A DNA stretch of 64,000 bases, taken from contig CAIKOD010000038.1 of assembly GCA_903828975.1 (NCBI GenBank), positions 3,187 to 67,186 on the forward strand, given 5' to 3'. The position numbers were made by a program, and so were the translations under genes. Under the pieces are notes generated by a model that did not search any database, was not told the origin of the DNA, and worked only from the letters and a program-made list of their open reading frames with translations. This document shows, in pieces, positions 1 to 64,000 of the stretch. Numbering within the stretch: the first letter of the stretch is position 1; each line of letters begins with the position of its first letter. The stretch is from an uncultured Methanomicrobiales archaeon (lineage in GTDB: Archaea > Halobacteriota > Methanomicrobia > Methanomicrobiales > Methanospirillaceae).

Positions 1-302
1 AACTGGCGGAAAATCTCGTATTTGTGGAGCTAACTCGATCAGGAATGAACCCGTATTATTGGAAGAAAAAGAAGGAAGTTGATTTTGTCATCAAATCCCC
101 TGATAACAGAATAACCGCGATGAATATCTGCTATACCGATGGTATCCCAGACCGGGAAAAGGAAAGTCTTTTAGAATTTAAAGAAGAATTCGGGGATTCC
201 GTAGAAAAACTCATTATTCTCACAAAAGATAGTGAAAAAGAGGAGGAAGGGATCATGTATATCCCACTATGGAAATGGCTTCTTTACAAGAGCAGGGCAT
301 AA
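1..302 (+). CDS. C-terminal part of a DUF4143-type AAA+ ATPase (5' end lies outside the window)
   Basis: The reading frame is open from the window edge to the stop at 300-302. The KKEVDFVIK motif and overall tail resemble the nuclease-fold C-terminal domain of archaeal DUF4143 ATPases. Confidence 0.45.
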   Translation, partial: LAENLVFVELTRSGMNPYYWKKKKEVDFVIKSPDNRITAMNICYTDGIPDREKESLLEFKEEFGDSVEKLIILTKDSEKEEEGIMYIPLWKWLLYKSRA

Positions 303-549
303 AAAAAGACTCCAGAGAGACGGAACAATATATTTTGAGTAAGGAATTATGCAGACAATGTAGCGGTTGGTGTGGCGATCCAATCCTGAAAACCTGAATT
401 CTCTTTTTTTCAATGACAATCTTTCGCAGAATGAACTGCTTATGAAACTGACAGAATCGATATCCACCAAATTAAACTGTAACTGGAGGCACACCAATCA
501 ACATAGATCGGTGAGAAGAGATAGAATGGCGGCTCAAATCAGGCACCCC

Positions 550-814
550 CTAATCCCACTCCATTCCAGCCCCTTTATCGCAAAGATCAGCCGGTATCCC
601 TTCTCTCACCACCCTTTGCCAACCCCAAATCTAACATCATCCGGATTTTTATGCAGTAAACGTAGATTTAAAGCCCGTTAATCCAAATTCGCCTTAATTT
701 GCCTTACTCTAGAACGACGGCCATACTTCCTTGTTTCGCCAGGTTTGGGGGGTGGAATGGCGGGGGTTTGGCTTAGCCTGGCATAATCAACGATCTGGCA
801 AGGGTGGAAACGGG
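550..814 (+). repeat. Repeat family 2, copy a: ~200-nt core with inverted termini plus a shared downstream segment
   Basis: Core 561-760 is bounded by CCATTCCAGCCCC (561-573) and its inverted copy GGGGGGTGGAATGG (747-760). By eye it is about 80% identical to 2735-3008 in the same orientation. Confidence 0.7.
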
Positions 815-928
815 CGCGTTATATGGTGGGGAATACGTATTCTGGGGGCTGAATACGGAGAATTTTTTGCAAATACTAACTGCAGGATTCCTGGAGTCCA
901 GGAAATAAATTCGCATTGATAAAAAATT

Positions 929-1258
929 TCAATAATTAAACCGGCGCTCATATTCTTTATGGTCAAACCATTCAATAATTACGGCAATTGTGCCATCTTC
1001 TGAGCTCGCCACCGTGTAAACCAGCCGATAGGAAGATGAGATATTAATCTTCCAGAGATTGCTGACCCTGTATACCGTGAGATATTTCTTTGGGATCTGC
1101 TTTTTTGGAATCTGGATACCACAAAAGACATTCTCAACAAGGGCATCGATCGCTTTATTCAACAACGAATGGAGGATCTTTTCCTCAGACGAGCCGTTTT
1201 CCAAGGCGAAATACTGCAGTTTGATTTCTTCACTCGCAAAATAGATTGAAACTTTCAT
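929..1258 (-). CDS. RelE/ParE-superfamily-like toxin (type II TA)
   Basis: 109-aa ORF. The NLWKINISSSYRLVYTV...IAVIIEWFDHKEYERRF pattern resembles RelE/ParE toxins. It overlaps the upstream small ORF by 4 nt. Confidence 0.55.
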   Translation of the reverse strand: MKVSIYFASEEIKLQYFALENGSSEEKILHSLLNKAIDALVENVFCGIQIPKKQIPKKYLTVYRVSNLWKINISSSYRLVYTVASSEDGTIAVIIEWFDHKEYERRFNY

Positions 1259-1530
1259 CGTATCTTGAGATCTTCACGGCCGAGATATCGACGTAAGAGG
1301 TCTGGGTTGTGGATCCAACAGATTTTTCCATTTTTATCAACTGCAATCTTAACCGATTCCAGAAGATAATTGATTATTTTATTGAAAGTTGGATATTCCA
1401 CTTGCTTGGGGAGATTTTTCCAGACATCTGTTTTATGGAATTCCCCGCTGTGCTCCTCGATGAATACTTCTACCATTTTAATAGTCTCCAAATTGGGGGA
1501 ATGTCCTTTTTTCAGTAAAGATGGAGCCAT
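1255..1530 (-). CDS. Putative antitoxin / small DNA-binding partner of the RelE-like toxin
   Basis: 91-aa ORF immediately upstream of the toxin-like gene, with its stop overlapping the toxin start (1255-1258). This is the classic TA operon layout. No specific family was recognised. Confidence 0.45.
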   Translation of the reverse strand: MAPSLLKKGHSPNLETIKMVEVFIEEHSGEFHKTDVWKNLPKQVEYPTFNKIINYLLESVKIAVDKNGKICWIHNPDLLRRYLGREDLKIR

Positions 1531-1542
1531 TTTAGGATAGTT

Positions 1543-1568
1543 GATTATATAAATATATATAATTATTC
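1543..1568 (-). promoter_or_regulatory. Candidate archaeal TATA box for the TA operon
   Basis: On the minus strand, ATATATATTTATATAA ends about 20 nt upstream of the ATG at 1530. This is an AT-rich TATA-like motif at the expected distance for a short or absent leader. Confidence 0.35.
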
Positions 1569-1922
1569 TTTACGCAAGAAGAATGCACTCTCTGATCATG
1601 ATCCTCCAGGAAAATATCAACTCCATCACGATCATTGATTATGATAATCAGGAAGGCCAGGACCCTTCCGATGAGTTTCCCCCGTTATAAAAAAGAGATG
1701 CACGCCACGCATCATCACGCAAAGCACCCCGGCTACGGCGACAGTCTGCTTATGCATCCTGTGACCGCCGTCGCCTCCTACCCCAATGTATCAACAGGCC
1801 AACAAACGTTGAGTGAGATTATCCGAGTAGGCATCTCAATTTCAAATTAAAATCTCAAAAACTCCCAAATGGGAAAACACTGGAAGAAAGAATTGTGTGA
1901 GTAAATGACTGGTATGACGGGG

Positions 1923-2435
1923 TCAGGGCCTCCAACAGGTCAACCACGGAATCCGTTCAAAATCACGGTCATTTGAGAATATATGCTCGATATTATGAGC
2001 GTGAGCAAAGGCTGTAATGGCTGAATCTTTCGCCATCAGTTTAAGCCCCTTTGAAAAATAATAGGTAAGATCGGTAAGACCTTTCGCCTCATCAACCAGC
2101 TCGAATGGCATTTTTAAGAGGTCCTGATGTAATTCCCATGCAACATGAAGCTGGGAGATTATATCCGGATTATGTTTAATCTGGGTTACTGCTTCCTGCG
2201 GGGATGACACAAATTCTTTCTCTACCGCTTCTGCAATGATAAGACGATGGAGCAATTCGTTGAGGACAACGGCCGGGATTACCCCTTGTATTTCTCCATC
2301 TTCAACCCGACGGATCGCAGTCTCACAATCGTCGGCAAATCGGGGATGATCGGTCACCCAGTATACGAAAATGTTGGAGTCGAAAATTGCACGAGTACCG
2401 GAAGGAAAACGAGACAATCTATTCGGGGAGGTCAC
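1923..2435 (-). CDS. vapC: PIN-domain ribonuclease toxin (VapC-like)
   Basis: The acidic PIN signature residues are visible: AIFDSNIF, VVLNELLHRL and FSNDRDFERI. It is paired with an overlapping small upstream ORF. Confidence 0.7.
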   Translation of the reverse strand: MTSPNRLSRFPSGTRAIFDSNIFVYWVTDHPRFADDCETAIRRVEDGEIQGVIPAVVLNELLHRLIIAEAVEKEFVSSPQEAVTQIKHNPDIISQLHVAWELHQDLLKMPFELVDEAKGLTDLTYYFSKGLKLMAKDSAITAFAHAHNIEHIFSNDRDFERIPWLTCWRP

Positions 2436-2616
2436 TTTCGGCGATCTCCTCGATAATGGCGGGATCTGAAATTTTTATTCTGCCCCGAAATCGTCGTGAT
2501 GCTGGCACCTGATTCATATTGCCCGTAACATCAATTGAAGATTTCATTTTGCCTGTGGTCAGAGTTACCTTCTCCGGCTTTTGGCGAACTACTTCAGTCG
2601 GGGACATGATTACCAT
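2419..2616 (-). CDS. Putative VapB-type antitoxin
   Basis: 65-aa ORF overlapping the PIN gene start by 17 nt. The call rests on position and size only. Confidence 0.45.
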   Translation of the reverse strand: MVIMSPTEVVRQKPEKVTLTTGKMKSSIDVTGNMNQVPASRRFRGRIKISDPAIIEEIAESDLPE

Positions 2617-2734
2617 AAACCATTGTCTACAGATATGAAAAAGGTTAGTATGCCATTTGATTCGTCAAGACCTCTTCACCAACGAACCAAAATACCAAAA
2701 CTTCACCTATTTTTGGGTTGTATCAGAACATATG

Positions 2735-2944
2735 CTAATCCCGCCCCATTCCAACCCCTTTATTGCAAAAATCAGCCGGTATCCCAGTTGCCACCGCCCT
2801 TTGCCAACCCCAAATCGAACATCAACCGGGTTTTTGGGCAGTAACGTCTGTATTGCAGCCCGTTAATGCAAATACCACTTAATTTGTCTTATTCTAAAAC
2901 AACGGTCCTGCTTACTTGTTTCACCAGTTTTGTGGGGTGGAATG
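2735..2944 (+). repeat. Repeat family 2, copy b (core with inverted termini)
   Basis: CCATTCCAACCCC (2746-2758) and GGGGTGGAATG (2934-2944) bound a ~200-nt core homologous to 550-760. The homology continues into the transposase relic that follows. Confidence 0.7.
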
Positions 2945-2945
2945 A

Positions 2946-3167
2946 CGTTATTTTGGCCATCCCCAGACTAATGGAAAAATCGAACGATCTTTTGGTGAAG
3001 TTGAACGGAGAATAGGGAAGTTTGGATCAATCGATAAAATTGTTCACTGGCACAATGTGATTATACCTCACATGAGTCTCGACTTTGATGAGCCAGCTAA
3101 TGTATTCTGGTATCGTTTGCCTCCAGAGAGAGTGTTGTCCTATGCGCAGAAATGGTTATATGTGTAA
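2946..3167 (+). pseudogene. C-terminal relic of an rve (integrase-core) DDE transposase
   Basis: The frame translates to ..GHPQTNGKIERSFGEVERRIGKFGSIDKIVHWHNVIIPHMSLDFDEPANVFWYRLPPERVL..*. The HPQTNGKxER and PHxSL motifs are characteristic of the rve-domain C-terminus. There is no start codon and no N-terminal part. Confidence 0.6.
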
Positions 3168-3403
3168 AATTAATTCAGGATGCCACAAAAACCGACGTCC
3201 ATGATGTAATTTTAGTGACATCCCAGATAGATGTAGAGGGAATCAACCTGTATGTGGGGATAGCGGACAAAGGAAAATATAATACAGATGCTCGTTCTCA
3301 TCTACCTCTTTTAAACCGTTATTTTTTAAAACTCCCTGTTTAAAATAAGATTGCAACCATGATCCCTAAAAAGCATTAAGTTTTTACAACAGAATAGTAT
3401 GGT

Positions 3404-4390
3404 ATGAAAGTTGCGATCATCGGTGCATCGGGATATACCGGTGGAGAACTCATCCGTCTCCTCCTGACGCACTCATCCGCAGAAGTCACCTGTGCGACCT
3501 CGCGCAAACTTGCGGGGACTCCGGTTGTGAAAGAGCACCCCCACCTGAAAGGGCGGATTGACCTCCAGTTTGAAAACCCCTCTGCCGAAGAGATTGACGC
3601 AGATTTTGCGTTTCTGGCGGTCCCCCACACCGCGGCGATGAGGTATGCCGCCCCGCTGCTTGACCGCGGGGTCAAAGTTGTTGACCTGAGTGCTGATTAC
3701 CGGCTCCCAAAAGATGTATACGAGAAGGTCTACGAGGTCCCCCATACCGCGTACTTCGAGTGTCCCTACGGGATTCCCGAACTCCACCGTGATGCATGCG
3801 GTCCTGCCCGGTTTGTTTCCAATCCCGGCTGCTTCCCTACAGGAGCGACGCTGGCCGCAGCGCCTCTGGCAGGACGTGCCCACACGATTATCTATGATTC
3901 AAAGACCGGTGTCAGCGGAGCCGGGGATAACCCTTCGGCAACGACTCACTACCCGAATGTCGCAGACAATATCAACCCCTACAAATGGACCTCGCACCGG
4001 CATCTTGCCGAGATGCGCATGGAGGTCTCACGCCTTGGTTCCACTGCAAAGGTATACTTTACACCCCACCTGGTCCCGGTCACCCGGGGGATACTGACTA
4101 CTGCACACATTCTACTCAAAGAACCCATGGGGCAGGAAGAAGTGGAAAAATGCTACCATGACTTTTACAAGGGTGAATATTTCATCAGGTACCAGAAGCC
4201 AATGCTCGCGACTGTCAGGGGGTCCAACTTCTGTGATATCATGGTTGAGAGTGAGGGTGAACGGGTCGTTGCGGTATCGGCAATCGATAATCTTGTCAAG
4301 GGTGCGAGTGGCCAGGCAATACAGAATATGAATATTATGTGCGGGTTCGTCGAGAATGACGGGCTCCGTGGGGCAGGCGTATTCCCCTGA
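3404..4390 (+). CDS. argC: N-acetyl-gamma-glutamyl-phosphate reductase
   Basis: N-terminal [16 protein letters not shown] Rossmann motif and the active-site context SNPGCFPTG. The length (328 aa) and the argJ/argB neighbours fit. Confidence 0.9.
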
Positions 4391-4396
4391 GGTGAG

Positions 4397-4888
4397 ATGA
4401 GAATGAACGTTTCAGAAGTAATGACAAAAAACCCGATCGTCGTATCTGTCAATGATACCGTCCGGCAGGCAGCGGGATTACTGAAAAAGAACCGTATCGG
4501 TGGTCTGCCAGTAATGGATGACGATGTACTGGTCGGGATGGTAACCGACACGGACATTGTAAACCTCCTGGAGACCGGCCAGATATCAGATGACCTCTGG
4601 CTCCCGTCCCCGCTGGAGATCATAGAAGTCCCTATCCGCGAGATGATCAACTGGGAAAAGACAAAGAAGGCACTGACCCACATCGGCGATGAAAAAGTCG
4701 GGAACATCATGGGCCATCCGGCAATCACTATCCATGCAGATGCGGACATCGAGGAAGCTGCAGCAGTGATGCACAAGGAAAAAATCGCCCGCCTCCCGGT
4801 GTTGGACGGCCGGAGACTCGTCGGTATTATCACCCATACGGATATTGTCCAGGGGATCGGGAGCAGCTTCGAAGGTGCAGGCCGGTAA
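4397..4888 (+). CDS. CBS-domain pair protein
   Basis: 163 aa with two CBS-like units (VMTKNPIVVSV...GGLPVMDD and IMGHPAITIH...ARLPVLDG..VGIITHTDI). Confidence 0.8.
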   Translation: MRMNVSEVMTKNPIVVSVNDTVRQAAGLLKKNRIGGLPVMDDDVLVGMVTDTDIVNLLETGQISDDLWLPSPLEIIEVPIREMINWEKTKKALTHIGDEKVGNIMGHPAITIHADADIEEAAAVMHKEKIARLPVLDGRRLVGIITHTDIVQGIGSSFEGAGR

Positions 4889-4907
4889 GCCCCGGAGGTA
4901 CGTCTGG

Positions 4908-6059
4908 ATGAAAAGTATCTGTGGTGTCGAAGGAGTGACAGCTGCCGGGGTCAAGGAAGGAAAATACGGTCTCACCCTGATCCGGGCAGAAGGGGCTGCG
5001 GCCGGGGTTTTCACCTCAAACATAATGAAGGCCCCCCCGGTGGTCCTGATGCAGGAGCGTATAGCCAGGGGAAAACTCGGTGCAGTGATCGCAAACAGCG
5101 GTTGTGCCAATGCATATACGGGCGATCGCGGGTACCGGGACGCAGTGAAAATGGCAGAAATTGCTGCGGGAGAACTGGATCTGGATGCCAACGGGATTGG
5201 TGTGGCAAGTACGGGGGTAATCGGGCGCTACCTCGATATCCCCCTGATCACGCGGCAGGTAAAAGAGGTCGCCCCGCGTCTCGAGCGAAGTGCATCAGCC
5301 GAAATACAGGCGGCGAAGGGGATTATGACCACCGATTTATTTGAGAAGCATGCCCTGATCCAGAGGGAGACATTCTCGGTCGGTGGAATTACGAAAGGCA
5401 GCGGAATGATTGCCCCCAATATGGGCACCATGCTCGCATTTCTCTACACTGATGCCGAAGTCAGCGCCAGAGACCTCCAGGTCTCATTAAAACTGGCGGT
5501 AAAACGGACGTTCAATCGCGTGGTAGTGGACGGGGATGAGAGTACCAACGATATCGCTCTCTGTACGTCGACAGGGTTACGGGGGCATGTAAACCAGCAG
5601 GAGTTCCAGAAGGCACTTGAAGAGTGCTGCCGATCCCTTGCCATGCAGATCGCGATCGATGGTGAAGGTGCAACGAAGTTACTGGAAGTCACCGTCACGG
5701 GCGCACCGTCGGAAGAATCGGCCTCTGCGGTGGCAAAGACTGTCATAGCATCCCCGCTTGTAAAGACTGCCGTCTATGGGCAGGACCCGAACTGGGGCCG
5801 GGTGGTCGCTGCGGCCGGGCGTTCGGGTGTAAGGTTTGACCCGTACGCGGTCTCACTCTGGATCTCGGACGGGACCAGTCGTGCGGAACTTGTCCGGTCC
5901 GGCGAGATAGTTGTCGACCTGGTCCTTGCCAAATCCCTGATGGCAGGGAAAAAGGTCATATTCGAACTTGACCTCGATGCAGGTGACGGGACGGCAACAG
6001 CATGGGGATGTGACCTGACGGAAAAATATGTCGAAATTAACGGGAGGTATACTACATGA
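4908..6059 (+). CDS. argJ: Bifunctional ornithine acetyltransferase / N-acetylglutamate synthase
   Basis: ArgJ-like sequence with the self-cleavage motif PNMGTMLAF. The start is taken at the ATG at 4908 (MKSICGVEG..) rather than the upstream ORF start, which overlaps the CBS gene. Confidence 0.88.
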
Positions 6060-6970
6060 AACGTGAAGAGGTGCTCACCGAAGCACTCCCCTATATCCAG
6101 CAGTTCCATGGAAAGACGATGGTGATCAAGCTGGGCGGCCATGCGATGGTGGACCCTGATGTACTGGAGGATGCCATAAAAGATGCAGTCCTCCTGCAAT
6201 TTGTCGGCATCAGGGTTGTCCTCGTGCATGGCGGAGGCCCTGAGATCACCGATAAGATGAAAGCCATGGGGAAAGAACCCAAATTCGTTTCCGGACTCCG
6301 TATAACGGACCAGGAAACCCTTGAAATTGCCCAGATGGTGCTGGTGGGGAAGATCAATACCGGGATCGTCTCGCTGATCGCCAAGTCCGGCGCCCGGGGG
6401 ATCGGTGTCTCGGGGAACGACGGGGACCTGATTATCGCTAAAAAGATGGGCCTCCGGAAAGTCACCGTCGCCGGAAAAGAGCATGAAGTTGACCTCGGCC
6501 ATGTGGGGGATATCGAGGTGGTCGATCCCTCGTTACTCAACACCCTTCTCGATAACAAATACATCCCTGTAATCGCTCCGATTGCAATAGACCGGAACGG
6601 GCAGAACCTGAATATCAATGCAGATACCGCCGCAGGTGACATTGCAGTCGCACTGAAGGCCTACAAATTAATCAACATGACAGATGTTGACGGCGTGATG
6701 AACCGGGAGAGGACGACCGTCTATCGCAGGCTTACCCTCGATGAGGCCAGGGAAATGATGGCACAGGGAGTCATCAGCGAAGGCATGATCCCAAAGGTGA
6801 CGTCATTAATCGATGCGGTGAGCAGGGGTGTCCGGTTTGCCCATATTGTGAATGGGAATATCCGCCACAACCTCCTCCTTGAGCTCTTCACTGATGAAGG
6901 CATTGGTACCATGGTGACCGAAAAGAAAGTGCCCTACGGTGATAAGCGTATTAAGGACGGGAAGATATAA
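6056..6970 (+). CDS. argB: Acetylglutamate kinase
   Basis: The amino-acid kinase motifs VIKLGGHAM and [10 protein letters not shown] are present. The ATGA start/stop overlaps argJ. Confidence 0.9.
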
Positions 6971-7005
6971 CTGGTATTAGCAATTAAAAGCCCCCCGGTG
7001 TCCCA

Positions 7006-8178
7006 ATGAGGTTACAACATCCTATTTTTGCAGTATTTTTTCTGGTGCTGCTCATGTTGGCATCCGGGATTGTATCTGCTGAATCTCCGGGGCCTGTCCC
7101 TTCTGATACAATCGGGAGTACACCTAACATTTCTGACCTCCTCTCCTCGGAACCCGCCGGACATGTGGTTGTTTATTTCTTTTACAGGCAGACATGCGGT
7201 GAGTGCCAGAAGGCCCTCACGTTCATGGAAGGGTTTAGGGAACGCCACCCTGATGTGATTATCCGCTCATATGACCTAATTGACAATGCATCGAACCAGC
7301 AGCTGTTCCAGCAGTTTAACACGCGGTATAATGTTCCGTTTTCACCAGTGCCTGCCGTATTCGTAGGAGAATGGGAACTGACTGATATTGAGAACATCGA
7401 GTTGCACCTGGACGATATTGTTGTGCAGGTCGCACAGAACCCGAACTCTACGGTCCCCCTGCCAACAGAGACAATTCCGTCCCTTGAAATATCCGGCACC
7501 ACCCAGCTGACGATACCGCTTGTTATCGTAGCCGGCCTCGTGGACGGGATCAACCCCTGTGCCTTTGCCGTGCTGGTCTTCCTTCTCGTATCGATCATGT
7601 CGATCAGTTCAAAAAGGAGGGTGTTACATGTCGGGATTGTCTATATCGGGGCAATATTTATATTTTACTTCCTTTCAGGCCTCGGCCTCTTCGCGCTTGT
7701 ACAGGTATCCGGATTTTCAAGAATATTTGCACTTATTGCTGCAACCGTTGCCTTTATTGCCGGAGCCCTCATGATAAAAGATGCCCTGTATGGCGGAACA
7801 GGGAGCTGGCTGGTCATCCCCGAATCAAAAAAGGACGCTATCACCCGGTACGTGAAAGAGGCTACTCTTCCTGCCACGTTTATCCTTGGTATCCTTGTCG
7901 GGATGTTCGAACTCCCCTGTACCGGTGGCATCTACCTCGCAATTATCTCCCTGATATCGCAGAAGATGACAATAATGGAAGGGCTGCCACTTCTGGTGCT
8001 CTATAATATTCTCTTTGTGGCCCCGCTGATTATTATTCTTGCAATTGTTTATTTCGGGCTTCCGCCTGAACGTCTTGAGGCCTGGCGCACAGAAAACCGG
8101 GTAATCGTCAGGCTTGCCATGGGATGCCTTATGATAGCCATCGGCATTGTTGTTCTGTTTACGGTATTTTTCAAATAA
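7006..8178 (+). CDS. Secreted thioredoxin-like domain fused to a CcdA/DsbD-type thiol:disulfide transporter membrane domain
   Basis: Signal peptide, then CGEC in a Trx-like region. A polytopic domain follows, with GINPCAFAV and ELPCTGGIY (CcdA/DsbD transmembrane cysteines). Confidence 0.75.
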   Translation: MRLQHPIFAVFFLVLLMLASGIVSAESPGPVPSDTIGSTPNISDLLSSEPAGHVVVYFFYRQTCGECQKALTFMEGFRERHPDVIIRSYDLIDNASNQQLFQQFNTRYNVPFSPVPAVFVGEWELTDIENIELHLDDIVVQVAQNPNSTVPLPTETIPSLEISGTTQLTIPLVIVAGLVDGINPCAFAVLVFLLVSIMSISSKRRVLHVGIVYIGAIFIFYFLSGLGLFALVQVSGFSRIFALIAATVAFIAGALMIKDALYGGTGSWLVIPESKKDAITRYVKEATLPATFILGILVGMFELPCTGGIYLAIISLISQKMTIMEGLPLLVLYNILFVAPLIIILAIVYFGLPPERLEAWRTENRVIVRLAMGCLMIAIGIVVLFTVFFK

Positions 8179-8180
8179 TT

Positions 8181-8433
8181 AGCATTGTTGAAGCCCTCTC
8201 AAATCAATCTTGCAGATTAGTTATTCCAATAGTTAGTCACGCTCCCGGGGCTCATGGCCCGCCGCTGTGGCGACCCCGGTTGGGATAGGGATTGGCCATT
8301 ATTCTCTGAAATATTCAGTAATAATGAAGTTGAACCTTGCTCAAAGGATATCTTGCTGGGGTGGGACAGGGAGGGGGAAAACCCCCTCCTGTCTAGGTAT
8401 TTTATCTTCCTTTTTCAAAACACGCAGGGTTTC
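8181..8433 (-). mobile_element. MITE family 1, copy 1 (short body, reverse orientation)
   Basis: It starts 3 nt after the stop of the preceding gene. It contains the reverse-oriented conserved core (GCTCCCGGGGCTCATGGCCCGCCGCTGTGGCGACCCCGGTTGGGATAG) and the GGGAGGGGGAAAACCCCCTCC hairpin. Termini are AGCATTGTTGAAG / GGGTTTC. Confidence 0.75.
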
Positions 8434-8535
8434 CCATGAAACTGCTTGAACGAACCTAAAAGCAAGGAGATTATGAATGGGCATTTTCAATGGTTTGGGT
8501 GAGAACTCCCCGTTCATGCGTGTTTCAACAAAGCC
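8428..8535 (+). repeat. Two-hairpin module attached to the hairpin-A end of MITE copy 1
   Basis: TTTCCCATGAAA...GGGCATTTTCAATGG...GAGAACTCCCCGTTCATGCGTGTTTCAACAAAGCC. This is the same module as at 9233-9411, 27332-27446, 36698-36811, 41035-41139 and 47218-47326. Confidence 0.7.
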
Positions 8536-8985
8536 AAATTTTTTTAAAAAAAACCATGCATGAAGCCAGATGGCTTCGCACCGAAGCAATGAAAATTTGG
8601 AAAACCATTTTTTTTAAACCCACTGCGTTGTTGGATCCAAAATTTTCATGACAAAATATGCAGGGATATTTTTAAGAATAAAAGAAGCTAAATAGAACCA
8701 GCCAAAGGCGTAGCGAGGTGATTGTATACCAACGAGTAAGAAACAGCTGGTGAAGCTGAACCAGGCGAAGAAGGTTAAGGCAGAAGAGCTCTCGAAGCAG
8801 GCGGCGGCGGGTAGCCAAGAGGCCAAGAAGAAGCTCAAGAAGCTCGAGAAAAAGCTCAAGTGAGCCGCCTGGAATTTCCAACTATTTTTATGTTCCTTTT
8901 AAGGGCTAATATAAACGAATATAGCTATGCAAGTAGCAAAATGCTCGTGTCCGGAGGGTAGCGGAAGTCTCAGTTTTCAAATTTT

Positions 8986-9411
8986 GGCTCTGTAGATATC
9001 CTTAAACGGGAAAAAAATTAACAGAACTGCTCATACAGGAGGTGTTTTACCCCTTCCCTGTCCCACCCCATTAAGATACTCTTAAGCAGGGTTTCAATCG
9101 ATTTATTAAATATTCCCGATGTTCCAAGACTTCATCTCTATTCCAACTGGGGTGCCTTTAGAGGCGGAGCGGAGCCCCAGGAACGTTGGAAAATTTCGGA
9201 ATAATCCTGAATTTAGTAAAATCCGGGTAGAGGATTTCCCATGAAAACAAACATGATGCCAAAAGGCCAGCAAGCAGACAATGAATGAAAATGCCAGGGG
9301 GGGATTTTAATATTAAATGCACGAACTGACCCCAATATAAGGAGATTTTGGACGATGCCTTTTCAATCGTCCGGGTGTGAACTTCCCGTTCATGTATGTT
9401 TCAACAGAGCG
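8986..9411 (+). mobile_element. MITE family 1, copy 2 (long form, partly decayed)
   Basis: GGCTCTGTAGATATCC...hairpin A (mutated)...core...GGATTTCCCATGAAAA...GTGAACTTCCCGTTCATGTATGTTTCAACAGAGCG. No clear TSD. Confidence 0.7.
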
Positions 9412-9489
9412 TGCTATGATCCGCGGGCTCATAGATGAGGATGAAAAAGCTGGGCTTTCAAGATTGCTACCTGAAGTTTTTCATACCAG

Positions 9490-9538
9490 CCGGATTAACC
9501 TAATTCACAAGACAGATTGAGAGGGTTTCAACAAAGCC
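9490..9538 (+). repeat. Solo right-end fragment of MITE family 1
   Basis: CAAGACAGATTGAGAGGGTTTCAACAAAGCC matches the right terminus of the family. No body is attached. Confidence 0.5.
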
Positions 9539-9728
9539 CAGTTTGACTAAAACCCGGTAAAAAGCACAAGCAGGTAAAAAACCGGCCTGATTTCACATTG
9601 CAGCAATTTTTTCTGTGGAAAAGAACAGGCACGCCCTGTTTGACCATAAGTGCTATTACAGAGTATACCCAGATTATCTATTAGGGTATAGAATTTCATG
9701 AGTTTTTAATCGTTCAGGGGAGATTGCG

Positions 9729-12689
9729 ATGAATGACCCACCGTTGGATGAAAATGAAAATGTAACTGACATATTCATTTTGAGTACTGATGAAACGACG
9801 GTTCTTTTCCTTAAGGAGAACCTGGAACAGAGGGATTACCGTGTTACGGTTTTTACCGACGGTGCACAACTCAACGAAACTCTTCGTACAGGAAAACCAA
9901 ACCTCCTTATCTGTGACAGTTCGACCGAAGAAGAGGAGGGATTTGAAGTCTGCAGCCAGATCAAGGCTGACGAAGACCTCTGGTCTATTCCGGTCCTTAT
10001 TCTTACCGCTGCATCCACCATTGAGGGCCTCCTGGAGGTCCTTGACAGTAATGCCGATAATTTCATCGCGCCGCCCTATGATCTCCCTGATCACGTCCTG
10101 CTCATTGAAAGTATGCTCGCAACTCCTGTTGAGCGGCAGACTCCTGAACAGGTTAAAAAGCAGTTTAAGGTCAGCCATGACGACAGGACCTACGTTGTTG
10201 CTGCCAATAGGAGAAAACTCCTCGAATATCTTCTTTCGGCATTTGAGATCATGGTTAATAAATCCCAAACATTATCGCACGTAACGTCAGAACTCCGGGA
10301 ACGTTCTGAATCTGCAAGAGAACTGGAAAGGACTGTATCCGGGCAGCTCCAGGCCATCCAAACAATAAATGCGACGGTCCGGCAGAAAGAAGAAAAAATT
10401 ATCGCATTGACACGGCAGTGCGAGGAGCTGGAGAAGAGACTGGTACAAAAAACTGATGAGATCGAAAACCTTGTTCAGGAACGCGATGGTGATAAGAGTC
10501 TCATCAGCACCCATGATGAGACCATCCGCACCATGACCCTGGAACGAGAGGAGGTCCAGATTGCTCACCGTTTACAAACCGACGCACTCACCAGTCAGAT
10601 CTCCACTCTCACGGCAGAATCCGGTGCCCAAAAAACAAGTCTTGATACCGTGCAGCACGCACTGGGCGAGGAAACAACCCGTAGAGAGGCCCTTCAGAAG
10701 GCGCTCAGCGGTCTCACGTCCGAACGCGAGCAGCTGAAAACGGCCCTTGCTGCAGAAAAAGCCCGCGCAATATCTGCAGAACATGAAGTACAGGCGGTGA
10801 CTAAGGCAAAAGCGCAGTCTGCACAAGACCTGGCCCGGGCAATTACTGGTCTTGAGGAGACCTCAAAACAACAGGCTTCAGAGCTGACCCGGTTGAAGAG
10901 TGAACTGGAAGCGGAAACAAATCGCCGTGTTCTGACAGAAAACCAGGTGGTCTCACTCCAGCGGGAATTTGAACAATCTGAATTATCATATCGTTCTGAA
11001 ATCGAAACACTCAACCAGCAGGTTGGTACCCTGAAGGAAGCGCTTACGGCTTCGTCTGCGGCACTGGAAAAGGAAGAGAATACCACAAAATTACAAAAAG
11101 AGCGTCTTTCTGGAGTGATTGCAGAAAAGGAGAAAACCGAAGACCGGTTAGTATCCATATCAGCCGAACTCGCACAAGCCCGGTCTGCAGTTGCGTCCGG
11201 GGAACAGCAGATACAATCCCTGTCAGACAATCTTGAAGAAGCCGGTGCAGAGAAGGAAAAATCAGAACAAAAAGCAAAAACCCTGTCCGCTGCATTAGAA
11301 AAAGCACAGGATGAGATCGAAGCAGAGAGAGGCCAGCGCCGTACTATTGAAGAAACCCTTGACAGGACAACCCTCGAACATAACAATGCCTTCGGCTCCT
11401 TGCGCCAGGAATACGAGGATGTAAAGGCCGATCTTGACTTACGAAACGTGACTCTTGCACAACGGGAACGCGATCTTGATGCACTAACTGCAATCCGCGT
11501 AACGCTTGAAAAAGATCTGGATGTTGCAAGGACCAGGAACCAGGCACTCGGGAATGAGCTGAGTACGGCAGCACAGGAGTGGGGCCAGTCAGGAGAACAG
11601 GTGCAAACCCTTTCTGATGAACTGGAACAGGTGAACGCAGCACTTGAAACCGAACAGGGACTGCGAAGGACCGCTGAAGAAAAAGCGACAGTTGCGGCAG
11701 AGCGACAGGAAGACCTCGGACAGCAGCTCCGTATTGCGCATGATGAGATGGAACGTGCGAAACAAGATCATATTTTAAATACCCGGCAATTTAAAGAAGA
11801 ACTCGAAATCGCCGGTAACCAGATAAAATCCCTTGAAGCACATGTCAGTAAACTTGCAAGGGAAAAATTACACGTTGAACAGGAGGTCCAGACACTCACC
11901 TCTGAACTCGAACATGCCAGGACCTCGCTCGCTGATCAGCGTAAAAGCCATTCCGGCATTAATGGGGGAGATGCGGCTCCTGGCAATGAACGGTCCCCGG
12001 TGCAGCAGCCCCTCTTCCGGACAGATGAGGAGATTACCCCGATAGAGGAGGTTCAACTGGTCCTGTCAAAAGAGCAGGATCTCCCCGTGCCTGAGGGGCA
12101 CCTGTCTCACCTGGTCACCGGGGACAGTACTCCCGGATTGCAACAATCCCCGGTCCCACTAAAGGACCCGGCTTCCGGTGATATCCCCCGGGTATTCTCT
12201 GGTGTGATTCCCAGGGTGTCGGGGATTTCCGGTGCTGATGGCCTGTTTCCGGAACATGAACCCGCAGCAAAAAAGGCGGGTCCTGCACCAGTACCTGTAA
12301 AACCAAATGGACCAGCAGAAGAGGAAACCATCGGGGGACCTTCACCCGAAGGACCCCCTGCTGCGGATGATGGTCCTCAACCTGAAAAAGAGGCGGTGGA
12401 AGGACCGGAAAACCTCATAACCAGAGTACAATACGAGGGGCAATCCGATGAGACTCCTGAAGAAACAGGTGGGCCTGTTCCCAGCGGCGATATTTCATTT
12501 AACCGCAACCAGTGGCTTGACCTCCTCAAGTGGTCCCACCATTCGGACTCACTGTCCCAGGAACAGCGGCTTAGAATTGTCAGGATGGGCAGGCTGATCC
12601 AGAAAGACAGGAAACTGACGAACAAACAACAGGACCAGGTCAGGGAGATTCTTGCGTTCGTCTACTCGCTTGGGTACCGCCCTACGTAA
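9729..12689 (+). CDS. Receiver-like (degenerate CheY-like) domain fused to a ~600-aa coiled coil, a Pro-rich linker and a small C-terminal domain
   Basis: 986-aa ORF. The N-terminal ~125 aa has REC topology with LLICDSS (Asp) and ILTAAS (Thr). It has FIAPPYD where the canonical motif is K-P. The heptad-rich E/Q/K/R/L sequence carries a recurring (L/I)E(A/T)E..RR..E motif. Confidence 0.8.
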   Translation: MNDPPLDENENVTDIFILSTDETTVLFLKENLEQRDYRVTVFTDGAQLNETLRTGKPNLLICDSSTEEEEGFEVCSQIKADEDLWSIPVLILTAASTIEGLLEVLDSNADNFIAPPYDLPDHVLLIESMLATPVERQTPEQVKKQFKVSHDDRTYVVAANRRKLLEYLLSAFEIMVNKSQTLSHVTSELRERSESARELERTVSGQLQAIQTINATVRQKEEKIIALTRQCEELEKRLVQKTDEIENLVQERDGDKSLISTHDETIRTMTLEREEVQIAHRLQTDALTSQISTLTAESGAQKTSLDTVQHALGEETTRREALQKALSGLTSEREQLKTALAAEKARAISAEHEVQAVTKAKAQSAQDLARAITGLEETSKQQASELTRLKSELEAETNRRVLTENQVVSLQREFEQSELSYRSEIETLNQQVGTLKEALTASSAALEKEENTTKLQKERLSGVIAEKEKTEDRLVSISAELAQARSAVASGEQQIQSLSDNLEEAGAEKEKSEQKAKTLSAALEKAQDEIEAERGQRRTIEETLDRTTLEHNNAFGSLRQEYEDVKADLDLRNVTLAQRERDLDALTAIRVTLEKDLDVARTRNQALGNELSTAAQEWGQSGEQVQTLSDELEQVNAALETEQGLRRTAEEKATVAAERQEDLGQQLRIAHDEMERAKQDHILNTRQFKEELEIAGNQIKSLEAHVSKLAREKLHVEQEVQTLTSELEHARTSLADQRKSHSGINGGDAAPGNERSPVQQPLFRTDEEITPIEEVQLVLSKEQDLPVPEGHLSHLVTGDSTPGLQQSPVPLKDPASGDIPRVFSGVIPRVSGISGADGLFPEHEPAAKKAGPAPVPVKPNGPAEEETIGGPSPEGPPAADDGPQPEKEAVEGPENLITRVQYEGQSDETPEETGGPVPSGDISFNRNQWLDLLKWSHHSDSLSQEQRLRIVRMGRLIQKDRKLTNKQQDQVREILAFVYSLGYRPT

Positions 12690-12695
12690 TAATCA

Positions 12696-12701
12696 TTTTT
12701 T
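12696..12701 (+). terminator. Oligo-T tract after the coiled-coil gene
   Basis: A T6 run lies 7 nt after the stop codon. Archaeal intrinsic terminators are oligo-T tracts. Confidence 0.3.
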
Positions 12702-12914
12702 CCGGCGGCTATGAAAAACTCTGGGAAACCCTCACACCGGCAGGCTTTTCCTACTCATCTATGAGCCGATGGCTCACAGCACGCATACCAATACTGTCTG
12801 TTATCGGAACATCATGATCACTACACAGGAGATTCCCATGATGGAAACTATAATAGTTTCCCCGGTTGAGAGTCCTGAAAACGCCGATTGACCGTTAGTT
12901 ATATGGATTAAAAG

Positions 12915-15680
12915 ATGATTATGCGACGAACGATTTCACTGGTGATGTGCATGGCACTTCTTATCCTGGTTGTCCCGACACTGGGAGAAGCATTGCAGGA
13001 CGTCCCGCCCGGTGGCACGGTATTCATCGGTGAACAGGACCTGAATTTAACAGGACTCCCGTCAGGGACTACACTTACCTGGTATACCGGCACCCAGGTC
13101 GTGGGCCGGAGTGCCCCATCCGCTACCATAACGATTGGAGACAACGCCAGTTTTTATGTATCCCCTTCTGAATTTGCAAGACGCACAGGAAACTGGTACA
13201 TTGGGAACAGTGATCAGGTAGGATTTGCCGTCTGCGACCCCTCGCAGACAATTTCAGTCTACGACCAGGAGTCAGGTAGCGATAGTACCAACAAGAGTGC
13301 CACATCAGGTGATTTCCTGGCGTTCCGCATTGAAACAACGTTGAATATCATCCCGGTACAGCGGCCTGGTGCGGATGGTTTCTTAACCATCAGGGTGAGG
13401 GCCCCTGATGGGACCATATTTACCCGGCTCTACCAGGATGAAACTACCCTCCTTGATCTGGCAGACCTCGCACCGGATGCGATGCCGTGGTACTGGGTAC
13501 CAGTTGAAAAAGGCAGTGAGGATGGATGGTCTACCGGCTTCCGCGGCCCTGAACATAACCTTGCATATCCATCAGGCCTTTACACATTCTGGACGGAATC
13601 CAACCTGAACGGAATGAAGGACAACTATAAGGATATATCCGGCAATGATTTCACCGGCAGGACCGTCTCTGCAGTCCATAATGTCACGATAGAATCCAGT
13701 TCCGTCCGTATTGAGGTCAGCAACGAAACGGTTGTCCGGGGTGATGCATTTACCGTGACCATCAAAGGCAAGCCGGATAGTGCCTATTATCTCTGGGTCA
13801 AGGACACGAACTCCATGAGTGGCATGGCAGGGGACCAGCCCCCAAGCCTGATTCTCTCGCAGGAGGGTGTCAGGATGGACCCGAAGGGCGGGCCATGGCC
13901 AATAGGCCAGTATGTATCCGGGGGTTCGACCCGGACGATCCAGCAGGACGTCGCACAGTTTTACGGCCGTGAAAATGTAAGGGGAGTAGTGTACTATGCC
14001 TCCGTAACCCTTGACAGCAACGGAAACCGCACCGTGGGGTTTTCAACTACGGTGAATACCAAAGATGACGATTATACAATCCAGGTAGAGCGTCCGGAAC
14101 CATATGACCCGCCGGCATCAGACACCGGCCCGGGCAGGACGTTTCGGTCCGGGGACGTCGATATTTCTGTTGAAAAAGGAGATGTGGAAGTGGAAAGCCA
14201 GTCTGCCGTGAGAGGTGCCCGGACTTATTTCCTCGGCGAAGAGATCACCCTTGCCGGCACGAGTTCAGGATCCAACTTCACCTACCTGTTCATCACCGGT
14301 CCGAACCTGCCAAAAAACGGTGGGCAGATGACCGGACCGGGAACGCCATTCGACGTGGATAATCCGGAAACCTTTGCCAGGGCGGAGGTTATTAACAAAG
14401 AATGGGAATATCTCTGGCAGACCGCGAACCTCAACATTGATTCGGGGGCATACACCATCTACGCAGTTGCTGCTCCGGTCGACAAGGCATTCCTCACCGT
14501 TACCGAATATTCAACCGTATCAGTCATCATAAAGAAGCCATTCGTCAGTGCACAGGTGTCACCTTCTGTCGTAGCATCGGGTGACAAGTTGTTCATCCGT
14601 GGCATTGCTGCGGGCCAGCCTGAGAATGGTGTCGCGGTCTGGATATTCGGAAAGAACAGGGTGATCTACCAGACCCCGGGTGTCAATAGTGACGGTACCT
14701 TCGAGCAGGAAATTTCCCCGGGCACAACGAATGACATGGCTGCAGGCCAGTACTTCGTTGTTGTGCACCACCCGATGTATAACGAAGTATTCGACGTCTG
14801 GCCCACGTCTTCAGTGGCAGGTTATAACAACAAAGACCTTGTAGCAGGCAGCTACCCGGTGTATGGGAACACCCTGTTCCGGTTACAGGGTGAAGGCAGC
14901 CTCCAGGGGCCCGATGCAGCAGATGCACTTGTCCAGGCCCTCAACAACCAGGCTATTGATGACATTTACGCGAAGCTCCAGTTCCTTGTTGAAGTCCCTC
15001 ATATAGCGATTCTCCCGGTAGAGGAGAAACAGGTTGGCGACAGGTTCACGCTTGCGGGTACTACGAATCTTGCAATCGACGATACGATCCTCGTTGAGGT
15101 TATTTCCTCGTCATTCGAGCCAACCACGAAGACAGGGAGTGGAGAATTCGGCGGGATATCCGGGACCGTAATGGTCCGGAAGGGGACAGATGGCCTTAAC
15201 ACGTGGGCATTCCCCGTCGATACAGCGGCGTTCCGGCCCGATGAGTACATCGTTTCGGTATCAGGAGTAACGGTTGATGCACAGGCATCAACACGGTTCA
15301 ATCTAGTCGAATTCAACCCGGAAACACACAGGACCGTTGCGCCCGAAGAGGTGAACCTGACTGGACCAGATACCTCGATCAACGACACAACACCCGCGGA
15401 CTCAGCAACGGGTGACGAGGATCCTGGTCCAGGTTCTAACAAAATCAGTGTCAGCGCAAAGTCATCACGCCTGGCCAGTGTCATCGGGTCCAAACCAGCA
15501 ACCGTTCCTGTCACCGTGACAACCACTCCGCAGGTCATCAATATAACAACCACCGTACTTCCCGCCAGGACGACCTCCCCAGCTACCCGGCCAACCGCCC
15601 AGCCCGGATTTGGTACCGTGATTGCCCTGATAAGTCTCGGTATGGCTGCATTCCATGTTGTGCGGGAACACAGAACATAA
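12915..15680 (+). CDS. S-layer / surface glycoprotein with PGF-CTERM sorting signal
   Basis: Signal peptide and many N-x-S/T sequons, followed by a T/P-rich linker. The C-terminal PGFGTVIALISLGMAAFHVVREHRT is the PGF motif plus a TM helix and basic tail. The N-terminal domain is paralogous to 28360-29343. Confidence 0.85.
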   Translation: MIMRRTISLVMCMALLILVVPTLGEALQDVPPGGTVFIGEQDLNLTGLPSGTTLTWYTGTQVVGRSAPSATITIGDNASFYVSPSEFARRTGNWYIGNSDQVGFAVCDPSQTISVYDQESGSDSTNKSATSGDFLAFRIETTLNIIPVQRPGADGFLTIRVRAPDGTIFTRLYQDETTLLDLADLAPDAMPWYWVPVEKGSEDGWSTGFRGPEHNLAYPSGLYTFWTESNLNGMKDNYKDISGNDFTGRTVSAVHNVTIESSSVRIEVSNETVVRGDAFTVTIKGKPDSAYYLWVKDTNSMSGMAGDQPPSLILSQEGVRMDPKGGPWPIGQYVSGGSTRTIQQDVAQFYGRENVRGVVYYASVTLDSNGNRTVGFSTTVNTKDDDYTIQVERPEPYDPPASDTGPGRTFRSGDVDISVEKGDVEVESQSAVRGARTYFLGEEITLAGTSSGSNFTYLFITGPNLPKNGGQMTGPGTPFDVDNPETFARAEVINKEWEYLWQTANLNIDSGAYTIYAVAAPVDKAFLTVTEYSTVSVIIKKPFVSAQVSPSVVASGDKLFIRGIAAGQPENGVAVWIFGKNRVIYQTPGVNSDGTFEQEISPGTTNDMAAGQYFVVVHHPMYNEVFDVWPTSSVAGYNNKDLVAGSYPVYGNTLFRLQGEGSLQGPDAADALVQALNNQAIDDIYAKLQFLVEVPHIAILPVEEKQVGDRFTLAGTTNLAIDDTILVEVISSSFEPTTKTGSGEFGGISGTVMVRKGTDGLNTWAFPVDTAAFRPDEYIVSVSGVTVDAQASTRFNLVEFNPETHRTVAPEEVNLTGPDTSINDTTPADSATGDEDPGPGSNKISVSAKSSRLASVIGSKPATVPVTVTTTPQVINITTTVLPARTTSPATRPTAQPGFGTVIALISLGMAAFHVVREHRT

Positions 15681-15685
15681 CAACA

Positions 15686-16165
15686 TTGAGGTCTTTTTTA
15701 CTGATTACGGACTTGTCAGATAGTAACCAGAATTACGCTACATGTTGGACCGTATGGCAATACCGATACCTATTTTCATGCACCCTGCATCTTGATACTA
15801 CCGTGTTACATCTGGATAATGATCAGGCAATACCAAAACGTATTGAAACAGGGACTTCGGATGGGGATAATCTCGGTTTTACCGAAGAATTGTTCTCCGG
15901 CTGGCTGGAGCTCTACAAAGACACCCGCCTTTATCTCTATTATATAATATCCCGGTGTAAAAACGAAGGCAATACCCGGAACCTTATCAGGCGGTGGATT
16001 TCAGAAGGCTATGATGTGCGAATTGTAAAACCTTCAAATATTATGCAGCATATTCTCGGGGAGTTCGGGTATGTAGGTTCATATGAAAAGCTGTCCCGCC
16101 ACTATGATGGTGAAGTAGAAGTCTGGCACAGGCCGTTCCTCCCACACCCTTTGACAGAATTGTGA
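15686..16165 (+). CDS. Hypothetical protein (start uncertain)
   Basis: 159-codon ORF opening with TTG and with no internal ATG until near the end. Its 5' part overlaps the putative terminator. No recognisable motifs. Confidence 0.3.
   Translation: MRSFLLITDLSDSNQNYATCWTVWQYRYLFSCTLHLDTTVLHLDNDQAIPKRIETGTSDGDNLGFTEELFSGWLELYKDTRLYLYYIISRCKNEGNTRNLIRRWISEGYDVRIVKPSNIMQHILGEFGYVGSYEKLSRHYDGEVEVWHRPFLPHPLTEL
15694..15699 (+). terminator. Oligo-T tract after the S-layer gene
   Basis: A T6 run lies 14 nt downstream of the TAA. Confidence 0.3.
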
Positions 16166-16365
16166 ATTGAACCTGCATGAACCGATCATTTCTGGTCTGA
16201 CAGAAAACACCTAATACATTTTTTTAATCGTCCCATGTTACGTTCCCGGCTGTATCGCAATACCTTTTCCAAATCCCAAACTATTCCACTTATTTTTACA
16301 TCATGATTTTCCGAATAAGGGTAAAAAAACCGCCCCAAGGATTAAAGCCCGGCTATTGCCAATAA

Positions 16366-16803
16366 ATGAAGGGACTTATCATGAACATTTATACCGTCTG
16401 CCAGAATAATGTCATTAGTGTCACGCCTGATACTACCGTGAAATTCGTTGCCGATTTGATGAAGGAGAAAAATATCGGGTGTGTGGTGATCGCGGAGAAT
16501 AATAAGCCGGTAGGGATCGTTACCGACCGTGATTTTGCAATCCGCGGAGGGTACCTCTGCGAGGAGGAGGAGACCCGGCTGATATCCGAAATTATGACCG
16601 AGGATGTCAGGACTATCCGTAAGGATACTGATGTTTTTGATGCGATCCAGGAGATGAAATCCTCAGGTGTCCGTCGCTTACCCGTGGTAGACATGGGTGG
16701 GAGGCTTGTCGGACTCATTACCCTCGATGATATTATCCGCCTCCTGGCACGCGAGCTCGGTGAAATTGCCCGGATAATCGGGAAAGAAAGCCCGAAGATC
16801 TGA
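16366..16803 (+). CDS. CBS-domain pair protein
   Basis: Two CBS units (VISVTPDTTV...GCVVIAE..VGIVTDRD and IMTEDVRTI...RRLPVVD..LVGLITLDDI). Confidence 0.8.
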   Translation: MKGLIMNIYTVCQNNVISVTPDTTVKFVADLMKEKNIGCVVIAENNKPVGIVTDRDFAIRGGYLCEEEETRLISEIMTEDVRTIRKDTDVFDAIQEMKSSGVRRLPVVDMGGRLVGLITLDDIIRLLARELGEIARIIGKESPKI

Positions 16804-16988
16804 TTTCGCTTACTTTTTTTCTTCTTCCCAGCGGGAAGTGGAATAGTGGCATGAATTACCTTGTAAACAGGCGATGGGAAGTCGTAACCCCTGGTTTTCC
16901 CAGCGGAAAACGTGCCCTGTTGTACGGCGGGATCAGGTAAACCAGGAAGAATCGATAGTTTCCAGGGCCTGATAACAGAGAACGAATC

Positions 16989-18764
16989 TTATTCGGCACT
17001 CTTCCCGCGAGGTTCATCCTGAGGTTCGGGAATCAGCCCTGTTTTCTCCTTCGGCTTTACCTGGATCTCGTGAACGAACCGTGTCCCGCCAATCGCAGAT
17101 AATATTGCAGAGATGATGGAAAGCAGGGCCCCGATGACGAAGGAAATCCGAAGTGACGGCATGAAGGCCAACGCAAGGGTTGTCGGGAACCAGGTTGTGC
17201 CAGTCAGGGTTGTTATGGCTGCGGGGCTGATCGCAGCAACGATCGATGCCGGTACTGTTACAAGGATCGCCAGGACCGGGTTGTATCCAAGGAACGCGGC
17301 AAATAATGCACCTGTAGGTGGAATTGTGCTCATAGGGAAGATCAGTTCAGGAGCCCCGGCTTCTGTAAGTGATGTAGCGAGTACCGGGGGAAACATATGT
17401 GTGAGGCTGATGATAACGATGGTGAAAAACAGGGCCATTGAGACGACCATCCCGCTGTTCTGCAGCATTGACCTCATACCCGACGCGACACCCCGGTCCT
17501 CCGGGGGAACGGAATTCATGATGGCCGCGATATTCGGCGCACCAAACATGCCGTTCCCGAGGCCCATGATCAGGAGTGCAATCGCGAAGACAGGGTATTC
17601 AAAGTTGTAGGGCAGCATGGCCAGTATCAGGAACGAGAATGCGATAAGGAGCATGCCGGACGTTGCGAACCACCGGGAACCGTATTTATCTGATAGCCAG
17701 CCAGAGAGTGGGCCCATAATAATAAACCCGGCTGTGAGTGGCAGCATGAATATCCCTGCCCAGAACGGTGTCGATTCATAGCTATAACCGTGGAGTGGCA
17801 GCCAGATGCCCTGCAACAGCATGATCAGTAGGAACATCATGCCCCCGCGGGCGAGAGCACCCAGGAACCCGGCGGTGTTTGCAAGGGAGAATATCCTGTT
17901 CTTAAAAAGGGCAAGCCTGAACATCGGGTCCTCAACCCGGCTTTCAATGATCGGGAATGCGATCAGAAGGGCGATACCAATGAACATGGATGCCTGGACC
18001 CATGGATTACCCCATCCCATCGGGTCCTGCCCGTACGGGAGAAGTGCATACGTGATACCGATCAAAAAGATGGTCAGACCGGCCACAAAGCTGATATTGC
18101 CCCATACATCGATCTTCAGACCCCGTTTCGGTAATGATGTCTCTTTGAGCTTCATGAAGGCCCATATCGTGCCCAGGATACCGACCGGTACACTGACGAG
18201 AAACACGTACCGCCAGTTGTAGAATGCGAGGATTCCACCGAGGATGAGGCCGATGAACTGGCCCGACAGGAATGCCATCATATTGAGTCCCAGGGCCTTG
18301 CCCCGTTCACCAGGCGGAAATGCATCGGTGAGGATTGCCGCACTGTTGGAAAAGGTGAACGATGCACCAACTCCCTGGACGAGACGGAACACAATCAGCT
18401 CTATGGCGCCTGCATCCCCTGTTCCCGGCGTGAGAAAAAGCAGGATGGAACCGAGGGTGAAAATGGCAAACCCGATATTGTAGAGCTTCACTCTCCCGTA
18501 CATGTCTGACAGACGGCCGAAACTGAGTAGTAGTGTTGCGGTGACGAGGCTGTACCCCATCAGAATCCAGATCAGGTACTGGAACGAGGTGAGCGGGTCG
18601 ATATTGATGCCGTTGAAGATCGCAGGCAGCGAGATGAGGATGATGCTCCCGTTCACGGAAACCATGAACATCTCGATCGTCGTTATCGAGAGCACGATCC
18701 ACTTGTATTCGATGTTTTTTTTGGCGGGTACTGTGCCGTTGCCTGCGGTTTCGTTGCTTGACAT
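16989..18764 (-). CDS. MFS transporter, DHA2 (EmrB/QacA-like, 14-TMS) family
   Basis: 591 aa and highly hydrophobic. The MFS motif A-like [11 protein letters not shown] and motif C-like region are present, and the size is typical of 14-TMS drug:H+ antiporters. Confidence 0.8.
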
Positions 18765-19224
18765 GAGGTCGGGCTGTCCCCCGGTGTCACCCGGGAATTT
18801 TATTGAACCAGTGTAAAATATACTTTACATCGTTGGATCTTTTTGGACTATAATGTTTCTAGAAGGATTCCTTTTTCTGCCGCATTTCGCCATTTTCAGG
18901 GCCTGAAATACCAGCTGTACGGCAGATATCTCAACCAGGGATGTATTTTTTTTTTCGTTGTTTCGTGTGGGTAGATAACCTGAACTTAAGATATCAACAA
19001 ATAAAATCAAAAGACAATCAAACATTAGAATTTGAAAATCGCCCTAAATATTGGAAATACTCTGAACAATTGCGTCAACACGCAATGAACCGCCGCCGGG
19101 GAGTCCTTCGGGGGCGGCGGAACTCTCTTAATCGGGGTTTGGGGCGGAGCCCCATCAATTCATTTTTTTTACACTCTCATAGTTACCCAATCAGAATAGC
19201 GAAGAGCCATTTTTTTATGAAAAT

Positions 19225-19764
19225 TCAATCTATAGCAGAACCGGGAAGTGTTATATCGTGGTAACGACCGCTAACAAGGAGAGAACGTCCGCAAATTACT
19301 CTTTTTTTCTGTTCAAGCACGGTCATGCGGGGATAAAACCCTAACATCCGGTAAAATTTCCACGCACCTTCGTTCCCGTCGCCGACAGAGACCCGGTTCC
19401 TGACCGAACCGTTCGCGTCAAGCCATGCGAGTGCCCTGGTTACCAATGCAGAACCGATCCCCTGCGAACGGTATCTTTCTTCAACGAATATCGACTCTAT
19501 CTCGCCTGTTTTCTCCTCTGAAAGGGAACTGACACAGTACCCGATATACCGGCCTGATTCCGTGTCGAAAGCGAGGTCCAGTAGCAGAGACCCCGTCGAC
19601 GCGATCTTTTCAAAAAAGGCCTTCCGATCCTCGAAGATCATCTGCTCGTAGTGGTGCCGGAAGGTCCCCGCATTTGCGTGATGGTGTTCGTTGAGCTGAA
19701 CCCATAGAGGCCTGATCAGTTCGATGCTTGTTATGCCAGATGCCCGGTATTCAAATGGCGGCAT
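19225..19764 (-). CDS. GNAT-family N-acetyltransferase
   Basis: The acetyl-CoA binding motif RSQGIGSALV is followed by GFYP. The start is set at the internal ATG (MPPFEY..). Confidence 0.7.
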   Translation of the reverse strand: MPPFEYRASGITSIELIRPLWVQLNEHHHANAGTFRHHYEQMIFEDRKAFFEKIASTGSLLLDLAFDTESGRYIGYCVSSLSEEKTGEIESIFVEERYRSQGIGSALVTRALAWLDANGSVRNRVSVGDGNEGAWKFYRMLGFYPRMTVLEQKKRVICGRSLLVSGRYHDITLPGSAID

Positions 19765-20037
19765 TCTTACATCTGAATTAGGACATGAAAGGGGGATAAG
19801 GGTGCCGGTCAGGTGATGGCCCGTTATTGCCACTAAATTAAAATCCGGCAACGCCGGTTTGGTTGTACGGCCCGAAGATATACCGGTAGATAACTTCCGG
19901 AATATTATTTTGTAGCCATTTTGGCGAGTGTTGTAACCATCTTCCAGTTCAGCCTCCCAGAGGCATTTCGTAAACCATTTGATGTATTTCTACAAAGCCA
20001 ATAAAAAAAGAGGTGGTTCCAATCCGGTTTACCATTT

Positions 20038-20787
20038 TCAGGACTTGATCGTCCGGAACAGGTACGCTCCGGCAATGGTCATGGCAACGGTGAATCCCCC
20101 CAGCACCGCGAGACTTACAACCGGGTTAATTTGTGAGGACCCGGTCAGGCCGTACCGGATCCCCTCAACGCCATACGTGAGCGGGTCAATAAGGGTTAAC
20201 GGGATAAGGAACGGCGGCAGGCTGCTGATGGGGAAGAGTGCTCCCGAAAGGCCGAAGATCGGAAAGACGACGAAGTTCATGATCAGCTGGAACCCGGTCA
20301 TATCATCCATTCTCGACGCGATTGCGATACCGAAGGCGGTGAAGGCGATCCCGATAAGGGCCATGAAGCCGAACGCGATGAGAAATCCCGTTATGCTCTG
20401 GCTATTGAGCCCGATAAATACCGAGATCACGAGAATGATTACCCCCTGGATGAATGCCGTCGTCGCACCACCGGCTGTCTGCCCCAGCATGATTTCAAGG
20501 CGGGAGACGGGTGCGACCAGCGTCTCTTTCAAAAACCCGAACTGCTTGTCCCAGATGATCTGGATACCCGAGAAGACTGACGTAAAGAGGACGCTCATCG
20601 CGATCATACCGGGTATTAAGAAAACAACATAATTCTCATCCATGCCCGGGATTTGCACGACTGAGTTGAGCCCGAAACCAAGGAATAGGAGGAAGAATAG
20701 TGGCATACTGACACTGCCGATAATGCGGCTCTTCGATCGGACATACCGCTTCATGTTCCGGAGCCAGATGGTATAAATAATGTCCAT
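20038..20787 (-). CDS. ABC-2 type exporter permease
   Basis: Six predicted TM segments. The N-terminal WLRNMKRYVRSKSRIIGS is typical of the ABC-2 family. The start at 20787 immediately follows the ATPase stop. Confidence 0.8.
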   Translation of the reverse strand: MDIIYTIWLRNMKRYVRSKSRIIGSVSMPLFFLLFLGFGLNSVVQIPGMDENYVVFLIPGMIAMSVLFTSVFSGIQIIWDKQFGFLKETLVAPVSRLEIMLGQTAGGATTAFIQGVIILVISVFIGLNSQSITGFLIAFGFMALIGIAFTAFGIAIASRMDDMTGFQLIMNFVVFPIFGLSGALFPISSLPPFLIPLTLIDPLTYGVEGIRYGLTGSSQINPVVSLAVLGGFTVAMTIAGAYLFRTIKS

Positions 20788-20789
20788 GG

Positions 20790-21776
20790 TTACCGCCTCA
20801 TCATTTTGTGGTACATCCGCATGTTCGCCTTCCCGTCGGCTTCCTCCTCCCGGATGGTCTTGCCGGTAAAGGAGAGGAAGACGTCCTCGAGGGTGGGTTT
20901 GTGGATTGAGATTGATTCGATCGCGATACCGTCCCTGTTGAGGAGCGTCACAATAGTACTCACGTGTTGCTCGGCATTCTGCAGGCTGATGGTCACCTGC
21001 CCGTTGTGCTGCTCGATCCGTGAGACCCACGGCTCACGTAAGGCTGCGACAATGGCGGAAGGGTCTGACGATTTGATGGTGACCACATCGCCGCCGATCC
21101 CGTCCTTAAGGTTTGCAGGGGTGTCGAGCGCGATGATCTTCCCGTGATCGATGATGGCGATCCGGTTGCAGAGCCGGTCAGCTTCCTCCATGTAATGCGT
21201 GGTGAGGATGATCGTGATCCCGTGCTCTTTGTTCAGGGTTGCAATATACTGCCAGAGATGGTTCCTGGTCTGCGGGTCGAGGCCGAGTGTCGGTTCATCG
21301 AGGAAGAGCACGGCCGGACGATGGAGAAGCCCACGGGCGATCTCGAGCCTCCGCCGCATCCCGCCGGAGAACGTCTTGACGATGTCGTCTTTCCGGTCCC
21401 CGAGTTCGACGAGGGCCAGGAGCTCGGTGATCCGCTGGTTCCGGATATCCCCCGGAATGCGATACAGCCTCCCATGGAAGTCCATATTCTCCCACGCGGT
21501 AAGCTCCTCGTCGAGGCTCTGGTCCTGGAAGACGATCCCGATAGACTTCCTCACCCCGTCCTCATTATGTTCAATGTCCATTCCATTTACCGTGGCGGAG
21601 CCCGAAGTAGGTTTCAACATGGTCGAGAGCATGGCAAGGGTTGTGGTCTTCCCGGCCCCGTTCGGGCCAAGCAGGCCGAAGATCTCACCCTGTTCGATCT
21701 CGAATGAAATGTCATTCACTGCGACCAGGTCGTTAAATTTCCTGGTGAGGTGATTTACGTGTATTGCAACTGTCAT
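20790..21776 (-). CDS. ABC transporter ATP-binding protein (DrrA/CcmA-like)
   Basis: Walker A GPNGAGKTT, signature FSGGMRRRL and Walker B VLFLDEPTLGLD are present. It has the C-terminal extension seen in ABC-2 exporter ATPases. Confidence 0.9.
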   Translation of the reverse strand: MTVAIHVNHLTRKFNDLVAVNDISFEIEQGEIFGLLGPNGAGKTTTLAMLSTMLKPTSGSATVNGMDIEHNEDGVRKSIGIVFQDQSLDEELTAWENMDFHGRLYRIPGDIRNQRITELLALVELGDRKDDIVKTFSGGMRRRLEIARGLLHRPAVLFLDEPTLGLDPQTRNHLWQYIATLNKEHGITIILTTHYMEEADRLCNRIAIIDHGKIIALDTPANLKDGIGGDVVTIKSSDPSAIVAALREPWVSRIEQHNGQVTISLQNAEQHVSTIVTLLNRDGIAIESISIHKPTLEDVFLSFTGKTIREEEADGKANMRMYHKMMRR

Positions 21777-21779
21777 CTT

Positions 21780-22262
21780 TTATCCAATCCTTTTCAGATC
21801 ATCCAGACACTGTTCCAGCACCTGTACCGCATGATGCTCATTGCCTGGCGGAAGTTCGTCGAGCACGGTTTTTATCTCGAACAGCAGGCCTTTTGCATTA
21901 ACCTTTGCCCCACCGAAAATGTCGAGGATCAGGTTCTTGTAGAGCGCCATCTTCCTGTGGCTCTCCTTTCCCTGCGTTTTCACCGTATCAAGGGTCTCTC
22001 TCCCGCTCTCTGTCACCTCAAACGTGGTTTTCGCCCTCTTTCCGGTTTCGATCACTGCGATGAGGTGTTCGCCCTCGAGCTGGTGGAGCAGCGGGTACAG
22101 CGTCCCCTTGCTCGGGACCCAGAGCCCGCCGGTCTTTTCTTTGATCTCTGCGAGCAGATCATAACCTGACTTCGGGCTCGTGCTTAAGGAGTGCAGGATG
22201 AAGAGTGCGAGGAGGCTCCTTTCTTTCCCTTGCCGGGATCCGAACTTCAGCAGGCTTGTCAT
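21780..22262 (-). CDS. PadR-family transcriptional regulator
   Basis: The winged-helix motif ILHSLSTSPKSGYDLLAEIKEKTGGLWVPSKGTLYPLLHQLEGEHLI is present. It is the first gene of the ABC-2 operon. Confidence 0.8.
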   Translation of the reverse strand: MTSLLKFGSRQGKERSLLALFILHSLSTSPKSGYDLLAEIKEKTGGLWVPSKGTLYPLLHQLEGEHLIAVIETGKRAKTTFEVTESGRETLDTVKTQGKESHRKMALYKNLILDIFGGAKVNAKGLLFEIKTVLDELPPGNEHHAVQVLEQCLDDLKRIG

Positions 22263-22264
22263 GT

Positions 22265-22288
22265 TAATAGTCCGATTACGTACTATTA
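22265..22288. promoter_or_regulatory. Inverted repeat TAATAGT-N10-ACTATTA, candidate PadR operator
   Basis: Perfect 7-bp arms lie 3-26 nt upstream of the PadR start codon. A TTTATAT-like element (minus strand) lies further upstream. Confidence 0.35.
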
Positions 22289-22657
22289 TGGTAAAGGAAT
22301 TGGAAAGATATAAAGCTGAAGGTGCTGATAACGTGGCTTTTTATGACATTTTGTTCCCGACGAACTGTAAAAGGAGTTCTCCTCCGGGGACGGCGACGCA
22401 TATTGTGCACGTGACGTCGGATGAAATCAGGTACCCCGCCATACCTCTTCACAGACTATACTTCGATACTGAAACCCACCCCGATTTCCTCAGCCTGCAG
22501 TTCGGTCGTGGGTTTCTGCTACCTCACCCGGCCTCAACAAGTCCCTTCCGGATCGGGCCACCGAATACACCGTCCTCCTCCTCTTCCCTCTCTATACCTG
22601 GTAGACCCGCTTATACCTGAATGCAAATCCCCCTCGTGATGCAACATGATACATGGG

Positions 22658-23284
22658 TCAGTTCCGGGCGAAGATATACCGGAGCAGGTGCGTGTGCCTG
22701 CCCTCTTCGCCATGTTCTTCCGGGTCCTCCATCATTCCGGTCTCAAGTACCTCAAGGTTCCGGAACTCCGAGACCAGGTCCTCCCGGGAATAATAATGGA
22801 CCTCACGTCCTGGTCTGCTCTCGAAGGTATTCTCCTCGACCATCCTGCCTTTGCCGTACGTGGGCTCCTTATCAGAGAACACCACGAAGAACATCACCCC
22901 TCCCTTCTTCAGCTGCTCCCGGCACCGCTGCAGGAACGTTACCCGATCGTTCTTCCGGAAGAGATGAAGAACATTGAAACAGTAGATCCCATCGTACATC
23001 GAACCATCGAAGGGCATGTCAAGTACCGATCCATGATGATACCCGACTCCCGGAGAAGTTTGTCGCACAAGAGTCATCGCAGCTGCTGAGATCTCAATGC
23101 CGGTGACCAGAAACCCTGCCTGGTCAAACGCTGCAGCATTGCGGCCATAACCAGAGCCAGGTACAAGGACCTCGTGCACCCCGGCTTTTTTGAAGAGTCC
23201 GATCGCGTATGGCACAGTCCTGCTGGGTATATCGCCCCATATCCTGCCCTCCTCACAAAAACGCTCCTCCCAGAAGGTGCTCAT
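22658..23284 (-). CDS. Class I SAM-dependent methyltransferase
   Basis: Motif I VLVPGSGYGRNA and the post-I acidic residue (GIEIS) are present. 208 aa. Confidence 0.7.
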   Translation of the reverse strand: MSTFWEERFCEEGRIWGDIPSRTVPYAIGLFKKAGVHEVLVPGSGYGRNAAAFDQAGFLVTGIEISAAAMTLVRQTSPGVGYHHGSVLDMPFDGSMYDGIYCFNVLHLFRKNDRVTFLQRCREQLKKGGVMFFVVFSDKEPTYGKGRMVEENTFESRPGREVHYYSREDLVSEFRNLEVLETGMMEDPEEHGEEGRHTHLLRYIFARN

Positions 23285-23644
23285 AGATGAATTGTTGTCT
23301 CCACAGGGAAAGTACCTGCCGGAAGAAGCAGGTACAGAATAGAACCTACCCGGGGGAACATGTAGAACCGGCAGATTATGTTTATCCTGATGAACGAAAA
23401 TGTCACTAAAAGCCTGGTAATTATTTTGGAAAGGTGTGGTAGCTAAACCACCATGCTCCCCTCATTATCGCGAAGGGAAACTACTCCGGTCATCGGCTTT
23501 CCAGGAAATCTGGCATCAGTTCTCTCTTGTCGCACTCCATGGTAGTACCAATCCCGAATGCACCGGATCCTTTTCGGTGCCCGGTCGCTGTAAAAAAATG
23601 GGACCTGGGTGTCCACCCGGGGTTCAGATACCTAACCTTTTTTA

Positions 23645-23905
23645 TCAGGGGGGCGATTCCTGGAGTACCGCCCGGCCTTTTCCTGTAATCGTCAGGAGAA
23701 TTTCTGAACGTGTGAGACCCTCTAAAAGGTATCTCCTCAAAACCAACTGGCGGACCCTTGAGCGGACCGAATATTCACCCTGTCCCGGAAGAAGCCTTGC
23801 AACAATATTACTTATGGTGCAGTCCGGTTCATCTGATACGACCTGCAGGACCTGGATATACGTGTTATCGGGCACGAATTCCCGCTGACTGAACAATTTC
23901 CTCAT
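23645..23905 (-). CDS. Small winged-helix DNA-binding protein
   Basis: 86 aa. IQVLQVVSDEPDCTISNIVARL...RVRQLVLRRYLL resembles MarR/ArsR-like wHTH proteins. Confidence 0.45.
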   Translation of the reverse strand: MRKLFSQREFVPDNTYIQVLQVVSDEPDCTISNIVARLLPGQGEYSVRSRVRQLVLRRYLLEGLTRSEILLTITGKGRAVLQESPP

Positions 23906-24054
23906 ATGAACCCTGTCTTAAATATTTGATCACAATTTTTCAGTACTAAATTCACGAAACCAGTGAACAGCTACATCCTGCCCCGGTTAAAAAAATCCCG
24001 GGTTCCTGGAAAAAATCCCGGCCTTTCCAGGGCAAAAGTCCTTCTATTGCGTTA

Positions 24055-24315
24055 TCAGCAAGGCACGCTCTCTTTTATTTTAATCCGGTACGTGCAGCCA
24101 TGAAACCTGGATTTCTCAAGCACTACCGTGAAAGGTAAATGCGGCATATTTTTTGCCCGCTCAAGGAATTTTGCAACGACAACCCCGTCAACCCGGAGAT
24201 TACACTTCCGGATGATTACTCCGACATGACCTGTCAGCACCGTACCCTTTTTTAGAGAAGAAAGGAGCGATTCGCGGATTTCCCATTGTATTCTTCGAAT
24301 TTCACTCTTTTCCAT
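24055..24315 (-). CDS. Hypothetical protein
   Basis: 86-aa ORF in tandem with the wHTH gene. No family recognised. Confidence 0.35.
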   Translation of the reverse strand: MEKSEIRRIQWEIRESLLSSLKKGTVLTGHVGVIIRKCNLRVDGVVVAKFLERAKNMPHLPFTVVLEKSRFHGCTYRIKIKESVPC

Positions 24316-24503
24316 ACGGTATATAGGGGGCTCCTGGTAGTCATAGCTATGCTACAAAAAATTAGTTATGGGCGTGGAATTTTGAAACTAAATTGTAAAG
24401 AGGAAATATGTATGTACCCGTCACCAGCCGGGTCTATCCAGAGCTTGGCCGACCAGTTAGTATGATCCGGACTAAACACCCAGAAGAGCATTGCTTATTA
24501 ATC

Positions 24504-24763
24504 GGCTTTGTTGAAACCCTTCGGTAATATAAAAAATAAGAGGGAAATACGAAGACAGGAGGGGGTTTCACCCCCTCCCTGCCCCACCCCCATTAAGATA
24601 TTCTTCGGGCAGGGTTTCCCGAAGGCTCATTAAATTCAGAGTATTGGGGGATAGTCTCTATCCCAACCGGGGCGCCACAGCGGCGGGGCGGAGCCCCGAG
24701 AACGTAAATACATTTCAGAATAATCAGGATTCTGGGTATCTATTATAGCTTTTCAACAGAGCG
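24504..24763 (+). mobile_element. MITE family 1, copy 3 (short form) with perfect 8-bp TSD
   Basis: GGCTTTGTTGAAACCC...CTTTTCAACAGAGCG is flanked by TATTAATC at 24496-24503 and at 24764-24771. It contains hairpin A (GGAGGGGGTTTCACCCCCTCC) and the GGGGCGCC..GGCGGGGCGGAGCCCC core. Confidence 0.85.
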
Positions 24764-24794
24764 TATTAATCCTTATTTCTCCTATCTGCCTGTA

Positions 24795-25439
24795 ATGAAG
24801 CTGATCAGACTCGGGATTATTGGCGGTCTTCTCTTTACGTTTATTGTTACCATTGCGGTATACCCTGTCATGCCAGACCAGGTTGCATCCCACTGGAACG
24901 CCGCTGGCGAGTTAAATGGCACTATGTCGAAGTTCTGGGGCCTCTTCCTTATCCCGTTTATTATGGCAGGATTTGTTGCGTTATTAACGGTACTTCCTCA
25001 GGTTGACCCGTTGAAAAAAAATTACGATAAATTCAGGGGATATTATGATGGTTTTATCCTGGTATTTGTCATATACCTTCTCGTTATCCAGGTACAGATC
25101 CTGTTATGGAGTCTCGGGGTTGAAATCAGCCCAAATCTTACATTTCCCATATTATTTGGCCTGCTGTTCATCTATCTCGGGTTCCTCATCGGGCACGCGG
25201 AACAGAACTGGTTTGTCGGGATCAGGACCCCCTGGACACTCAGCAGTGAATCAGTCTGGAAAAAGACTCATCTGCTTGGTGGAAAATTGTTCAAAATTGC
25301 AGGACTTATCTGTTTCCTGGGATTATTGTTCCAGGATTATGCGATATGGATCATCATGGTCCCCATTATACTGGTATCCTGTTATACCATCATCTACTCA
25401 TACACGGAGTACCAGAAAGAGATTCAGGCCGCCTCCTGA
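24795..25439 (+). CDS. SdpI/YhfL-family membrane protein (DUF1648 + SdpI domains)
   Basis: PDQVASHWNAAGELNG (DUF1648 motif) and NWFVGIRTPWTLSSESVW (SdpI motif) are present. The protein is polytopic. Confidence 0.7.
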   Translation: MKLIRLGIIGGLLFTFIVTIAVYPVMPDQVASHWNAAGELNGTMSKFWGLFLIPFIMAGFVALLTVLPQVDPLKKNYDKFRGYYDGFILVFVIYLLVIQVQILLWSLGVEISPNLTFPILFGLLFIYLGFLIGHAEQNWFVGIRTPWTLSSESVWKKTHLLGGKLFKIAGLICFLGLLFQDYAIWIIMVPIILVSCYTIIYSYTEYQKEIQAAS

Positions 25440-25705
25440 TTTTGCGAAATAAGGATAGATTATCACTTTTTTGTATCAAGCGCCACGATGCGGGCCATGA
25501 AAAGTTACAAAGCCTGGAATTCAGGTAGAGGGGTACCGGTTCGGACCGTGATCTGCCGGTTAAGATGATGCAACCAGGATACACGTGATTAATTTTGTGA
25601 GGTAAGGAAACCTCCCTGCTCCATTCATTGCCCTGATGGGGGACCACAGCTCTGCCGCAACTCAGTAACAACCCCTCTGGAACTGGAACCACCTTTTCCC
25701 CGCTG

Positions 25706-27196
25706 TTATGTACTAGGTTGAGTTGCCGGGTCTTCGTCACCTGACTGGTAATCAGGATGTGTCTCCTGTCGTGCAAGGACTGCAAGGATCAGGATAATGA
25801 TGCCGACCGCAAACGCAAACAAAAATGCCAGGTCAAAACCTGCCGTGAGCACTTCTATCCTGATGTATGCCGGTGCTACCTCTGTAATCCTGTTGTGACT
25901 GGCAATTGCGTTAATACCCTGGATAAATACGATATTGAAGATGGCAATGCCGATTGTCATGGGAGCAAACCGCTCAAGACTGGTAAGGCTTGAGACCATG
26001 CCCTGGTATTTTTTTCCGACCGAGTTCATGATCATGTTGGATGCCGGTGTCAGCATCAGGCCAAGACCGAATCCGATCAGTACCAGGCACAGGACTACAA
26101 ACCCGGTGGTCGTATCCGGGCGGATACGTGTCAAGAGGAAATACCCTGCAACAATTGAAATCCCGGCAGCGATACTGAGCAATCTGCCGCCTGCCCGGTT
26201 ATAGAGCATACCTGCAAGGATTCCGCCCACCATCATGGCAACCGATAGTGACGTCAGTATGAGCCCGGCAACCGAGGGGGTGAACCCCTGTACATACTGG
26301 AGATAGAAGGGGAGCAGGTAACTGATACCGGCAAAGCTGAAGAACAGCAGGACCATCGTGGTGTTGGTAAGGAGGAAATTTTTCCGTTTAAACAGGCGAA
26401 GTTCCAGCAGCGGGTCAGCAGCCCTGAGCTCGCACCAGACAAAGCCGCCAAGCGTGATAAGTGCCAGTACAAAGCTGCCGAGGATGACCGGGTCGGTCCA
26501 TCCAAGTGTCTGCCCTTCTGATAACGCAAAGAGCAGGGAGGCCAGGCCCGTGAATATCAGGACTGCGCCCGCCCGGTCGAACCCGGTCGTTCGTTCCCGG
26601 GCCTTCACCGCCGGGATCACCTTTGCACCAAGGAAAATCGCACAAATTCCGACCGGGACATTGATGAAGAAGATCCAGTTCCAGGAGAGGAACTGCGTGA
26701 GTACACCGCCGATAGTCGGCCCGATTGCCGTCCCAAGGGCGGCGAATGTAAGCACGATGCCCATGGCTTTTCCTTTCTGCTTCATTGGAATATACGCCGT
26801 GACCATCGCGGGTCCGATTGCGGTGATCATGGCGCCCCCGACCGCCTGGAATGCCCGTGAACCGATAAGGACCAGGAAGGAATTGATCAAATCCGGAAGA
26901 AGTCCGCAGGAAAATGATCCGATGGTGAAGATCAGGAAACCTGACAGGAACACTTTTTTAAATCCTATCACGTCTGACACTTTTCCGAAGATCAGGACGC
27001 ACCCGGCCATTACCAGCAGGTAAATAGTCGATACCCAGCTCACCGTGCTTGTAGTGACGTTGAATGCTTCAGATATTGTAGGGAGTGCGATATTGACAAT
27101 TGTTCCATCAAGCGCCGACATAAATGTGGCGAGTGATATTGAAATGATGAGGAGCGTGAAACTTTTCTGGGAAGTCCCTGCCCGGCCCGAGTCCAT
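25706..27196 (-). CDS. MFS transporter, DHA2 (EmrB/QacA-like) family
   Basis: 496 aa with ~14 TM segments. LDGTIVNIALPTI and GKVSDVIGFKK motifs are present. Confidence 0.85.
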   Translation of the reverse strand: MDSGRAGTSQKSFTLLIISISLATFMSALDGTIVNIALPTISEAFNVTTSTVSWVSTIYLLVMAGCVLIFGKVSDVIGFKKVFLSGFLIFTIGSFSCGLLPDLINSFLVLIGSRAFQAVGGAMITAIGPAMVTAYIPMKQKGKAMGIVLTFAALGTAIGPTIGGVLTQFLSWNWIFFINVPVGICAIFLGAKVIPAVKARERTTGFDRAGAVLIFTGLASLLFALSEGQTLGWTDPVILGSFVLALITLGGFVWCELRAADPLLELRLFKRKNFLLTNTTMVLLFFSFAGISYLLPFYLQYVQGFTPSVAGLILTSLSVAMMVGGILAGMLYNRAGGRLLSIAAGISIVAGYFLLTRIRPDTTTGFVVLCLVLIGFGLGLMLTPASNMIMNSVGKKYQGMVSSLTSLERFAPMTIGIAIFNIVFIQGINAIASHNRITEVAPAYIRIEVLTAGFDLAFLFAFAVGIIILILAVLARQETHPDYQSGDEDPATQPST

Positions 27197-27331
27197 ACCT
27201 CCCCTTTAGGCTTTCCGGGCATAAGATGGTTGCCGTATTTTTTCTGAACAGAAATGTTCCGGTAACGACCTTGAAATTTCGACCCGCGGGTATGAATGAA
27301 AAGGTCCATGGTACCGGGTTTCACATTTTTT

Positions 27332-27696
27332 GGGCTTGTTGAAAACACATATGAACGGGCGCTCACAACCTGATCATAAAAAAGGCTGGTTCAAAATCTC
27401 CTTTTATTAGGATCCGATCAGGCATTTAATAGGAAAGTGCGGTGTTGTTGAAAAACACTCAATCTGTCTTGTTGATTGAGTTATCCCAACATTAGTCATG
27501 CTCCCGGCTCATTGCCCGCTGCTTTGGCGGCCCCGGTTGGGATAGAGATGAAGTCGTGGAACATCTGGAATATTTAAAAAATCAATTGAAACCATTGCTT
27601 AAGAGTATCTTATTGGGGGTAGGGCCGGGAGGGGGTGAAACCCCCTCCTGTTAATGTATTCCTCGTTTTTTAAAAACTATGCAGGATTTCAACACG
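27332..27696 (-). mobile_element. MITE family 1, copy 4 (long form, reverse orientation)
   Basis: GGGCTTGTTGAAAACACATATGAACGGGCGCTCAC (reverse of the hairpin module), then the reverse core, GGGAGGGGGTGAAACCCCCTCC and GGATTTCAACACG. It lies upstream of the MFS gene. No TSD seen. Confidence 0.75.
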
Positions 27697-27764
27697 TCCA
27701 TCTTTTAAAGAACATATGCTGCCCGGGCCATTCAATCATATCGCAAATCCGGGAATATCCAGGG

Positions 27765-28166
27765 TTACGTCTTCAATAGTCCTCTCTTAATCGCCATTTT
27801 TTTGATTTTATCTTTAATATTGGGACTGTTTTCCATACGGTGCCATTCAGAGTCACTCATCCCCATAAAAAAACCGCATGGACATTTAATCCAGGTCTCA
27901 TATTTATCAGGGAATTCTGCACGGAGGGTTGATTTTCCACACTGGGGGCAGATTAGTTTTACCTGGTTTATAGAAGTGGTAACTTCGCTGTCCATGTCGT
28001 GTTCCACGACCGGTGGATCCCCGGAAAGGGGCTTGCTGTAATCGGTTTTCCCACCGCCTGAAACCGTCCGCGCTTTCACTCCCGGATCTTTGGACATGTT
28101 TTGTGCGGTGTCCTTCGCGTCAGCATATAAGGTCTTATCTGCCTTAATTTTTGAATTTTCAGTCAT
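27765..28166 (-). CDS. Hypothetical zinc-ribbon protein
   Basis: 133 aa. CPQCG...CPCG cysteine pairs follow a disordered N-terminal half. Confidence 0.45.
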   Translation of the reverse strand: MTENSKIKADKTLYADAKDTAQNMSKDPGVKARTVSGGGKTDYSKPLSGDPPVVEHDMDSEVTTSINQVKLICPQCGKSTLRAEFPDKYETWIKCPCGFFMGMSDSEWHRMENSPNIKDKIKKMAIKRGLLKT

Positions 28167-28359
28167 TTTGTTTCCAACCCCTGGTCCCTGGTATAATTTT
28201 TTAAGAACTTGTCATTGACAGATAAAAAATTTAACCCATTATCAATGGTAACCTCCAATTGTGTGTAGAAGTATATCCCTCTAACCTGTTGTTGCAAAAT
28301 TTGAACCAGTCGTTTTTAGAAAGAAATTCTCTGGGAATAGACTATTCCCGTTTATATTG

Positions 28360-29343
28360 TTACCGGGCGTCCTTTCCATACAGTATGACGGCGGCTAACC
28401 CTAACACTCCAGCAATTAAGACTATATCGGGTCCCGGGGCCTTGGTGGTCGCAGGAAGCGGACTTGTCGGTGCACTGGTAAGGGGTGTAGTTGGTGGCGC
28501 TGTTGTCTGAACTGCCGATGTGGCAGCGGTTATCACTTCTGTTGTTGCAACCGTGACCGGTCGTGTCGTACTGAAGACGCTTGTCTGGGTCGGTGAAACC
28601 GATGATGTGATTAGGGGGTTTGAACTCAAGATCTCGACATTTCCTGTCTGTGGCGTCATCGTCTTACCATTTACCGGGTAGTTGTCCTTCATACTGTTCA
28701 CATTACTGACAGCCCAAACTGTATAGGTGCCGGATGCATAGGTGCTGGTATCCCAGACAGGGCCTGTCGAAAATGGTGATGTGCTGATCATAATGTCAAT
28801 CAGCGGGTAATTGGATACCGCTGCAAGCTCGTTTCCGTTGGGCGTCCTTACGTGTATCGTTACAGGCATCATTGAGACGCCCGGCCTGTTTGCGATGGGA
28901 ATGAGGTTTGTCTCAACTGTGAAACCCACCTGGTCACCTTTCGGCACCCACGTCGTCGTCCCCGTCACTTCAAAATTCGAGGTTTCATCCTGGATCCTGA
29001 GGGTTAGTCTCGGGTCTTCCACGTAAAATGCGAGTTTTCTATCGGGAAGGGTATACCAGGGACCGGTCCTGCCAACAAAGGTATCCGGTGCAATATAGAA
29101 GTTTTTCACGTCATCCACCGAAGTTGTTGCCGATGGGGCACCTGAAGTAACATTGATCCCAGTCCCGAACCAGCCGATCGTCTCGTAGCGTGTTACCCCT
29201 GTCTGGGTGATATCAAGGCCCTGTTCGCCAATAAATACCGTCCCACCCTGGGGGACCGTAAAAAGCGCCCCGCTTGCGGGTAACACTAACAATAAGGTCA
29301 CGACAAACGCTGCAACAGTATACAATTTTAACCACTTCAACAT
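28360..29343 (-). CDS. Surface glycoprotein, short paralogue of the S-layer protein N-terminal domain, with a C-terminal TM anchor
   Basis: VPQGGTVFIGEQGLDIT, GRTGPWY and NSMKDNYP align with VPPGGTVFIGEQDLNLT, RRTGNWY and NGMKDNYK of 12915-15680. A T/S/P linker is followed by PGPDIVLIAGVLGLAAVILYGKDAR. Confidence 0.8.
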   Translation of the reverse strand: MLKWLKLYTVAAFVVTLLLVLPASGALFTVPQGGTVFIGEQGLDITQTGVTRYETIGWFGTGINVTSGAPSATTSVDDVKNFYIAPDTFVGRTGPWYTLPDRKLAFYVEDPRLTLRIQDETSNFEVTGTTTWVPKGDQVGFTVETNLIPIANRPGVSMMPVTIHVRTPNGNELAAVSNYPLIDIMISTSPFSTGPVWDTSTYASGTYTVWAVSNVNSMKDNYPVNGKTMTPQTGNVEILSSNPLITSSVSPTQTSVFSTTRPVTVATTEVITAATSAVQTTAPPTTPLTSAPTSPLPATTKAPGPDIVLIAGVLGLAAVILYGKDAR

Positions 29344-29671
29344 ACCCTTGTCTCCTCATGCAATTTTTTTGATAGTGCAAAATAGGGAAGGGATATGATA
29401 AAACTGATCCTGAAAAGCATGATTAAGAACGTCAGGTTGGAAGTCTTCCGATGAATAATCCAGGAATTCCCGGGCCGTAAGATTCGTCTTTCTCCGGATA
29501 CAACACCCAGTTGCATTGCTTTATTACCATAATGAATAATGTGAGGATCCGGCCGAAATTGCTGGTCTTCCGGACGCAGTTCCTGGTCATGGGGATTAAT
29601 TGAGATTACGGTGATAGTTGATTAACGGGAGTATACCTGCTCTCCCTGACATAATTCACCTTTATTATGTG

Positions 29672-30235
29672 ATGGGTGTATTCTATCGTATGAAAATTCT
29701 TACTGCGTGTGTAGTTATCTGTGCATTTCTTCTCATCCTGATGGCAGGGTGTACAAGCCTGCCCGCTTTGAAACCGGTTGCCCCGGTAACCACCGAAGTA
29801 CCTGCAACAAATAACCCTGCTCCTTCCCCCCCGATCATTGATCCAACCCTGTTCGGGACCTGGTACCTCAAAATGATTGCAGGGCAGGGTGGTACGGCAC
29901 CAGTTGAGATGACTGGCCCGCAAATTACTGCAGTGTTCACCAATCAATCCAACATCATCGGATCCTCGGGCTGCAATAATTATAATGGACAATATATCCT
30001 GACCGGCAAGGTCCTCCCTCAAGGGAACGGTATCATGGTGGGCCCTCTCGCATCCAGCACGATGTATTGCCCCAATGCCACGAATAACGAAACAATATAC
30101 TTCAGGATCCTGCAGTCCGCAACAACCTACACCGTGAACGCACACCAGGAATTGACAATAACGGATAATTCGGGGGATACCCTGATATACCAGAGGGCCC
30201 CGTACAGTCCTGCGTTCGTGCGTAAGGGCATTTGA
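29672..30235 (+). CDS. META-domain (HslJ-like) lipoprotein
   Basis: Lipobox LMAGCTS and the GSSGCNNYNGQY motif typical of META/DUF306. The start is 29672 or 29690. Confidence 0.7.
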   Translation: MGVFYRMKILTACVVICAFLLILMAGCTSLPALKPVAPVTTEVPATNNPAPSPPIIDPTLFGTWYLKMIAGQGGTAPVEMTGPQITAVFTNQSNIIGSSGCNNYNGQYILTGKVLPQGNGIMVGPLASSTMYCPNATNNETIYFRILQSATTYTVNAHQELTITDNSGDTLIYQRAPYSPAFVRKGI

Positions 30236-30436
30236 TTTCTTTATTAAGGGAACTATCCCTTTTAGCCCCGTCCGGAAATGTTCATTGTATAGATGAACGC
30301 GGTTGGGACCTTCTTTTCGAAGAGACCGCCCGGTGGGCATGTATACGCAAAATACGGGGGTCCCTGCCATAACGTACAGGGCCGCATCATCCCCGTCACC
30401 GTATCGAAATGGATGGGTGGGCCGGGGATGAGGGCA

Positions 30437-31255
30437 TCACTGCCACGTAACCTCAAGCGGTTTCCGGCGGGGGATACCATAGATCTCGTACTGCGGGTGG
30501 CCGAACATCATTGCATAGGCGCTTTTCCGTCCGGCAGGAATACCGAGCTCCTTCTGAAGCGGCTCATACGAAATAGCGGCCATTGCGACAAATCCTGCCC
30601 AGCAGGTCCCGATACCGAATGCAGGCGCAGCGACGTCGAAATGGGTGAGGGCGATTATCGCATCAACGGATGCAATCGGGTTGCTGTCCGGTATGTGGGC
30701 GAAGAGCAGGTGCGGGGCATCCCTGCAGATAATATCCCGTCCTGCTGCCCATGCACCGACCAGCATCGGGATATAGCCGCTCATCGGGTGGTTAGTATTC
30801 TGCAGGGTTTTCATCCACTCGATGGTCAGCCCGGCAATCTTCCTGACCCTCTTTGGATCATGGACTACCAGCCACTGCACAGGCTGCCCGTTGCTTCCCG
30901 AAGCGGCGTAACGGGCGATATCGAGGACTTCGAGGATCTTTTCCTTTGGTACCGGGTCAGTCGTAAATTCCCTCACTGAACGGCGTTTCTTGAGGTAGAA
31001 TGCCATGTTTTCGGGAGAGATTGTGCCGGCACCGGCTGGCAGGGGCGCTTTCTCATCCGGGCGGACGTTCAGGAGGAGAGCCTCTGACGGGCAGGAGACC
31101 TCACAATGGCCGCACTGGATGCAGTTGCCGGACAATGCATCGGTTACCCCCGGCAGGGTGTTCTCATCGGCGGGGGTAACAATCGCCATCGGGCAGACAT
31201 CAGAGCAGATCCCGCACCGTGTGCAGAGATCCTTGTCAACAAGAATCGTTGTCAT
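30437..31255 (-). CDS. Nitroreductase-family protein with N-terminal 2x[4Fe-4S] ferredoxin domain
   Basis: CTRCGICSDVCP and CIQCGHCEVSCP motifs are followed by a nitroreductase-like domain (RRSVREF...). Confidence 0.8.
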   Translation of the reverse strand: MTTILVDKDLCTRCGICSDVCPMAIVTPADENTLPGVTDALSGNCIQCGHCEVSCPSEALLLNVRPDEKAPLPAGAGTISPENMAFYLKKRRSVREFTTDPVPKEKILEVLDIARYAASGSNGQPVQWLVVHDPKRVRKIAGLTIEWMKTLQNTNHPMSGYIPMLVGAWAAGRDIICRDAPHLLFAHIPDSNPIASVDAIIALTHFDVAAPAFGIGTCWAGFVAMAAISYEPLQKELGIPAGRKSAYAMMFGHPQYEIYGIPRRKPLEVTWQ

Positions 31256-31367
31256 CTTTCACTGGTCCTTATTCATACTGTTTGTCCCTGCTGGTATGTG
31301 ATTCTTTCAAGTACTCCATATACACGCCGCAACCGTTAATAGCCATCCGGTAAGGTCCCTGGGGACC

Positions 31368-31694
31368 TCAATCAGGCAGAGCATAACTGCAGACGGAGCT
31401 GCGAGGTGACCCGAGAAAGATGCAGCCGGAGGCCTCTTCATAAGGGAACTCCGTGACTTTGCCTGGAACGGGAGCGGGTTTGTCGAGTACTACATCAATC
31501 CCACCGAAAACAATGCCATCGAAAAGAAACTCAGGTACGTTATGAAAGTCGATGACACCTGGTGGCTCGGTTCCGGAATATACGCTTGCACGACCGGGTC
31601 TGCCATGGACAACGTGTTGTGGCCGGCTAGCGGCTGATGCAGTCAGCAAGCGATATGGTGATCGGGTGTACAACTGGGAACAGGGGACTTCCAT
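31368..31694 (-). CDS. Hypothetical protein (doubtful)
   Basis: 108-aa ORF between the nitroreductase and ABC operons. No motifs recognised, and a competing ORF lies on the other strand. Confidence 0.2.
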   Translation of the reverse strand: MEVPCSQLYTRSPYRLLTASAASRPQHVVHGRPGRASVYSGTEPPGVIDFHNVPEFLFDGIVFGGIDVVLDKPAPVPGKVTEFPYEEASGCIFLGSPRSSVCSYALPD

Positions 31695-31817
31695 TTTCTG
31701 TCAGGCCTTGCCAGGACATAAAAGTATTCACCGACCAGGTAATTGCCCCCTGTACCTCTTTGGACTCCTGATTTTGACGGGTTCTTCCTCCCTGAAATCC
31801 CCAATCACTGCTTTTTC

Positions 31818-32579
31818 TTATTCATTGAACTTTTTGTACAGGTGGTTTGCCACGAGCTGGAAGACCAGGATGAAAAAGAGGAGCATCACGATATCGACAA
31901 TCGGGTTAAAATGGGGGTCTCCCGCAAATGCCGCATGAATCAGGTCGTTACCATACGTGAGGGGGGAAAGGTACGTGATGAAATGACCGATTTGGGGGAT
32001 CTGGTCCAGGGGAATAAATATCCCGGAAACGAAGATAAGGGGCAGCCGTACGAGGTTTAACATAGACATGATATCCCCTGGGCTTTCCGTCGGGTACGCG
32101 GCAAAGAGAGTCCCCATTGTTGCAAAACAAAACGAGGTGAGGAGAAGACCGGCAACGAGTGGGGCAATGCCGATGACCTGGGTCTGGAACAACAGGATCC
32201 CGGCGATGAGGGGTACAAAAGCAATACCAAGGCTATACAGGAACCCACTCATGCTTTCGCCGAGAACAACCGTGTGCAGCGAGATTGGGGCGGATAAGAG
32301 CCGGTCAAAGGTTTTCATCCTCCGTTCGATGGGAATGGAGACCGGTTCAATTGAGGACGCAGAGAATAGTATCGTGATCGCGATAAGGCCGGGGATCATC
32401 ACCGTTGGATCCGCCGGTCTCCCGACAGCGAATGCGAGGAACATGAAGAGGGGGAAGAGCATGCCGGATACGATGATGTTTGGCTTGAGATAGTAGATGC
32501 GGATGTCCTTTTTGGCGATCGCCCAGGCCGCGTGCAGCTCCGTGCAGACCTGTCCGCACTGGTCTTCGAGATCAGTCAA
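31818..32579 (-). CDS. ABC-2 type exporter permease
   Basis: 253 aa with six TM segments. It overlaps the upstream ATPase gene by 8 nt. Confidence 0.8.
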   Translation of the reverse strand: MTDLEDQCGQVCTELHAAWAIAKKDIRIYYLKPNIIVSGMLFPLFMFLAFAVGRPADPTVMIPGLIAITILFSASSIEPVSIPIERRMKTFDRLLSAPISLHTVVLGESMSGFLYSLGIAFVPLIAGILLFQTQVIGIAPLVAGLLLTSFCFATMGTLFAAYPTESPGDIMSMLNLVRLPLIFVSGIFIPLDQIPQIGHFITYLSPLTYGNDLIHAAFAGDPHFNPIVDIVMLLFFILVFQLVANHLYKKFNE

Positions 32580-33528
32580 CAGTTTTCACCCCTTTTGTCC
32601 TGATATCGAGACCTGTCAGGCGGATGAATACATCCTCAAGACTCGGGCCGAGAGTCTTAACACTTATGACACGGATATGATGGTCCTTCGCGTACTCCAT
32701 CACACCATCAAGGACCCCGGGTGGGTCTTCGGTGATCAGCCGGAACTTATCCCCCTGTTTTCTGACCTCGCTCACACGAGGTATCTGTTCAAGGTCGTCA
32801 ACGCGGACCAGGGAAACCGGCTCAAAGGCAACCTCGATTGACTGGACGCTCCGGATCGTATGCTTGAGACGTTCGGGAGAATCGGTGGCAGCAATATGTC
32901 CCCGGTTGATGATCGCCACCCTGTCACAGGCAAGATTTGCTTCTTCGATATTGTGGGTCGTAAGAAAGACCGTTACGCCGGTCTTGTTGAGTTCGCGGAT
33001 CACGTCCCTGATGATCAGGTTGCTCTGCACGTCCAGTCCGGACGTCGGTTCGTCGAGGAATAGCAGGCGGGGGTGGTTGATAAGTCCCATGGCAAGCGTG
33101 AGCCGCCGTTTCATACCTTTTGAAAAACCGTTCGTCTTGTCATCCCGCCGTTCGGAAAGACCGAAGAGCTCGAGAAGGTCAGAACCCCGTTTTTCGCGGT
33201 CCTTCCGGCTGACATTGTAGAGCTCCGCCGTGAACATCAGGTTCTGCCATGCAGAAAGGTCAGTATAGATGTTGGACGTCTCATGTACGATCCCCATCTG
33301 CCTGCGGGCAGCGATGGTATCACGCACGATATCCCTGCCGAATATGCGTGCAGTCCCCTCAGTTGGCGCGGAGATCCCGGTCAGGATACGGATCGTTGTC
33401 GTTTTCCCGGCACCGTTCGGCCCGAGAAACCCGAAGGTCTCTCCTTCGTTGACCGCGAAATCAACCCCTGATAACGCCTGGATGTTGCCGAACCGTTTTG
33501 ACAGGGAGAGTGCTTCGATGGCATACAT
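32572..33528 (-). CDS. ABC transporter ATP-binding protein
   Basis: Walker A GPNGAGKTT, signature FSKGMKRRL and Walker B LLFLDEPTSGLD are present. Confidence 0.9.
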   Translation of the reverse strand: MYAIEALSLSKRFGNIQALSGVDFAVNEGETFGFLGPNGAGKTTTIRILTGISAPTEGTARIFGRDIVRDTIAARRQMGIVHETSNIYTDLSAWQNLMFTAELYNVSRKDREKRGSDLLELFGLSERRDDKTNGFSKGMKRRLTLAMGLINHPRLLFLDEPTSGLDVQSNLIIRDVIRELNKTGVTVFLTTHNIEEANLACDRVAIINRGHIAATDSPERLKHTIRSVQSIEVAFEPVSLVRVDDLEQIPRVSEVRKQGDKFRLITEDPPGVLDGVMEYAKDHHIRVISVKTLGPSLEDVFIRLTGLDIRTKGVKTVD

Positions 33529-33677
33529 GGCAGATCAACCGCCGGGCTGTGACGGGAGGATATTTTCTGTATACCGCGATGTATCTCCTCATTCCCATGT
33601 AAAGATTTCTTTACGTTAAAAACAAATTCTGTCATCGTCACGGTGATGAACCCGTTTCAGGGATTCAAGACCATGAC

Positions 33678-34067
33678 CTATTTGGTGAGAGTTCCACCCG
33701 GTTCTCTTTCTTCTCTCTTCAATTTTTCAAGTATCACTGACCTGTTATGGTTCGCCTCCTGGTTGGAAGGATCTTCTTTTAAGGCTTTATCAAATTTTAA
33801 CAGTGCTTCGCTATACCGTCCCATCTGGATGAGGCAGGTCCCCATCTCGTTGAATGCCTTTGCAAAGCGTGGAGCGGCGGTCACCACCTGTTTCAGACGT
33901 TGTAATGCGACTTCGTAGTTCCCCTGCCTTGATAGTTCTACTGCCTGCCGATAGGCGAATTGTACTTCAAGCGGAATTTTCCCCCCATTTACGTGCATCC
34001 TGAACCCCCCCAGCTGGCCACGGTGGAATAGATAAAAGTCCGGTGGTAAATCTTCATTTCTGCTCAT
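33678..34067 (-). CDS. TPR-repeat protein
   Basis: Two to three TPR units (YRQAVELSRQGNYEVALQRLKQVV..., FNEMGTCLIQMGRYSEALLKFDKALKEDP). Confidence 0.7.
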   Translation of the reverse strand: MSRNEDLPPDFYLFHRGQLGGFRMHVNGGKIPLEVQFAYRQAVELSRQGNYEVALQRLKQVVTAAPRFAKAFNEMGTCLIQMGRYSEALLKFDKALKEDPSNQEANHNRSVILEKLKREEREPGGTLTK

Positions 34068-34324
34068 GGCATTTTAATATTTGCGCGGCAGGTACGCTGT
34101 GCATACGCAAAAGTGAGAGATGAATACATCTGAATGACCCTCTCCTTTCTAACAAGGCAACACAGAATAATGCCCTAAATCTCTGGTACCTGGTTATAAC
34201 TGTTGCAAAAATAATTACCTGGTGATGGAAAGCAAAATCACCGGACCTGCCGCCCACCCATGCCATCGGATTATCAGGGCTGCCTTTTTTGAGAAATCCC
34301 CGGGACTCCTTTCATGCCCACCTC

Positions 34325-34504
34325 TCACATTGCTTTCCATACCACGAAATATGCCAGTAATAAAACAAAAAACACGATAATTACTTCGATAACTGGCAGG
34401 ACGGCGTTAGAAATATAGTGAGGGACTACAAAAACCCCGACGAGTATTATGATTATGCCAAGGAGGATCAGCCCGATTTTTTTAAGAGCGACGCTGGTTT
34501 CCAT
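34325..34504 (-). CDS. Small two-TM membrane protein (59 aa, below the ORF-track cutoff)
   Basis: Manual translation: METSVALKKIGLILLGIIIILVGVFVVPHYISNAVLPVIEVIIVFFVLLLAYFVVWKAM*. Two clear hydrophobic helices. Confidence 0.4.
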   Translation of the reverse strand: METSVALKKIGLILLGIIIILVGVFVVPHYISNAVLPVIEVIIVFFVLLLAYFVVWKAM

Positions 34505-34680
34505 ACTATAGAATTGAATACGTAAATGAGATATATACCTTATCTATCAGAATAATTGAGAAGATGCCCTGATGACAATATCCACCCTATGGCCCGGCAA
34601 TCTGGAACGGGGTCTGTTATTCTATCTTGCGGTTGACTAACTCCTCGAGGAGACGGGGTTTTAACAGAGCCTATATATCA

Positions 34681-35118
34681 ATGGTTCAATTATATGCTAC
34701 TATGGACATCAATGACCTGCTGAAACAGTATTTTAAGATCACGTATATTATCCTCATCGCTCTCTTTGCGGTCATTGTCACATTCGCAGTCTGCATGCTC
34801 GTTTTCCTTGTATTTGATACTCTTTCGGTCCATTCCCCTGGTTTGCTTGAAAATCATGAATTATTGGACCTGTTTGGGTATTTTCTTCTCGTCCTGATAG
34901 GGGTCGAACTCCTTGTAACGTTATCGGCATATATCAATGAAAAAGTGATCCACGTGGAGATTGTGGTTGTCGTTGCGATCATCGCTATTGCACGGGGAGT
35001 AATTCTGTGGGAACCAGGTTCAGTGGACCCATTGATTATGTTTGCGACAGCAGCGACCATCTTCACGCTCTGTTCAGGCTATTATTTCCTTAAAAAAGGA
35101 GGAATCCAAAATCAGTAG
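34681..35118 (+). CDS. PsiE-like (phosphate-starvation-inducible E family) membrane protein
   Basis: LDLFGYFLLVLIGVELLVTL...VIHVEIVVVVAIIAIARGVI matches the PsiE-family pattern. The start is set at the ATG at 34681. Confidence 0.6.
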   Translation: MVQLYATMDINDLLKQYFKITYIILIALFAVIVTFAVCMLVFLVFDTLSVHSPGLLENHELLDLFGYFLLVLIGVELLVTLSAYINEKVIHVEIVVVVAIIAIARGVILWEPGSVDPLIMFATAATIFTLCSGYYFLKKGGIQNQ

Positions 35119-35269
35119 GGCTGCATCGCATAGCTAGACGCAGGCAAAAGGAGAGCCCTGTACCAGGTTATGAAGGGCGAACCCTGGAAAATGCCAGACC
35201 CGGTGGGATAAACAAAAAAAATGTACGCCCTTTTCAGGTCGGTCTTTTTAATTTCCAAAAAAAACCGGA

Positions 35270-35767
35270 CTACTCCCGAATCGATTCATTTGACATGCTG
35301 AGATAATGATTACTTCTTTGAAATAATGTATTTCCCTGTTCTAAATACGTAAAGGCGGTTGTATAATCTTCTGACCGGGCCGCAACTGCACTCTTCGAAA
35401 AGTACTCGCATACTGTTTGTACATCGAGTAATCCCAGGAGATAATTTGTTTTCCATGCCTGGTATTTTGGGGACACGTTGAGGTCTCTCAGCCGGAAGTA
35501 ATACTGGCCTGCCAGAGAACTAAGTCTGGCAGAATCGGCCTCTAATGATACAATATCCTTTCCGGACGCATCGTCTGAAACTTTTAATATTGCCGGACCT
35601 ATTATCTTCCCTGACTCTGTTCCTATGGATAACAATTCTGCATCCTGGTACGTTGGTGGAACAGCTGACGGGGCCTGTGCAACACATCCTGCGATAGCTG
35701 CAGTGAATGAGAATACGATCAGAACCGCACCAAGTAAAGGAAAAATTGGGCGTTTTATAAAGTGCAT
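35270..35767 (-). CDS. Hypothetical lipoprotein
   Basis: Start at the internal ATG (MHFIKRPIFPLLGAVLIVFSFTAAIAGC lipobox). No family recognised. Confidence 0.5.
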   Translation of the reverse strand: MHFIKRPIFPLLGAVLIVFSFTAAIAGCVAQAPSAVPPTYQDAELLSIGTESGKIIGPAILKVSDDASGKDIVSLEADSARLSSLAGQYYFRLRDLNVSPKYQAWKTNYLLGLLDVQTVCEYFSKSAVAARSEDYTTAFTYLEQGNTLFQRSNHYLSMSNESIRE

Positions 35768-35900
35768 ACCATTGATTAAGCGATAAACCCACCTGTTTGA
35801 AAATCTGATGTGGTAAGAGGTACGGCCATAAACCGTCATTACTATTGTCTAAAAGTATTCAAGCTCAGAAAACAACTCTGGTAGAGGTGTGTCATCTTAA

Positions 35901-36032
35901 ATGGCGGAATACGCAAGCAACAGGGAAAAATGGTTAATCATTCTCCTGGTGATAATTGTGGTGGCAGGTGTTGTATTATCTGTTGTAATGTATGGACCAC
36001 ACTGGATTAAGGGGATTTCCGCTTTTATTTGA
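35901..36032 (+). CDS. Possible 43-aa single-TM micro-protein
   Basis: Manual translation: MAEYASNREKWLIILLVIIVVAGVVLSVVMYGPHWIKGISAFI*. Confidence 0.25.
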   Translation: MAEYASNREKWLIILLVIIVVAGVVLSVVMYGPHWIKGISAFI

Positions 36033-36122
36033 ACTACCAAACCTGGTAACATCATTCAATTCTATTTTTGTAGCAGGGGATGGCTGATAACAACCCCATT
36101 CGGGGATGCGACATACTGTATT

Positions 36123-36518
36123 TCACACATCATAAACCGGCACGGCACGGACATTGTAGTCTTTTAAGCACTCCCCATCAAGTTCAACCGCAACAGTCGT
36201 GGACGCCCCGGGTGCAAGCGTCCCGATATAGATATCCCGCGAATCCCTGACTACATCATCGTTAATATGGACAAGCATGACCCCGAGTCTCACATTTCTG
36301 GCTGGTGTAGAGCCCGTATTAAAGACCTGGTACTGCACTGTGTAATAGCAACCCCGGATAATACCCCAGTCTTCGGACTGCTTGAGTAGTGTCGCCTGCA
36401 CCTGGGTTACCTGGCCACCCTGGTCATACGTCCCGACGCTGTTCAACGAGGAACACCCTGCAACCATGATAGAAGTACCAATACATAGTACTATCAGTGC
36501 TAATCCGGCGGTTTTCAT
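36123..36518 (-). CDS. Small lipoprotein with CARDB-like beta-sandwich features
   Basis: Lipobox MVAGCSS. The pattern YQVFNTGSTPARNVRLGV...GTLAPGASTTVAVEL resembles CARDB-type domains. Confidence 0.5.
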   Translation of the reverse strand: MKTAGLALIVLCIGTSIMVAGCSSLNSVGTYDQGGQVTQVQATLLKQSEDWGIIRGCYYTVQYQVFNTGSTPARNVRLGVMLVHINDDVVRDSRDIYIGTLAPGASTTVAVELDGECLKDYNVRAVPVYDV

Positions 36519-36697
36519 CCTTTTTCACCTGTACATGCATATGTATGTGATGTCCAATCAATGTCGCTACCTGGATTACCACCGGACTGTTGATTCCAGT
36601 CAGGGGGCAAGGAGAAGGCCTTTGAGCAATGCGTCTAGGAGACCCCCCGATATCGGACGTGCTCATCCACGGGAAACCTAAAGGGAGCCAAGAAAGA

Positions 36698-36811
36698 TCG
36701 AGAGGGGTTCCCATGAAAATGCCTGAACTGACCCCAAAATAAAGAGATTTTGAACGAGCCATTTTCATTGTAAGGGTGTGAACTTCCCGTTCATGTATGT
36801 TTCAATAAAGT
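36698..36811 (+). repeat. Two-hairpin module of MITE family 1 (5'-truncated copy)
   Basis: GAGAGGGGTTCCCATGAAAATGCC...GCCATTTTCATTG...GTGAACTTCCCGTTCATGTATGTTTCAATAAAGTC. It abuts the stop of the flavoprotein gene. Confidence 0.65.
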
Positions 36812-36814
36812 CAA

Positions 36815-37410
36815 TTATTCCATTTTTTTCATCAGCCACGCCATGTTCTGGCCAAGTGTCTTCATCGTTGCCAGCCCTTCCTTGTCCTTTTTCACATCGC
36901 CCGGTTCCAGACCCATACCGATGTTCCAGTACGATGAACCGGGACAACCATCTGGCTGATGAGGAAGAAGTGGTTCAGGGTGTCGAAGGTATGGATTGCA
37001 CCGGCCCGACGGGCTGCAACCACCGCAGCACCCACCTTTCGCCGGAACATGTGATCGTTTGCCCGGGCAACGTATCCCGCACGGTCGATGAGGGCTTTCA
37101 TCTCATACGAAACATCCGTAAAGTACGTGGGCGATGCAAGGATGATCCCGTCCGCTTCAACCATCTTCCCGATGCACTTGTTGATGATATCGTTGTGGAT
37201 CACACATTGCTGGTCACGGTTCTTTTTACACCTTCCGCAGGCGAGGCAGCCCTGCACCTTTTTACCGGCGAGCTGCACCAGCTCGGTCTCAATATTCTCT
37301 TTTTTCAGTTCCTTAAACACCGTTTTTACCAGGATGGCGGTATTGCCGTCTTTCCTGGCACTCCCGTTGAATGCAACAACCTTCATGAGATTTCCTCCGC
37401 GTGTTGCCAT
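36815..37410 (-). pseudogene. Flavodoxin-fold NAD(P)H-dependent FMN reductase / iron-sulfur flavoprotein gene with a 1-nt frameshift
   Basis: Frame 1 (37410-36892) reads [16 protein letters not shown]...ISQMVVP and then gives junk and a stop. Shifting one base at ~36940-36942 gives [41 protein letters not shown], the expected family C-terminus, ending at 36815. Confidence 0.7.
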
Positions 37411-37726
37411 TATAATTGGGATCTTATAGAATGATCGTCCGGGTATTCTATCCGATCTACATTATTGGACCGGTGATTAGCGAGGTGTGTGCAGTGTCCT
37501 TCTATGACCGTATTATGGCAGAGTGAGATTTTCTGGCATGTCTCTTTTTTTACAGGGATTGCCAGGGAAATATCCGTTTTTCTGACCTCCTGATGCCCTG
37601 ATATCTGCATGATTGTGCTCCCTGATTGCGAAACCAGCGCGGTTCCGGTGGTGAAAACAGGACAGTGCTGGTGGCCGGGATTTCAATACCGAAAGATTTG
37701 TCGTATTGGATAGACCATCGAATATA

Positions 37727-40700
37727 ATGGCCGATGTACTCCGGGTCCTCTATGTTGATGATGAGCCCGGCCTGCTTGAGATTAGCAAGCTGTTTCTTGA
37801 GAAAGTGGGTGCGTTTTCAGTCGATACAGTGCCATCAGCCAAAGAGGCACTCATACGGCTGAACACGGAGCGATATGACGCCATCATCTCTGACTACCTG
37901 ATGCCGGAGATGGACGGGATCATGTTCCTCGTGGAGCTCAGAGTGTTGGGGAATACTACACCCTTCATCATCTTCACCGGCAGGGGGCGTGAAGAAGTGG
38001 TCATTGAGGCGCTTAACGAGGGTGCTGATTTTTATATCCAGAAAGGCGGCGACCCGGAGTCGCAGTATGTCGAGCTGGCGCACAAGATCCGATCGGCGGT
38101 AAGCCGGCAAAGGACAGAAAATCAGGCAAAGGATACCGAGAGGCGGCTCCATGACATTACGAATTTCCTTCCTGATGCAACATTCGCGATAGATAAAGAG
38201 GGGTTCGTGATTGCATGGAACCGGGCAATTGAGGAGATGACAGGTGTCCCTGCCAACGATATGCTTGGCAAGGGCAACTACGAATACTCTGTCCCTTTTT
38301 ATGGTGAGCGCCGTCCGATCCTTATTGATCTCGTATCCATTCCCGATGATGAACGTACAACGGGCAGGTATTCAAACATCAAAAGAGAGGGGAGCATCAT
38401 CACCGCTGAGACGTCCCTCCCACGCCCTTCAGGCAGATATTCAGTCCTGATGGGCAGGGCATCCGTGCTCTATAACAGCAAAGGGGATGTTATCGGCGCA
38501 ATCGAGTCCATCCGGGACATCACTGAACAGAAACGAAACGAGGAATCGTTGGGTGAGAGCGGACAGAAGTACCGCACGGTCATTGAGCAGAGCAATGACG
38601 GAATTTTTATTGCCCAGGATGGCCTGCTGGTCTTCCACAATCCTTCTTTTGCTACCCTGACCGGCTACAGCAGTGCCGACCTCTACGGTCGATCAATCGC
38701 TGACCTGATTGCACCAGAAGACCGGGACCTGGTCCTGACCCGGCACCGGGAACGATCAGCAGGAAAAGCCCTTCCCGAGGAATACGAGTTTTCTGTGCTC
38801 CACCATGACGGGACGACCCGGATCCGGGTTATAATGCATATCTCTTCAGCATCGGTTGGGGGGAGACCTGCAACCATCGGTACACTCCATAATGTTACTG
38901 AGGAACGGCGACGGGAGGAAGCGTTGCGGGTAAGTGAGGAGAAATACCGTAGTGTCATCGAAAATATACAGGACATGTTCTACCGGAGCGACAGGGAGGG
39001 GAACCTGATCATGGCAAGCCCGAGCTGTATACGAAAACTTGGATATGGGTCTATTGATGAAATCATCAATAAACCAATATCAGAGACATTCTACATTTCA
39101 CCGGAAAAACGAAAGGAAATGGTCCGGATCATTGACGAAAAGGGATTCATAGAGGACTCCGAGGTGCAGTTGAAACGAAAGGATGGCTCACCCCTCTGGG
39201 TGACATCCTCCAGCCATCATTACCGGGACGAAAACGGTATGATCGCTGGCATTGAGGGGATCTTCCATGATATTTCCGAGCGCAAGCTGGCAGACAAGGC
39301 GCTAAGGGAGAGCGAGCTGCTTTTCCGCGAGGTCTTTAACAATGCAAACGATGCGGTATTCCTGCTTGAAAGAACCCCAGATGGTCCCGGCAACTACCTT
39401 CTTGTGAATGATAAAGCCGTCCGGATGCTGGGATATTCAGAAGAAGAGCTCCTGGCGATGTCTCCCCGGGACATTGTTCCTGATGAGTTTCATAAAAAAA
39501 TCATGCCTGGTATCATTAAAAAACTGCTCAAAGACGAGCATGCTACCTTTGAGTCTTCACACAGGCGAAAAGACGGGAGTATCTACCCGGTGGAAGTCAG
39601 TACCCATACGTTCCGTTACATGGAGAAGGATGTTGATCTCTCAATTGTCCGCGACATCACCGAGCGCAAGCGTGCGGAAGAATCAGAGCGGGAGAGTGAG
39701 GTCAGATACCGCACGGTATTCGAAAATGCCGGCGATGCGATCGCGGTCCATGATCTTGAAGGAAATTTCGTTGAAGTCAATAACGTTATCTGCAGACGTT
39801 TTGGCTATTCCCGGGAAGAACTATTAACGATGAAGGTGGCTGATGTTGATGACCCGGTGCATGCCCGTAATGTGGAGGGGCTGATTCGGGAACTTACCAA
39901 AAAGGGGCATATTTTTTTTGAAACGGTTCACATAACGCGGGATGGCCGGCAGATTTCCGAGGAAGTCAGTGCAGTTCTTATCAATCTCGGTAATAAGCCA
40001 CACGTTATGAGCATAGCCCGCGATATCACCGAGCGCAAAGAGCTCGAAAAGGAGATGGAGCACCATGCACAGGAACTCAGGAAATTCTCAACTTCGCTCG
40101 CATCTGCAAATAAAAAATTCACCCTCCTGTCCTCTGTCACCCGGCACGACATCAACAACCAGCTCGCGATGCTACGGGGGTACCTCGCCATTCTGGAAGA
40201 TAGTAAACCCGCCCCCTCACAGGAAGAGTATTTCCGGAAGGCTTCAGCCGCTGCACAGCGTATCTCCGCCATGATCCATTTTACCAAGGAATACGAACAG
40301 ATCGGTGTCAATTCCCCTGTCTGGCAGGACTTGCGCACACTTGTGGAAACCGCGTCAAAGCAAACCCAGCTCGGAAAGATCAACGTAAAGAACGAACTTC
40401 CGGGCGGTGCTGAAGTGTTTGCAGACCCGCTGATTATTAAGGTCTTTTACAATCTCATGGACAATGCGGTGCGATATGGTGGGGATATTACGACCATCAG
40501 GTTCTCTGTGGAGGAACACGATAGTGATCATATTCTTATTTGTGAGGATGACGGTCCGGGTGTCACGTCTGAAGAGAAGGAGAAGATTTTCGACCGTGAA
40601 TTTGGGAAAAACACCGGGCTCGGGCTCTTCCTCTCCCGGGAAATCCTCGACATCACCGGCATTACTATCACAGAGACCGGTGAGCCGGGCAGGGGGGCAC

Positions 40701-40765
40701 GGTTTGAGATGGTCGTGCTGAAAGATGCATGGCGTATTGACGAGGCGGATAGGAAGCAGGACTAA
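37727..40765 (+). CDS. Hybrid sensor: receiver domain + multiple PAS domains + histidine kinase
   Basis: REC (VLYVDDEP...IISDYLMPEMDG...FYIQKG), at least 5 PAS-like units, H-box VTRHDINNQL, N-box NLMDNAVRYG, and G-boxes EDDGPGV and NTGLGLFLSREIL. Confidence 0.9.
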   Translation: MADVLRVLYVDDEPGLLEISKLFLEKVGAFSVDTVPSAKEALIRLNTERYDAIISDYLMPEMDGIMFLVELRVLGNTTPFIIFTGRGREEVVIEALNEGADFYIQKGGDPESQYVELAHKIRSAVSRQRTENQAKDTERRLHDITNFLPDATFAIDKEGFVIAWNRAIEEMTGVPANDMLGKGNYEYSVPFYGERRPILIDLVSIPDDERTTGRYSNIKREGSIITAETSLPRPSGRYSVLMGRASVLYNSKGDVIGAIESIRDITEQKRNEESLGESGQKYRTVIEQSNDGIFIAQDGLLVFHNPSFATLTGYSSADLYGRSIADLIAPEDRDLVLTRHRERSAGKALPEEYEFSVLHHDGTTRIRVIMHISSASVGGRPATIGTLHNVTEERRREEALRVSEEKYRSVIENIQDMFYRSDREGNLIMASPSCIRKLGYGSIDEIINKPISETFYISPEKRKEMVRIIDEKGFIEDSEVQLKRKDGSPLWVTSSSHHYRDENGMIAGIEGIFHDISERKLADKALRESELLFREVFNNANDAVFLLERTPDGPGNYLLVNDKAVRMLGYSEEELLAMSPRDIVPDEFHKKIMPGIIKKLLKDEHATFESSHRRKDGSIYPVEVSTHTFRYMEKDVDLSIVRDITERKRAEESERESEVRYRTVFENAGDAIAVHDLEGNFVEVNNVICRRFGYSREELLTMKVADVDDPVHARNVEGLIRELTKKGHIFFETVHITRDGRQISEEVSAVLINLGNKPHVMSIARDITERKELEKEMEHHAQELRKFSTSLASANKKFTLLSSVTRHDINNQLAMLRGYLAILEDSKPAPSQEEYFRKASAAAQRISAMIHFTKEYEQIGVNSPVWQDLRTLVETASKQTQLGKINVKNELPGGAEVFADPLIIKVFYNLMDNAVRYGGDITTIRFSVEEHDSDHILICEDDGPGVTSEEKEKIFDREFGKNTGLGLFLSREILDITGITITETGEPGRGARFEMVVLKDAWRIDEADRKQD

Positions 40766-40780
40766 AAGAAGGGAAAAATA

Positions 40781-41139
40781 GGCTCTGTAGAAACCCAAAC
40801 CCTGCATATTTAAAAAAAGAGGGGATACGTAAGACCAGGAGGGGGTTTCACCCCCTCCCTGCCCCATCCCCGATACGATATTCATTGACAGGGTTCAATT
40901 GGGACATTCAAGGAAATTTCAGAAATTTGAAGATCATTCCTTATCCCAATCGGGGTCGCCAAAGCGGCGGTCCATGAGCCCCGGGAGCGTGACGAATTTT
41001 TGGAATTACCAATCTGCAAGATAGATTTGAGAGGATTTCCCATGAAAATGTCCGAACGAGCCGTAATCTAAAGAGATTTGAAACAGGCATTTTCATGGTT
41101 GGGGTGTGAACACCCGTTCATGTGTGTTTCTACAGAGCG
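40781..41139 (+). mobile_element. MITE family 1, copy 5 (long form) with perfect 8-bp TSD
   Basis: GGCTCTGTAGAAACCC...GTTTCTACAGAGCG is flanked by GAAAAATA at 40773-40780 and at 41140-41147. It lies between two convergent kinase genes. Confidence 0.9.
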
Positions 41140-41251
41140 GAAAAATAAGATTCCGGTTCCCCCCGGGTGTCTGCCACAGGGAATCCAATAGTGTAAAAGG
41201 ACTACTCCTTCAGTATACCAGGAACAGGTGTGGGCTTTCCTGATCCCATTT

Positions 41252-43324
41252 TTAGTCTCCTTTCCGGGTTCCATTCCCGGAATACCGGTACATCCCGTTC
41301 GGCACGGTGATCTCAAACCGTGCCCCTTTGCCGGGTTCACCCGATTCACGGATGTCAAGACCTGTTATGGAGAGAATTTCCCGGGTAAAGAAGAGGCCCC
41401 GTATCATTGTGATACTCCCCTCACGATGCAAAAAGATCTGTTCCTTCCTCTCATAAGGGATTCCAGTACCGTCGTCTTCTAAGAAAATCGTGACTCCTTC
41501 GGGAGTCGCTGTATGCCAGGCCCGGATCCGGGTGACATGGCCCCCGTGGGCCAGCGAGTTCTCAAAAAGTCCCTGGAACGCCTTCTCAAGCAAAGGATCG
41601 GCAAAAATCTCGAGATTTTCCATTTCAATGCTGTGCTGGACATCCCGCATTGATACATGGGAGAGCCCGAACAGTAACGTCATCTTCACGTTCTGCCATG
41701 CCGGAGGTTTTTCGCCCAAATCCTGGTAATCCCTGGCAAATTCAGTAATCTGGCTAATTGACCTGGCCGCCAGTTCACATTTTTGTATACTCTCAATAAT
41801 CCTTTCCTGCCCATGGGCTTCCTGTGTTGCAAGCTCAAGGTAACTATTCAGGACAAAGAGCTCGTTCGTCAATTCTCTTCTTGTCAACCGGGAGATTACA
41901 TTGAGTCTCTGGTTGACCTTCAGCAGGGTGTCTTCGGTGAGCTTGCGATCGGTGATGTCGCGCACAACGCCTGTCAAACCCGTTCGCGAGCCGTCACTGC
42001 CCAGAAAGGCTGTAATATGAAGATCGAACCAAGTCCAGACGTTTTGAATCTCCAGACCATATTCAGCCTTTGCCGGGTTTCCGGTCTGCAAGGTATGCAT
42101 CAGTGCGTTTCTGATGATCCCGTTTGCCGGCTCAGGGAAGCCGACTTCATCAAAGTGTCTGCCAATAAAAAATTCGGGCCTGACGAAAAGCTTACCGTTA
42201 TGAGGTTCGTAATATTCCCTGAAAATCAGTTCCTGGTCTAAAACAAAGACCAGATCATCCATGCTCGCAATGAGCGAGCGCATGCGATGCTCACTTCCCC
42301 GCAGTGCATCTTCCGCCCTTTTCCGCTCTGTGATGTCGAGGATGACCATGAGGACAGAGGGGACGCCGGCAACATCAATCGTAATTGCAGAAAACAAGCC
42401 GTCCAGCACATCGTTGTTTTTCCTGGTCACTTTCACATCAACATCGAGGATCTGCCCTGTCTCTTTGAGCTGGCGTTGGATGACTTCCCTCTGGTAAGGG
42501 TCAGAAAACAGACCGAGATCTGATGTAGATCTCCCGATTACCTCATCCCGGGAATAGCCAAGCGTCTCCAGGAACGATGAGTTCGCGTCAAGAAATTTGT
42601 CTTCTTCGATTGAGGATACTGCCATAAGCGCGGGATTTGTGTGAAATGCACGGGAAAATTTGTCCTCCGATGCTGCAAGACGCTGTTGCTCTCTTCTGTT
42701 GCGCCGCTGGGTGAGCCCGAATGTGACAACAAGTACCAGCATAAGTAGAGTAACTGCAATGACAGCTGCAACCTCCTTTGCAATAGTATAGGTCCAGTAC
42801 CTGGCATCGACATCCATTGCGAAGAGAGCAACAAGCTGTCCCGTTTCCTGGTCAGTGACCGGAACGACGGAAGTTACCCAGGTCCCCCAGCGATCGGAGA
42901 GCGGACCTTCGGTCATATCCAGATTATTGGAAAATGCCTTTACGATACGGTCTGTTACTTCGGTATATACCTGCCCGGGAGGTGAGTAATCCGCGGAGTC
43001 CGCAGGTTCCGAGTCAACATAGAAGAATACCCCGTCAGGTCTCTGTCCCATCAGGTATGCAAACCGTACGGATGGATCGGCAGCAGTGATTCGTGCCATC
43101 TGAACTTTCAGATGCTGGTAGTCTGGAGATGCAATGTCGGACGGCGAACCGTTTAATGTTTCCACCATTGCAGGATCAATATTTTCTGCCGCAATTCTTG
43201 CCTTTGTTAACAGATCTTTCCGTAACTGCTGGTCCTGCTGCTGTGCTGTCCAGGCTGTCAGGAGCACCCCGGCTATGATGATGACAAGGGCGATGACCTG
43301 CCACCATGTGATATTCCGTGTCAT
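41252..43324 (-). CDS. Membrane sensor with extracytoplasmic Cache/CHASE-like domain, two PAS domains and a degenerate histidine-kinase core (H-box His replaced by Arg)
   Basis: TM - ~170-aa loop - TM, then PAS x2. The H-box position reads LTRRELTNEL where paralogues have TRHDILNQL. The N-box ENSLAHGG and G1 EDDGTGIP are retained, but G2 reads TMIRGLFF instead of NTGxGLFL. Confidence 0.85.
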   Translation of the reverse strand: MTRNITWWQVIALVIIIAGVLLTAWTAQQQDQQLRKDLLTKARIAAENIDPAMVETLNGSPSDIASPDYQHLKVQMARITAADPSVRFAYLMGQRPDGVFFYVDSEPADSADYSPPGQVYTEVTDRIVKAFSNNLDMTEGPLSDRWGTWVTSVVPVTDQETGQLVALFAMDVDARYWTYTIAKEVAAVIAVTLLMLVLVVTFGLTQRRNRREQQRLAASEDKFSRAFHTNPALMAVSSIEEDKFLDANSSFLETLGYSRDEVIGRSTSDLGLFSDPYQREVIQRQLKETGQILDVDVKVTRKNNDVLDGLFSAITIDVAGVPSVLMVILDITERKRAEDALRGSEHRMRSLIASMDDLVFVLDQELIFREYYEPHNGKLFVRPEFFIGRHFDEVGFPEPANGIIRNALMHTLQTGNPAKAEYGLEIQNVWTWFDLHITAFLGSDGSRTGLTGVVRDITDRKLTEDTLLKVNQRLNVISRLTRRELTNELFVLNSYLELATQEAHGQERIIESIQKCELAARSISQITEFARDYQDLGEKPPAWQNVKMTLLFGLSHVSMRDVQHSIEMENLEIFADPLLEKAFQGLFENSLAHGGHVTRIRAWHTATPEGVTIFLEDDGTGIPYERKEQIFLHREGSITMIRGLFFTREILSITGLDIRESGEPGKGARFEITVPNGMYRYSGNGTRKGD

Positions 43325-43388
43325 AGTATCCTACCCCGGCCGGTCATGTTCAGTCCGGTCCCTGCCTGAGCAAAGGATATCACTGCAA

Positions 43389-43487
43389 TCAAATACCCTT
43401 ACCCCCTGAACGCCATATACTATTCGGCACCGTCATCTCAAACCATGCCCCTTTGTGAGGTCAAGCCCCAAGGTGCATCTCCGGTAA
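43389..43487 (-). pseudogene. Relic of a histidine-kinase 3' end
   Basis: Minus-strand reading gives ..ITGDAPWGLTS / KGAWFEMTVPNSIWRSGGKGI* with a frameshift. At DNA level, TTCGGCACCGTCATCTCAAACCATGCCCCTTTG closely matches TTCGGCACGGTGATCTCAAACCGTGCCCCTTTG at 41298-41330. Confidence 0.5.
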
Positions 43488-43895
43488 TCACGTTACGATG
43501 ACTGTTGCCTTCATGGTAGGATGAATACTGCAGTGGTATGGATATGTACCGGGATTATCGAATTTAAACGAATACGATGCACCGTTCACCAGTGAGTTGC
43601 TCGTGAATACTGCACCCTGCGCAACCGATCCCTGGGCGTCGCTGACGATAGTGTGGCTTGCCGAGTCCTGGTTCACCCATGTTACGGTTGTCCCCCTGGG
43701 GACCGTGACAGTTGCGGGACTGAAGGCAAAGTTCTGGATAGTAACAGTCGGGGTCCCCGGGGCCTGGGATTGTGTCGTCGCAGGAGGCGTTGCCGGAGGG
43801 GCGTAACTGGTGCATCCCGCTATCATAATGAACATGGCGACGACTGTAACCCGGACTGACCAGTGAAATCGTTGTATGGTACATGGCATTTTCAA
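43488..43895 (-). CDS. Cupredoxin (type-1 blue copper, amicyanin/plastocyanin-like) lipoprotein
   Basis: Lipobox IAGCTS and a T/P linker. The copper ligands appear to be present: SASHTIV (His) and YHCSIHPTM (C-x2-H-x2-M). Confidence 0.75.
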   Translation of the reverse strand: MKMPCTIQRFHWSVRVTVVAMFIMIAGCTSYAPPATPPATTQSQAPGTPTVTIQNFAFSPATVTVPRGTTVTWVNQDSASHTIVSDAQGSVAQGAVFTSNSLVNGASYSFKFDNPGTYPYHCSIHPTMKATVIVT

Positions 43896-44136
43896 ATCAC
43901 TCCAGCACTTCCTCTTACCGGGAGAATATATAAGAATTTGCAGGAGTCAAACACAGGCCTGGTGAGCTTTAACAGGCATCCTGATGGGGTTTTATCTGCG
44001 GAAACTAAAGGGACTGCAGGCATTAATGGCGTGAATTGGGGATATAATCGTATTTAATGGTCTAAAATAAAGGGAAATAATTGATGCCTCTGCCAGGATC
44101 ACGTTTAAAAATGACACATTACCGGGAAGGTCAACT

Positions 44137-44394
44137 GGCTCTGTAGAAATGCTCTGATAATTTACAGCGATTTTGGGTGTTCCGAAATTAACCCACGCTC
44201 CCGGGGCTCCGCCCCGCCGCTTTGGCGACCCCGGTTGGGATAGAGACTATCCAAAAATACTCTGAATTTAATGTGCCTTCGGGAAACCCTGCGAGAAGAA
44301 TATCTTAATCGGGGCGGGGCAGGGAGGGGGTGAAACCCCCTCCTGTCTTCGTATTTCCCTTTTTTTTATGACACCGAAAGGTTTCAACAAAGCC
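44137..44394 (-). mobile_element. MITE family 1, copy 6 (short form, reverse orientation)
   Basis: GGCTCTGTAGAAATGC...reverse core...GGGAGGGGGTGAAACCCCCTCC...GGTTTCAACAAAGCC. No TSD detected. Confidence 0.75.
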
Positions 44395-44512
44395 CAAAAC
44401 CTTTCCAAATCAGGTTTTTTAAATGGTGTACTGCCCACCTCCCCAACCTGCTCCGGCATAATCTTATAATGAACGGACATTCAATGCCAATAGTAGATGA
44501 GGTGTACCAATC

Positions 44513-44731
44513 ATGGACAGGAAAGAAGCAGTTCGGTTATGTGTGTGCAGAATGTGCCCGAGTTTCGTCGATTGCGGGGAAGAGATCGTTTTCTGTATGG
44601 CAGTAAATAGTAAGAGCGGTTGTATATCGAAGGAAAAAGGGTGTCTCTGCCCGGGGTGCCCGGTCCAGGATTGGGAGGGGTTCCAGCATGTCTACTATTG
44701 CATCAGGGGAAGTGAAGCCGAACAGCACTGA
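44513..44731 (+). CDS. DUF2769-like Cys-rich small protein
   Basis: CVCRMCPSFVDC...CLCPGCPV pattern. Confidence 0.55.
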   Translation: MDRKEAVRLCVCRMCPSFVDCGEEIVFCMAVNSKSGCISKEKGCLCPGCPVQDWEGFQHVYYCIRGSEAEQH

Positions 44732-45521
44732 ACCAGATAGGACCTGGAAGTGCAATGTCTGCGGGTTTATTTTCAAAGGTGCAAGTCCTCCGGCCGAATG
44801 TCCTCAATGTTCCAGCACCGGAAGGGAATACTCAGAATTAACAGAGCGGGAAAAATACAGATATGACGGGAAAAATTTCGACGTCCTCCTGATCAATGGC
44901 AGCAGTCACCGGTCAAATAATACCGGATATATGATAGACCTTGTTGAAGAGGTTCTCAGGGAACGTGGAGTCAGTTACCGGCGTTATAACCTGAATGAAT
45001 TTCAAATCAACCATTGCTGGTGCTGTTATAGCATGAGGGACAATGCCTGCACCTATCCCTGCAGGGACCAGCTTGATGATATGTCTGCGTTTCATGAAAT
45101 GATTGTCGCATCAAAGGCTGTCATTGTCGGGTCCCCGATAAACTGGAACAATATGTCAGCACGACTCAAGGACTTTCTCGACCGTACGACCTGCCTCCAG
45201 AACCTCTACCTGTTGAGGAAACCGGGCCTGACCGATGGGAAGATAGTGGGGATTACGGTTTCCGGACATGAGGACGGGGCTTCAAAGACCGCCATGGATA
45301 TTTACCTGTATTTTCAGCAGATGGGATATCTGCTGGCGCCGTTCGGCGTTTCCTACCGGATTCATGGAGCGCAGTTCAACACGAAGACCGATTCAGACTA
45401 TCTGAAAAATGACCCGCTCGTTACCATTAAAGTCAAGGGAATGGCGAACAACGTTGTAGAAATGCTAAAACTCGATCTCGAGAAGAAGTTAAAAGGAAAA
45501 CTGGCACCGGTAGCAGAATAA
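44688..45521 (+). CDS. Rubredoxin-type zinc ribbon fused to a flavodoxin-fold FMN reductase / iron-sulfur flavoprotein
   Basis: WKCNVCGFIF...PAECPQCSS is followed by VLLINGSSHRSNNTG...HCWCCYSMRDNACTYPC...VGSPINWNNMSARLKDFLDR. It overlaps the preceding ORF by 44 nt. Confidence 0.7.
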   Translation: MSTIASGEVKPNSTEPDRTWKCNVCGFIFKGASPPAECPQCSSTGREYSELTEREKYRYDGKNFDVLLINGSSHRSNNTGYMIDLVEEVLRERGVSYRRYNLNEFQINHCWCCYSMRDNACTYPCRDQLDDMSAFHEMIVASKAVIVGSPINWNNMSARLKDFLDRTTCLQNLYLLRKPGLTDGKIVGITVSGHEDGASKTAMDIYLYFQQMGYLLAPFGVSYRIHGAQFNTKTDSDYLKNDPLVTIKVKGMANNVVEMLKLDLEKKLKGKLAPVAE

Positions 45522-45557
45522 TCATCAGGTAGAATGGTACCAGGGACCAGAATCTCA

Positions 45558-46871
45558 TCAGCCCGGTTCAATGCCGGGTGGCAGGCGGGACACGAGTACC
45601 TTGTCAAGCTTCATCCCGTCCATATCCACCACTTCGAACGAAAACCCGTTCCATTCGAAACGGTCACCGGTTTTTGGAATCCGCTGAAGCTGGAGCATGA
45701 CAAACCCTGCAAGGGTGTGAAACCTGTCTGCCTGTTCGTCAGGCCGTATTTCGACACCGATACTTTCCCGGAAATCCTCAACCGTTACGGACCCATCCAT
45801 GAGCCAGGACCCGTCCGCACGCACGATGATCTCGGCCTCCCTGGGCTCATCATCGGTGGGGAGATGACCGACGATCGCCTCGAGGATATCGTGGAGGGTG
45901 ATAAGCCCCTGGATATTGCCGAGTTCATCCACCACCATTGCGATGTGTAACCCCTCCTTTCTGAAATAATCGAGCAGTTTGAGCAAAGGAATGCTTTCCG
46001 GGACAAATAATGGTGTAGTGATTGCAGATTCAATATCCATTGTTTTTCCCTCCACCATCTGTACCCAGAGGTCCCTGATAGCGACGATCCCGAGGAAGTT
46101 ATCGAGTTCATCACGATAGACCGGGAAATAAGATCGCCTGCTCTCGACCATTTTTATCCAGATCTTTTCCGGGCTTTCGGTGATATCAAGTGCGACAACA
46201 TCAGGACGGAGGACCATGAACCTGCCTGCCTTCTGGTCTGCAAGGTTAAAAATTCCTTCAACCATATCAGCTTCTGCTTCCTCGAATACCCCTGCCTCTG
46301 TTCCCTGTTCAATAAGGATTTTAATTTCCTCCTCAGTTACTGGCGGCTCAGTGCCTTTTTTCAGGCGTAATACCCGTAATACCGCTTCGGTTGAATAACT
46401 CAGGAATACTACTACCGGGTACATTGCCAGGGAGAGAAGGCGTACCGGTCTTGCCACTTTTGAGGCGATTCTCTCCGCATCATTCATCCCAATCCATTTT
46501 GGAACGATTTCACCGAATAGCAGGGTAAAATAGGTGACCACAATGACTACCACGGTAAGTGCCAGTGCCTCACTATACGGGGCAAGGGACGGGACCCCCT
46601 GTATTACAAGGCTCAGTGATTCGGCCGTGGTGGCGCCACCGAATGCCCCGATAATAATGCTTATAAGCGTGATCCCGACCTGGATTGTGGAAAGGAAATT
46701 TGTGGGTTTCTCAGCGAGCGACAGTGCCTCGGCCGCATCTTTGTCTCCCTGTTCGGCTCTGTTCTGAAGGCGTGATTTTTTCGCGGCAACAATAGCAAAT
46801 TCCGCCATCACAAGGAGGCCATTAATAAGAATCAGGATTGCAATTAGAACAATCTCGTATGTTATGGACAT
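45558..46871 (-). CDS. CNNM/TlyC-family protein (DUF21 membrane domain + CBS pair + CorC_HlyC)
   Basis: LLVMAEFAIVAAKKSRL (DUF21), a CBS pair, and a C-terminal transporter-associated domain (...FEVVDMDGMKLDKVLV). Confidence 0.85.
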   Translation of the reverse strand: MSITYEIVLIAILILINGLLVMAEFAIVAAKKSRLQNRAEQGDKDAAEALSLAEKPTNFLSTIQVGITLISIIIGAFGGATTAESLSLVIQGVPSLAPYSEALALTVVVIVVTYFTLLFGEIVPKWIGMNDAERIASKVARPVRLLSLAMYPVVVFLSYSTEAVLRVLRLKKGTEPPVTEEEIKILIEQGTEAGVFEEAEADMVEGIFNLADQKAGRFMVLRPDVVALDITESPEKIWIKMVESRRSYFPVYRDELDNFLGIVAIRDLWVQMVEGKTMDIESAITTPLFVPESIPLLKLLDYFRKEGLHIAMVVDELGNIQGLITLHDILEAIVGHLPTDDEPREAEIIVRADGSWLMDGSVTVEDFRESIGVEIRPDEQADRFHTLAGFVMLQLQRIPKTGDRFEWNGFSFEVVDMDGMKLDKVLVSRLPPGIEPG

Positions 46872-46968
46872 TTGGCAGTACCTGCTAATATGTCCGAATC
46901 TCAATTATAGATTTCCTGTAACAGGAATGCCAATAATGCCGGGGTCACCAGGTATTTTAATTATGTTC

Positions 46969-47326
46969 GGCCTTGTTGAAATCCTATATCAAATAAAAAA
47001 ATTAACAGAACTGCTCAGACAGGAGGGGGTTTCACCCCCTCCCTGTCCCACCCCATTAAGATACTCTTGGACAGGGTTCAATTGGGGCATTCAAAGAAAA
47101 ATTTCAGAGATTTGGAGATCATACCCTATCCTAACCGGGGCCGCCAAAGCGGCGGGCCATGAGCCCCGGGAGCGTGACTAAATTTTGGAATAACCTAATG
47201 TACAAAATAGATTGAGAGCATTTCCCATGTAAATACCTGATCGGCCCCTGATGTAAAGTGATTTAGAACGAGGCATTTTTCAATTGTCCGGGAATGAACT
47301 TCCCATTCATGTGTTTCAACAGAGCC
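46969..47326 (+). mobile_element. MITE family 1, copy 7 (long form), TSD matches 7 of 8
   Basis: GGCCTTGTTGAAATCC...GTGTTTCAACAGAGCC is flanked by TTATGTTC (46961-46968) and TTATGGTC (47327-47334). Confidence 0.85.
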
Positions 47327-47577
47327 TTATGGTCCCCTTAATTTTTCCTGCCCCGGGTGATACAATGGAATGCCCGGTAGCAATTCTGACGGGGTTTTAG
47401 TGGGGAAAGCAATGGAAAACCCCCTGATGCAGTCTGTGCCCCCGGTATCACCCGCATAATGAGTTGTACCGGTATCGCACATCCTGGGGTTTCGTGACTG
47501 GTATCGTAGTACCATGAGGATATGCCGACCCCCCTCCCGCAATATCTATTTTTCAGTCCCTCCTACCTGAATACACC

Positions 47578-48273
47578 ATGTCTTCGAAAAAAATGTGTAG
47601 TATCCTCGCACTTCTTGTTGTTGCCCTCGTGTTCTCCGCAGGTTGCACGCAGTCCACGGTTCCAGACAAGGCTGTCACCCCGGCCACAACGCAAACCGGG
47701 ACCGCCGTCACAACAACCTCCGTTTTGACCACAGCCAGCACCCCCCCTGTGACCCCTGCCGCATCGCTGAATACGACGTCATCCCTGCCAACCCCGGCAA
47801 AAGACCCAAAACATGTGAAGCTCGAGACGACCATGGGGGACATTACCATTGCCCTTGACCCCGATATGCCCATTACCGCCGGTAATTTCGAATCGCTCGT
47901 AACGAGCGGGTACTATAACGGGGTTATTTTTCACCGCGTGATTAACGGGTTTATGATCCAGGGAGGCGACCCAACGGGTACCGGCAGGGGGGGCCCGGGG
48001 TACAAGATTTCGGATGAGTTCACAAGCCACAACAAGAACGTCCGCGGCGCCATCGCAATGGCAAATTCAGGTCCTGATACCGGGGGCTCCCAGTTCTTTA
48101 TCAACCTCGTTGACAACAGCGTCCGGTCCACCTTTGATACCAATTACCCGGTATTCGGGAACGTTGTCGGGGGAATGGATATCGTGGATGCGATTGGAAA
48201 GGTGCCGACCTCCGGTCCACCGAATGACCGGCCGCTGCAGAACGTGACGATCATTCGTACGGAATTGATCTGA
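47578..48273 (+). CDS. Cyclophilin-type peptidyl-prolyl cis-trans isomerase, lipoprotein form
   Basis: Lipobox FSAGCTQ and a T-rich linker. The cyclophilin motifs FHRVINGFMIQGGDPTGTG and GAIAMANSGPDTGGSQFFI are present. Confidence 0.9.
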   Translation: MSSKKMCSILALLVVALVFSAGCTQSTVPDKAVTPATTQTGTAVTTTSVLTTASTPPVTPAASLNTTSSLPTPAKDPKHVKLETTMGDITIALDPDMPITAGNFESLVTSGYYNGVIFHRVINGFMIQGGDPTGTGRGGPGYKISDEFTSHNKNVRGAIAMANSGPDTGGSQFFINLVDNSVRSTFDTNYPVFGNVVGGMDIVDAIGKVPTSGPPNDRPLQNVTIIRTELI

Positions 48274-48280
48274 ACGTAAA

Positions 48281-48288
48281 TTTTTTTT
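48281..48288 (+). terminator. Oligo-T tract after the PPIase gene
   Basis: A T8 run lies 8 nt after the stop codon. Confidence 0.35.
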
Positions 48289-48424
48289 ATGGAACTATTG
48301 GGATTTAACTAATTTCCGGTTCTGCTGATATCCCTGGCAGCATAACAGAACACCGGTGAAATTTATGGTCACAGGCCTTAAGTATGAAAATCGAATGGTT
48401 TTTCATGCCAGGTTAATAGAACTG

Positions 48425-48588
48425 TTTAGAAAGGAGGGGGATTTCGCCCAATCCCCGCACCACACCCGGAAAGATATTCTGTGTGCAGGGTTTACAACAG
48501 GGCTATTGAATATTTCAGAGAATAATTCACCCGCCTCTACCTCAACCGGGGCCGCCAAAGCGGCGGGGCGGAGCCCCGGGAGCGTCAG
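48425..48588 (+). repeat. MITE family 1, copy 8 (degenerate, truncated)
   Basis: A decayed hairpin A (GGAGGGGGATTTCGCCC) is followed by a well-conserved core, AACCGGGGCCGCCAAAGCGGCGGGGCGGAGCCCCGGGAGCGT. Confidence 0.6.
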
Positions 48589-48678
48589 ATGATTAACTGA
48601 TAGTTATTTTAAAAAACATAATGTCAAATGGACCTAATTTTTCAAAAGCCATCGTACCGGGAAAAAGAAATTTCAGGA

Positions 48679-48840
48679 TTACATTTCTTTCCGTTTTTTC
48701 GTTCTTTCCACCAGGACCAGAGCAACGTTTAAACCAAGCACGATTGCCCAGATGATGACTCCCGTCGCACTTCCAACGGCGTAACTATACACGATGGCGA
48801 TGACTGAGACCCCGGTGAGGATATAATTCAGCAAACTCAT
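48679..48840 (-). CDS. Possible 53-aa two-TM micro-protein
   Basis: Manual translation: MSLLNYILTGVSVIAIVYSYAVGSATGVIIWAIVLGLNVALVLVERTKKRKEM*. Confidence 0.35.
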   Translation of the reverse strand: MSLLNYILTGVSVIAIVYSYAVGSATGVIIWAIVLGLNVALVLVERTKKRKEM

Positions 48841-48885
48841 ACCGACTATATCTTTCTGGTCAGGCTATGATATAGCATTCGTTTT

Positions 48886-49113
48886 TCATGGATCAAATGT
48901 GCCTCGTTCCTTCTTCCTCGCTTTCAGTACCTCAATCGTGGTAAATACAATCGCTGCCTCGAGCGGGTCATCAAAATATGCAAGTCCGGGGCCTTGTATT
49001 CTCTCCAGTAATTGCACCAGTTCAATCCCGTATTTCAAATCATGACCCTGTAAATGGCGGACAATCCTTGACCACCGTTCTGCCAGGCGTTGTAAGTCTG
49101 TTGCTGTAACCAT
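48886..49113 (-). CDS. Hypothetical protein
   Basis: 75-aa ORF. No family recognised. Confidence 0.35.
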   Translation of the reverse strand: MVTATDLQRLAERWSRIVRHLQGHDLKYGIELVQLLERIQGPGLAYFDDPLEAAIVFTTIEVLKARKKERGTFDP

Positions 49114-49320
49114 TTACCGTGTAGCTTCGATACCATGATATATGCGAAGCTGCCGTGGGTGGGGTGAAAGTGACGTCCCGATCCCAGGTTCCCGGAGAAA
49201 AACAGGTGATCCCGGATGTACGTCATCCATATGCGGTTTTAGTAAAATCCTGTGAACAGGAGTCTCCCTGGCGGAAAAAAGTGTTATCTGTTAAATGATA
49301 TCAGCAGGGATGCACGGGTA

Positions 49321-50439
49321 TCAGCGTCGTGAGGTGAGATACCCTGCGATACAGAGTATCCCGAGTGCCACGACAAGGACAAACGGGTCTGCACCCGCTT
49401 TAGTCGTCGGGGTAGCTACCGGGACCGGGGCCAGTGCTGCATTGAGCTGGATGTTCTGCCCGGCTATCACCTGTCCGGTTGTTGTATAGGGGGTATATCC
49501 ATCCGTCCTGATCTCTACCGTGTAGGTCCCCGGGTTTACTTTCTGGGATGAGAGCGGGGTTATACCAATATATGCACCGTTTACGTAGACATTAGCCCCG
49601 CTTGGGGATGACACAATCTGGACACTTGCAAAGGCAGGGGCCTGGCTTGCCGGCTGAAGTGCTGCATTCATTTGTACATTTTTCCCTGCCTGTATCGATG
49701 CCGTGGCTGAATAGTCCTGGTACCCGGATTTTTTCACGGTGACCGTATAACTGCCTGGCGCGAGGTTGACAATATCAAGGGAGTCATCCGGGGGAGTCAC
49801 ACCCCGGAAGTCCCCGTTCAGGTAAACGGCAGCCCCTGATGGTGCCGAAGAGACCTGGAGGTCTCCCGTATCAGGGCTTTTTTCCGGGACAAGTGTAACT
49901 ACCACCGGTGTGGTCTGGCCGCTTACAACCGTAACCGTGCTTTCCCAGGTCTCGTAACCTGCCTCGTAAATTCCTACTTTGTGCGGGCCTGCTGCAAGAT
50001 TACCGATAATCTGGTCTGTTTTCCCCTGGTAGATATCGTCAACATAGAACCCTGCCCCTTTAGGCGTCGTGGAAAGTGATATACTCCCGGGTGAAACGAC
50101 CCTTACAAGGTCAACATTCACATTCTGGGTCGTCCCTGCACTTACGGTTACCACTGACGTGGAGGGCTGGTACCCTGGCATTGTAATCATAACGTTGTGT
50201 ACACCGGGTGGAACAGATGAGAACGTTCCCGGGGTGAATAACTGGTCTTCTCCACCGTCGAGAGTCGCAGATGACCCCGGAGGAGTTGAGACAACATAAA
50301 TGCTGCCTGTGGTATACGAGTTACCGGCCTGGGGAGTGCTTGACGTGGATTTGGCCGCAACCGTCACTTCAGCTGATGCACACCCGGTTATTGCAAGGGC
50401 GAGAATTAACGCAAGTATCAGAATTGACATGTTCTTCAT
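49321..50439 (-). CDS. PEGA-domain repeat surface protein with C-terminal TM anchor
   Basis: Signal/lipobox LAITGCAS. There are four to five ~70-aa repeats of the type STPxGAxVYxDGxxxGxTP...xPGxHxVxxxxxGY. The C-terminal hydrophobic helix ends in RR. Confidence 0.8.
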   Translation of the reverse strand: MKNMSILILALILALAITGCASAEVTVAAKSTSSTPQAGNSYTTGSIYVVSTPPGSSATLDGGEDQLFTPGTFSSVPPGVHNVMITMPGYQPSTSVVTVSAGTTQNVNVDLVRVVSPGSISLSTTPKGAGFYVDDIYQGKTDQIIGNLAAGPHKVGIYEAGYETWESTVTVVSGQTTPVVVTLVPEKSPDTGDLQVSSAPSGAAVYLNGDFRGVTPPDDSLDIVNLAPGSYTVTVKKSGYQDYSATASIQAGKNVQMNAALQPASQAPAFASVQIVSSPSGANVYVNGAYIGITPLSSQKVNPGTYTVEIRTDGYTPYTTTGQVIAGQNIQLNAALAPVPVATPTTKAGADPFVLVVALGILCIAGYLTSRR

Positions 50440-50670
50440 GGGAATCACCTGTAACAAGAATCTTTTATCGAGTTTAAAAAACCACCGGTTGAAATCATGA
50501 TAACTCCCGGTCAGCCCAGGTTCTGCATCCCGGACCCCATGGAGAAATCCCTGGTTTCCCAATAAAGATCCCGGCTATCTGATTATATCTGCGTAAAAAT
50601 CCACAAAAAATGTGGCATATCAGAAATTATTATAGATACAATTAAATAAGATTCAACCTACCTTTTTTTT

Positions 50671-51036
50671 ATGGGAAAATTCTTGAATTCCATAATGGGA
50701 AAGGGTGAGGAAGAGCGGAATGTAGAGGATTATATGACGCTTGAAGTCCCCGAGGATATGGATGCAGCGAATACGGCACTCTATGTCAAGATTGCCACGG
50801 TAGGAGACATCAAAGACTGTCCCATGATCAAGGATGAAATCTACAACGGTAACATAGTGGTCATGGATATTGCACAGCTACGGGCTGACAAAGTTATGTA
50901 CGAACGTGTACTCAAGGATATGAAAGAGGTCGCGAAAGACGTGAACGGGGACATCATTGGCCTTGGCGAACAGAAATATATCATAATCACCCCCGCAGGG
51001 GTCAAGATCTCCCGGGACAAACTCGGCGGGATGTGA
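50671..51036 (+). CDS. sepF: Cell-division protein SepF (archaeal type)
   Basis: 121 aa. The YVKIATVGDIKDCPMIKDEIYNGNIVVMDI...GDIIGLGEQKYIIITPAGVKI pattern is that of DUF552/SepF. Confidence 0.75.
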   Translation: MGKFLNSIMGKGEEERNVEDYMTLEVPEDMDAANTALYVKIATVGDIKDCPMIKDEIYNGNIVVMDIAQLRADKVMYERVLKDMKEVAKDVNGDIIGLGEQKYIIITPAGVKISRDKLGGM

Positions 51037-51092
51037 AAACCGGAAATCCATATCCTTCATGGGTATGCAGGTCTGAAATATGGCAAATACGC

Positions 51093-51100
51093 TTTTTTTT
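51093..51100 (+). terminator. Oligo-T tract after sepF
   Basis: A T8 run lies ~57 nt after the stop codon. Confidence 0.3.
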
Positions 51101-51225
51101 AATCATTAGTTTCAAAAACTTTTCTTCAACCGGACGAATACCAGGGAACGATGAAATTCCCAGTGTACCCTTTGGACGAGTAGTTGTTCCAAATGAGACC
51201 AGAACCCGGTTGTAACTGAAAGCCC

Positions 51226-51488
51226 CGCTTTGTTGAAACCATGCATATTTTTTTTTTGAAAAAAGAGGAAATACGCAGACAGGAGTGGGTTTCACCCCCT
51301 CCCGGCCACCCCCAATAAGATATCCTTTGGCAGGGTTCAATTGGGGGATTTTAAGAAAAATTCAGAGATTTTGAGATCATATCCTATCTCAACCGGGGCC
51401 GCCAAAGCGGTGGGCGGAGCCCCGGGAGCGTGACTAAATTTTTGACTAACCTAATGCACAATATAGGTTGAGAGAGTTTCACAAAGCA
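51226..51488 (+). mobile_element. MITE family 1, copy 9 (short form) with perfect 8-bp TSD
   Basis: CGCTTTGTTGAAACC...GAGAGAGTTTCACAAAGCA is flanked by GAAAGCCC at 51218-51225 and at 51489-51496. Confidence 0.85.
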
Positions 51489-51628
51489 GAAAGCCCGATA
51501 GAGCTGAAAAACTGGTAATGCGAAGGTTTGAATGGTGGGGATATATTCCCTGCTCTCCCTATACCTCCGAAATTTTTCGCAGTCAACGCCATATTGATCA
51601 GGTCACCCTCCCATATCACGTAGTAACC

Positions 51629-53827
51629 ATGTCGTTCCAGAAATGTATACCATTACTATTGGCCACACTCATCCTTGTGGCAATACTGGCATCGGGCTGT
51701 ACAAATGTCCCTGCCTTAAACCCGGTAACGTCACCGGCTACAATGGACCTGAAGAAATTCAACTCGACGGCAGAGATTGAGCAATATATCAGGAGTTCGA
51801 TGGCAACGGACCAGCAGGACCACTACCGTACCTATCCCATATCTGCCATGGTCTCCGGTGGCCCGGGTGCGGGATCTTCGGGTGGGCCATTGCAGCTGAG
51901 CCAGGAATCGGCTAAGAATAGTATGGCCGTCCCTGTCCCCGCCGCAGCAGGGGCCGTTGATTATTCCACTATCAGCTCAGGGGCTGGCGATTATTCGACG
52001 ACCAACATTCAGGTTGCGGGAGTGGATGAGCCCGATATCGTGAAGAACGACGCCCGGTATATCTACACGATATCAGGCCAGACACTCACCATCGTCGATG
52101 CATACCCCGCAGAAAAAGCCTCGGTTGTCTCGAAGACTGAAATTTCTGACGCCCCGAAAGACCTCTTCGTGACCGGGGACCGTCTTGTGCTCTTTACACA
52201 GGGATATGGGTCACCTGATTACCCTGAAGAGAAAACTGCTTCGATGAAAGCGGAGGTAATGCCACGGCGGCCGGTATATGGCAATTCACCGGTCACCCAC
52301 GCGGTCATCTACGATATCACCGACCGGTCCAGCCCGAAGTTAATGAAGGACTACACGATTGAAGGCGATTATACCGATGCACGGATGATCGGCACCCTGG
52401 TCTACATGGTCACCCGCGAGCAGGTATACCCGTACTACAATGACCAGATTGTAGTGCCCACGCTCCGTGAAGGGACAAAGACGGTTATCCAGCCGGATGT
52501 ATGGCACTTCAATTACCCCGACCAGCAGTACACCTTCACCACCATTACTGCCATCGATGCAGCCACCGGGACTGAGAAAAACGCACAGACCTACCTGTTA
52601 GGCAATGGAAATATTATCTATGTCTCACCGGACGCGATGTATGTCAGTTACCAGAAATACCACCCCATTGTCTACCCGGTCAGAGGTGGAATGGAAATAG
52701 CAAAGCCTCTGCCTGCACCCGTGAGCTGGATTGCAGGTCCTGGGGCAGCGGTCGATTCGGGAGCCGTTTCATCGGCACCAGCCCCACAGGACTTTAATGC
52801 CATGAATGATGACCAGAGACAGGCGATCATCAGCGGTCTTCGGAGCGGGGAGCAGGACTCAATCCGGCGGCAGGAAGCAGACCAGACCTCGACGGTCATC
52901 CACAAGATCGAGATAAAGGACGGGAAGATCCAATACGTCGCAAAAGGTGAAGTACCCGGGACGCTGAAGAACCAGTTTGCGATGGACGAGTATAACGACA
53001 ACCTCCGTGTTGCGACCACCTCCAGTGTCTATACCCAGTCCGGGCAGTATACCTATAACAATGTCTACGTCCTCAATGGCCAGATGGAGCGGATCGGAGC
53101 ACTGACCCATCTTGCCGAACAGGAAAGCATTTATTCCACCCGTTTTATCGGTGACCGGCTCTACATGGTGACGTTCAAGCGGATCGACCCGTTCTTCGTG
53201 ATTGATCTCTCCACGCCCTCAAACCCGAAGGTCCTCGGAAAACTGAAGATCCCCGGGTATTCCGATTACCTGCACCCATACGACGCAACGCATATCATCG
53301 GCATCGGCAAGGAGACTGCGTCTAACGAATGGGGCGGTGTTTCAACAAGCGGGGTTAAACTGGCCCTCTTCGATGTCTCTGACGTTACCAACCCCAAACA
53401 GCTCGCCAAGGTGCAGATCGGTGACGCCGGTTCTGATTCGGCGGCACTTACCGATCACCATGCATTCCTCTTCGACAGGAACAAGAACCTCCTCGTGATC
53501 CCTGTCAGGGCCGTATCCATGAACCAGGTCAGCAAAGGGGACTATTACAACAACCAGCCGCAGGCGTGGTACGGGGCGTATGTATTCGGCCTCACCCCCG
53601 AGACCGGGTTCACGCTCAAAGGGACTGTGCAGCACGGTACCGGTGACAACGGGTACTACTACTACGGCAGCTCGGGGGCGGATGTGAAACGGTCCCTCTA
53701 CATTGGAGACGTCCTCTACACCATGTCCTCAAAACAGATCAAGGCAAACTCCCTTGACAATATCAATACGACGATCTCAACGATCCCCCTCCCTGGTATG
53801 GGTGAGGTGTATTATCCGATGGTTTGA
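51629..53827 (+). CDS. Secreted beta-propeller domain protein (COG4880-like) lipoprotein
   Basis: Lipobox LASGCTN. YSTTNIQVAGVDEPDIVKNDARYIYT and the C-terminal HPYDATHIIGIG...ALFDVSDVTNPK resemble the 'beta_propel' family. Confidence 0.7.
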   Translation: MSFQKCIPLLLATLILVAILASGCTNVPALNPVTSPATMDLKKFNSTAEIEQYIRSSMATDQQDHYRTYPISAMVSGGPGAGSSGGPLQLSQESAKNSMAVPVPAAAGAVDYSTISSGAGDYSTTNIQVAGVDEPDIVKNDARYIYTISGQTLTIVDAYPAEKASVVSKTEISDAPKDLFVTGDRLVLFTQGYGSPDYPEEKTASMKAEVMPRRPVYGNSPVTHAVIYDITDRSSPKLMKDYTIEGDYTDARMIGTLVYMVTREQVYPYYNDQIVVPTLREGTKTVIQPDVWHFNYPDQQYTFTTITAIDAATGTEKNAQTYLLGNGNIIYVSPDAMYVSYQKYHPIVYPVRGGMEIAKPLPAPVSWIAGPGAAVDSGAVSSAPAPQDFNAMNDDQRQAIISGLRSGEQDSIRRQEADQTSTVIHKIEIKDGKIQYVAKGEVPGTLKNQFAMDEYNDNLRVATTSSVYTQSGQYTYNNVYVLNGQMERIGALTHLAEQESIYSTRFIGDRLYMVTFKRIDPFFVIDLSTPSNPKVLGKLKIPGYSDYLHPYDATHIIGIGKETASNEWGGVSTSGVKLALFDVSDVTNPKQLAKVQIGDAGSDSAALTDHHAFLFDRNKNLLVIPVRAVSMNQVSKGDYYNNQPQAWYGAYVFGLTPETGFTLKGTVQHGTGDNGYYYYGSSGADVKRSLYIGDVLYTMSSKQIKANSLDNINTTISTIPLPGMGEVYYPMV

Positions 53828-53905
53828 GGGAGATATATCCCCAGGCCCTTTCCTTATTTACCCTTACGTCTTCGGCGTTCTTCCACGAACCGGTCTGAAA
53901 ATTCA

Positions 53906-54199
53906 ATGTTAATGAAAATGGCGTTGTACGACAAAATCGCTTCACATTGGCGACATAAGGCCTGCCCAATCTGCACGATGGATACCTTTATTGCCTCACA
54001 GTGGATTGATGGAGCTTACCAGGTTGTGGGTCGCATGACATTGTGTAAACATTGTGGGTTCAATGCCTCAGATGAGGCAATTTACTGTATTATGTGTGGA
54101 AAAAAACTAAATACAACCGAAGGATTGCATCGCGGGGTTATGGTTAACCTTAAAAATCTGTTACGTGGTCATACTGCCGATGAAGAGATGACGGTATAA
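53906..54199 (+). CDS. Hypothetical zinc-ribbon protein
   Basis: CPIC...CKHCG...CIMCG cysteine pairs. 97 aa. Confidence 0.4.
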   Translation: MLMKMALYDKIASHWRHKACPICTMDTFIASQWIDGAYQVVGRMTLCKHCGFNASDEAIYCIMCGKKLNTTEGLHRGVMVNLKNLLRGHTADEEMTV

Positions 54200-54435
54200 A
54201 ACCTTTTTCCAACGCCACGGGATCATTTTCACTCCACCGCAAATCGGCTGGCTATCGTTCATTATTTTTTAAAATGCCGTATTTTGCCCTTTTAACTTTG
54301 TTCCGTGACACTATCTGCGCCGCTACCATTTCACTCCCCAGAACTGATGACAGTAACATTATTACCCCGTGTTCCAGATAGTGAATCAACGGACTTCCAA
54401 ATCAAAGGTGGAGCAGGATATAACCATGGCCGGGG

Positions 54436-56337
54436 TTGAAACGATTGGGTAACTACGATGAAGTGTACAGACAATCAATTGAGCACCCTGAAGAATTCTG
54501 GGGGCAGGCAGCTGAATCTGTGCATTGGTACCGTAAGTGGGAACAGGTTCTCGATAACCACAACCCGCCGTTTACCCGCTGGTTTAGTGGCGGCATCCTC
54601 AACAGCTGTTATAATGCACTGGACCGGCACGTGGAGAATGGCAGGGCTGACCAGGTCGCATTGATTTATGACAGTCCTGTCACAAAAACGGTGAAAAAAT
54701 TTACATACCGGGAGCTGCGGGACAGCGCAGCACAATGTGCCGGGGGCCTCACCCGCCTGGGTGTCACGAAGGGTGACCGCGTTGTCATTTACATGCCAAT
54801 GATCCCGGAGGCGGTTATTTCGATGCTGGCATGTGCACGCATCGGTGCAATCCATTCGGTCGTCTTTGGCGGGTTTGCACCAAAAGAACTGGCGACAAGG
54901 ATCGAGGACGCTCGCCCCCGTGTGGTAATGTGCTCTTCCTGCGGGATCGAGGTAAACCGGATAATACCCTACAAACCGCTCCTGGACTCAGCAATAGAAC
55001 TCTGTACGCATAAACCCGAGGCGTGTGTCATCGTCCAGAGGCCGGAAGAGACAGTCTCGCTTACTGAAGGTCGGGACCATGAGTGGTCCGCCTTCATGAA
55101 GGGCACACCGGCTGGCTGTGTGCCGGTTGCTGCAACTGACCCGCTGTATATCCTCTATACATCTGGCACTACCGGGAAACCTAAGGGTGTCCTCCGGGAT
55201 AACGGGGGCCATCTCGTTGCCCTGAAATGGAGTATGAATAATATTTACGGCGTGTCGCCCGGCGAAGTATACTGGGCTGCTTCCGATATCGGGTGGGTCG
55301 TCGGGCATTCCTATATCGTGTACGGGCCCTTGTTCCATGGGTGCACCACCGTCATCTACGAGGGCAAATCGGTGGGGACACCTGACCCGGGTGCGTTCTG
55401 GCGGGTCATTTCAGAGCACGGGGTATCTGTATTATTCTGTGCTCCCACCGCATTCCGGGCAATACGCAGGGAAGACCCCGAAGCCAGCTATCTTCTGAAA
55501 TACGACCTGTCCTCTCTCCGGGTGTTATTCCTCGCCGGTGAACGGTGCGACCCGGATACCCTTACCTGGGCAAAAGAACAGCTTGGCGTTCCGGTTATTG
55601 ATCACTGGTGGCAGACTGAGACTGGCTGGTCAATCGGTGCAAACTGTGCCGGGATTGAATTACTCCCGGTACGCCCCGGCTCCTGCACAAAGGCTGTGCC
55701 AGGCTATGATGTCCGTGTCTTTGATACCGAAGGCAAACCGGTCGCACCCGGGCAGAATGGCAATATCGTGATAAAATCCCCCCTACCCCCCGGTTGCCTG
55801 ACGACGCTGTGGCAGAATGATGCGGACTATATCAGGACATACTTCTCAACATACCCGGGCTATTATTACACATCTGATGCGGGATACATCGATGCTGAAG
55901 GATATCTCTGGATTATGGGGAGGACTGACGATATTATCAATATTGCCGGTCACCGCCTTTCAACCGGGGCGATGGAGGAGGTGCTGTCCCACCATCCCGA
56001 TGTGGCTGAATGTGCCGTAACCGGGGTACATGACCCGGTAAAAGGCGAAGTACCGGTAGGGTTTATTGTCCTCAAGTCCGGCCGGTCCCGTGTCCCGGGC
56101 GAGATTGAGCGGGAACTTGTCCTGATGATGAGGGAAAGGATCGGGCCGATTGCATCGTTCAAGGAAGTATCAGTGGTTAAAAGGCTGCCAAAGACCCGTT
56201 CGGGCAAGATACTCAGGGGGGCCATTAAAAAGATTGCAGACGGCGTGGTATTTTCGGTCCCTCCGACCATAGAGGACCCGGCAGTCCTCGATGAGATACG
56301 GGTAGTACTCATGGAACGAGGGTTCCCCAGGGGGTGA
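54436..56337 (+). CDS. prpE: PrpE-type acyl-CoA synthetase (propionate--CoA ligase-like)
   Basis: Close motif-level match to PrpE as I recall it: NPPFTRWF, YMPMIPEA..LACARIGAIHSVVFGGFA, YTSGTTGKPKGV, SDIGWVVGHSYIVYGPL, IDHWWQTETGW, GRTDDIINIAGHRL and LPKTRSGKILR. TTG start. Confidence 0.8.
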   Translation: MKRLGNYDEVYRQSIEHPEEFWGQAAESVHWYRKWEQVLDNHNPPFTRWFSGGILNSCYNALDRHVENGRADQVALIYDSPVTKTVKKFTYRELRDSAAQCAGGLTRLGVTKGDRVVIYMPMIPEAVISMLACARIGAIHSVVFGGFAPKELATRIEDARPRVVMCSSCGIEVNRIIPYKPLLDSAIELCTHKPEACVIVQRPEETVSLTEGRDHEWSAFMKGTPAGCVPVAATDPLYILYTSGTTGKPKGVLRDNGGHLVALKWSMNNIYGVSPGEVYWAASDIGWVVGHSYIVYGPLFHGCTTVIYEGKSVGTPDPGAFWRVISEHGVSVLFCAPTAFRAIRREDPEASYLLKYDLSSLRVLFLAGERCDPDTLTWAKEQLGVPVIDHWWQTETGWSIGANCAGIELLPVRPGSCTKAVPGYDVRVFDTEGKPVAPGQNGNIVIKSPLPPGCLTTLWQNDADYIRTYFSTYPGYYYTSDAGYIDAEGYLWIMGRTDDIINIAGHRLSTGAMEEVLSHHPDVAECAVTGVHDPVKGEVPVGFIVLKSGRSRVPGEIERELVLMMRERIGPIASFKEVSVVKRLPKTRSGKILRGAIKKIADGVVFSVPPTIEDPAVLDEIRVVLMERGFPRG

Positions 56338-56408
56338 ATACCAGGTTGGGGGGTATCCCTCGTAAATCTTTTTAGTGAGTCCACATCACGAAAAGGATAA
56401 TGTGCAGT

Positions 56409-57764
56409 TTAATCCCGCACCCCGGCCCTCCCGTTCTCTCTCCCAAAACGGTAGGTCCCCCTGGGCGCAAAAATCTCAAACCTGGCACTTTTTCCGGGTA
56501 ATCCTGTCTCCCGGATAGTAAGACCGGTGATAGCGAGGATCTCCCTGCCAAGGAACAGGCCGAAACCGGTATTTTTGTAATATTCCCTCCTGAAAATCCT
56601 CTCTTTTTCATTGTCAGGGACACCTGTGCCGTTGTCCTCGATGGCCAGAATGAGACCCTCCGGGGTTTCAACAGACCGGATGGCAATTTCTGTTACACCT
56701 TCCCCGTGCCGGATCGAATTCTCAACAAGGTTGTAAAATACTTTTTCAAGCAGGGGATCGGCATAGATCTCAACCTTCGGAAGGTTGATGGTAACCCTGA
56801 TCCCGGCCAGGTCAATCGTTGCAATAGCGAGCGACACGGTCTCTCCTATATTGTACCACCCGGGTGAATGGACCCCGATATTCTGGTAATCTCGGGTGAA
56901 AAGGATCTGTTTTCTGATCGCTTCTGCGGCCTGTTCCTCCTTTGTAATGTACCTGATCTGCAGGGGATCCGTAGTTTCCTGGCGTGAGAGCTCGAGAAAG
57001 CCGATAAGCACGGTCAACTGGTTGAGGATGTCATGCCTCGTTATATTGTTGAGAAGGTTGAGCTTGTTATTCGCCTGGGACAGGGCTTCCATGGCCTGTT
57101 TATGATCGGTAATGTCGACTGCGGTGCAGATGATCACCGGTGTTTCGCAGTCGACTGCTGAAACCAGTGCCCATCGCAGGGAACCGTCAGAGGCTGCAAG
57201 GCCCACTTCAATATCCCTGATCCGGTGCTCGTTGTAGACCTGGTTTAAAAAACTCTCACGGGCCGCGGTATCCGGAATTATGTCGGCGAGTGTTTTTTTC
57301 TTCAGGTCGTCGCAATTGTACCCCAGTATTGTGCAAAATTTCTGGTTTGCCTTGTTTATTCTAAGGCTGACTTTATCGTAACTGAATGCCCCGGCCTGGG
57401 AATTGTAATATAACCCGCAATTTTTCTCCCCCTCCCGTTGATACGCTTTTGAATAGGTTGAGATGAGGACACCGAGGGAGACAAAGATATAGAACCAGAT
57501 GGTGGCAATTGCGTAGCTCCGGGCATCAGGTAATCCGAAAAGAAAGACGAGGGCCAGGTATACCCAGCCCAGGAGAATAGTCCCGTAAATTCCAAGTTTC
57601 GGGTGTGCAAAAGCAATGAGTACGAGCGGGATGATGTAAAAGAAGGGGAAAACATCGTAAATGCCGATCGAGAGGCTCCACCATGTAACAAGAATGGCCG
57701 TAATTGTGCTAACGATGATGCAGATATCAAACAATAATTTTTTTTTCGGGGTAATTGGCTGCAT
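56409..57764 (-). CDS. Membrane-anchored PAS histidine kinase
   Basis: N-terminal ~5 TM segments and one PAS domain. H-box ITRHDILNQL, N-box NLVENSIRHG, G1 EDNGTGVP and G2 NTGFGLFLGREIL are present. Confidence 0.9.
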   Translation of the reverse strand: MQPITPKKKLLFDICIIVSTITAILVTWWSLSIGIYDVFPFFYIIPLVLIAFAHPKLGIYGTILLGWVYLALVFLFGLPDARSYAIATIWFYIFVSLGVLISTYSKAYQREGEKNCGLYYNSQAGAFSYDKVSLRINKANQKFCTILGYNCDDLKKKTLADIIPDTAARESFLNQVYNEHRIRDIEVGLAASDGSLRWALVSAVDCETPVIICTAVDITDHKQAMEALSQANNKLNLLNNITRHDILNQLTVLIGFLELSRQETTDPLQIRYITKEEQAAEAIRKQILFTRDYQNIGVHSPGWYNIGETVSLAIATIDLAGIRVTINLPKVEIYADPLLEKVFYNLVENSIRHGEGVTEIAIRSVETPEGLILAIEDNGTGVPDNEKERIFRREYYKNTGFGLFLGREILAITGLTIRETGLPGKSARFEIFAPRGTYRFGRENGRAGVRD

Positions 57765-57929
57765 AGACAGAACTCACCTGCGGGGACTCCCGGTGCCCTG
57801 GTACTGGGCGGTACTGAACAGTTGCGACTATGTACAATAAAGCTATTGAACACTACCGGGCAATCTGGTATTCAGATATCCATCTTGCACCATTCCCTAC
57901 AACTCTGCGGTCGTGATATTGTGAAGAAA

Positions 57930-59150
57930 TCACGTGGTTACAAACCCCGCTTCCTGGATTTTTTGCTCAATTTCCTGCACATGGTCCGGTCCACGTGTTT
58001 CAATATCAATATCCACGATAACCATCCCTGGTGGCAGATCAGGATCCTCCTTCCAGTGCCCGATATGGAGGATATTTCCCTCGCATTGTGCAATTAACGA
58101 AAGAAGACCGGCCAGTGATCCCGGGACATCCCGTAACCTGATCGAGGTATGCATGATCCGGCCTTTGCGTACCAGTCCCCGGTTGAGGATCTTTGCGAGC
58201 AGAGGTGTATCGACATTTCCTCCTGATATGACCAGCACTACGTTGCTATCCTTTGGAATGGAAATGTGGTTATTCAGTAATGCTGCAACCGGGGCTGCAC
58301 CTGCACCTTCTGCCAGGATTTTTTTCCTCTCGAGCAGGAGCAGCATGGCATCGATAATCTCCTCTTCGGACACAAGAATTATTTCATCAACAAGCGACCC
58401 GAGGACGGGCAGGGCCAATGCACCCACCCTCGGCACCAGTATGCCGTCAGCAACCGAATGGCCGGGAACAACCGTTACTATTTCAGCTTCCCGCATGGCA
58501 TCGAACGCGGAAGGGCAGGCCGCTGCCTGCACTCCAATGATTCGTACTGCTGGATTTTTAGCTTTCACGGCTATCGCAATACCGCTGATAAGGCCGCCAC
58601 CCCCGACCGGAACAATAATGGTATCTACGGATTGGAGGTCTTCCAGTATTTCAATCCCGATTGTGCCCTGGCCTGCGATGATATCGGGATCGTCATAGGG
58701 GTGGATGAATAGTGCACCATTCATGGCAAGTGCCGAAGCAGTTTCAATTGATTCCTGGAGGTTTTCTCCTTTAAGGATTATTGTTGCGCCATAACTCTTT
58801 GTTGCAGCCTGCTTACTCAGGGAAGCATGGACTGGCATAACGATGGTCGCGTGGACACCTGACATGCGAGCGGCGACTGCCACACCCTGTGCATGGTTCC
58901 CTGCAGATGCAGCGATCACGCCTGCCTCACCGATCTTGTTGATATTGTGGAGGATCCGGTATGTTGCCCCACGGACTTTGAATGAACCAGCTTTCTGAAG
59001 GGTCTCGAGTTTCAGGTAAATACCGGCCCCGGTCACCTCAGAAAAGGTAGGCGAGTAAATAAGAGGCGTACGGATGATATGGGGTGCTATGACCTCTTTT
59101 GCATGGACGATATCTTCGTACGTGACCATACGTGGTATTGAAGAGTACAT
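57930..59150 (-). CDS. ilvA: Threonine ammonia-lyase (threonine dehydratase) with C-terminal ACT-like domain
   Basis: The PLP-lysine motif GSFKVRGA and the glycine loop VPVGGGGLISG are present, with a C-terminal regulatory domain. The start is 59150 or 59129. Confidence 0.85.
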   Translation of the reverse strand: MYSSIPRMVTYEDIVHAKEVIAPHIIRTPLIYSPTFSEVTGAGIYLKLETLQKAGSFKVRGATYRILHNINKIGEAGVIAASAGNHAQGVAVAARMSGVHATIVMPVHASLSKQAATKSYGATIILKGENLQESIETASALAMNGALFIHPYDDPDIIAGQGTIGIEILEDLQSVDTIIVPVGGGGLISGIAIAVKAKNPAVRIIGVQAAACPSAFDAMREAEIVTVVPGHSVADGILVPRVGALALPVLGSLVDEIILVSEEEIIDAMLLLLERKKILAEGAGAAPVAALLNNHISIPKDSNVVLVISGGNVDTPLLAKILNRGLVRKGRIMHTSIRLRDVPGSLAGLLSLIAQCEGNILHIGHWKEDPDLPPGMVIVDIDIETRGPDHVQEIEQKIQEAGFVTT

Positions 59151-59249
59151 TGATTTAGATGTTGGGGAAGGGTGTTGGTGTAAGGTCCCGTTACAGGAAT
59201 GGAACAATACGGCTCTCTAGAAATCATCTCACCGAATAGTACCGAACCA

Positions 59250-59325
59250 GGATTATTCCGGGATTTTCCAGCGCTCCCGGGGTCCCACCCCGCCGCCGGG
59301 GCACACCGGTCGGGAGAGAGACCCA
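59250..59325 (-). repeat. MITE family 1 core fragment (copy 10)
   Basis: GGATTATTCCGGGATTTTCCAGCGCTCCCGGGGTCCCACCCCGCCGCCGGGGCACACCGGTCGGGAGAGAG parallels the reverse core of copies 1, 4 and 6. The termini are absent. Confidence 0.5.
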
Positions 59326-59394
59326 GTACACGCCGGTACTGCAACACAACACCCCCTGGTTATTCTGTTCCCGCACTCCCGAATTGTTTCGAAG

Positions 59395-59757
59395 TCATCC
59401 CGATGGTTTCATGGGATCGTCGATGAACTCGAGGTTGAACCGGTAGAGGTGGGTAAACCCGCAATTCCTGCACCGGACCGTAAAATTCCTGCACCCGATC
59501 GTTACATCATGGGGGCCCTTCACCTTGCACTGCCTGCATAATGCCGCAGACACCAGGTTCCAGATATCATAGCATCCGGGCCTGACATAGTCCCCCTTTT
59601 TACTGATATCTTCAATAAGTGGGATATATGACCTCGTGGCCCCGCAATTGCCACAAACGACCTGTGCACCATTCGGGACTGCGGTGATGATCTGGCCGGT
59701 GTCCTCATGGCAGTGGTAGCAGGTAGTCCGGTGTTGCAGCGTGATGAAATCTTCCAT
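59395..59757 (-). CDS. Hypothetical Cys-rich (4x CxxC) zinc-finger protein
   Basis: CYHC, CGNCG, CRQCK and CRNCG pairs in 120 aa. Confidence 0.5.
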   Translation of the reverse strand: MEDFITLQHRTTCYHCHEDTGQIITAVPNGAQVVCGNCGATRSYIPLIEDISKKGDYVRPGCYDIWNLVSAALCRQCKVKGPHDVTIGCRNFTVRCRNCGFTHLYRFNLEFIDDPMKPSG

Positions 59758-59960
59758 GTATCATACTCACGAGCGGGACCAGATAAAGGATTGTGAGGTT
59801 GAAGAGAAGACCTGCCTGAGGAAAAAACCTTGTGTGCTGGGAGATCGGCCAGTGGCAGCCCTCTCTTTTCCTGGACCCCCTGTAACTATATGAAGGCACG
59901 GCCCCGCAACCAAAAAATGGTGATGCACCGGAGATACGGATGTCAATAACCGTTAACGGA

Positions 59961-60485
59961 TTACCATCCCGGACCGGTTAGATTTTTCACGAGAGCCTCT
60001 CCAAACTCTTCTGATGCCAACGGACCGTTGGCCGTAATGACCCGCCCATCGGTGACAACAGGGTCCTTTACCAGGACGGCACCACCTTTTTTCATCTCGA
60101 AATCGGAAGCGGTGCTCTCAAAATATGTAGACTTTTTACCCTTCAGTACCCCTGCACGGGCGAGAACGACAGGGGCAAGACAGATCGCGGCGATAACTTT
60201 CCCCGATCTCTGGAAAAATTTTACCAGGTGAACAAGCACCTGATCATTCCAGAGATGGACCTGTGAGCCTGACCCGCCAACAATAACAAGACCGTCATAT
60301 TGTTCCGGATCTACCTCCTCAAACGACAGGGTGGCGGTTGCCCTTGCCCCGAGCATCCCGGTACAGGCCCCCCTCCGGGTGGAAGCGATATCAATTGCAA
60401 TTCCTGCCTTTTGAAGCGCAGCGACAGGTCCGGCGAGCTCCTCGTCCCGGAATTTTTCGGGTGCAATGGCGATCAGGATCTTCAT
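59961..60485 (-). CDS. DJ-1/PfpI-family protein
   Basis: The nucleophile elbow AAICLAP and GLVIVGGSG are present. 174 aa. Confidence 0.85.
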   Translation of the reverse strand: MKILIAIAPEKFRDEELAGPVAALQKAGIAIDIASTRRGACTGMLGARATATLSFEEVDPEQYDGLVIVGGSGSQVHLWNDQVLVHLVKFFQRSGKVIAAICLAPVVLARAGVLKGKKSTYFESTASDFEMKKGGAVLVKDPVVTDGRVITANGPLASEEFGEALVKNLTGPGW

Positions 60486-60535
60486 ATATTCGAGATCTCC
60501 CCGTTATTATTTGGATATTACGGAGTTGGCATGTT

Positions 60536-61309
60536 TTAGTGGATCCTGGTGCAGGTGCTGGGACTTCGAAGCACCTTGGCGCGGAAACAGGTGTGGTACG
60601 GGGTCCGGATGAATGGAGCCCTTATGTTATTAAAAAAAATTAACCTGTTTTGTGAACCTTTTTTTTTCTTAATCTCATGAGATTTGGTTTCTTTTAACCA
60701 CGCCAGCACAAAGTACAACGGTGCAGCGAGATAGATAATAATTCCCCATGGAATGAAGATTACCGCAAGAAGGATTGCAATCGAAGATAATACGGGGAAA
60801 ATTAACGCTTCATCACGGTTCTGGAGGAGGGCCTTCCTGTCAGTATTCGGATTTAGGCACGTAGTATCGTTAGCCAAATGGTTCCATTGGAATACAGACA
60901 AAAGCCCGATCACCAGGAGATTTATTTCGAAAATTATGGTTTCATGGGGGTTCAGGGGGACATCCCCTGCCAGGTTGGTTGAAAACGGAATTAATCCAAC
61001 AAATAGCAGGGTCGTAATAGTAAGAAAACTCATTGTTCTGTCCATTGAATGAATATGCTGTGATCTCAGGTGGTTGGACCACCAGAACCCTGCAAGCAGT
61101 ACGAATGCAATGATATAATGGATAAAATCCGGAAAGAGCTTGATTAGGATGGAATCTACACTACCTGATATGATACTGCCATTCAGTTCCGGAATATTCA
61201 GACCCGTAACCAGCAATGTCATTGCAATAGCAAAAACACCGTCGGTAAGCGTCTCAATACGGTTTTTTTGAAAGACCTTGCCCGTTTCTTTGTTTTCTGG
61301 GGTGTTCAT
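60536..61309 (-). CDS. TMEM175-family (DUF1211) putative potassium channel
   Basis: The signature RIETLTDGVFAIAMTLLV is present, with six TM segments. The last ~50 aa look non-homologous, so the 3' end is uncertain. Confidence 0.7.
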   Translation of the reverse strand: MNTPENKETGKVFQKNRIETLTDGVFAIAMTLLVTGLNIPELNGSIISGSVDSILIKLFPDFIHYIIAFVLLAGFWWSNHLRSQHIHSMDRTMSFLTITTLLFVGLIPFSTNLAGDVPLNPHETIIFEINLLVIGLLSVFQWNHLANDTTCLNPNTDRKALLQNRDEALIFPVLSSIAILLAVIFIPWGIIIYLAAPLYFVLAWLKETKSHEIKKKKGSQNRLIFFNNIRAPFIRTPYHTCFRAKVLRSPSTCTRIH

Positions 61310-61606
61310 AATTTCACGCTCTTGTCAGCAGTGGTGCCGGGAGATTTCTAAAGAATCCCAAGCCTGCATATGTCAAACATTGTAGACACATTGTATAGTA
61401 AAACGTACACTTCCGGCGATAAAACATTTCTGGTCTGATAAACTTCATCCATTGGACAATGAGTCTTTTCGGGCATTTCAATCTGGCAGAGTCAAATGAA
61501 ATTTGCTATTTCTCTGTCGTTGATGGTGATAAAAAATGAGCTTTCAGCGCTCTATTTATGAGCTGATACCAGGGGCTGATATTGGATCCGTCCCGGAGCC
61601 CCATTG

Positions 61607-64000
61607 TCATGCCTTTAAACGGGCTATCCCCTTTGGGACCACTATCTCAAATCGTGCACCCTTGCCCGGCTCGCCATTCTCGGTTATTGTTATACCGGTG
61701 ATCGCCAGGATCTCACGGGACAGATGGAGCCCGAATCCTGTGTGTGTCCCAAATCCGAGTTTGAAGAGGTGTTTTTTGTCTTCGGGGGAGACCCCTCTGC
61801 CATCATCCTCATATATGATCCTGGTTACACTGTTGGATTCATACGAAGAGACCCGGATCGTCTTCATCAGGTCACCACCGTAACTCAGTGAATTCTGGAT
61901 CAGGTTGTAAAATACCTTCTCGAACATCGGATCAGCGAACACTTCGACATCCCGTGGGTCATACAGGACCGTGATATCATTCATTGGCAATAATGTGGCT
62001 CCCCGTCGGACTGTATCATTCACACTCTGCCATGTGGGTACATTGATACCAAGGTTCTGGTAATCCCTCGTAAATGCAAGTTGTACCTCAATAACTCCCA
62101 CAATTTTTTTCTCTTTCTCAATGAATTCCATCATCTGACCGGGTGCATCAGTGCATTCAACGGACAGTTCGAGGTAGCCGTTGAGTGCAGTCAGCTGGTT
62201 CAGGATATCATGACGGGTGATATTATTCATCAGCTGGAGCTTCTGGTTGGACTTCTGAAGTGCCTCTTCCGCCCGCCGCCGCCTGATTACATTCCACAGG
62301 CCGTTCATCAGGAGGGTCAGCTCCCTGGCATCGTTATCATTATAGTCCGCCGGCTTATTACCTACCCCGGCCACCAGGACAATATGGGGGCCATCCAAAA
62401 CCGGGATGTTCATGTGCCGGGTGATATGGACGTGCCCCTCCGGGTGTCCCTTTTTGAGGGGGTTTGGAGCTGCATAATCGTTGGTAATCACCGGCCTCCT
62501 CTGCCGTACTGCCTCCCCCCATAAGCCGGTAGCCGAGACTTTGTACTCGATTGGCTTTTTACTGGTCGAACACTCCTTCATCGCGGTTTCTGACCAGGCG
62601 TACATTGTTAAGATGGATTCGTCGTCGCTGACAAACGCGAGGTACCCGACTGTACTATCCGTCATCCGTACACCTTCCTCAATTGCATAGATTAAGAGGT
62701 CTTTTTGGGAATCTTCGTTCATCTGGTAAAATTTTAACAGTATCTCCAGGCGGGCTTCCTCGCGTTGTAATGCCCTCCGCGATTGTTCAAGAGCTATTTC
62801 GGTGTTTTTACGCTCGGTAACATCCCTGCCTACCGACTGGTACTCCTTTACCCTGCCAGCCTCGTCAAAAATTGCCCGGTCAGACCACTGCTGCCAGCGG
62901 ACCTCCCCATCCTGCATCAGGATAGCATGTTCAATCGTGCCAACAGGATGGGAAATAGTAAGCGAGGAAAGGAATTTCCGCATTCCTGCCCTGTCTTTCT
63001 CCGGCATATCCGGTATAAATCTCCTGCCGATAAGGTCCTCTCTTTTAATTCCGAAATACCTGCAGTACGCGTCATTCGCAAAAATATGGGTCCCGTCAGG
63101 AAGAAAACGTGAGATTAGTTCGGTTTGATCTTCAACGACATTCCGGTACCGTGTTTCACTCTCCTTCAGTGCCACCTCGATTTTTTTCTGATCGGTGAAA
63201 TCCCTGCCTACCGACTGGTATTCTACCAGAGTTCCCTGGTCGTCAAAAATTGCCCGGTCGCTCCAGCGTTGCCACCTTACCTGTCCATCGTCCATGATGA
63301 TACGGTGGGTAACCGTTGCTACGGGGTTATCCCGGGTTAATGAGTTAAAATGCTCCCGCACCAGTTTTTTATCTGCTGCAGGGATCCGCGGTAAAAATTT
63401 TTCACGTATGATATCCTGTCTTTTCCTGTTGAAATACCGGCAATATGCATCGTTAACAAAGACATGTGTACCGTTTGGTGAAAACCGGCAGATAAATTCC
63501 TTCTGTTCTTCGACCACGTTCCTGTACTGCTGCTCACTGGCCTCCAGTGCAATTTCCACGGTTTTTCGTTCGGTAATATCCCGTATTGATTCAATGGCGC
63601 CCTCCACGTCCCCCTTATTGTCATACAGGATCGAAGCCTTGCCGAGGAGAATTTTTTTGGTACCAAGTGGATGTGGCAGGGAGGTCTCCGCGATGAGAAC
63701 ATCTCCCTCTTTTTTGATAATCGAATAATAACGTGAGGTCAGCTCTTCATCAGATTTGAAAACCAGGTCTATCAGGATAGGACGGCGTTCTCCATAGAAA
63801 GGGACCGCGTACTCATAATTACCCTTCCCAATCATTTCTTCAGCCGGGACACCGGTCATCTCCTCGATCGCCCTGTTCCACGCAATAACAACCCCGTATT
63901 TATTAATTGCAAGCGTGGCATCGGGCAGGAAATTAATGATATCTGCCATCCGCTGTTTTGATTCATCCAGCTGGTCCTCAGTACGTTTTTTATCAACCGC
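61607..64000 (-). CDS. Multi-PAS / GAF histidine kinase (5' end outside window; probably has an N-terminal receiver domain)
   Basis: The frame stays open upstream of the M at 63949 to the window edge (..KKRTEDQLDESKQRMADIINFLPDAT). It has PAS x3-4, a GAF-like region, H-box ITRHDILNQL, N-box NLIQNSLSYG, and G-boxes EDDGRGV and HTGFGLHLSREIL. Confidence 0.9.
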   Translation of the reverse strand, partial: AVDKKRTEDQLDESKQRMADIINFLPDATLAINKYGVVIAWNRAIEEMTGVPAEEMIGKGNYEYAVPFYGERRPILIDLVFKSDEELTSRYYSIIKKEGDVLIAETSLPHPLGTKKILLGKASILYDNKGDVEGAIESIRDITERKTVEIALEASEQQYRNVVEEQKEFICRFSPNGTHVFVNDAYCRYFNRKRQDIIREKFLPRIPAADKKLVREHFNSLTRDNPVATVTHRIIMDDGQVRWQRWSDRAIFDDQGTLVEYQSVGRDFTDQKKIEVALKESETRYRNVVEDQTELISRFLPDGTHIFANDAYCRYFGIKREDLIGRRFIPDMPEKDRAGMRKFLSSLTISHPVGTIEHAILMQDGEVRWQQWSDRAIFDEAGRVKEYQSVGRDVTERKNTEIALEQSRRALQREEARLEILLKFYQMNEDSQKDLLIYAIEEGVRMTDSTVGYLAFVSDDESILTMYAWSETAMKECSTSKKPIEYKVSATGLWGEAVRQRRPVITNDYAAPNPLKKGHPEGHVHITRHMNIPVLDGPHIVLVAGVGNKPADYNDNDARELTLLMNGLWNVIRRRRAEEALQKSNQKLQLMNNITRHDILNQLTALNGYLELSVECTDAPGQMMEFIEKEKKIVGVIEVQLAFTRDYQNLGINVPTWQSVNDTVRRGATLLPMNDITVLYDPRDVEVFADPMFEKVFYNLIQNSLSYGGDLMKTIRVSSYESNSVTRIIYEDDGRGVSPEDKKHLFKLGFGTHTGFGLHLSREILAITGITITENGEPGKGARFEIVVPKGIARLKA

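Follow-up and report, generated by a model that had tools for sequence, protein, structure and literature searches.

At positions 24504 to 24763 of the 64-kb window (the whole stretch of DNA analysed in this study) lies a 260-bp element that starts with GGCTTTGTTGAAA and ends with TTTTCAACAGAGCG, which direct reading shows to be 13-nt inverted termini, and an identical octamer, TATTAATC, stands on either side of it at 24496-24503 and 24764-24771. The element belongs to a repeat family with about 12 copies or fragments in the window, as detected using BLAST and an nhmmer profile, and together these make up about 3.3 kb, or roughly 5% of the window DNA. Four of the copies had been described with their flanks in a sequence-only reading of this DNA, and all four were confirmed when the letters were read directly. 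The copies at 8181-8535, 8986-9538, 27332-27699, 44137-44394, 36689-36812, 48413-48588 and 59211-59325, which came from the BLAST and nhmmer profile searches, are additional to that reading. The neighbours of the copies are ordinary genes, coding for PAS histidine kinases, an MFS transporter, a CNNM/CorC transporter, a peptidyl-prolyl isomerase, a beta-propeller protein and others, and no tRNA genes were found in the window. The features are as follows.

8181-8535, no strand: rearranged copy with the A core inverted relative to the B module; outer termini AGCATTGTTGAAGCCCT and ...TTTCAACAAAGCC
8986-9411, plus strand: long-form copy with an internal duplication of ~65 nt
9412-9491, plus strand: C module, 79 nt, two hairpins, abutting the ...CAGAGCG end of copy 8986-9411
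9492-9538, plus strand: short-form 3' end fragment with final terminus TTTCAACAAAGCC
12705-12781, minus strand: solitary C module (E = 1e-10), no recognisable MITE adjoining
24496-24503, no strand: left target-site duplication TATTAATC, identical to 24764-24771
24504-24763, plus strand: short-form MITE, 260 bp; left terminus GGCTTTGTTGAAACCCT, A module with conserved GC-rich core, right terminus ...TTTTCAACAGAGCG
24764-24771, no strand: right target-site duplication TATTAATC, by direct reading
27332-27699, minus strand: long-form copy; termini degenerate, relic of a short-form terminus in its interior; flanks agree at 4/8 positions
36689-36812, plus strand: solitary B module (the right-end half of the long form)
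40781-41139, plus strand: long-form copy of 359 bp, made up of the A module and a B module of ~110 nt; GAAAAATA on both flanks, 8/8
44137-44394, minus strand: short-form copy, 258 bp, with perfect termini; 84% identity to 24504-24763
46969-47326, plus strand: long-form copy, 358 bp; flanks TTATGTTC / TTATGGTC, 7/8
48413-48588, plus strand: internal A-core fragment without termini
51226-51488, plus strand: short-form copy, 263 bp; GAAAGCCC on both flanks, 8/8
59211-59325, minus strand: truncated copy with one terminus (GGCTCTCTAGAAA) and ~100 nt of the 3' part of the A module

When the terminus pattern was searched with up to 2 mismatches, 25 matches were found in the window compared to 4.7 +/- 2.2 in shuffled sequences, and the internal 24-mer CAGGAGGGGGTTTCACCCCCTCCC occurs 6 times where 0 are expected, so both counts exceed chance. 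The terminus-like match at 59211 belongs to the truncated copy, and other matches at 19987, 34659 and 59985 were set aside as solitary or chance occurrences. The copy at 51226-51488 has degenerate terminal bases (CGCTTTG...CAAAGCA), and the flanks of the rearranged copy at 8181-8535 (AAATAATT / AAATTTTT) agree at 6/8 positions.

The family is modular and evolves through the shuffling of its modules: there is a short form (A) and a long form (A+B), the core is inverted in some copies, and a C module of 79 nt may be added. The A module (~235 nt) consists of the left terminus, an A-rich stretch and a GC-rich core. Its elements are the hairpin CAGGAGGGGGTTTCACCCCCTCCCTG, a hairpin at the centre around CAGGGTT, GGGATAG-TCT-CTATCCC, and CCGGGG-TCGCCAAAGCGGCG-GGGCGGAG-CCCCGG followed by a short T-run. 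In short forms (~260 bp) the right terminus comes soon after the A module, and long forms (~358 bp) carry an extra B module of ~110 nt with its own terminus. Several copies have the A core in the opposite orientation to B, and the arrangement seen at 8181-8535 is also present at loci L005, L008, L028, L030, L047, L051 and L057. The C module has two hairpins and a 3' end of ...TTTTTCATACCAGCC (its sequence reads TGCTATGAGCC-GTT-GGCTCATAG..GTATGAAAAAGG...GGAGTTTTTCATACCAGCC), and it directly abuts ...AGAGCG MITE ends in about 20 copies with different end types and subtypes. Outside the window it was found at L005, L008, L009, L022, L024, L030, L034, L036, L047 and L053. At some of these loci the 8-bp duplication lies outside the combined MITE+C unit (L030, GAATGAAC, 8/8; L053, GGAAAAAC, 8/8; L034 and L024, 7/8). 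The C module could be either part of a MITE+C mobile unit or a separate site-specific mini-element.

Two other regions of the window are repetitive or palindromic. A 223-nt direct repeat (550-772 and 2735-2957; 80% identical, 2.2 kb apart) is unrelated to the MITE. Relative to the syntenic locus of MAG ELA380 (L045 805-914), whose flanks are 86-91% identical, the region 18863-19235 has about 260 extra bp, and it contains GC-rich palindromes including GGGGCGGAGCCCC, a motif shared with the MITE core. This region may represent another repeat family.

The left boundary of the focal element is also marked by metagenome contigs. Two of these (L003 and L004), 99.6% identical to the window, share this MITE copy and its right flank with the window but have a different left flank. 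When L003 1-74 and L004 1-72 were compared with window 24430-24503, the flanks switched exactly at 24504, which marks the boundary of the element. This suggests that copies have recombined, or that sequences were joined at the repeat during assembly. Small differences between these contigs and the window are clustered in the left half of the copy. Given the alternative left flanks of this one copy and the inverted cores in several others, the family probably mediates rearrangements. Short-read contigs that carry the neighbouring genes of the window terminate inside copies.

A scan of species-representative genomes with the 24-mer yielded 59 loci from at least seven MAGs labelled Methanomicrobiales or Methanoregulaceae. 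The nhmmer profile gave 112 hits in the window and the fetched loci (three metagenome contigs in addition to the 59 genome loci). Target-site duplications were then evaluated in 43 strict terminus pairs that enclose a profile hit in the window and the 59 related-genome loci. The flanking octamers agreed at 8/8 positions in 14 pairs, at 7/8 in 10 and at 6/8 in 4. When flanks were instead paired across different copies as a control, only 0.1% agreed at 8/8 and 0.6% at 7/8. Assumed repeat lengths of 4-7 and 9-12 gave 0-1 perfect cases, and because the signal appears at length 8 only, 8 bp is the exact size of the duplication. No two of the 14 perfect octamers are alike; they are rich in A/T and tend weakly towards GA....TC. 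Since they vary from copy to copy in this way, the octamers are target sequence that lies outside the repeat rather than a part of the repeat itself. No duplication is recognisable at 44137-44394 (flanks 3/8), and the copies at 27332-27699 and 8986-9538 also lack one.

An empty site was found as well. At L022 (MAG MFD00905) the occupied site reads CATATTTG-[MITE+C]-CTTATTTG, and at the orthologous site, in L026 (MAG MFD00032), the insert is absent and CATATTGG is present once. The two loci are syntenic and 87-90% identical on both sides of the insertion site. This comparison is one case, and the insert in it is a MITE plus a C module. At the syntenic ELA380 locus (L045) the differences from the window are not a simple presence or absence of a MITE. 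No empty site was found in the same population: wherever a metagenome contig encodes identical flanking proteins, it either has the insertion or breaks off within it.

The 43-pair flank test and the empty site bear out the earlier proposal that these elements have terminal inverted repeats, duplicate 8 bp of target and were inserted by transposition, and neither of the two outcomes that the sequence-only reading had named as refuting it was observed. The repeat is a genuine MITE family that duplicates 8 bp of its target: most copies have terminal inverted repeats GGCTYTGTWGAAA at both ends (the consensus extends to 17 nt), and the elements are small (260-360 bp), lack a transposase and occur as multiple dispersed copies. 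The copies differ from one another by 15-30%, which suggests that much of the amplification is old.

The structured core raises the alternative that the repeat is primarily a functional element of the host (a structured RNA gene, a terminator or a protein-binding site) that is kept by selection, with termini and duplications that are incidental or ancient. The GC-rich core (24556-24700 in the window and its equivalents in other copies) is better conserved than the sub-terminal parts, although the invariance of the first hairpin is inflated, since the loci were fetched with that exact 24-mer. The central CAGGGTT hairpin keeps its pairing while its stem sequences differ between subfamilies, and the single-strand folds are strong compared to shuffled sequences (z = -3.4 for 24504-24763 and z = -5.0 for 40781-41139). 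RNAalifold on a 73-copy alignment returned only a trivial structure, probably caused by gaps. No Rfam family matched the window at its gathering score, with chance-level hits only at E < 1 on one copy, which counts against a host element.

The genomic positions of the copies bear on the same alternative. Based on crude ORF calls, convergent genes flank 47% of MITE-bearing intergenic regions and divergent genes 8%, whereas MITE-free regions of the same loci are 18% convergent and 27% divergent (chi-square 32, p = 1e-7). The copies thus survive mainly downstream of genes, at their 3' ends. This enrichment counts in favour of a host element, and it is also what would be expected if insertions into promoters were selected against or if T-rich gene ends were preferred. 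There was no orientation bias with respect to neighbouring genes (20 vs 13, p = 0.3), which speaks against a host element, and an internal promoter driving downstream genes was rejected for this reason. The 8-bp duplications of unrelated sequence and the empty site are the marks of insertion by transposition, and any function would supplement the reading as a MITE and not supplant it. A repeat that is primarily a host element is therefore quite unlikely. A narrower proposal is that the GC-rich core (the CAGGAGGGGGTTTCACCCCCTCCCTG hairpin, the co-varying central hairpin and CCGGGG...CCCCGG with its T-run) is selected for a function of its own, possibly as a transcription terminator, an RNA-stability element or a small RNA, which the MITE has spread to gene 3' ends. 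This seems somewhat less improbable, but it is still doubtful. If it were true, the family would be a vehicle that rewires methanogen gene ends, and not a purely selfish repeat.

As a MITE family, the repeat requires a transposase from elsewhere. The sequence-only reading held that the elements are too short to encode one and that no autonomous element lies in the window, and tblastn of the window agrees. No transposase was detected with IS5-type queries (tblastn) in the window or in the 59 MITE-bearing loci. The same DNA contained no terminus pairs at a spacing of 0.6-3.5 kb with a duplication and no multi-copy transposase-like ORFs, so that no IS5-type element was found near MITEs in the 64-kb window plus ~470 kb of MITE-bearing loci (~530 kb).

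When metagenomes were scanned with the 17-nt consensus terminus GGCTYTGTWGAAAYCCT, 120 loci were recovered, and 31 elements of 0.85-2.2 kb are bounded by this terminus. An IS5-type transposase homologue is present in 21 of the 31, which span 0.95-2.0 kb, and 9 of these 21 have perfect 8-bp duplications. These are full-length insertion sequences with the same termini, a search for which had been recommended with the initial description, though none was seen in the ~530 kb of MITE-bearing DNA. The transposases (270-330 aa) match Pfam PF01609 DDE_Tnp_1, and 5 of 7 tested proteins (from L123, L163, L145, L153 and L229) score 164-230 bits against the NCBIfam model NF033579, "IS5 family transposase", for which the cut-off is 140. 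PGAP gives the haloarchaeal homologues the same name, and homologues about 39% identical to one such protein form the NCBI cluster "IS5 family transposase [Methanoregula sp.]". A copy of the transposase of this Methanoregula sp. cluster lies on a 1.15-Mb methanogen contig (L234/L241), with mcrA and mcrG 8 kb away. Its IS is 1009 bp long with ends GGCTCTGTAGAAAACCT / GGCTCTGTAGAATTCCT and the duplication AGAATACC (8/8). Another IS, of 1002 bp, is on a 2.9-Mb contig (L235) with the duplication CTTTTCTT (8/8), and other IS5-type elements with the terminus are in Methanobacteriales-like and haloarchaeal DNA. IS5-family elements with matching termini and duplication length are thus found in both methanogens and haloarchaea, including the archaeal order to which the MITE-bearing genomes belong. 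Their ~1-kb size and 8-bp duplications would fit the ISH1 group of the IS5 family.

The termini of the MITE and of these IS elements are identical at 15-17 of 17 bases and include the same GTAG/GTTG variants. The IS copies share this ~17-nt terminus, with each other and with the MITE, and nothing internal. Because only the terminus is shared, it is taken to be the recognition sequence of the family, and no IS seen here could have given rise to the MITE by simple deletion. No MITEs were found within 10 kb of four IS copies. One IS copy (L212 82-1046) has flanking octamers, GTTGTACT and AGTACAAC, that are reverse complements of each other, a signature of inversion between two IS copies.

From the GGCTCT start and the 8-bp duplications the ISL3 family had been suggested as the source of the transposase, and ISL3 elements do share both characters (ISArsp7, PMC6305408; the ISL3 elements and MITE of Microcystis, PMC11448079). 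However, an 8-bp duplication is common to several families and does not discriminate between them, and the published ISL3 ends (GGCTCTTCG; PMC6305408, PMC11448079) continue with TTCG where the present element has GTWGAAA, so that six bases are held in common. The MITE ends read GGCTCTG or GGCTTTG followed by TWGAAA, and are not of the GGCTCTT... type of ISL3. Additionally, all 21 of the 21 transposase-bearing elements with the 17-nt terminus are IS5-type (~270-330 aa, ~1 kb), an ISL3 transposase (PF01610) was detected in none of the 31 terminus-bounded elements (0.85-2.2 kb), and neither ISL3 model (PF01610, NF033550) gave a match at E ≤ 0.01. Mobilisation by an ISL3-family transposase is thus extremely improbable, and the earlier lead did not hold up.

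Other families with GGC... ends and 8-bp duplications have to be considered in the same way. In the IS1595/ISPna2 group the ends are GGCnnTG and duplications are 8 bp, and ISH6 has GGCTCTC ends and 8-bp duplications. Were the partner one of these, the IS5 match would be a convergence of short termini, and the finding of no partner in the MITE-bearing loci searched is in keeping with that. However, identity to the IS5-type ends over 15-17 of 17 bases together with the GTAG/GTTG variants far exceeds a 7-base signature, and no IS1595 or ISH6 protein was found among the elements bounded by the 17-nt terminus. An IS1595- or ISH6-type partner is accordingly very unlikely, and the IS5-family partner is preferred.

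The 17-nt terminus is not limited to MITEs and transposase-bearing elements. A scan of viral contigs with GGCTYTGTWGAAAYCCT gave chance-level results except for one haloarchaeal element (L104 9928-10843), which is 916 bp long with a perfect 8-bp duplication and an HNH endonuclease gene only. The ends of this element occur at 191 places in 112 haloarchaeal plasmids. A 613-bp element (L109 3005-3617) is present in Natrialba magadii pNMAG02 with the duplication ACTCACCC. A link between this element and TnpB was dropped when the TnpB element was seen to start ~430 nt from the terminus and not to abut it. Along with these two, the elements at L115 2701-3750, L120 3264-4517 and L189 2673-4294 have passenger ORFs, no transposase and perfect 8-bp duplications. 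The passengers in these haloarchaeal and brine-metagenome elements are an HNH endonuclease, a repeat protein and hypothetical proteins. In other metagenomes, further very small MITE families of 122-392 bp (L126 1408-1542, L208 1801-1922, L184 2348-2546 and L159 83-474) have the same termini and perfect 8-bp duplications around unrelated interiors.

The best explanation for the focal element, and one that we hold with good confidence, is that it is one copy from a MITE family of uncultured, Methanoregulaceae-like Methanomicrobiales and that it was moved by an IS5-family DDE transposase acting on ~17-bp terminal inverted repeats with an 8-bp stagger. In this model, a transposase from a ~1-kb IS located elsewhere in the genome, or formerly present, would recognise the ~17-bp inverted repeats (GGCTYTGTWGAAAYCCT) and excise the MITE in trans. 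The MITE would then be inserted at an A/T-rich target through an 8-bp staggered cut, and repair of the stagger would leave the 8-bp direct duplication. That the IS5 lineage is the actual mobiliser is suggested by the terminal sequences, and the movement itself would presumably follow cut-and-paste chemistry. Counting against this model are the lack of any partner in the ~530 kb around the MITEs, the lack of MITEs within 10 kb of four IS copies and the several copies that have no duplication. The partner IS may be rare or lost, since the 15-30% divergence points to an old amplification.

The family is a real but fairly ordinary genomic parasite, and it leaves the understanding of transposition unchanged. 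In practice, the family breaks short-read assemblies and needs masking or annotation in methanogen MAGs. Besides occupying ~5% of this window, it recurs in several uncultured Methanomicrobiales genomes. The 17-nt terminus also ties methanogen MITEs, methanogen and haloarchaeal IS5-type elements and haloarchaeal cargo elements into one transposase lineage across the Halobacteriota, and it provides an annotation handle for all of them.

No paper on MITEs in Methanomicrobiales was found in the literature. Kamoun et al. (2013; PMC3852290) catalogued archaeal MITEs, and their list contains elements partnered with IS5, IS1595 and ISL3 in Methanosarcina, Methanococcoides and Haloquadratum, which like the present family are short, non-coding, bounded by inverted repeats and partnered with IS elements. 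The IS5-partnered entries are from Methanosarcina and Methanococcoides and have duplications of 0-3 bp, and a MITE with an 8-bp duplication is from Haloquadratum (PMC3852290). None combines lengths of 260/358 bp, inverted repeats of 13-17 nt and an 8-bp duplication. The sole entry from the Methanomicrobiales, in M. hungatei (Methanospirillum), is 136 bp long with a 4-bp duplication (PMC3852290), and its features are unrelated to those described here. It is plausible, as first proposed, that this is a new family.

The ISL3-derived MITE of Microcystis aeruginosa (PMC11448079) is similar in its 8-nt duplication, its GGCTCT start and the fact that its partner was inferred from the ends, but those ends continue with TTCG and match ISL3 partners, whereas the present ends continue with GTWGAAA and match the IS5 family. 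The haloarchaeal cargo elements resemble the MITE in having the same termini over 17-30 nt and perfect 8-bp duplications, but at 0.6-1.6 kb they are longer, carry passenger ORFs and lack the GC-rich core. The archaeal IS5 elements with 8-bp duplications (L234, L235, L153, L175, L160 and others) have the same 17-nt terminal inverted repeat as the MITE, the same duplication length and the same phylum-level hosts (methanogens and haloarchaea). They differ in being ~1 kb long with a transposase, whereas the MITE is 260-360 bp long, has no transposase and has no interior in common with them.

What the first reader, a model, noticed from the sequence alone, without database searches (positions are those of the whole stretch)
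40773..41147. MITE within a MITE: a two-hairpin module sits inside the host TIR
Long copies (40781-41139, 46969-47326, 8986-9411, 27332-27696) equal the short form plus 100-180 nt. The extra segment sits between ...GAGAGGATTTC and (A/T)ACAGAGCG, that is, inside the right TIR. It starts CCATGAAAATG and ends ...GTTCATGTGTGTTTC, so TTTC is duplicated.

The module has two stems:
- An 11-bp stem, CCATGAAAATG (41040-41050) paired with CATTTTCATGG (41088-41098). Its loop varies in length between copies.
- A second stem, TGAAC-N4/5-GTTCA.

In copy 1 (8428-8535) the same module is attached to the opposite end of the host element, the hairpin-A end. It is again inserted after GTTTC of that TIR. This suggests either an independent small element with target preference for the host TIR, or recombination between copies.
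Basis: seen in the sequence. Interest (0 to 1): 0.62.

Follow-up and report, generated by a model that had tools for sequence, protein, structure and literature searches.

The report
Miniature RNA-guided IS110 element inside MITE ends
The 91-nt two-hairpin piece inside the end of this methanogen's small repeat is a stripped-down copy of an IS110-type, guide-RNA-directed insertion sequence that homes to the end sequence of another transposon, and a second element of the same type is nested inside some copies.

Summary
A 91-95-nt module (window 41040-41130) splits the right terminal repeat of an IS5-type MITE between TTTC and TACAGAGCG, and TTTC stands at both junctions.

In this 2.58-Mb Methanoregula-like MAG I defined 83 module copies. 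They sit at either host end and always have the same polarity relative to the repeat.

The module is a deletion derivative of an IS110-family element, here called IS110-A. The genome's own copy is at G000:C58. Full copies occur in related genomes.

The IS110-A 5' leader folds into a two-loop bridge-RNA-like structure. Its loop strands spell the host repeat on both sides of the insertion point and change with the target in six copies (five distinct target sites).

Module and host phylogenies are uncoupled (Mantel r=0.014). Identical modules sit on hosts that differ by 20-40%. One orthologous host copy is filled in this genome and empty in a sister species.

The "long" modules carry a third tier: a roughly 65-70-nt derivative of a second element, IS110-B (G000:C168), inserted at CCATGAAAA^TGCC of the module stem.

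RNA-guided IS110 insertion into other transposons' repeats is already known. New here are the archaeal setting, a roughly 92-nt derivative amplified to about 100 copies, and the three-level nesting.

The parts
40773..40780 (.). Left copy of the 8-bp target duplication (GAAAAATA) made by the IS5-type host MITE
   Evidence: Sister genomes G004 and G007 have a single copy of this site and no element.
40781..41039 (+). Host IS5-type MITE: left terminal repeat GGCTCTGTAGAAACCC (40781-40796), body, and the inner part of the right repeat (GAGAGGATTTC, 41029-41039)
   Evidence: about 220 body hits in the genome. An autonomous 1012-bp IS5-family IS has the same termini.
41040..41130 (-). The module: a 91-nt non-autonomous derivative of IS110-A. 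The strand is given in the sense of the parent's transposase. The parent's left end corresponds to 41130 down to about 41060, and its right end (CATTTTCATGG on the - strand) to 41050-41040.
41036..41039 (+). Core TTTC at the inner junction
   Evidence: TTTC precedes 68 of 83 copies.
41127..41130 (+). Core TTTC at the outer junction, which is the last four bases of the module as delimited
   Evidence: 75 of 83 copies end in TTTC.
41131..41139 (+). Outer nine bases of the host right terminal repeat (TACAGAGCG)
41140..41147 (.). Right copy of the 8-bp target duplication (GAAAAATA)
8434..8526 (-). Module copy in the left terminal repeat of a reversed host copy (host 8190-8433), with the same junction and polarity relative to the repeat
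9239..9402 (-). Long module of 164 nt in the right repeat of host copy 8986-9411
9248..9317 (+). Third tier: a 70-nt derivative of IS110-B inserted at CCATGAAAA^TGC of the module stem
36711..36803 (-). Module copy with only about 15 nt of host right arm upstream (GATCGAGAGGGGTTC) and AATAAAGTC downstream
47225..47317 (-). Module copy in the right repeat of host copy 46969-47326
27342..27433 (+). 5'-truncated long module with its own outer repeat, lying next to a complete host copy. This arrangement is atypical.

Best explanation
**What it is.** The module is a miniature, non-autonomous derivative of an IS110-family insertion sequence, here called IS110-A. IS110-A is about 1.5 kb and encodes a 419-aa DEDD/Tnp recombinase.

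**What the module keeps and lacks.**
- It keeps roughly the first 40-70 nt of the parent's left end. This includes the small hairpin and an internal CCATGAAAAT.
- It keeps the last 11-15 nt of the parent's right end (ATTTTCATGG).
- It lacks the recombinase gene and the guide RNA.

**How the parent finds its site.**
- The roughly 195-nt 5' leader of IS110-A folds into a bridge-RNA-like structure with two internal loops.
- One strand of the first loop (GAGAGSAUUUU) matches the host MITE arm just inside the insertion point.
- The other strand (CUGUWGAAAS) matches the outer part of the host repeat.
- One strand of the second loop, AU(G/A)GGAAA, matches the element's own right end plus the core.
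- The element therefore inserts in one orientation at GGRTTTC^WACAGAGCC of the terminal repeat of an IS5-type IS and its MITE. The short core TTTC/GAAA stands at both junctions.
- Because the two host repeats are inverted copies of each other, either end can be hit, always with the same polarity.

**How the module moves.** It keeps the donor ends, so it can be moved in trans by a resident IS110-A. It also rides along whenever the IS5-type transposase moves the host MITE.

**Shown versus inferred.**
- Shown: anatomy, parentage, guide-target match and covariation, uncoupled phylogenies, and a filled versus empty orthologous site.
- Inferred: RNA-guided recombination through a circular intermediate, and mobilisation in trans.
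For: **1. Parent element**
- G000:C58 reads GGCTCTGTAGAAAC | ACACATGGACGGGACGTTCACACCCGAACCATGAAAATCG..., then about 195 nt of leader, then an ORF starting MSIERRKVCGIDVHK. The first ~40 nt after GAAAC are the reverse complement of the module's 3' part.
- Full copies with a 419-aa ORF lie in five different flanking contexts: L154, L173, L152, L085 and L155. All begin right after GAAAC. Where the right end could be read (L154, L173, L152), they end ATTTTCAT(G/A)G followed by GAA(A).
- Module ends align to the parent's left and right ends.

**2. Family**
- PF02371 hits L143, an IS110-A copy, at E = 2.9e-26.
- The related IS110-B protein has PF01548 plus PF02371 and matches the IS621 and ISCro4 recombinases in the PDB.

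**3. Guide RNA**
- The consensus fold has a 13-bp closing stem and two internal-loop modules.
- 94% of cells pair, against 33-41% when the partners are slid.
- Seven pairs carry changes on both sides, against 0-2 in the controls.
- Loop strand versus left flank:

| Copy | Loop strand | Left flank |
|---|---|---|
| L154 | TGTAGAAAG | TGTAGAAAC |
| L152 | CAATGAAAG | CAATGAAAC |
| L173 | TTTAGAAAG | ATTAGAAAC |
| C58 | TGTTGAAAC | TGTAGAAAC |
| L085 | TGTAGAAAG | TGTTGAAAC |

- The donor strand reads ATGGGAAA where the right end is CATGG|GAAA, and ATAGGAAA where it is CATAG|GAAA.

**4. Independent movement**
- Mantel correlation between module and host distances is r = 0.014, p = 0.41. Host segments correlate with each other at r = 0.12-0.49, p < 0.005.
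- Identical modules sit on hosts 20-40% divergent and on opposite ends.

**5. Filled versus empty site**
- The orthologous host copy is filled at G000:C54 and module-free in G004 (L115), with matching flanks.

**6. Ancestral state and distribution**
- The autonomous IS5-type IS has no module (L034, L039).
- Sister genomes G001, G008 and G009 have the host MITE but neither the module nor a close relative of these recombinases.
Against: - The only IS110-A copy in this MAG is cut by a contig end after 262 codons. Its right end and its integrity are therefore unknown.
- G004 has about 88 candidate modules but no recombinase hit.
- No circular junction or excision product was seen. Laying metagenome contigs on the locus was uninformative.
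- The second donor guide (left-end side) was not identified.
- Guide and resident target differ at the W position in C58 and L085.
- One module subfamily is always next to TACAGAG, although only about 20-25% of module-free ends are T-type. Simple insertion does not predict this. It needs either a guide variant with that preference or some co-transfer of the outer repeat.
- No Rfam family matched the leader.
Confidence: 0.85

Rival explanations
1. A single ancestral long form. On this view the MITE originally carried the module, at one or both ends, and the short forms arose by deletion between the two (G)TTTC repeats, helped by the hairpins.
For: Short direct repeats flank a hairpin-rich segment, which favours slippage. 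Two elements carry modules at both ends (C56 10247-10693 and C134 162-672).
Against: - The autonomous IS5-type IS and the host copies in G001, G008 and G009 lack the module.
- Module and host trees are uncoupled, and identical modules sit on hosts 20-40% apart.
- The module's ends are the ends of an IS110-family element that travels to unrelated sites.
Confidence: 0.03
2. Spread by recombination. On this view the module entered the family once. It was then passed among copies and ends by gene conversion or template switching, not by its own transposition.
For: The outer repeat base W is linked to module subfamily (Mantel r = 0.17, p = 0.002; subfamily 'a' always has T). That link suggests module and outer repeat sometimes move together. 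The genome holds more than 200 homologous copies, and euryarchaea are often polyploid (background knowledge).
Against: - Homology beside the module is only 4-7 nt on the inner side and 9-14 nt on the outer side.
- Junctions are uniform at TTTC|CCATG on arms that differ in sequence.
- A dedicated recombinase with a matching guide exists.
- This may contribute to homogenising modules but does not explain the site.
Confidence: 0.07
3. An IS200/IS605-type palindrome-associated element. Such an element would insert as single-stranded DNA 3' of TTTC, using a Y1 transposase.
For: Insertion is orientation-specific and lies 3' of a tetranucleotide. There are subterminal hairpins and no long duplication.
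Against: - No Y1 transposase (PF01797) was found in six genomes that carry the module.
- TTTC is common in the genome, yet essentially every copy lies in the IS5-type repeat context.
- The actual parent is an IS110-family element.
Confidence: 0.01
4. A domesticated structured RNA or regulatory module, such as a terminator or a small RNA, kept by selection rather than by mobility.
For: The two stems are conserved across genera while the loop varies. Copies lie next to gene ends.
Against: - The conserved parts are exactly the parent's recombination ends and the core.
- No Rfam match was found.
- No expression data were obtained.
- This reading is not exclusive of the main explanation.
Confidence: 0.04

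Closest known systems
IS621 and other IS110-family bridge-RNA recombinases (Durrant et al. 2024, PMC11208160; Hiraizumi et al. 2024, PMC11208158)
   Same: - DEDD plus Tnp recombinase, with direct PDB sequence matches to IS621 and ISCro4 for IS110-B.
- A 5' leader with two internal loops whose strands match the target and the donor on opposite strands, and covary with them.
- A short core at both junctions.
- A single insertion orientation.
   Different: - The host is an archaeon (Methanoregula-like).
- The repeated core is 4 nt (TTTC/GAAA), not the CT dinucleotide.
- The recombinase is longer, at 419-424 aa.
- The finding itself is a 91-95-nt derivative with no gene and no guide RNA, present about 100 times.
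- One donor guide was not located.
[quoted passage not shown] Also IS1383 in the repeats of IS1384, named in earlier scan note e1-2834607.
   Same: An IS110/IS1111-type element inserts at one fixed position and in one orientation inside the terminal repeat of another transposon, at either end.
   Different: - Those are autonomous elements with few copies.
- Their guide (seekRNA) lies 3' of the gene.
- Here the guide is 5', the target is an IS5-type MITE, and the derivative outnumbers the parent about 100 to 1.
MITEPpu9, the MITE-like element associated with ISPpu9 (IS110 family) in Pseudomonas putida (PMC12288879)
   Same: A non-autonomous unit flanked by the ends of an IS110-family element, thought to be moved by the transposase in trans.
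   Different: MITEPpu9 carries an sRNA gene and has 8 copies in REP sequences. The module here carries nothing, has about 100 copies, sits in transposon repeats, and is itself the target of a second IS110-type element.

Membership tests
IS110 family (parent element IS110-A and nested IS110-B) | Recombinase with an N-terminal DEDD (RuvC-like) domain and a C-terminal Tnp domain | tested here: met
   - IS110-B: PF01548 at 4e-28 plus PF02371 at 3e-26, and a match to IS621 in the PDB.
- IS110-A: PF02371 at 2.9e-26 on L143, 42% identity to B over 411 aa, and the N-terminal motif CGIDVHK.
IS110 family (parent element IS110-A and nested IS110-B) | Site- and orientation-specific insertion without classical terminal inverted repeats or a long target duplication, with a short core at both junctions | tested here: met
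   All copies start after GAAAC. The copies whose right end could be read are followed by GAA(A). For modules, TTTC precedes 68 of 83 copies and ends 75 of 83.
IS110 family (parent element IS110-A and nested IS110-B) | Non-coding RNA with a target-binding loop whose two strands match the target left and right of the core and covary with it | tested here: met
   The loop strand equals the left flank in five distinct targets, including a four-base change (CAAT) in L152. The other strand, GAGAGSATTTT, equals the host inner arm.
IS110 family (parent element IS110-A and nested IS110-B) | Donor-binding loop matching both ends of the element | tested here: inconclusive
   The right-end guide AT(G/A)GGAAA covaries with CAT(G/A)G|GAAA. 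A guide for the left end was not identified.
IS110 family (parent element IS110-A and nested IS110-B) | Circular intermediate with an abutted right end-left end junction | not testable with these tools
   Only assembler contigs of metagenomes were available.
Non-autonomous (miniature) derivative of an IS | Keeps both ends of the parent, lacks its gene, and is present in more copies than the parent | tested here: met
   There are 83 defined copies against one truncated IS110-A in G000.
Classical MITE (derivative of a DDE-transposase IS) | Terminal inverted repeats at both tips and a fixed-length target-site duplication | tested here: not met
   The tips CCATG... and ...GTGTGTTTC are not inverted repeats of each other. 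The 11-bp inverted repeat is terminal on one side and 27 nt inside on the other. Only the 4-nt core is repeated.
IS1111 subgroup of the IS110 family | Subterminal inverted repeats and a guide RNA downstream of the recombinase gene | tested here: inconclusive
   An inverted repeat CCATGAAAAT/ATTTTCATGG is present. However, the structured RNA lies upstream of the gene and the 3' non-coding end is only about 35-50 nt.
IS200/IS605 palindrome-associated elements | Mobilised by a Y1 (HUH) transposase present in the genome | tested here: not met
   PF01797 is absent from six module-bearing genomes, while the control genomes gave hits.

The most novel reading that the evidence does not exclude
These methanogens may hold a living three-level chain of RNA-guided parasitism.
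- An IS5-type MITE is parasitised at its terminal repeat by IS110-A.
- The stripped 92-nt derivative of IS110-A has been moved many times in trans.
- That derivative's own stem is in turn the programmed target of a second bridge-type element, IS110-B, and its ~65-70-nt derivative.

If the identical module copies reflect current trans-mobilisation, nature has already run the minimal-donor experiment for bridge recombinases in an archaeon. The base preference at the W position would then reflect distinct guide variants, each serving its own derivative lineage.
Probability: 0.4. Interest if true: 0.7.

Novelty: new variant of a known kind. Interest (0 to 1): 0.58.

Why it matters
**Accounting for the repeats.** This explains a large part of the repeat load of these uncultured methanogens. 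The 2.58-Mb genome holds about 220 host copies and about 100 modules.

**Natural data on bridge/seek-RNA recombinases.**
- It shows how little donor sequence is kept in a derivative that still spread: about 40-70 nt of one end and 11-15 nt of the other.
- Six copies, covering five distinct guide-target pairs, come from one scaffold.
- Two orthologues, 38-42% identical, work side by side on different sites. They are candidate archaeal enzymes for programmable recombination.

**Annotation.** Composite repeats should not be read as single families. Three unrelated mobile elements are stacked here.

**An open question.** Splitting the IS5-type repeat may change the host MITE's mobility. This can now be tested.

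Tried and rejected
1. **IS200/IS605-type element.** I considered this because of the TTTC target and the hairpins. I rejected it because no Y1 transposase is present and only a single-copy borderline TnpB-like zinc-ribbon hit was found.
2. **G000:C168 as the module's parent.** I first took the IS110-family element in C168 to be the parent. Comparison with its copies in G070, G010 and G020 showed that it ends at TTTTCATTNGAAA with unrelated right flanks. It is therefore a separate element inserted in the module. The true parent is the C58-type element.
3. **Target duplications as proof of co-mobilisation.** I dropped this argument because an insertion into an already resident host gives the same picture. 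The better hint is a 94%-identical host-plus-module composite at another locus (C103).
4. **Rfam.** No family matched the window at gathering thresholds. For the C168 (IS110-B) locus L138, only a chance U4atac hit appeared. The IS110-A leader itself was not scanned.
5. **Metagenome contigs laid on the locus.** Repeats are fragmented in the assembler's unitigs. I saw no locus-specific excision joint, only ends that belong to other copies.
6. **Simple k-mer search for guides in the IS110-B leader.** This was unclear. By eye, the donor guide ATTGGAAAT matches its right end, but the target guides match only partly.
7. **L063 versus C78 as a second filled/empty pair.** I rejected this pair because the G000 copy has a truncated end.

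Full report
**1. The observation**

The host right arm ends GAGAGGATTTC at 41029-41039. A 91-nt segment follows at 41040-41130, running from CCATGAAAATG to GTTCATGTGTGTTTC. After it comes TACAGAGCG at 41131-41139.

- TTTC stands at 41036-41039 and again at 41127-41130.
- The 11-bp stem pairs 41040-41050 with 41088-41098.
- The small hairpin is TGAAC 41107-41111 and GTTCA 41116-41120.
- As DNA the module folds better than shuffles (z = -2.9).
- The finding's outer limits are the two copies of the host's 8-bp duplication GAAAAATA.

An alignment of the ten host copies in the window shows that the short form joins ...GGATTTC directly to WACAGAGCC. The module lies between these at 41040, 47225 and 9239. 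At 8434 it lies at the mirror position in the left repeat of a reversed copy.

**2. Genome-wide picture**

The window is C38:3187-67186 of a 2.58-Mb, 186-contig assembly. Record titles of related contigs name Methanoregula and Methanomicrobiales MAGs.

- BLAST finds about 220 host bodies and about 100 modules.
- The CCATG end of the module always faces the host body. 36 modules are at right ends, 40 at left ends, and about 24 have no body within 60 nt. Many of these are at contig ends or beside truncated hosts. Two elements carry modules at both ends.
- Of 83 well-defined copies, 61 are 91-95 nt and 22 are 158-169 nt.
- 68 are preceded by TTTC and 75 end in TTTC.
- Junctions are uniform although the host arms differ: GGGTTTC, GGATTTC and GCATTTC all occur.

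**3. The host**

An autonomous 1012-bp IS has the same termini and a DDE_Tnp_1 ORF. It is present in G004 (L034 1053-2064) and G005 (L039), with fragments in G000 (C41, C103). It has no module.

The window's element is absent from the orthologous site in G004 and G007, which hold one copy of the duplicated octamer.

**4. Does the module evolve with its host?**

It does not.

- Distances between host segments correlate with each other (Mantel r = 0.12-0.49, none of 200 permutations as high).
- Module distances do not correlate with host distances (r = 0.014, p = 0.41).
- The window's module is identical to modules on C105 (right end), C4 and C56 (left ends). Those hosts differ from the window's host by 28-36%.
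- Host copies occur without any module in G001, G008 and G009.
- In another genus (G021) the module sits on a truncated IS5-type IS, and no host body is detected in that genome.
- One orthologous host copy is filled at G000:C54 and module-free in G004 (L115). Flanks are 91-93% identical.

**5. The parent element**

Pfam searches of the genomes for IS110-type recombinases gave a hit in G000:C168. I first read this element as the parent, because it lies between the 5' and 3' parts of a long module. Its copies in G070, G010 and G020 all end at TTTTCATTNGAAA with unrelated right flanks. It is therefore a separate element (IS110-B) inserted at CCATGAAAA^TGCC of the module.

The true parent, IS110-A, is at G000:C58.

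- The sequence reads GGCTCTGTAGAAAC | ACACATGGACGGGACGTTCACACCCGAACCATGAAAATCG....
- A 195-nt leader follows, then an ORF (MSIERRKVCGIDVHK...) that the contig end cuts after 262 codons.
- The first ~40 nt after GAAAC are the reverse complement of the module's hairpin 2 and 3' stem arm.

Full copies with a 419-aa ORF occur in L154/L153, L173, L152, L085 and L155.

- They lie in different flanks.
- Each begins right after GAAAC. Those whose right end could be read (L154/L153, L173, L152) end ATTTTCAT(G/A)G followed by GAA(A).
- The module aligns to the left end over about 40-70 nt and to the last 10-15 nt of the right end.
- In the parent's sense the module is on the minus strand of the window.

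In G021 the module's ends are conserved but its middle is unrelated. This fits independent deletion derivatives.

**6. Family and mechanism**

Family assignment:
- IS110-B carries PF01548 and PF02371 and matches the IS621 and ISCro4 recombinases among solved structures.
- IS110-A is 38-42% identical to it and carries PF02371 (L143).

Leader structure, from six IS110-A leaders aligned:
- A 13-bp closing stem encloses two stem/internal-loop/hairpin modules.
- 94% of cells pair, against 33-41% when partners are slid.
- Seven pairs have changes on both sides, against 0-2 in controls.

Target-binding loop (first loop):
- The 3' strand repeats the nine bases left of the insertion point in the parent's sense.

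| Copy | Loop strand | Left flank |
|---|---|---|
| L154 | TGTAGAAAG | TGTAGAAAC |
| L152 | CAATGAAAG | CAATGAAAC |
| L173 | TTTAGAAAG | ATTAGAAAC |
| C58 | TGTTGAAAC | TGTAGAAAC |
| L085 | TGTAGAAAG | TGTTGAAAC |

- The 5' strand, GAGAG(G/C)ATTTT, equals the host inner arm GAGAGGATTTC or CAGAGCATTTC.
- Read in the module's orientation, this is the arrangement described for IS621. [quoted passage not shown]

Donor-binding loop (second loop):
- AT(G/A)GGAAA follows the right end: CATGG|GAAA in L152, and CATAG|GAA in L154 and L173.
- I did not find the guide for the left end.

RNA-guided recombination through a circle, and movement of the module in trans, are inferred from the family's known mechanism.

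**7. The long form is a third tier**

Long modules equal the short form plus about 65-70 nt after CCATGAAAA (window 9248-9317).

- This piece is the left end of IS110-B joined to its last ~12 nt.
- In C97 it lies inverted in the other arm of the stem, at the same position relative to the palindromic target.
- It also occurs in a different repeat, CATGAAAATTTTGGATCCAACAACGCAG.
- In G020 (L173) an IS110-A copy sits exactly at the right end of an IS110-B copy. These elements therefore also target each other.

**8. What remains unexplained**

- One module subfamily, which includes the window's copy, is always next to TACAGAG. Only about a fifth to a quarter of module-free ends are T-type, and the two ends of a host are not linked.
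- A guide variant with that preference is possible: L085 and L154 carry GUAGAAA while C58 carries GUUGAAA. Some co-transfer of the outer repeat is also possible. I could not decide between these.
- G004 has many modules but no recombinase hit.
- No circle or excision product was seen.

**9. Comparison with what is known**

- IS110/IS1111 elements that insert at a fixed place in other transposons' repeats are known: IS4321 and IS5075 in Tn21-type repeats (reference lists read).
- Their guide RNAs were described in 2024 (PMC11208160, PMC11187229).
- A MITE-like unit tied to an IS110 element has been registered: MITEPpu9, with 8 copies (PMC12288879).
- Earlier notes of this scan list similar autonomous cases in bacteria.
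- A 2026 survey of archaeal ISs mentions a Methanoregula genome with very high IS content but not this system.
- Different here: the archaeal host, a gene-less ~92-nt derivative amplified to about 100 copies per genome, a 4-nt core, and three stacked elements.

**10. Verdict**

The kind of element is known, and this is a new variant of it. Interest is 0.58.

Noticed in passing
window 9403-9452 and 12741-12784; also L034 ~1023-1052 and many G000 copies (flanks): A palindromic repeat, GTGCTATGAGCC-N-GGCTCATAGATGAG, abuts the outer tip of the IS5-type terminal repeat in many copies and beside the autonomous IS. It may be the preferred target of the IS5-type element, or another small element.
   Followed up: no
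G000:C168:112-1698 (L138/L147): An intact IS110-B element with a 424-aa ORF at 401-1672. Its leader has an 11-bp closing stem (GGATGGGTAAG/CTTACCCATCC). The donor-like strand ATTGGAAAT matches its right end CATTGGAAA. Its target guides match the module stem only partly.
   Followed up: partly
L173 (G020:C179) 1-320: An IS110-A copy is inserted exactly after the last bases of an IS110-B right end (TTTTCATTAGAAAC|). Its guide reads TTTAGAAAG. The two RNA-guided elements therefore target each other's ends.
   Followed up: partly
G000:C138 ~572-646, C175 ~18157+, C80 553-628; L150 1190-1290: The IS110-B derivative also occurs in a different repeat context, CATGAAAA|TTTTGGATCCAACAACGCAG. This suggests a second target family.
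   Followed up: no
G000:C136:11557-12987: A 1431-bp stretch bounded by a left-type and a right-type IS5 repeat. It holds a split IS630/Tc1-like transposase ORF plus host MITE parts and a module. It is either a nest or a captured segment.
   Followed up: no
L033 (G021:C150) 1331-2057: A truncated IS5-type IS of 727 bp whose far end is capped by a module with a different loop. No host MITE body is detected in that genome.
   Followed up: partly
window 27300-27700: A complete host copy is followed directly by GCACTTTCCTATTAAA, then the 3' part of a module and a second outer repeat. No target duplication is visible. The origin of this tandem arrangement is unclear.
   Followed up: no
L152 (G120:C132) flanks: This IS110-A copy sits in TTTTTCCAATGAAAC^GAAACGCACC. 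The site resembles the start of a module or an IS110-B left end rather than an IS5 repeat. The guide has changed to CAATGAAAG accordingly.
   Followed up: partly
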